Positions 1-20,000 of a stretch of DNA of 20,000 nt are shown piece by piece. The stretch is from an uncultured virus (IMG/VR IMGVR_UViG_3300047548_000593) (Duplodnaviria; Heunggongvirae; Uroviricota; Caudoviricetes), in the IMG/VR virus record IMGVR_UViG_3300047548_000593. One strand, written 5' to 3'. The notes under the pieces are model-generated. The model made no database searches, was not told the DNA's origin, and was given only the letters and a program-made list of their open reading frames with translations. Numbering within the stretch: position 1 is the first letter of the stretch; each line of letters begins with the position of its first letter. A program made the position numbers and the translations under genes.

Positions 1-188
1 GTTGGATGGCTGACTTTGCACAGCAATACACCAACCCCCAACAAAAGCGTGAATGGGTGGGGCTGACGGACGAGGAGATTCACGACATCTACGATGAGGT
101 TGCCCGTCGAGAGCCGTACAACATGGCAGTGACTCGCCGCAACATTGCCCGAGCCATCGAAGCTAATTTGAAAGAAAAAAATTCGTAA
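1..188 (+). CDS. Phage hypothetical protein, probably 5'-truncated
   Basis: The frame is open to the window edge. It contains REWVGLTDEEI, a motif I recognise from small environmental-phage proteins. Confidence 0.7.
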   Translation, partial: WMADFAQQYTNPQQKREWVGLTDEEIHDIYDEVARREPYNMAVTRRNIARAIEANLKEKNS

Positions 189-202
189 TGTTTCCAGTTT
201 TG

Positions 203-211
203 TGTTATAAT
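203..211 (+). promoter_or_regulatory. Extended -10 sigma70 promoter
   Basis: TGtTATAAT lies in an intergenic gap upstream of SD TAGGAG (236-241) and ATG 248. The -35 box is poor. Confidence 0.6.
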
Positions 212-247
212 CTAGTTCATGCCGGAAACACCTTATAGGAGCAAAGA

Positions 248-424
248 ATGAAAAATGTTCTTGATTTAATTGTTGAACTCCGAGGTGGAATCCCAGAGTC
301 TTGCGATTTTTGTGATCAAGTTTTTACAGAAAGTAGACAACCTGTTCCAGAAGAAGCTGGAGAATGGGCTTGTACAGAGTGCTTGACAAGATGGGAAAAA
401 GAAGAACAAGGTGGTAAGACATGA
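248..424 (+). CDS. 58-aa putative zinc-finger protein (not in ORF track)
   Basis: Hand translation gives MKNVLDLIVELRGGIPESCDFCDQ...WACTECLTRWEKEEQGGKT, with two CxxC pairs. It has an SD, and its stop overlaps the next ATG (ATGA). Confidence 0.8.
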   Translation: MKNVLDLIVELRGGIPESCDFCDQVFTESRQPVPEEAGEWACTECLTRWEKEEQGGKT

Positions 425-813
425 TGTATCAATGTATGTATTGTGGCCTTAGTTCTTCACATACAGCTATTGGTAGTGTATTACCTCAGTGCCAGTGCCG
501 TTGGAATCAAAACAGTAAGGATATATCAATGAAACGAGAAGATACAATTCGTATGATTAAAGAAGCTGGAATAAGTACCGGAGGACACCCAATGAATCCT
601 TTAAGTATCTATCCAAGTGATCTTGAACGATTCGCAGAAATTGTCAGGAAAGACTATAGCTTTACTCATGCACAAATGTGGCTTAAGCGTTTTGATGATG
701 CAATTAAAGCAGAGCGCGAAGAATGTGCTAAAGTATGCGAAAATGCAGATTTACTAATGAATAGTACTTTTCAAGGTGTAGCTGAAGCAATTAGAGCAAG
801 GGGGCAGGAATGA
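421..813 (+). CDS. Phage hypothetical protein (EREECAKVCE...AIRARG family) with Cys-rich N-terminus
   Basis: ATGA-coupled at both ends. There is a possible second start at ATG 529 after TAAGGA. Confidence 0.75.
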   Translation: MMYQCMYCGLSSSHTAIGSVLPQCQCRWNQNSKDISMKREDTIRMIKEAGISTGGHPMNPLSIYPSDLERFAEIVRKDYSFTHAQMWLKRFDDAIKAEREECAKVCENADLLMNSTFQGVAEAIRARGQE

Positions 814-1028
814 TCTATAATCCATTTAAGCCTCACATTGTTGAGCACAGTGACGGATACACTGTAAGAAGGTTTTTTATTTTCTCAGGCTGGGAATGTT
901 TCGATAGAAATGCTACAATGTGGTGGTGTATGGAAGAGTATTATCGAAAGTACTGTTGGCTGAAAACGCTAGACGAGGCAAAACAACTGTTGGCAAAAGC
1001 CAACAAAGGAAAGGTAGTGTACCAATGA
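810..1028 (+). CDS. Hypothetical protein
   Basis: ATGA overlaps with both neighbours and there is a purine-rich SD. Confidence 0.7.
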   Translation: MIYNPFKPHIVEHSDGYTVRRFFIFSGWECFDRNATMWWCMEEYYRKYCWLKTLDEAKQLLAKANKGKVVYQ

Positions 1029-1375
1029 AACACCCAGAGATTATCCACCGGCCAGATGTAGAGCTTGGAGAACCATCTTATGAAGTAGACGATCTTAAGT
1101 TTTACTGCACATGCGGTGCCTGTCCAGAGCAGTATGACGTCTACCGAAAAATTTCTGAAGAAAAATACGAAATGGTTTGCTATATCCGGCTGAGACATGG
1201 TAAACTAAGAGCAGACTTCCCAGATGTAGGTGGGATTCAGATCTATGAAGCCTACTGGGAAGATGATCCGTGTCTTGGAATTTTTCCATCAGAGGAAGAG
1301 AGAGAGTATCATTTGAACAACATCGCAAAAGAAATTGTACAAGCTCTTGATGCGATTGCACTTAAGAAAGGATAA
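1025..1375 (+). CDS. Conserved phage hypothetical protein (CGACPEQYDV...YIRLRHG)
   Basis: Start moved from 920 to ATG 1025, which overlaps the upstream stop. Confidence 0.75.
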   Translation: MKHPEIIHRPDVELGEPSYEVDDLKFYCTCGACPEQYDVYRKISEEKYEMVCYIRLRHGKLRADFPDVGGIQIYEAYWEDDPCLGIFPSEEEREYHLNNIAKEIVQALDAIALKKG

Positions 1376-1377
1376 TC

Positions 1378-2400
1378 ATGACAGAACGTTCAATGGCAAC
1401 TATTCGTAAGATTGATTCAATCGATCCAATCGAAGGAGCAGATGCAATCGAAGTGGCTACCGTTGGTGGCTGGAAGGTTGTAGTAAAGAAGGGGGAATTC
1501 CAAGTAAATTCCCTTGCAGTGTATCTAGAGATTGACTCTTGGGTTCCAAACGAACTAGCACCATTCCTTACTTCAGCAGGTAAGGAGCCTCGTGAGTACA
1601 ATGGTGTAAAAGGTGAACGCCTTCGTACTGTAAAGCTACGTGGTCAAGTGTCACAAGGTCTGTTGCTTCCTATTGAGCCAACCTGCAAGAATATTGCAAG
1701 CGAACTGATTGAAGATCTTGACGTATCTTTTCCACTAAACATTCAGAAATGGGAACGTCCAATTCCTGCTCAACTAGCTGGTAAGGTAAAAGGTAACTTT
1801 CCTTCGTTGGTTCCAAAGACCGATCAAGAACGTATCCAGAACCTAACAAAGCAATTTGAAAAACTACAAGAGCATCGTTGGGAAGTCACCGAAAAGCTCG
1901 ATGGTTCATCTTGCACATTCTATCTTGACAATGAAGATCAATTTCATGTGTGCAGTCGTAACCTAGATCTAGAGCGAGACGAGAACAACTCTTTCTGGAA
2001 AGCAGCTATTAAGTATGACATTGAAAACAAACTTCGCCTGAATAAGTGCAAAGGTTTGGCTCTTCAAGGAGAGCTAGTCGGTGAAGGCATTCAGGGCAAT
2101 CAGTACAAGACTGAGCTTGACTTCTATGTCTTTGACATCTATAATGTAAATATCCAGCAATACACGCTACCTGCTTCTCGGCAGTCTGCATGTAAGCTGT
2201 TGGGTCTAAAGCATGTCCCTATTCTGGAGATGGAATTTGATATCTCTAAGATGCAGGTGCAAGATCTGCTTAAGATGGCTGAAGGCAAGAGCATTCTCAA
2301 TGGATCAGAGCGAGAGGGCATTGTATTCAAGTCAACAACAGATCAGCAAACTAGCTTTAAGGCTATTAGCAACAAATGGTTACTGAAAGGTGGTGATTGA
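1378..2400 (+). CDS. ATP-dependent RNA ligase, DRB0094 (Rnl5-like) family
   Basis: N-terminal module PIEGADAIE...SQGLL, then FP..PKTDQERIQN. Nucleotidyltransferase motifs are EKLDGSS (I), QGEL (III), FYVFDI (IIIa), EGIVFK (IV) and FKAIS (V). Confidence 0.9.
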   Translation: MTERSMATIRKIDSIDPIEGADAIEVATVGGWKVVVKKGEFQVNSLAVYLEIDSWVPNELAPFLTSAGKEPREYNGVKGERLRTVKLRGQVSQGLLLPIEPTCKNIASELIEDLDVSFPLNIQKWERPIPAQLAGKVKGNFPSLVPKTDQERIQNLTKQFEKLQEHRWEVTEKLDGSSCTFYLDNEDQFHVCSRNLDLERDENNSFWKAAIKYDIENKLRLNKCKGLALQGELVGEGIQGNQYKTELDFYVFDIYNVNIQQYTLPASRQSACKLLGLKHVPILEMEFDISKMQVQDLLKMAEGKSILNGSEREGIVFKSTTDQQTSFKAISNKWLLKGGD

Positions 2401-4167
2401 TTGGCTTTCTTTATTAGACACGAAAATTGCGAACATTGTGGGAGTAGTGACGCTAAGGCTGTCTATTCAGACGACAGTTGGCATTGCTTCTCTTGCAAGA
2501 AGGGCAGTCTAAGTCAAGAGTACAAAGAGGCTCTTGACACAAACAAGAAAACAAAGCATAATTCAAGGGTTAAGAGTTCATTTGGAAAGGATCAAAAAGA
2601 TATGGAAATCAAGCCTAGCGCTAAACCTGCTCTGACTCAAGAAGAGATCGAAGAGATTAAAGAGGAAACATCGACAAAGACCAAAGGCTTTCGTTCAATC
2701 GAAGACTATGTGACTTCATACTTCGGTGTTCGTCATGCCTACGATCAGGAAACTGGTGACGTTATCGAGCAGTACTATCCCTGTACTCAGGATGGTCAAC
2801 TAGTGGGTTTCAAGGTTCGTGAAGTACCTAAGAACTTCTATTCTCGTGGTCGTACTGGAGCAGATTGTGAGCTGTTCATGCAGTTTCGTTTCAATCGTGG
2901 AGGCAAGTACATTCTGATTACAGAAGGTGAAGTTGATGCCTTGTCTGCATTTCAGATGCTCAAGGAATACAATAGCGGTCGAGGCTCAGATTATGAAACC
3001 GCTGTAGTTAGCCCTACAACCGGTGCTAATTCGCACAAGCAGATCGCGGCTCAGTACAAATTCTTTGATACATTCGATCAGATCATCTTGTCTTACGACA
3101 ACGATAAAGCTGGTCAGGCAGCTATTGAAGAAGTAGTCAAAGTCCTACCAAAGGGCAAGGTAAAGATCATGCAGATGCGTTACAAAGACGCTAATGAATA
3201 TCTGACCAACAACAAGTCTTCAGAGTTCATTCGTGACTTCTATGGCGCAAAGCGCTACACTCCTGTAGGTGTTGTAGGTTCAGGTGATTTGTATTCAAAG
3301 ATTCTGGAGCAAGCTGTTGTACCAAAGGTGCCATTCCCACCATTCATGAAGAAACTAAATGAAATGCTGGTAGGTGGTTTACCTCTTGGGCACATTGTCA
3401 ATATTGCCGCAGGTACTGGGCTAGGCAAGACTAGCTTCGTTAATGAATTGATCTATTTCTGGATCTTTCATTCACCACACAAGATTGGCATTGTATCGAT
3501 GGAGCTTGATTCAGGTCAGTATGGCGAAACAATCTTGGGTCGTCACCTGAGTCGCAAGCTATCTCTGATTCAAGATGATAAGCTCAAGAAGAATTATATT
3601 GAGTCAGATCAAGTAAGACAAAAAGCACAGGAGCTATTCTATAATGAAGACGGTCAGCATCGATTCTACCTTCTGGACAATCGTGACGGTAGTGTCGAAG
3701 AGATTCAGGACACAATTGAAGAACTGGTTGTATCTTGTGGTTGCCGCATCGTTGTGCTTGATCCTCTACAGGATATTCTTGACGGTCTGACAATTGACGA
3801 GCAAGCTGTATTTATGAAGTGGTGCAAGGGGCTTATCAAGAGTCACAATGTAACCTTGATCTTCATTAACCACATTCGTAAAGCAGCTTCTGGTGGTGCT
3901 AATTCAGCCAAAGGCGATATGTACATGGAAGAGGAAATTCAAGGTAGCTCGACAATCATCAAGTCAGCTTCTGCCAATATTCTTCTTAGCCGTAACAAGT
4001 ATGCCGAGGATGAAATTGAACGTAATACGACTAAGGTCATGCTCAGTAAGAACCGCATTTGTGGTCTTACAGGCCCAGCGGGTGAAGTCTACTATGAAAA
4101 CGAGACACACACGCTGTACGACAAAGAGTACTACTTCACTTCAGTCAACCCGCAGACGATTGACTAA
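2401..4167 (+). CDS. T7 gp4-like primase-helicase
   Basis: Zinc ribbon CEHC...HCFSC, TOPRIM EGEVD and YDND, SF4 Walker A AGTGLGKTS, SMEL, LDPL, HIRK and KNR. TTG start. Confidence 0.95.
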   Translation: MAFFIRHENCEHCGSSDAKAVYSDDSWHCFSCKKGSLSQEYKEALDTNKKTKHNSRVKSSFGKDQKDMEIKPSAKPALTQEEIEEIKEETSTKTKGFRSIEDYVTSYFGVRHAYDQETGDVIEQYYPCTQDGQLVGFKVREVPKNFYSRGRTGADCELFMQFRFNRGGKYILITEGEVDALSAFQMLKEYNSGRGSDYETAVVSPTTGANSHKQIAAQYKFFDTFDQIILSYDNDKAGQAAIEEVVKVLPKGKVKIMQMRYKDANEYLTNNKSSEFIRDFYGAKRYTPVGVVGSGDLYSKILEQAVVPKVPFPPFMKKLNEMLVGGLPLGHIVNIAAGTGLGKTSFVNELIYFWIFHSPHKIGIVSMELDSGQYGETILGRHLSRKLSLIQDDKLKKNYIESDQVRQKAQELFYNEDGQHRFYLLDNRDGSVEEIQDTIEELVVSCGCRIVVLDPLQDILDGLTIDEQAVFMKWCKGLIKSHNVTLIFINHIRKAASGGANSAKGDMYMEEEIQGSSTIIKSASANILLSRNKYAEDEIERNTTKVMLSKNRICGLTGPAGEVYYENETHTLYDKEYYFTSVNPQTID

Positions 4168-4180
4168 ATTTTTGACATAG

Positions 4181-4209
4181 TTGACAAACACCCTGAGTTG
4201 CGATATACT
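4181..4209 (+). promoter_or_regulatory. Sigma70 promoter for the DNA polymerase gene
   Basis: TTGACA (4181-4186), 17 bp spacer, TATACT (4204-4209). Confidence 0.85.
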
Positions 4210-4222
4210 CAGGGTTGTTTTC
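4186..4222 (+). terminator. Hairpin or probable terminator overlapping the polymerase promoter
   Basis: ACCCTGAGT (4190-4198) pairs with ACTCAGGGT (4207-4215) and is followed by TGTTTTC. Confidence 0.6.
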
Positions 4223-4238
4223 ATTTGAAGGGGAAGTT

Positions 4239-6536
4239 ATGCGTTTTATTGTTGACATTGAATCCACAAATCTTCTGCAAAACGGACTGGATTACACTTC
4301 AATGCCATACCGACTCAAGCCTGACTACAAGGTTTGGTGTGTAGTCTTTCGTAACATCGATACGAATGCAGTCAAGACTTTTGTGAAAGAGGATATCTCA
4401 AAGGAAGCTATCAAGCACTTCCTGAAGGATTGCACAGAGCTTATTGGTCACAACATTGTCACCTTCGATTTGCCTGTCCTGAAACTATATGATGTTCTGG
4501 ACTACGAGATTGGTTATCCCGGTCAGCCTAGCACCCTATTCGGTAAGCCAGTTACTATTACTGACACACTGATCTGGTCTAAGCTACTCAATGCTGATCG
4601 CTTTGGTGGTCATAGCCTAGACGCTTGGGGTAAGCGCCTTGGCAATTTCAAGACTCATTTTGAAGAGTGGGATCGATTCTCTCAAGAAATGCTTGACTAC
4701 TGTATTCAAGATACTAGTGTCAATAAATCAATCCTAGATCATCTTATCGAAGAGCAAGGTGGGCATGATTGGACTCGTCCTTACACTATGGAAATCAAGC
4801 TGGCTGATCTAACCCTTCGCCAAGAGCTGTTTGGTTTTCACTTTGACAAGGAACTGGCTTACAAGAATGTTGAAGAGCTGGCACAAATGATGCAGGCTAT
4901 CGCAAAGAACGTAGATCATCTTCTACCAAAGAAGAAGCTACCAAAGATTGAAGCCAGCTTCTACCAAATGCCAAAGATTCGTTTCAAGAAGAATGGCGAG
5001 CTGTCTGCTAATATGCTGAAGTTCTGCGAAAAGGTTGGAGCAACTATTTCAGAAGATCATAAGACTATTACCTTTGATGGCAAGGTCTTTCCGATCACTA
5101 CAGATGAACCTCTGAAGACTGAAACAGAAGCTACAATCGAAGACATTGATGTAGTCAAAGGCTACCTGCTATCTCTTGGCTGGATTCCTACAGAAGTCAA
5201 GGAACGAGATCTGGTCAAGAATCAAGACAAGACAGCTAAGAAATATAACGAAATTGTTGAAGCAATTGATCGCTATGTAAAGCAGACTGAGACTTCTGTT
5301 TTCAGAGAACTTCGTCTGGAGCTTCTTGAAACTAGTATGGATGCCCTGCGGGATGTCCTGCTAGACCGGATTGACAATGCAAAGCCAATCTATGTCCCAA
5401 CAACACCAAAGCTAACTGTAGGTGTTGAAAAGGAAATCTGCCCCAATCTGATTGAGCTTGGTGAAAAAGCTGAGTTTGTCAAGGATGTGGTTAGCTACTT
5501 TACCTACCGGCATCGCAAGAACGCTATCTCTGGTGGTGTTCTAGATGAAGACGGAGAGCCTGTTACAGGCTTTCTGAGCGCTGTTCGTGAAGATGGACGT
5601 ATCCCTACCCCAGCAGACACTCTAGGCGCTAATACAGGCCGCTATCGACACAAGGTTGTGTGTAACATTCCTCGTGTGACTTCGCTGTATGGTGAACAGA
5701 TGCGAAACCTGTTTGGCTCTGGCAAAGGCTTGTGGCAACTGGGCTATGATTTTGCTTCGCTTGAAGCTCGTATCATGGGGCACTACGTTATCCCTTACAA
5801 AGATGGTGCGAATCTAGCCAATGCGCTTGTTGCAGAAAAGCCAAACGATATTCATAGCATCAATGCTCGTAAGCTAGGTATTGATCGCAGTGCAGCAAAG
5901 TCGTTCAGCTATGCAGCTATTTATGGAGCGCAGCCAAAGAAGCTGTCAAAGATGCTGGGGATTACTGAAGCAGAAGGTCGGCGCTTGTTCAATGAATACT
6001 GGGAAGCTGTACCTGCACTCAAAGAGCTTAAGAGCAAGGTCGAGAAGACATGGGAAGCCAGCGGCAAGAAGTACATTCCGGGTCTAGATGGACGCCGGTT
6101 GTCTACTCGTAGTAAGCATAGTCTTATTAACGTTCTGTTTCAGTCTGGTGGTGCTATCTCTGCTAAGTGGTCTGCTGTTCGGTTAGCTCAAGCAATGGAA
6201 GAGAATGGCATCCTTGGTGACCCATTCAAGGATACAAAGCAAGACGCTAAGGTCTGGTGGTTGATTCATATGCACGATGAGCAACAGATGGCTGTACATC
6301 CTTCACTGCTATCGGTTAAGACGTTTGCATCAGAAGAAGATGCAAAGGCTTTCACTAAAGTCAACGAAGGTTGTAGTGCAGTCGGACATGGCTCAAAGGG
6401 CGCTTATGTAGGCATCAAGACTCTTCCTGTTGAGTGCATTGCAAAAGGTATCGAGCAAGCTGGCAAAGAACTAAAACTTCGTGTAGAATTAGGCTTTGAG
6501 TGGATTCCCGGTCTGAACTGGGGCCAGTGTCACTAA
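4239..6536 (+). CDS. Family A DNA polymerase with 3'-5' exonuclease
   Basis: ExoI VDIES, ExoII GHNIVTFD, ExoIII YCIQD, motif A YDFASLEAR, motif B RSAAKSFSYAAIYG, motif C MHDE. Start moved to ATG 4239 after GAAGGGG. Confidence 0.96.
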   Translation: MRFIVDIESTNLLQNGLDYTSMPYRLKPDYKVWCVVFRNIDTNAVKTFVKEDISKEAIKHFLKDCTELIGHNIVTFDLPVLKLYDVLDYEIGYPGQPSTLFGKPVTITDTLIWSKLLNADRFGGHSLDAWGKRLGNFKTHFEEWDRFSQEMLDYCIQDTSVNKSILDHLIEEQGGHDWTRPYTMEIKLADLTLRQELFGFHFDKELAYKNVEELAQMMQAIAKNVDHLLPKKKLPKIEASFYQMPKIRFKKNGELSANMLKFCEKVGATISEDHKTITFDGKVFPITTDEPLKTETEATIEDIDVVKGYLLSLGWIPTEVKERDLVKNQDKTAKKYNEIVEAIDRYVKQTETSVFRELRLELLETSMDALRDVLLDRIDNAKPIYVPTTPKLTVGVEKEICPNLIELGEKAEFVKDVVSYFTYRHRKNAISGGVLDEDGEPVTGFLSAVREDGRIPTPADTLGANTGRYRHKVVCNIPRVTSLYGEQMRNLFGSGKGLWQLGYDFASLEARIMGHYVIPYKDGANLANALVAEKPNDIHSINARKLGIDRSAAKSFSYAAIYGAQPKKLSKMLGITEAEGRRLFNEYWEAVPALKELKSKVEKTWEASGKKYIPGLDGRRLSTRSKHSLINVLFQSGGAISAKWSAVRLAQAMEENGILGDPFKDTKQDAKVWWLIHMHDEQQMAVHPSLLSVKTFASEEDAKAFTKVNEGCSAVGHGSKGAYVGIKTLPVECIAKGIEQAGKELKLRVELGFEWIPGLNWGQCH

Positions 6537-6555
6537 AAAAAATTCTTGAAAGGTA

Positions 6556-6584
6556 TTGCAGAATCCAAATTTTTGCTGTACAAT
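6556..6584 (+). promoter_or_regulatory. Sigma70 promoter for the tRNA
   Basis: TTGCAG, 17 bp spacer, TACAAT, ending 16 nt upstream of the tRNA. Confidence 0.7.
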
Positions 6585-6600
6585 TCAAGCATTGAATGAA

Positions 6601-6677
6601 GAGACTATAGCTCAGTTGGATAGAGCAACAGCCTTCTAAGCTGTGGGTCGGGGGTTCGAATCCCTCTAGTCTCGCCA
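6601..6677 (+). tRNA. tRNA-Arg (anticodon UCU)
   Basis: Full cloverleaf: acceptor GAGACTA/TAGTCTC, D stem GCTC/GAGC, anticodon arm ACAGC-CTTCTAA-GCTGT, T loop TTCGAAT, encoded CCA. Confidence 0.97.
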
Positions 6678-6810
6678 AGTAAAGGCAAGGTAGCTCCTTG
6701 CATCTCAGGTAAGAGAATGTTATCCCATCAGGTGCAAAGCCTGTCCATAAAATAAGTCCAGCAACACTTGTTACTCCAACGCAAGTAACAAAAACTGTCT
6801 TCAAAAAGGC

Positions 6811-6839
6811 TTGACAGAGCATAGCAAAACTGCTATAAT
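6811..6839 (+). promoter_or_regulatory. Perfect-consensus sigma70 promoter for SSB
   Basis: TTGACA, 17 bp spacer, TATAAT, with an extended TG. Confidence 0.92.
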
Positions 6840-6913
6840 TCAGTCAAACAAACCGTGGTCACTTCGGTCAAGTGACATTTACACTTTGGAAACATTTGGA
6901 GAAAGGAAAAATT

Positions 6914-7513
6914 ATGCCAATTCGTAAACTCACTGGAACCCTGCTTTATGTTCAGGTACAAACACCAGTTGATTGCTATACAAAAGAAAAGGGTCAGGAG
7001 TGGAAGGCATCTATTTGCGTAGATGAAGATACTGCCGATCTATGGGATGAAGACTACTCAAAGCAACCTGCCACAGCAGTTAAAACTTCAGAGTTTGAGT
7101 CAAAGTACAAAGTACCTGCACCATTCCCTGATGCAAAAAAGCAGTATATCATTACTCTTCGTAAAAATACTAAACTAGGTAATGGTAACGATGTTCCTGA
7201 GATCTACCAGCCAAAGGTATTGCTACCCCAAGAGGATGGTTCAAACAAGGACGTAACACATGAAATCCTAGTTGGCAATGGCAGTAAGGGCAGCATCAGT
7301 GTAGACCTTTGGGAGACTCGTTCAGGCACTAATGTAGCCCGCCTAAAGAATATTCTTGTAACTGATCTAGTCAAGTACGAGAAGAAAGAAAGCGAAGGTT
7401 CTGCTTATGTTCCCGGTTCAGAGTTTGGTGATGCTCCTAAGAAGCCTGCAAGCAAGCCTGCAAAGACTCGCGCTAAGGTTGAAGAAGATCAAGAAGAAGA
7501 CGCTCCATTTTAA
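6914..7513 (+). CDS. Single-stranded DNA-binding protein (T7 gp2.5-like)
   Basis: Located after the polymerase, with an acidic tail ending in Phe (EEDQEEDAPF). Start moved to ATG 6914 after GAAAGGA. Confidence 0.8.
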   Translation: MPIRKLTGTLLYVQVQTPVDCYTKEKGQEWKASICVDEDTADLWDEDYSKQPATAVKTSEFESKYKVPAPFPDAKKQYIITLRKNTKLGNGNDVPEIYQPKVLLPQEDGSNKDVTHEILVGNGSKGSISVDLWETRSGTNVARLKNILVTDLVKYEKKESEGSAYVPGSEFGDAPKKPASKPAKTRAKVEEDQEEDAPF

Positions 7514-7529
7514 TTGAAAGGATAGCCAA

Positions 7530-7739
7530 ATGACTAAGCAACAAAAAGATATTCTCTACAGCCTAGGTTTTGCTCTAGTGATTATTTTGCTGATTGTGTT
7601 TGGCCCTTTTGTTATCATTTGGGCACTGAACACCTTGTTCCCTGTTCTAGCAATTAATTACGGTTTCTGGCAGTGGCTGGCTGTAGTTTTGCTGAATCTT
7701 ATTCTGCGTAGTAGTGTTTCTCTTCGAAAGGAAGACTGA
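7530..7739 (+). CDS. Small membrane protein (2 predicted TM helices)
   Basis: Two hydrophobic runs and SD GAAAGGA. Confidence 0.8.
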   Translation: MTKQQKDILYSLGFALVIILLIVFGPFVIIWALNTLFPVLAINYGFWQWLAVVLLNLILRSSVSLRKED

Positions 7740-7957
7740 TGAATCAACAAGAAGCTATTTCACAACTGGTAAAGCTATACATCGAAGAGGGTTCTCTGGC
7801 AGAACAGATCAAAGATATTAAGGATGAAGCTAAAGCCTCTGGCCTAAATCCTACGATCTTATCTTCAGTAGCTAAAGCTATCGCAAATAACAAGGTAGAC
7901 GAGTTAAAAGAAAAAAGCGAAGAGTTACTAAAGACAATTTCAGTAGCCCGTAGTTAA
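7739..7957 (+). CDS. DsbA(T4)/GapR(DUF2312)-like dsDNA-binding protein
   Basis: EE..LAEQIKDIKDEAKASGLNPTIL resembles the family core IKD..AEAK..G. Confidence 0.6.
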   Translation: MNQQEAISQLVKLYIEEGSLAEQIKDIKDEAKASGLNPTILSSVAKAIANNKVDELKEKSEELLKTISVARS

Positions 7958-7960
7958 TCT

Positions 7961-7995
7961 AAGCCCGAAGGCTAATAACCTTCGGGTTTTTTCTT
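7961..7995 (+). terminator. Rho-independent terminator
   Basis: CCCGAAGG-ctaataa-CCTTCGGG followed by TTTTTTCTT. Confidence 0.9.
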
Positions 7996-8008
7996 ATGTA
8001 AGGGGAAT

Positions 8009-8998
8009 ATGAATTCAGACAAAGAAAAGATACTAATCATTGATGGAGATCTGATCGCATACAGATATGCCGCCGCCGCTGAAGAAAGAAGTGTCATCGT
8101 AAAGCATCTAAAAACAGGAAAAGAAAAAGAGTTTAAGAATCGAACAGAATTCAAGGACTTATTAAAAGAAAAAGGCATGGAGTATAAACCAGAAGCCTAC
8201 CAGATTGTAGATGTGCAAAAACCTGAAGATGTTTCCTTTGCATTGGGGACAATCAAGAGACTGATTACAAAACTTCAGGATTTTAGTTGGTGCGACAGAA
8301 CTGAAATTTATTTGGGATCAGGGAAGACTTTTAGGCACAGCTTACCTCTTCCAACTCCATATAAAGATAACAGAGAAGGTCTACTAAAACCTGTTCATCT
8401 AGAGGCAGCAAGAGACTACATGAAATCAAAATACAATGCAAAGATTATTTCTGACATTGAAGTTGATGACATGGTGACAATCAGAGCATATGAAGAGCTA
8501 TCTCAAAATAATGAACCAATCTTAGCCAGCGTAGATAAGGACAGCTACCAAAGCCAAGGGGTTGTTTTACTGAACTGGATGAATGAAGACTGGAAGCTAG
8601 AGAAGATTCCAGAGGTCGGTGACCTATACAAAGATAAAGCAGCTATCAAAGGCAGAGGGTTAAAATTCTTAGCCTTTCAAACACTAGCTGGTGACAATGC
8701 AGACACTTACTGCGGTTACCAACTGTCCAAGTTAAAGTATGGCCCCACAAAGGCCATGAAAGCCCTTGAGAGCGCTAAAACAGAGCAGGAGGTTATGCAG
8801 GTACTGGTCAACGAGTACAAGCGCCTGTATCCCGATCCTGTTGAATATACAGACTGTCATGGTCAGCATCATGTAGCCGATTGGCACGATTTGCTCAAGC
8901 TGTATTGGCAGTGTGCTTACATGAAACGTTCCAGAAAAGACACCGGAAACATCAAAGAATTTTGCAAGCTAAGGGGAATTGAAATTGAAATACCGTAA
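8009..8998 (+). CDS. 5'-3' exonuclease (T7 gp6/FEN-like)
   Basis: IIDGDLIAY, YKDNR, EVDD, SVDKD and GDNAD motifs. Confidence 0.9.
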   Translation: MNSDKEKILIIDGDLIAYRYAAAAEERSVIVKHLKTGKEKEFKNRTEFKDLLKEKGMEYKPEAYQIVDVQKPEDVSFALGTIKRLITKLQDFSWCDRTEIYLGSGKTFRHSLPLPTPYKDNREGLLKPVHLEAARDYMKSKYNAKIISDIEVDDMVTIRAYEELSQNNEPILASVDKDSYQSQGVVLLNWMNEDWKLEKIPEVGDLYKDKAAIKGRGLKFLAFQTLAGDNADTYCGYQLSKLKYGPTKAMKALESAKTEQEVMQVLVNEYKRLYPDPVEYTDCHGQHHVADWHDLLKLYWQCAYMKRSRKDTGNIKEFCKLRGIEIEIP

Positions 8999-9278
8999 AA
9001 AGCCTGTTGTAGTTGAAGCTATTCAGTGGGATGGTACAAGACGAGGGATTGCATTCATTGAAGCTGCATTCAGAAAATTACAGACTAATTGTATAACTTA
9101 CGCTATGGGGGATATTTACACTGAACCTGTAAGTTGGACTATCCATACACTTGAAGGTCTGATTACAGCTTTACCGGGTGATTTCATTATCAAAGGTGTC
9201 AACGGTGAATTTTATCCCTGCAAACCAGATATCTTCGAAAAGACTTATGAAAGGGTTGACGATGAGCCTAACAACTGA
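8985..9278 (+). CDS. KYRKKPVV...TLEG...GEFYPCKPDIFEKTY family protein (PGDYG-like; possible cyclic-nucleotide sponge)
   Basis: A very recognisable small phage family. TTG 8985 lies 8 nt after AAGGGG, and TTG 8979 is the alternative start. The function is tentative. Confidence 0.8.
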   Translation: MKYRKKPVVVEAIQWDGTRRGIAFIEAAFRKLQTNCITYAMGDIYTEPVSWTIHTLEGLITALPGDFIIKGVNGEFYPCKPDIFEKTYERVDDEPNN

Positions 9279-9480
9279 AGACGTAGTTTATAGACTATAT
9301 AAAAGAGCAGAGATCCGCAGGCAGATTCCCAGTCGTAAATCAGTGCAAGAGGGAAAGCCCGACAGGATTGCAGACCTTCTTGAAGAAGCGGCAAGAGAGA
9401 TTATGCTCTTAAGAAGATCAGTAAGTAGTTTAGCATTCCAGATCAATGATCTAGAAAAGAGAATCTATGAAGGAGCATAA
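9262..9480 (+). CDS. Conserved phage hypothetical protein (RAEIRRQI..RKSV.EGKPDRIADLLEEAA)
   Basis: Start moved to ATG 9262 after GAAAGGG. Confidence 0.75.
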   Translation: MSLTTEDVVYRLYKRAEIRRQIPSRKSVQEGKPDRIADLLEEAAREIMLLRRSVSSLAFQINDLEKRIYEGA

Positions 9481-9976
9481 GACAAAAGAGTTGTACAATA
9501 CAACTGATGTCAAGCAAGTCAGAGAGTTTCTTACGAAAGAGCAAGGCAATCTTGATGCTTTGACCGGACTACCGATTGAGCCAAAGCAGCATGTACTGGA
9601 TCATTGCCATAAGACAATGCTAGTTCGTGCTGTCCTGTCCAGACAGACAAATGCTTCTTTAGGTAAGATTGAAAATGTTTGGACAAGGTATCTAAGCTAC
9701 TGGTATCCTCACGACTTACCTACATTCCTTGAGCAGTGTGCTGAGTATCTACGCAAGGAGAAGGATCATAGATGGTATCATCCTCAGTGGATCAAGAAGA
9801 TCAATACTGAATTCAATAAACTCAGGGAAGCAGACAAGGACGAAGTACTGCATCAGCTACTAGGGAAGAAGGGTAAGAATGCTTCAGAAAGAAAGCAACT
9901 TTTTCAGCAACTAGTATTGACAAAGGAGTTTGGTTATGATACACTTCGCTCTGTCATCAACAATGTGAAAGGCTAA
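9467..9976 (+). CDS. Recombination endonuclease VII-like resolvase
   Basis: VLDHCH..VRAVL....N..LGKIE matches the endo VII His-Me core. Confidence 0.8.
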   Translation: MKEHKTKELYNTTDVKQVREFLTKEQGNLDALTGLPIEPKQHVLDHCHKTMLVRAVLSRQTNASLGKIENVWTRYLSYWYPHDLPTFLEQCAEYLRKEKDHRWYHPQWIKKINTEFNKLREADKDEVLHQLLGKKGKNASERKQLFQQLVLTKEFGYDTLRSVINNVKG

Positions 9977-9977
9977 C

Positions 9978-10178
9978 ATGAAAGTAAGAGTTGTAAGTTG
10001 TCAAAACCCAATTCTTTGGTACAACAAACATATCGGTGAAGAGTTTATTGTTCATTTCATCGAAGACCAAGCATATTGGACAAGAGAGCGAGATGGTGTA
10101 TTTAACTGTCTTAACTGGATTCACAGAGACGATTGTACTATCGTTGAAGGTAATATTGAAACGAAAGGAAATGAATGA
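9978..10178 (+). CDS. Hypothetical protein
   Basis: Tightly packed ORF with an SD and an ATGA overlap downstream. Confidence 0.75.
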   Translation: MKVRVVSCQNPILWYNKHIGEEFIVHFIEDQAYWTRERDGVFNCLNWIHRDDCTIVEGNIETKGNE

Positions 10179-11167
10179 TCACCTCAAGGCACTCAAACGA
10201 AACTATCTCAAAGATTGTTGAGCTTAAACACAAAGGTCTATCTAGCCGAGCTATTGCTGAAGAACTAGGCATCAGCAAAACAAGTGTTAATGAAACCTAC
10301 AACCGTTGGTCACAAGGTATTTTGACAAATGACTATCCAGATGGAGAACTGGAGTACCAAGAAGTAGGTAACCAATTCTTCCGAGAGCGAGGCCCACGGA
10401 TTCTCTTCTTTGATCTGGAAAGCACACCAAGTATTGTTGCTACTTTTGGACGTTGGAAGCAGAACATTGGAACAGAGTCTGTACTACGAGAAGGTGGCTA
10501 TCTTCTATCAGCTTGCTGGAAGTTCTATGGCGATGAAAACGTTACCCGAATGGTATTGACACCAGAGGAAGCAAAAGCTGGAGATGATGTTCGAATTGTC
10601 TGCGGTCTATTCGAAGCCTTTGAACAAGCCGACATTGTAGTTGCTCATAACGCTGTAAAGTTTGATGTGCCTCTATTCAAGACTCGTCTTATCTCAAACA
10701 ACATGCCTCCACCAAAGGCTGTAAAAGTTGTAGATACACTTCAGATTGCTAAGACTCTGCGCTTCAACAGCAATAAGCTAGATTCACTTGGCAACTATCT
10801 GAACGTAGGTCGAAAGATCGAGACTACAGGTATTTCTCTTTGGATTCGTTGCATGAACGGTGACAAAGAAGCCCTTGAGTCTATGGTTACCTATAATGAA
10901 CAAGATGTAGTCCTTCTTGAGAATGTCTACAAGAAGCTACGCGCCTTTGACAAGCGTCCAGCTAATGCAGGTCACTACTATCATGATGAGCATAGTCGTT
11001 GTCCTGTTTGCGGATCTGATGATGTCGAAGAGACTGGAAATGTAGTGTATACTGCTGTTTCATCGTTTGCTGAAGTTGTCTGCAATGACTGCGGTCATCG
11101 TAGCCGAACAAGGCAAGCTCTAAATAGTAAGCACGACCGAGCAAAACTATTGGTTCCTGCTCAATAA
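10175..11167 (+). CDS. HTH + DEDD (RNase H-like/YprB-type) 3'-5' exonuclease + C-terminal zinc ribbon
   Basis: HTH SSRAIAEELGISKTSV, then FDLES, AHNAVKFD and YNEQDV, then CPVC...CNDC. Confidence 0.85.
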   Translation: MITSRHSNETISKIVELKHKGLSSRAIAEELGISKTSVNETYNRWSQGILTNDYPDGELEYQEVGNQFFRERGPRILFFDLESTPSIVATFGRWKQNIGTESVLREGGYLLSACWKFYGDENVTRMVLTPEEAKAGDDVRIVCGLFEAFEQADIVVAHNAVKFDVPLFKTRLISNNMPPPKAVKVVDTLQIAKTLRFNSNKLDSLGNYLNVGRKIETTGISLWIRCMNGDKEALESMVTYNEQDVVLLENVYKKLRAFDKRPANAGHYYHDEHSRCPVCGSDDVEETGNVVYTAVSSFAEVVCNDCGHRSRTRQALNSKHDRAKLLVPAQ

Positions 11168-11169
11168 GC

Positions 11170-11178
11170 TGCTATAAT
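11170..11178 (+). promoter_or_regulatory. Extended -10 promoter
   Basis: TGcTATAAT with TTGGTT 17 bp upstream (11150-11155). Confidence 0.7.
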
Positions 11179-11180
11179 TT

Positions 11181-11207
11181 TCCCTGCGCTAGTCGCAGGG
11201 ATTTTTT
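11181..11207 (+). terminator. Rho-independent terminator
   Basis: TCCCTGCG-ctagt-CGCAGGGA followed by TTTTTT. Confidence 0.85.
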
Positions 11208-11222
11208 GTCAAAGGAGAAATC

Positions 11223-11399
11223 ATGAAGATGAAAAAATGGGCTGAATGGTTTGTGGTAAGGCGGTTAGATTTTGTGCTATACTTTATCTGGCTTGTTATC
11301 TTACCGATATACTGGTTCTGGTATATGCCAAAAGCAATGAACGATGCAGTAGATGATCTTGAAGACTTAAAAGGAGCGATTAATGAATACCGAAAATAA
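11223..11399 (+). CDS. 58-aa Trp-rich single-pass membrane protein (not in ORF track)
   Basis: SD AAGGAG. Hand translation gives MKMKKWAEWFVVRRLDFVLYFIWLVILPIYWFWYMPKAMNDAVDDLEDLKGAINEYRK. Confidence 0.75.
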   Translation: MKMKKWAEWFVVRRLDFVLYFIWLVILPIYWFWYMPKAMNDAVDDLEDLKGAINEYRK

Positions 11400-11904
11400 C
11401 ACTTTCGAACTGTTTGCAGAAGCCTGCTATGTGTTTAACGAAGTAGCTGAAAAATCAACGAAGGTTTCCTTCAACGATATTTATCAGCAATACAAGCTGA
11501 TTGAAGAAGAACTGAAAGAGACTAAAGATGCCTTAGCTACAAACAATCCACAAGAGGTTCTTGATGGTGCAATAGATGTTCTAGTAACAACTATCGGTCT
11601 ATTGCAGAAGCTAGAAAACCTTGGAGTAAACGTCTCTCGTGGTTTGACTAAAACAGCAGTCAACAACATGACCAAGTTTGTTTACACCGAAGCTGATGCA
11701 CTTGAAACAGTAGATATGTATGACAAGCAAAAAGAAGATGTGTTTGTTACCTACAATGCAAAGCACGACTGTTTTGTAATCAAAGACAAACACGATAAAG
11801 TACGAAAGCCTTCGACATTTCTTCGAAACACTCTGGATGACTGCATTCCAGACAACCTGAAGGAAGGTTTTGAAGATTTCTCTACAATTGTAGATGAGGA
11901 TTAA
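11383..11904 (+). CDS. MazG-like / PRA-PH-like all-alpha NTP pyrophosphohydrolase
   Basis: LIEEELKE...EVLDGAID...NNMTK...KVRKP. Confidence 0.85.
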   Translation: MNTENNTFELFAEACYVFNEVAEKSTKVSFNDIYQQYKLIEEELKETKDALATNNPQEVLDGAIDVLVTTIGLLQKLENLGVNVSRGLTKTAVNNMTKFVYTEADALETVDMYDKQKEDVFVTYNAKHDCFVIKDKHDKVRKPSTFLRNTLDDCIPDNLKEGFEDFSTIVDED

Positions 11905-12477
11905 ATGCAGAAAGACTTTACACTAAACCTTTGGGATGTACGTTTGAACGATGGCAATACTTACGAAGCCATTGGAGATCCGGGAACAGGTTGTGCGGAA
12001 TGTGCTTTATGCTATAAAGAAGATCTCTGCATAAGTGCAAATATAATCACAGACCAACTCTGTAGTAAACAAAACATTGTTTGGAGGAAAAAGGAAATGT
12101 TGAAATCAGCAACTCAAGAGATGCTTGAATTTGATGTGTCAAGTTTAGTTGACAAACCAGAGGAAGTACAAGTCCCCGGTACTAAGTACGACAAGGATAA
12201 GTTGCAATACAGCCTTATCCCATCTTACGCCCTTCAAGAGGTAGCTCGTAACCTAACTATCGGTTTGAAGAAGTACAAAGAGCGAGACAACTGGAAGAAG
12301 GTTCCAGAGGCTCAACAGCGTTATCTGGATGCCCTTTACAGGCACCTAGAAGCTCATAGGAGAGGCGAACTGTATGACCCTGATAGCTCGGTGCCAGACA
12401 TGCTTCATTTAGCTGCTGTAGCCGTTAATGCAATGTTCTTGATGGAGTTCCTTCTCAACCCTGACCTAAAGGATTAA
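11905..12477 (+). CDS. dATP/dGTP diphosphohydrolase-like protein (DUF5664) with Cys-rich N-terminal extension
   Basis: GTKYDKDKLQYSLIP...GLKKY..DNWKK...YLDALYRHL...DPDS...HLAAVAVNAMFL. Confidence 0.85.
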   Translation: MQKDFTLNLWDVRLNDGNTYEAIGDPGTGCAECALCYKEDLCISANIITDQLCSKQNIVWRKKEMLKSATQEMLEFDVSSLVDKPEEVQVPGTKYDKDKLQYSLIPSYALQEVARNLTIGLKKYKERDNWKKVPEAQQRYLDALYRHLEAHRRGELYDPDSSVPDMLHLAAVAVNAMFLMEFLLNPDLKD

Positions 12478-12478
12478 C

Positions 12479-12628
12479 ATGCTTGTTTTGGCCTTTTCGT
12501 TTATCGCTGTATCATCGGTAATGATCTTTCTGTTGTGTCTTGCGGCTATAGTTAAATACTATCTCAAGCATAGAAAGAATAGTCCTGAATCGGGTCAGAA
12601 TGACCTTGATTTACCAGACTCCCTGTGA
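12479..12628 (+). CDS. 49-aa single-pass membrane protein (not in ORF track)
   Basis: SD AAAGGA. Hand translation gives MLVLAFSFIAVSSVMIFLLCLAAIVKYYLKHRKNSPESGQNDLDLPDSL. Confidence 0.7.
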   Translation: MLVLAFSFIAVSSVMIFLLCLAAIVKYYLKHRKNSPESGQNDLDLPDSL

Positions 12629-12634
12629 TATAAT
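12606..12634 (+). promoter_or_regulatory. Sigma70 promoter for the RNR operon
   Basis: TTGATT, 17 bp spacer, TATAAT, with an extended TG. Confidence 0.85.
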
Positions 12635-12662
12635 CCTAAGTTCCACTTGATTTTGAGGTATC

Positions 12663-13082
12663 ATGAAAATCAGAAAACAAAAAAATATTCGTCCAAGCAG
12701 CATTGTAGCTTTGTGCATTATCTCCGAATCAGAGATTGTGAAAGCTATTCCAAACTACACTTGTGAGTTTGAGCAAAATGAAGCTAAGTTTAAATTGTTC
12801 CTATATCATATGGGGATGGACATTCAAAAGCCTATTCTTCGGCAAGACGGTTTACAGCACCGTAATCGATTAAATGAAATCGTTGTGTGCAGTCGCTGGG
12901 TAGGTGAAGAACGAACTGACGAAAGCTGGATTAACAGCGGTTATGCCAGTAAAGAAGCAAAGGACAAAGCAAGTGGCAGTAGAATTCTAGAAGACTTGTA
13001 TCGAAGCCGGTATCTGACCGAAGATGCTCAAGCTCTACTAGAAGCACGAGATAAATATGCAAAAGTAAACGAAGAGGAATAA
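12663..13082 (+). CDS. Hypothetical protein, first gene of the RNR operon
   Basis: SD GAGGT. It stops 1 nt before the RNR beta start. Confidence 0.8.
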   Translation: MKIRKQKNIRPSSIVALCIISESEIVKAIPNYTCEFEQNEAKFKLFLYHMGMDIQKPILRQDGLQHRNRLNEIVVCSRWVGEERTDESWINSGYASKEAKDKASGSRILEDLYRSRYLTEDAQALLEARDKYAKVNEEE

Positions 13083-13083
13083 T

Positions 13084-14061
13084 ATGGACAATCACCTGTT
13101 GCCGGTAAACAACACAAAAGAACCAGTAGAATTTGCCGACCAGCAACTCAAGGTATTCTGGCTACCTGATGAAATCAAAGTAGAAAAGGATATTCAAGAT
13201 GTGCTAGTTAATTTCAGCGAAGCAGAAAAGCATGCTGTTATTACTACCCTCAAGCTATTCAGCCTTTATGAAACACATGCTGGCTCAGAGTACTGGGGAG
13301 GACGCTTTAAGAATATGTTTGATGCTGCTGAGTTTCATCGGATGGCTTCGGTGTTCAGTATGTTTGAACTAGCTGTTCATGCTCCGTTCTACAACAAGAT
13401 CAACCAGCTTCTGCATATCGACACACCAGAGTTCTATCTGTCTTATCTGGATAACCCTGTGCTCAAGGAGCGAATCGAGCACATTTCAGAGATTATTGAC
13501 GATAAGGATGATCTAGTATCGCTAGGTGGTTTCTCGATGGTTGAGGGTGGAATCTTGTACAGTGCATTCGCTTTCCTAAAGCACTATCAATCACAAGGCA
13601 AGAACAAGCTCATGAACGTAATCCGAGGAATCAATTTCTCTGTACGTGATGAAAATATTCATGCCAAGGGTGGTGCTTGGGCGTTTCGCTACAAGCTAAG
13701 TAAGCTAGGTAAAGGCCCAATGATCGATGCTTACAAGAAGCAACTAGAAGAAAAACTGCGGCAGACTGCAAGAAAGATCTATGAACACGAATGTCAGATC
13801 ATTGCCATGCTTTTCGAGAAGGGCAAGATCGAAGGTATCACTGCTCATCAGCTAGAGAACTTTGTTCAGTCTCGTCTTAACGAATGTCTCAAGGAATTAG
13901 GATTTGCGAAAGAGTACGATGTGAAGTATAATCCTATCTCTGAGTGGTTCTACAAGGGTATCAATGACTATACCTTCAACGACTTCTTCAGCGGCATGGG
14001 TAACCAATACCATCGAAATTGGGATCAAACAGCATTTGTATGGAAGGGCAACAATGAGTGA
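13084..14061 (+). CDS. nrdB: Class I ribonucleotide reductase beta subunit
   Basis: FWLPDEI...D, E63, E95/H99, Y103, VEGGILYSAF, RDENIH, and C-terminal DFF...Y. Confidence 0.93.
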   Translation: MDNHLLPVNNTKEPVEFADQQLKVFWLPDEIKVEKDIQDVLVNFSEAEKHAVITTLKLFSLYETHAGSEYWGGRFKNMFDAAEFHRMASVFSMFELAVHAPFYNKINQLLHIDTPEFYLSYLDNPVLKERIEHISEIIDDKDDLVSLGGFSMVEGGILYSAFAFLKHYQSQGKNKLMNVIRGINFSVRDENIHAKGGAWAFRYKLSKLGKGPMIDAYKKQLEEKLRQTARKIYEHECQIIAMLFEKGKIEGITAHQLENFVQSRLNECLKELGFAKEYDVKYNPISEWFYKGINDYTFNDFFSGMGNQYHRNWDQTAFVWKGNNE

Positions 14062-15754
14062 AAATATCTACAAGCGACTAAGCGAAGAACGCAAGGAACT
14101 ACAAGCCAAGGGACTAGTCCCTGAATGGTATACAACCGCTGGCTACCAAATGTTTAAGGAGAAGTATGAATATCAAACAGAAGGTCGCTCTGTTCGTGGA
14201 CAGTTTGAGCGAATTGCCAAGACTGCTGCAAAGCATATTTCTGATAAGTTCCCTGAAGCTGAAGATCGCTTCTTCCGTTTGCTTTGGAATGGTTGGCTAT
14301 CAGCCTCTACTCCTGTTCTAGCCAACATGGGAACCAGCCGAGGTATGCCAGTCTCTTGCTCTGGAACGGTTGCTGATGACTCTGTAGATGGCTTCTATAC
14401 CAACCTGCATGAAGTAGCTATGCTAACCAAGTATGGCTTTGGTACTGCAACAGATCTGAGTAACATTCGTCCTCGTGGGGCTAAGATCAGCGTAGGCGGT
14501 AAAGCTAGTGGTGTTATGCCAGTGATCAAAGAGCACGTAAACGCTATGCGTAATATTGCTCAAGGTACTGCTCGTAGAGGTGCTTGGGCTGCTTACCTGA
14601 ATATCGAACACGGTGACTTCCGAGAAGTAGCTGATCATATTCTAGCCGAGCCAGATGATCTGAATATCGGTTGGACTATTAAGCAGTCTTTTATTGATCG
14701 TCTAAACGCTGGTGATCAGGATGCTATCGAACGCTTCCAGAAAGCCATGAAGATTAAGATGGTTACAGGCAAGGGTTATTTCTTCTTTGTCGATAAGGCA
14801 AATGCAAAGCGCCCAGTCATGTATCGTGATCTAGGTCTGATGATCAACAACTCTCAGCTATGCTCAGAGATTATGTTGTTCAACGATGAAGATCATACTT
14901 ACACTTGTGTTCTGTCTTCAATGAATGCAGCTAAGTGGGAAGAGTGGAAAGATACTGACGCTGTATACTGGGCTACTGTCTTCCTAGACTGTGTAGCAGA
15001 AGAGTTTATCGCCAAGGCAGATGGCATTAAAGGGCTTGAGAAGGCTGTTCGGTTTACTCGTAAGGGTAGAGCACTAGGGCTTGGTCTTTGTGGCATTCAC
15101 ACGCTGTTTATGCAGAAGATGCTACCCTTTGAGAGCTTTGAAGCTCACATGCTAAGTCAAGACATTCAGGCTCATATTTGGAAGCAAGCTCAAGAAGCAA
15201 CTAAGCATATGGCTATTGCTCTAGGTGAACCTGAGTGGTGCAAAGGCTACGGTGTCCGTAATACTCACCTGATTGCTATTGCCCCTACAAAGTCAACTGC
15301 TCTGCTTATGGGCGGTGTTTCTGAAGGTATCAATCCAGATCCAGCTATGAGCTTTACCCAGATGACTGCCGCTGGTGAAGTAGACAGACTAAACCCTGTA
15401 TTGCTTGACCTAATGAAAGAAAAAGGTGTTTATACTAAGAAGCATGTTCAAGAGATTACCGACAAGCAGGGTTCTGTTCAGCACGTAGATTGGTTAACTG
15501 ATAAAGAAAAGGAAATTTTCAAGACAGCCTTCGAAATCAATCAGAAAGCTATCTTGCGACTAGCCTCTGCTCGTAGTCGATATATCGATCAATGGCAGTC
15601 ACTGAATCTGTTCTTTGCCGCTGATGAAGATCCTGCTTGGATTGCAGAGGTTCATAAGGAAGCCTTTGAAGATCCAAACATTCTAGCTTTGTATTATGTC
15701 TATACACAAGCTGGTGTGCAAGCTGCAAAAGGTGAATGTGAAGCGTGTCAATAA
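14054..15754 (+). CDS. nrdA: Class I ribonucleotide reductase alpha subunit (compact, no evident ATP cone)
   Basis: STPVLAN, PVSC, RRGA, SQLCSEI, TCVLSS, APT, LYY and terminal CEAC. Start moved to ATG 14054. Confidence 0.95.
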   Translation: MSENIYKRLSEERKELQAKGLVPEWYTTAGYQMFKEKYEYQTEGRSVRGQFERIAKTAAKHISDKFPEAEDRFFRLLWNGWLSASTPVLANMGTSRGMPVSCSGTVADDSVDGFYTNLHEVAMLTKYGFGTATDLSNIRPRGAKISVGGKASGVMPVIKEHVNAMRNIAQGTARRGAWAAYLNIEHGDFREVADHILAEPDDLNIGWTIKQSFIDRLNAGDQDAIERFQKAMKIKMVTGKGYFFFVDKANAKRPVMYRDLGLMINNSQLCSEIMLFNDEDHTYTCVLSSMNAAKWEEWKDTDAVYWATVFLDCVAEEFIAKADGIKGLEKAVRFTRKGRALGLGLCGIHTLFMQKMLPFESFEAHMLSQDIQAHIWKQAQEATKHMAIALGEPEWCKGYGVRNTHLIAIAPTKSTALLMGGVSEGINPDPAMSFTQMTAAGEVDRLNPVLLDLMKEKGVYTKKHVQEITDKQGSVQHVDWLTDKEKEIFKTAFEINQKAILRLASARSRYIDQWQSLNLFFAADEDPAWIAEVHKEAFEDPNILALYYVYTQAGVQAAKGECEACQ

Positions 15755-15765
15755 AAAGGAGAGAA

Positions 15766-16008
15766 ATGAAAAATCTAGTTGTATTTAAGGCATCTTGGTG
15801 CCAACCTTGTAAGGGTCTATCGATGGTTCTGAATAATACAGATCTCGGTATTCCAGTATCAACTATCGACATCGATGAAGATACAGAAGCTGTTCGTGAA
15901 TATTCAATCACTGGTGTTCCTACACTACTACTGATTGAAGATAATCAAGTTATTAGGCGTAAGTCTGGTGCTATGACTTCACAGCAACTAAAAGACTTTG
16001 TAGCATAA
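15766..16008 (+). CDS. Thioredoxin
   Basis: ASWCQPCK and GVPT. Start moved to ATG 15766 after AAGGAG. Confidence 0.92.
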   Translation: MKNLVVFKASWCQPCKGLSMVLNNTDLGIPVSTIDIDEDTEAVREYSITGVPTLLLIEDNQVIRRKSGAMTSQQLKDFVA

Positions 16009-16051
16009 AAAGAAAAACCCCTTGGCTAATAACCAAGGGGTTTATTTATTT
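16007..16051. terminator. Bidirectional terminator between convergent arms
   Basis: 11-bp perfect stem AAACCCCTTGG-ctaataa-CCAAGGGGTTT, with an A-tract on the left and T-rich sequence on the right. Confidence 0.92.
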
Positions 16052-16576
16052 GGGAAAGTTATTTACTTTATCCCTAACTTCGTCATATTGCTTATAGCAC
16101 ATAATGAGTTCTTGCTTTAGTTGCTCGGTGTCTTTAGCAAACCTTGCAAGAAATCTTCCATCATCTGCATATAGTTCTTTTCCAGTAGCTCCTTTGGAGC
16201 TTTCTGAATTGGAGGAACCTGTATTGTTACTGGATTGCTTTGAACTATCGGCTGGTCTTTCGGGACGCTGCTGCAAGCTGCTAACAAGAGCATTGTACCT
16301 AGCATTAAGGTTTTTAATTTCAGCATCCTTCTTCTCCTTTAATTGTTCTCGACTTCTAATTAAACTCTTCTCAGCCTCTAGGCTTTTTCTTTCAAGGTCT
16401 TGTTTAATTTGAGCCTGCTCTTTTCTGATAGAGTCTACTTTACTTACCCAAACTACTCTTTCGGCCTCTACCGCCTTTTTGATGGCCTTCTTAGCTAAAT
16501 CATCATGCACCATCCAACTAAGGGCTAGTGCAGCTAAAATAGCTACGAGTTTAATATGCCAAAGTTCTAGTTTCAT
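16046..16576 (-). CDS. Rz-like inner-membrane spanin
   Basis: N-terminal TM followed by coiled coil and a Ser-rich linker. It follows the lysozyme, and ATG 16576 overlaps the lysozyme stop. Confidence 0.85.
   Translation of the reverse strand: MKLELWHIKLVAILAALALSWMVHDDLAKKAIKKAVEAERVVWVSKVDSIRKEQAQIKQDLERKSLEAEKSLIRSREQLKEKKDAEIKNLNARYNALVSSLQQRPERPADSSKQSSNNTGSSNSESSKGATGKELYADDGRFLARFAKDTEQLKQELIMCYKQYDEVRDKVNNFPK
16117..16326 (-). CDS. Rz1-like outer-membrane lipoprotein spanin, embedded in Rz
   Basis: Signal peptide with lipobox LAAC and a Pro-rich mature part, in an alternative frame fully inside Rz. Confidence 0.85.
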   Translation of the reverse strand: MLKLKTLMLGTMLLLAACSSVPKDQPIVQSNPVTIQVPPIQKAPKELLEKNYMQMMEDFLQGLLKTPSN

Positions 16577-17049
16577 TATCCACCCATACAAAGTTTATAT
16601 TCTTCTTGCCTTCTTTTGGTAAGCCCTGCTAGAGGCTGGCCCTTAAATTTATCCCATTTCAGGATCTCTTTACAGGCTCCGTCATAGTCATAGGCTTTGA
16701 GTTTCTTTGCTAAGGTACTGCTGCAAAAAGCACCCTGACCAATGTTATATGTCAAAGACACATAGGCATCGAATTCATGTTGATACATAGGAACAGGAGC
16801 GCAACGCTTGACAGCCTCTTCAAAGACTTTGATATCCTCGCCAAGGCGCTTTAAAGCCGCTACAGGCGTTGTTCTCTGGTTCATCCTGACTGGGGTACTA
16901 TCTAGGTTCGTAGTACTCCCAAAACCGATTGTAGGCACATCTCCTGGGACAGGGATATACGCTGTATCCCTATACCCTTCATGAGCAGCAATCGTAATGA
17001 GAGCCGTTGCACTTAGAACAATACCAGCAATCTTAGTCCTGTCCATCAT
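16576..17049 (-). CDS. GH24 lysozyme, probable SAR endolysin
   Basis: A weakly hydrophobic Ala/Gly-rich N-terminus runs into HEG...TIGFG. It also has FDAYVSLTYNIG and GLTKRRQEE. Confidence 0.93.
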   Translation of the reverse strand: MMDRTKIAGIVLSATALITIAAHEGYRDTAYIPVPGDVPTIGFGSTTNLDSTPVRMNQRTTPVAALKRLGEDIKVFEEAVKRCAPVPMYQHEFDAYVSLTYNIGQGAFCSSTLAKKLKAYDYDGACKEILKWDKFKGQPLAGLTKRRQEEYKLCMGG

Positions 17050-17275
17050 CTTCCTGCATCTTTTTCTCGTGCATCTCTTTTTCTAATAGGTAGTGCTTAT
17101 GCTTGTAGTACCAGTTTACCAAGAAACCTCCTACGCCAAGCAGAATACCGATTAGTACGCCAAATTCTGAAGACATCATCCATCCTAAAATACTTGCGCC
17201 AGCTCCGGTATATGTAGCTTTACTACCTACTGCCGCCATTGTTGCATCAAAAGCCCCTTGAGTATCTACTGACAT
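17033..17275 (-). CDS. Holin (HP1-like, small, 2 hydrophobic segments)
   Basis: KATYTGAG...GILLGVGGFLVNWYYK with a charged tail, directly upstream of the lysozyme. Confidence 0.85.
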   Translation of the reverse strand: MSVDTQGAFDATMAAVGSKATYTGAGASILGWMMSSEFGVLIGILLGVGGFLVNWYYKHKHYLLEKEMHEKKMQEDDGQD

Positions 17276-17304
17276 AATCTAACCCGCTAAAATAATATTG
17301 ATTC

Positions 17305-17339
17305 AAAAGAAAAGCCTGTCCTAAGCTAATAAGACAGGC
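17305..17339 (-). terminator. Rho-independent terminator upstream of the holin
   Basis: The minus-strand RNA reads GCCUGUCUUA-uuagcu-UAGGACAGGC followed by UUUUCUUUU. Confidence 0.85.
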
Positions 17340-17351
17340 GTGTTAAGTACT

Positions 17352-17380
17352 ATTATACCATAATGTCTACTGAAAATCAA
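17352..17380 (-). promoter_or_regulatory. Sigma70 promoter facing the lysis cassette
   Basis: Minus strand TTGATT, 17 bp spacer, TATAAT, with an extended TG. Confidence 0.8.
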
Positions 17381-17426
17381 GGTAAATTAGTCGGAATAGA
17401 CTTAGTTTACCAAGTAGAATTATGGC

Positions 17427-17633
17427 TTATTTCGCACCAGCTTTCGGTTGAAAATAGTATTCAGCCTTGATGGGATCGAATAGAACGTCGATTGACCTGT
17501 TAAAATCATCCAGCGAGTTTGTAAAAACAGGTGTGAACTCGTTTAAGAAATCGACATTAGAGCTGACTTGCTCTTCTGACTCCAATGTCTCAGAGACTTC
17601 TCCTGTTTTCTTATCTAAAATAAAAATTTTCAT
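17427..17633 (-). CDS. Small protein after the tail fibre (possible fibre chaperone or accessory)
   Basis: ATG lies 5 nt after the fibre stop, and TTG 17648 is the alternative start. Function is inferred from position only. Confidence 0.6.
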   Translation of the reverse strand: MKIFILDKKTGEVSETLESEEQVSSNVDFLNEFTPVFTNSLDDFNRSIDVLFDPIKAEYYFQPKAGAK

Positions 17634-17638
17634 AGTAC

Positions 17639-18709
17639 TTATAGCCAAGAGTTAAAAGAGATTGAAAAATAGACGTATAGTTTATCAATACTTGCTCCAC
17701 TCAAAGCACCTGAGTAATGTGTAAACGCCACTGAAGAGTTTGGTGGAATATCCTGAGTGGTTGTTGTAGTACGCAAGACATTAAAACCGCTTGTGGTACT
17801 GTCAATAATAATAGTACCTCCACTGTGTGTAGTACTATTTACAATCGCACCACCTCTGATAACATAGTACCGATATGTGTCATCGCACCTAGAAAATACA
17901 CCACCAACAACGTTCACACGGAGCGTAGAATCACTCAAATTGTTAATCGTAATCTGATTAGCACCGAGATAAGTAGCACTAACTGGAGTACCGAATTCAT
18001 CTGTGAAAAGTTGATACCTTGTGTTGTATAAAGCACCTCTACCATTGTTAGGAACTTGCCCACCGCTGTACCAACTAATATTGATATCTGAGTCGGTTGC
18101 AGTTCCAATTGTAGAATAACCGGCAGCACTTGTATACTGCATAATAGCTTTCATTGGATCACGAGATAATGTGTCTCCGTTATTAAAACGAATACCGTTT
18201 GTAAATGTCTTAGTGCCACCGATAGTTTGATCACCAGTGGTATATACACCATTAGTTACAGTTGCTGCATTAGTAGCTGTAGAGGCATTACCGTTCAGAT
18301 TACCTACGATAGTATTAGTGAATGTTTTAATACCAGAGATAGTTTGATCACCGGATGTTCCTACATCACCTGTACCAGAGATCTGACGGTAATTTGTAGT
18401 ATCTGAACTTGGGTCTACAGCACCAGCGCCAGCGGCTGTAATCCTACGGTAAACCAAACCATTGATAGGACTCCACACAGCAGCGCCCTCTGCATAGGTA
18501 GTTCCAGAAACCCATTTAGTTACGTTTGAAACAGCTACAGCGGCACTAGCAGCAGCTACAGCAGATGCCTCTTGATTGCTGATGGTTGTAGCTGTAGTGT
18601 TAGCTTCTGTTACAAATGTTGGTAAAGCACTCAAAAAAGCATCAGCTCTGTCGTTGAAGTTAACAGGGTCTTGTCTTGAAGGAGGCGTTGGTAAAGGTGT
18701 AATAGCCAT
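17639..18709 (-). CDS. Tail fibre / receptor-binding protein
   Basis: N-terminal anchor ITPLPTPPSR.DP.NF..RADAFL, a CBM5/12-like W..GTTY..G..V segment, two GDQTI.G.KTFT fibre repeats and a beta-rich C-terminus. Confidence 0.8.
   Translation of the reverse strand: MAITPLPTPPSRQDPVNFNDRADAFLSALPTFVTEANTTATTISNQEASAVAAASAAVAVSNVTKWVSGTTYAEGAAVWSPINGLVYRRITAAGAGAVDPSSDTTNYRQISGTGDVGTSGDQTISGIKTFTNTIVGNLNGNASTATNAATVTNGVYTTGDQTIGGTKTFTNGIRFNNGDTLSRDPMKAIMQYTSAAGYSTIGTATDSDINISWYSGGQVPNNGRGALYNTRYQLFTDEFGTPVSATYLGANQITINNLSDSTLRVNVVGGVFSRCDDTYRYYVIRGGAIVNSTTHSGGTIIIDSTTSGFNVLRTTTTTQDIPPNSSVAFTHYSGALSGASIDKLYVYFSISFNSWL
18203..18358 (-). repeat. Two tail-fibre repeat units
   Basis: GATAGTTTGATCACC is identical at 18221-18235 and 18338-18352. 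The protein repeats are TSGDQTISGIKTFT and TTGDQTIGGTKTFT. Confidence 0.85.
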
Positions 18710-18722
18710 ATTTCTTCCTTTA

Positions 18723-20000
18723 TTAAATTAGACCCTCAATCTCCAAATTACAAATTGAAGAAGTTGGGTATGAGATTTCTGTTGAAAAGTCTTTATAGAA
18801 GCCAAAGACAATTAAAGGCTCTTCATAAGTTAGATCGTCACTACCAATCCACAGAGCAGGTGTCGCTCGTAGTGAATAAAGTAATCGTTGAACTCTGTTA
18901 ATATTTGAGTTACTAATCATAATCTGGGAGTTCATTCTCTTACTGTAATTTCTCACTGTAAGACTAGTTTCCCCAAATTCGTCTGTCTCTTTCTTGGAGT
19001 AATCAATAATACCTGTACTAGCTCCATATTGAGTATCACCGATTTGTTTAATCTGCCCTTGCACATAATTGCCAATCTGGACATTAGTACCATTGATTCG
19101 AACTGAAATATACTGATTAGCAAGACCAACAATATTGAAAAAGTTTGCTTGTGTTCTAGCAGTATCTTGATCAAAGTAGAAATAGCTGTACCAATCAATA
19201 GATTCCGAGCCAGCCAACTGTTCAGTCGCTGTATAGTTTACAGTCGAATTTGTACTAACAGCTATTGAAACACTGTTGCCAATTAGGTTGAGTAAACTGA
19301 TTGTGTCTTCTGAGTTAGCTAGAACTACGAAGTCAAGTGTACCAGCTGAAGTAGTTGCTGTGCTTACCTTGTCGTCAAAACAAGCCATCTTATTTGTCGG
19401 GCCAATTCTTAGCCAGTAAGTAGGTTCTGTATTTGGTGGTTTGAATAGGTTATTATTTTGTAAACTCTTATAAGTACCGTAGATACCATATGTGACAATC
19501 TGGCCTATGCTGTATGTAGTACCTGTCAACCAGTTAGGGTATGCGTTAGTAGCTGACGTATACAGCAAACCTGTTCCAGCTACAACGTCAGCAGAACGAC
19601 TAGCAGTCGAGCTTTCGGTTTTAATATAACTGGTTGCTTTACTTCCTGCTTCTACTTGATGACCGAAAAACAGAATGCCAGATACACCATCACCTAACCA
19701 AGGTGCTGCGCTGTTAGCTGTGTTACATAAAAGATAAGCAAACTCAATGGTTCCAGAGGTTTGCATGGTTTTTGTTGTTGAAATTCTGTACCAGTTATTT
19801 TGTAATTTTTCAATATTACCAGTAACACCACCAATTAAATCTCCAACTGCTCCTGTGGATAAGTTGAAAAATACGCTGCCGCCTCCAGCAGTACCGTTCC
19901 AGTTAATACCTAGATGATTTACACCAGCTGCCTTAACGTACAATGACATTGTGTAGGTACTGCCACTTGTGACTGAAATACTTCCCGGACTTACTAAATA
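18723..20000 (-). CDS. Tail protein with carbohydrate-binding-like modules, 5'-truncated
   Basis: The frame stays open from 19949 to the window edge (YLVSPGSISVTSGSTYT-MSLYVK). It contains NWYRI...QVEAGSKATSYIKT, W..GTTY..G..V and GIIDYSKKETDEFG. Confidence 0.8.
   Translation of the reverse strand, partial: YLVSPGSISVTSGSTYTMSLYVKAAGVNHLGINWNGTAGGGSVFFNLSTGAVGDLIGGVTGNIEKLQNNWYRISTTKTMQTSGTIEFAYLLCNTANSAAPWLGDGVSGILFFGHQVEAGSKATSYIKTESSTASRSADVVAGTGLLYTSATNAYPNWLTGTTYSIGQIVTYGIYGTYKSLQNNNLFKPPNTEPTYWLRIGPTNKMACFDDKVSTATTSAGTLDFVVLANSEDTISLLNLIGNSVSIAVSTNSTVNYTATEQLAGSESIDWYSYFYFDQDTARTQANFFNIVGLANQYISVRINGTNVQIGNYVQGQIKQIGDTQYGASTGIIDYSKKETDEFGETSLTVRNYSKRMNSQIMISNSNINRVQRLLYSLRATPALWIGSDDLTYEEPLIVFGFYKDFSTEISYPTSSICNLEIEGLI

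Follow-up and report, generated by a model that had tools for sequence, protein, structure and literature searches.

A glutamine at the finger-loop asparagine position in the ATP-cone-less class I ribonucleotide reductase of an uncultured Caudoviricetes virus

The window, i.e. the whole 20,000-nucleotide stretch of an uncultured Caudoviricetes virus (IMG/VR IMGVR_UViG_3300047548_000593) that was analysed, carries a ribonucleotide reductase (RNR) operon with the gene order nrdB-nrdA-thioredoxin (Table 1). The ATG at 14054, which is the likely start of nrdA, overlaps the nrdB stop by 8 nt, and the same overlap is annotated in Limnohabitans phage DC31. The thioredoxin-like gene in turn overlaps the nrdA stop. 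Genes in the same place are found in DC31 (annotated as hypothetical protein), Curvibacter phage P26059A (thiol reductase thioredoxin) and Shewanella phage 1/40 (thioredoxin domain), and the product is probably the reductant of the CxxC tail of NrdA. Two nucleotide-pyrophosphatase-like genes are located directly upstream of the operon.

Table 1. Genes and active-site features of the RNR operon (positions in the window; A1, 20-sequence family alignment).
Feature	Position	Strand	Remarks
nrdB, class I RNR small (radical-generating) subunit, 325 aa	13084..14061	+	PF00268 E 6.5e-40
nrdA, class I RNR catalytic subunit without ATP-cone, 566 aa	14054..15754	+	PF02867, PF00317; 6DQW E 1.2e-109
Cys102, modelled strand 102-106	14357..14359	+	invariant in A1
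Ala132, strand betaB (G-T-A)	14447..14449	+	mostly G-T-S in Asn-type relatives; second, weaker co-varying position
Finger-loop motif N-N-S-Q-L-C-S-E-I	14846..14872	+	Gln268 CAG 14855-14857; thiyl-radical Cys270 14861-14863; Glu272 14867-14869
Tyr283 (TAC), start of strand betaF, two residues before Cys285	14900..14902	+	Phe in Asn-type relatives; co-varies with Gln268
Cys285, strand betaF	14906-14908	+	invariant in A1; modelled strand 283-291; aligns with Cys of human RRM1
Tyr547-Tyr548 radical-transfer dyad	15692-15697	+	invariant in A1
C-terminal tail C562-x-x-C565	15737-15748	+	invariant in A1
Thioredoxin-like gene (W-C-Q-P-C)	15745..16008	+	PF00085 E 2.2e-14; TIGR01068 E 1.2e-15, below its cut-off

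The PF00268 gene directly upstream of nrdA encodes a ferritin-like beta subunit in which residues suited to all six metal-ligand positions are present (candidates E63, E95/H99, E154, E190/H193), together with Tyr103 at the radical-site position. A preliminary description of this DNA had called the subunit odd, and indeed its first Glu-His pair has the spacing ExxxH (E95-x-x-x-H99) and not ExxH. The nearest solved chains are the class Id betas of F. johnsoniae (8DQ4/6CWO), which show a one-residue gap opposite the extra residue of the Glu-His pair. When a 73-residue segment of the beta subunit was compared with the PDB in search of a solved ExxxH beta, nothing useful was obtained.

NrdA matches PF02867 with an E-value of 2.4e-72, and Pfam finds no ATP-cone (PF03477) in either alpha or beta, in agreement with the preliminary description. 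The Pfam match, the AF2 model (pLDDT 89.9) and the Foldseek comparison of this model with 6DQW (E 1.3e-50, TM 0.85/0.95, 37% identity) all identify the ten-stranded alpha/beta barrel with its finger loop; the model places residues 130-134 and 283-291 in barrel strands and residue 268 in the finger loop. By sequence as well as by fold the best PDB matches are 6DQW and 6DQX. Among the NCBIfam models TIGR02510 (NrdE-prime) is the best full-length match; the alignment covers model positions 2-558 of 560, and its score of 601.6 bits misses the curated cut-off of 602.25 by 0.65 bits. The protein probably belongs to the RNRdb clade NrdAk, which is phage-rich, since it has no ATP-cone, its distribution is rich in phages and it is separated from the Id-like branch. 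According to passages of two studies (PMC5794259, PMC12918982) NrdAk enzymes have no ATP-cone and are common in viruses, and a Gln variant is not mentioned in these passages.

The finger-loop letters, AAC AAC TCT CAG CTA TGC TCA GAG ATT, are read in the frame of the ORF 13964-15754 as N-N-S-Q-L-C-S-E-I. HMMER alignments place the Gln of this motif opposite the Asn of the S-N-L-C-x-E loop in the class Id alphas 6DQW and 6DQX and in human RRM1 (2WGH). The Asn two residues before the radical Cys is thus absent from the NrdA of the window, and the preliminary description, which had noticed a Gln in its place, was right about codon and residue; its number, 268, is correct if translation starts at ATG 14054. 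The Gln keeps the side-chain amide, on a longer chain. We take this position to be that of E. coli N437. The catalytic cysteines, the Glu, the YY pair and the CxxC tail had been described as intact, and C102, C270, E272, C285, Y547, Y548, C562 and C565 are all present and invariant in the alignment A1. The redox-active pair is found on strands betaA and betaF: Cys102 presumably corresponds to E. coli C225, the redox partner of the residue equivalent to Cys285, and Cys285 to E. coli C462.

A sequencing or assembly error in the window would be the most trivial explanation for Gln268, and it is already refuted: the change from Asn to Gln requires two nucleotide changes, and the same residue is found in all 120 close homologues (79-97% identity), which come from many samples, as well as in deposited phage genomes. 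In the relatives the Gln is encoded by CAG as well as by CAA. The variant is therefore not private to this assembly. The motif SQLC is intact in 113 of the close homologues, while the other seven carry an intein between Leu and Cys. Farther away, 15 of 150 distant representatives of 50%-identity clusters have Gln, and so do 58 of 176 distinct viral-contig alphas, a set collected in part by scans that targeted Gln. Of the 12 cultured phages examined, six carry it, among them Limnohabitans phage DC31 and Aeromonas phage 44RR2.8t, and in the complete genomes of these two the Gln enzyme is the only PF02867 match. None of the 78 bacterial relatives examined has Gln. Comparison of the window nrdA with four relatives gave a dN/dS of at most 0.06 (dN 0.09-0.14; pS 0.72-0.75, with synonymous sites saturated), which indicates strong purifying selection.

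It had been proposed that the Gln might define a clade and co-vary with the ExxxH beta subunit; neither expectation held. Among 73 viral loci with a beta gene, 24 encode ExxxH (with a Gln alpha in 8 and an Asn alpha in 16) and 44 encode ExxH, all of them with an Asn alpha; in five the region is missing. The alphas of the 44 ExxH loci have phmmer scores of no more than 473.8 bits to the query. In later scans, counted in distinct sequences, 41 Gln alphas had an ExxxH beta and 5 an ExxH beta, and for the Asn alphas the numbers were 42 and one, respectively. The ExxxH spacing goes with both kinds of alpha and is a family-wide trait.

As to the clade, 11 N/Q changes are found on a maximum-likelihood tree of 102 rows (IQ-TREE), ten of which are forced by the starred branches, and a single Gln clade is rejected (delta lnL 1144, p-AU 1e-62). 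A viral-only tree of 171 rows needs 14 changes. For the 102-row tree the N/Q state was read from the upstream flank, because inteins confuse the state calls. No His or Lys, the possible intermediates of the two-nucleotide step, was seen among 335 sequences with readable state. That the same swap has occurred many separate times in related phage enzymes indicates that the Asn is replaceable in this ATP-cone-less family.

Two further positions, which lie outside the account of the preliminary description, co-vary with residue 268. Of ten N/Q pairs that are phylogenetically independent, 6.9 show Tyr283 changing together with Gln and 0.3 show it changing in the opposite direction (sign test, median p 0.016). 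With a score of 6.6 it is the top of 1,773 column-by-residue tests (next 4.45; mean 0.06, sd 1.26). In a second, overlapping set taken from the 171-row tree the coupling has the same sign and is weaker, with 4.3 pairs the same way and none opposite (p 0.06-0.125, median 0.125). The combination of Gln with Phe283 and Ser132 is absent from all 22 Gln rows and from all 57 distinct viral Gln sequences, whereas most Asn enzymes have Phe283 together with Ser132 (54 of 75 rows; 104 of 115 distinct viral sequences). Ser132 alone was also tried as partner of the Gln and is not significant (p 0.6). From the strand geometry of the model, Gln268, Tyr283 and residue 132 may be in physical contact.

Could Gln simply be a neutral, tolerated replacement, and the associations with Tyr283 and residue 132 the product of shared ancestry and multiple testing? 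The p-values of the independent pairs are modest in both sets and come from a scan of all columns, and there are exceptions in both directions: Gln with Phe283 in 3 of 22 rows and also in the Aeromonas phages LAh_9 and 44RR2.8t, and Asn with Tyr283 in 8 of 75 rows. When columns are scored by a 'not the majority residue' measure, column 283 reaches 4.1 against extremes of about ±4.4 and is no outlier; the residue-specific test alone singled it out. However, in that test Tyr283 is an outlier by about 5 sd, the association is never opposite in the second tree, and the pair of Phe283 and Ser132, missing from 57 distinct Gln sequences, is the majority state of the Asn sequences. We regard the neutral explanation as quite unlikely.

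DNA exchange, in place of repeated mutation and functional coupling, could also explain why Gln is scattered and linked to Tyr283, if a homing intein inserted between Leu269 and Cys270 co-converts the flanking codons at each invasion. Position 268 lies two residues upstream of the intein site and position 283 thirteen downstream. Inteins at exactly this site are present in 59 of 207 sequences examined, in the seven close homologues mentioned above and in Curvibacter phage P26059A; a two-nucleotide step that leaves no His or Lys intermediates would be consistent with conversion, and in three lineages (L009, P0262 and P0123) the flanks match another Gln lineage as well as, or better than, the lineage's own Asn sister. 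On the other hand, inteins are not enriched in Gln sequences (6 of 20, compared with 53 of 187 for Asn), and seven of ten Gln lineages lack a shared flanking haplotype: over the 43 columns that flank the site, no other Gln lineage is closer to them than their own Asn sister. Between 268 and 283 the residues go with the local lineage, as is seen when L018 is compared with P0162, and residue 132, although 136 codons away, obeys the same exclusion rule. Hitch-hiking with an intein was rejected, and we consider DNA exchange of this kind improbable.

What the Gln means for the enzyme is a separate question. The Gln enzymes might not be ordinary reductases at all, but have an altered chemistry or substrate (NTP for NDP, or a modified nucleotide), or be crippled or regulatory proteins. 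In favour of this, the Asn is treated as essential in the preprint on the PASV pipeline (10.1101/2021.01.20.427478) and in PMC6370689, the operon is preceded by the two nucleotide-pyrophosphatase-like genes, and a 2026 preprint (PMC12918982) states that NrdAk has no biochemically characterised representative. Our literature search found no assay of any family member, whether of the Asn or the Gln type. But all remaining residues of catalysis, radical relay and re-reduction are kept under strong purifying selection, and Gln and Asn alternate between close sisters with the same partners, which fits poorly with a changed reaction. Moreover, the complete genomes of DC31 and 44RR2.8t encode no class I/II large subunit other than the Gln enzyme. 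No evidence was found for the altered substrate handling suggested in the preliminary description, and a non-ordinary function seems unlikely to us.

The best explanation, to which we give a probability of about 0.65, is a working aerobic class I phage RNR, consisting of NrdB, NrdA and a dedicated thioredoxin, in which the Gln is accommodated by an altered second shell. A divergent active RNR lineage had been put forward in the preliminary description, and this is the reading we favour as well, because the Gln has been confirmed, is conserved and evolves under purifying selection, and because nothing else is missing from the RNR operon; judged from these sequence features, the Gln-type NrdA should be catalytically active. 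For E. coli NrdA, and likewise for yeast and T. maritima, N437 and E441 or their equivalents are described as hydrogen-bonding the ribose 3'-OH (PMC4728125), and in the published structures of all three the Asn and the Glu sit on this group (PMC4728125, PMC4493059). In the enzyme of the window the Gln, one methylene longer, would supply the amide that hydrogen-bonds the substrate 3'-OH together with the catalytic Glu, which is normally the role of the Asn. In the ATP-cone-less family a bulky aromatic residue precedes the second redox Cys on betaF by two positions, and the longer Gln might be fitted by Phe to Tyr at 283, by loss of the Ser hydroxyl on betaB (132 to Ala or Gly), or by both. The radical chemistry would be unchanged, with a thiyl radical at Cys270, Glu272 as base, Cys102/Cys285 as reducing pair and Y547/Y548 as relay, and the CxxC tail would be re-reduced by the thioredoxin. 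Against this reading, substitutions of N437 in E. coli, possibly including Gln, are reported to have abolished turnover in work of Kasrayan et al. from 2002 in J Biol Chem. The host RNR is also available to phages, and selection for full activity may therefore be weaker than in cells.

A more far-reaching version is tentative, and we think it rather less likely to be true than false: Gln268 with Tyr283, and a smaller residue 132, may be a distinct convergent active-site solution which phage RNRs have reached at least ten times, and the swap may be adaptive. If so, the 'essential' Asn of class I/II RNRs would be one of two workable holders of the 3'-OH, and an unnoticed second-shell position on betaF would decide whether Asn or Gln works. 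The gain could lie, for instance, in a changed rate of turnover or in a changed susceptibility to self-inactivation through side reactions. An adaptive role in phages would fit the finding that Gln occurs in viral sequences but in none of the 78 bacterial relatives. The two-nucleotide gap, crossed repeatedly with no intermediates seen, would also lend itself to a study of the ways in which phage genes get across fitness valleys.

In the literature covered, mainly the main texts of freely accessible articles, we found no description of a natural Gln variant, and thus no characterisation of it as behaving normally. Neither the eLife 2022 RNR phylogeny nor the 2013 phage RNR survey mentions Asn or Gln. 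Virioplankton surveys based on the PASV pipeline, like the pipeline itself, require N437 and drop the remaining sequences as bycatch or non-functional (10.1101/2021.01.20.427478, PMC6370689, PMC12918982). Gln-type sequences would be lost in this way, and counts of the clade biased. This matters because the affected clade makes up a sizeable part of the marine viral class I RNRs, and about a tenth of the distant cluster representatives and a third of the collected viral-contig alphas are of the Gln type. With natural Gln enzymes and the partner residue 283, the role of the Asn becomes directly testable in a scaffold which has both states.

Comparison with known systems shows where the enzyme of the window stands. 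With the class Id NrdAi enzymes (F. johnsoniae 6DQW, A. ureae 6DQX) it shares a length of about 570 aa, the lack of an ATP-cone, the fold, the finger loop S-x-L-C-S-E-I-M-L, an aromatic residue at the 283 position, the YY dyad and the CxxC tail; however, both solved enzymes have Asn and Phe where the window NrdA has Gln268 and Tyr283. The class Id betas have ExxH while the NrdB of the window has ExxxH, and thus departs from the canonical NrdBi ligand helix. Subclass Id is characterised by a Mn2(IV/III) cofactor with no tyrosyl radical; in the NrdB of the window Tyr103 occupies the radical-site position. The class Ia NrdA of E. coli (N437-C439-E441, C225/C462) has the motif positions and presumably the radical mechanism in common with the window NrdA, but Asn instead of Gln. 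Human RRM1 has Ala two places before the C462 equivalent in contrast to the Tyr of the window NrdA, and the pocket behind the Asn therefore differs. With the RNRdb clade NrdAk, finally, the window NrdA has in common both the absence of the ATP-cone and the virus-rich distribution.

The catalytic subunit (NrdA, alpha) of the phage ribonucleotide reductase (RNR) reads N-N-S-Q-L-C-S-E-I at 14846-14872, with the Gln codon CAG at 14855-14857 (Gln268, counted from the ATG at 14054). HMMER alignments place Gln268 opposite the Asn of the S-N-L-C-x-E finger loop in the class Id alphas 6DQW and 6DQX and in human RRM1, so that codon and alignment both bear out the Gln at the conserved Asn position reported in the preliminary description. 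In published structures from E. coli (N437, E441), yeast and T. maritima, this Asn and the loop Glu form hydrogen bonds to the 3'-OH of the ribose (PMC4728125, PMC4493059). The remaining catalytic residues, said to be intact, are indeed all there and invariant in a 20-sequence alignment: the radical Cys270, Glu272, Cys102, Cys285, Tyr547-Tyr548 and the C-terminal CxxC. Two related proteins vary in the loop itself: P0165 has S-Q-G-L-C, where Gly takes the place of the Asn and a Gln directly precedes it, and P0136 has A-Q-N-L-C. Judging from these motifs, the neighbouring position may supply the amide.

The window is phage DNA and also encodes RNA ligase, primase-helicase, a family A DNA polymerase, endonuclease VII, lysozyme and tail-fibre-like genes. 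Nucleotide-level likeness to a deposited phage was found only in the RNR region (76% to Limnohabitans phage DC31). The nrdA open frame runs 30 codons upstream into nrdB (13964-14053); the more likely start is the ATG at 14054, which gives an 8-nt overlap with the nrdB stop as annotated in DC31. No ATP-cone was found in the alpha. The predicted functions of the two genes just upstream of the operon suggest that the phage reshapes the dNTP pool. The tRNA-Arg stretch shares 93-96% identity with tRNA genes of unrelated large enterobacterial phages.

Features of the RNR region and of the tRNA gene in the window
Feature	Position	Match or remark
tRNA-Arg, anticodon TCT	6601-6677	directly after DNA polymerase gene
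Two genes just upstream of RNR operon	11383-12477	MazG-like pyrophosphohydrolase (PF01503); dATP/dGTP diphosphohydrolase N-terminal domain protein (PF18909, E 7.6e-27)
Class I RNR beta subunit (nrdB)	13084-14061	PF00268
RNR alpha subunit (nrdA), 566 aa	14054-15754	PF02867, PF00317
Small thioredoxin	15745-16008	

The Gln is neither private to this assembly nor an error, as S-Q-L is kept across the 120 homologues listed at 79-97% identity in a search of 5.8 billion proteins; S-Q-L-C is intact in 113, and in the other seven an intein lies exactly between Leu and Cys. Both CAG and CAA are used for this Gln in relatives, and comparison with four of them gave pS values of 0.72-0.75 (saturated), dN of 0.09-0.14 and dN/dS of at most about 0.06. 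The 150 representatives of 50%-identity clusters comprise 121 with Asn and 15 with Gln, the rest being 12 proteins unalignable at the site, one misaligned fragment and one with Gly and a Gln one position earlier. Six of the 12 cultured phages carry Gln (Limnohabitans DC31, Curvibacter P26059A, Shewanella 1/40, Aeromonas LAh_9, Aeromonas 44RR2.8t, Acinetobacter MD-2021a) and six Asn (Vibrio PVo5, Ceto and VPG01, Pseudomonas PA11 and PaSzW-1, Rhodococcus NiceHouse). The Gln enzyme is the sole PF02867 match in the complete genomes of DC31 and the T4-like 44RR2.8t. While 58 of 176 distinct viral-contig alphas have Gln, none of the 78 readable bacterial relatives does (best 80, one genome per species: 78 Asn, two without the region). 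On these sequences the swap looks confined to viruses, with only about four of the 80 bacterial relatives falling within the close family. In the close relative L001 (86% identity) the alpha gene at 3378-5189 lies in two open frames, via a stop or frameshift; either an error in sequencing or a defective gene copy could account for this.

It had been proposed that QLCxE defines a clade and that this clade co-varies with the ExxxH spacing of the first Glu-His metal-ligand pair in NrdB (beta). Neither proposal held. A tree of 102 alphas (22 Gln, 75 Asn, 5 uncalled) was calculated with IQ-TREE under LG+G4 after inteins had been stripped (HMM match columns kept), the state called from the upstream flank and the motif columns removed. 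It needs 11 N/Q changes, ten of them imposed by branches whose SH-aLRT is 95 or higher. When the 22 Gln rows are constrained to be monophyletic, the log-likelihood drops by 1,144 units (p-AU 1e-62), and a single Gln clade is thereby rejected. Fourteen changes are required on another tree, built from 171 distinct viral-contig alphas (57 Gln, 114 Asn). Each switch takes two nucleotide changes, by a path via His or Lys, and neither intermediate was found in any of the 335 sequences whose state could be read.

As to beta, the extra residue in E95-x-x-x-H99 (13366-13380) is real; in the alignment, the F. johnsoniae beta shows a gap of one residue at this point. Of 73 viral loci with a beta, 24 have ExxxH (8 next to a Gln alpha, 16 next to an Asn alpha) and 44 ExxH, all with Asn alphas, the region being absent in five. 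All 12 cultured phages have ExxxH with either alpha state, and two further scans found ExxxH with 41 Gln and 42 Asn alphas, and ExxH with five Gln alphas, these five lying on contigs of 14 to 424 kb. ExxxH is a trait of the whole phage-rich beta family and not a partner of Gln. No solved structure is known to have this spacing, and one PDB search with the beta segment found no solved ExxxH beta.

A different coupling emerges, which links Gln268 to Tyr283 and to a less bulky residue at position 132. Residue 283, two before Cys285, stood out when Gln lineages were set against their closest Asn sisters; it is Phe in Asn-type and Tyr in most Gln-type alphas (7 of the 11 sister pairs, picked by hand, show F to Y). 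On the 102-alpha tree ten phylogenetically independent pairs (treekit, starred branches) gave 6.9 in the same direction for Tyr283 and Gln, 0.3 opposite and 2.8 without difference (median p 0.016). Because column 283 came from scanning, all 1,773 column-by-residue combinations were scored, and Tyr283 came out top with 6.6 (next 4.45; mean 0.06, sd 1.26). By the cruder measure "not the majority residue" column 283 is not set apart. Position 132, in the G-T-S/A stretch, changes from Ser to Ala or Gly with Gln, and alone shows no significant association. Phe283 together with Ser132 is found in 54 of 75 Asn rows and none of the 22 Gln rows, and in the viral set in 104 of 115 Asn sequences and in none of the 57 distinct Gln sequences in which both positions could be read. 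On the viral-only tree, which shares lineages with the first data set and is not an independent replication, the signal for Tyr283 is weaker with the same sign (4.3 pairs same way, 0 opposite, p 0.125), and "not Phe+Ser" gives 4.7 against 0 (p 0.06). As for exceptions, Gln with Phe283 always goes with Ala or Gly at 132 (e.g. 44RR2.8t, LAh_9). Asn with Tyr283 occurs in eight rows, including the row L002, in an unresolved group also holding the query clade; such rows are compatible with Tyr coming first and then permitting Gln.

The intein found between Leu269 and Cys270 in seven close homologues (P0058, P0077, P0081, P0088, P0111, P0114, P0122) and at L081 (Curvibacter phage P26059A) is about 333 aa long, contains a LAGLIDADG domain and ends in T-G-Q, with Gln instead of the usual Asn. 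As residues 268 and 283 flank this insertion point, intein homing could co-convert both and make them move together. However, inteins are equally frequent with Gln (6/20) and Asn (53/187), the residues between 268 and 283 track the local lineage, and over the 43 flanking columns 7 of 10 Gln lineages resemble their own Asn sister as much as, or more than, they resemble any other Gln lineage, which leaves co-conversion a possibility in three.

For the coupling of 268 with 283 and 132, an AlphaFold2 model (pLDDT 89.9, pTM 0.91; match to 6DQW at TM 0.85/0.95) offers a possible setting, in which 130-134 and 283-291 form barrel strands and 268 belongs to the finger loop. Because 283 and 285 face the same way on their strand, Tyr283 would be expected to point into the barrel, next to the redox Cys, and the three residues would be predicted to be in contact. 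At position 283 human class Ia has Ala whereas the solved Id enzymes have Phe and this phage Tyr; the pocket behind the Asn is therefore family-specific. Such a pocket could explain why Gln is tolerated in the phage alpha family.

From the sequences, an active divergent lineage is the best reading: of that earlier suggestion the real and widespread Gln stands, while the proposed clade and beta co-variation fall away. E. coli N437 is reportedly the subject of a mutagenesis paper by Kasrayan et al. 2002. Gln for Asn is a variation within a known enzyme kind; no published natural case was found in the literature searched, which covered few subscription journals. In the PASV preprint N437, C439 and E441 are termed "immutable", and sequences without N437 are dropped (10.1101/2021.01.20.427478), Harrison et al. 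2019 removed such sequences as likely non-functional (PMC6370689), and a 2026 survey applies an N437 filter as in PASV (PMC12918982). The best NCBIfam model is TIGR02510 "NrdE-prime" (601.6 bits, cut-off 602.25), and the family is probably the RNRdb clade NrdAk, which is described as without ATP-cone (PMC5794259) and of which, according to the 2026 survey, no member has been characterised biochemically (PMC12918982). Class Id alphas are the nearest solved proteins, in sequence as in fold; the Gln-type RNR is mechanistically conservative, yet goes against a criterion treated as absolute in the field.
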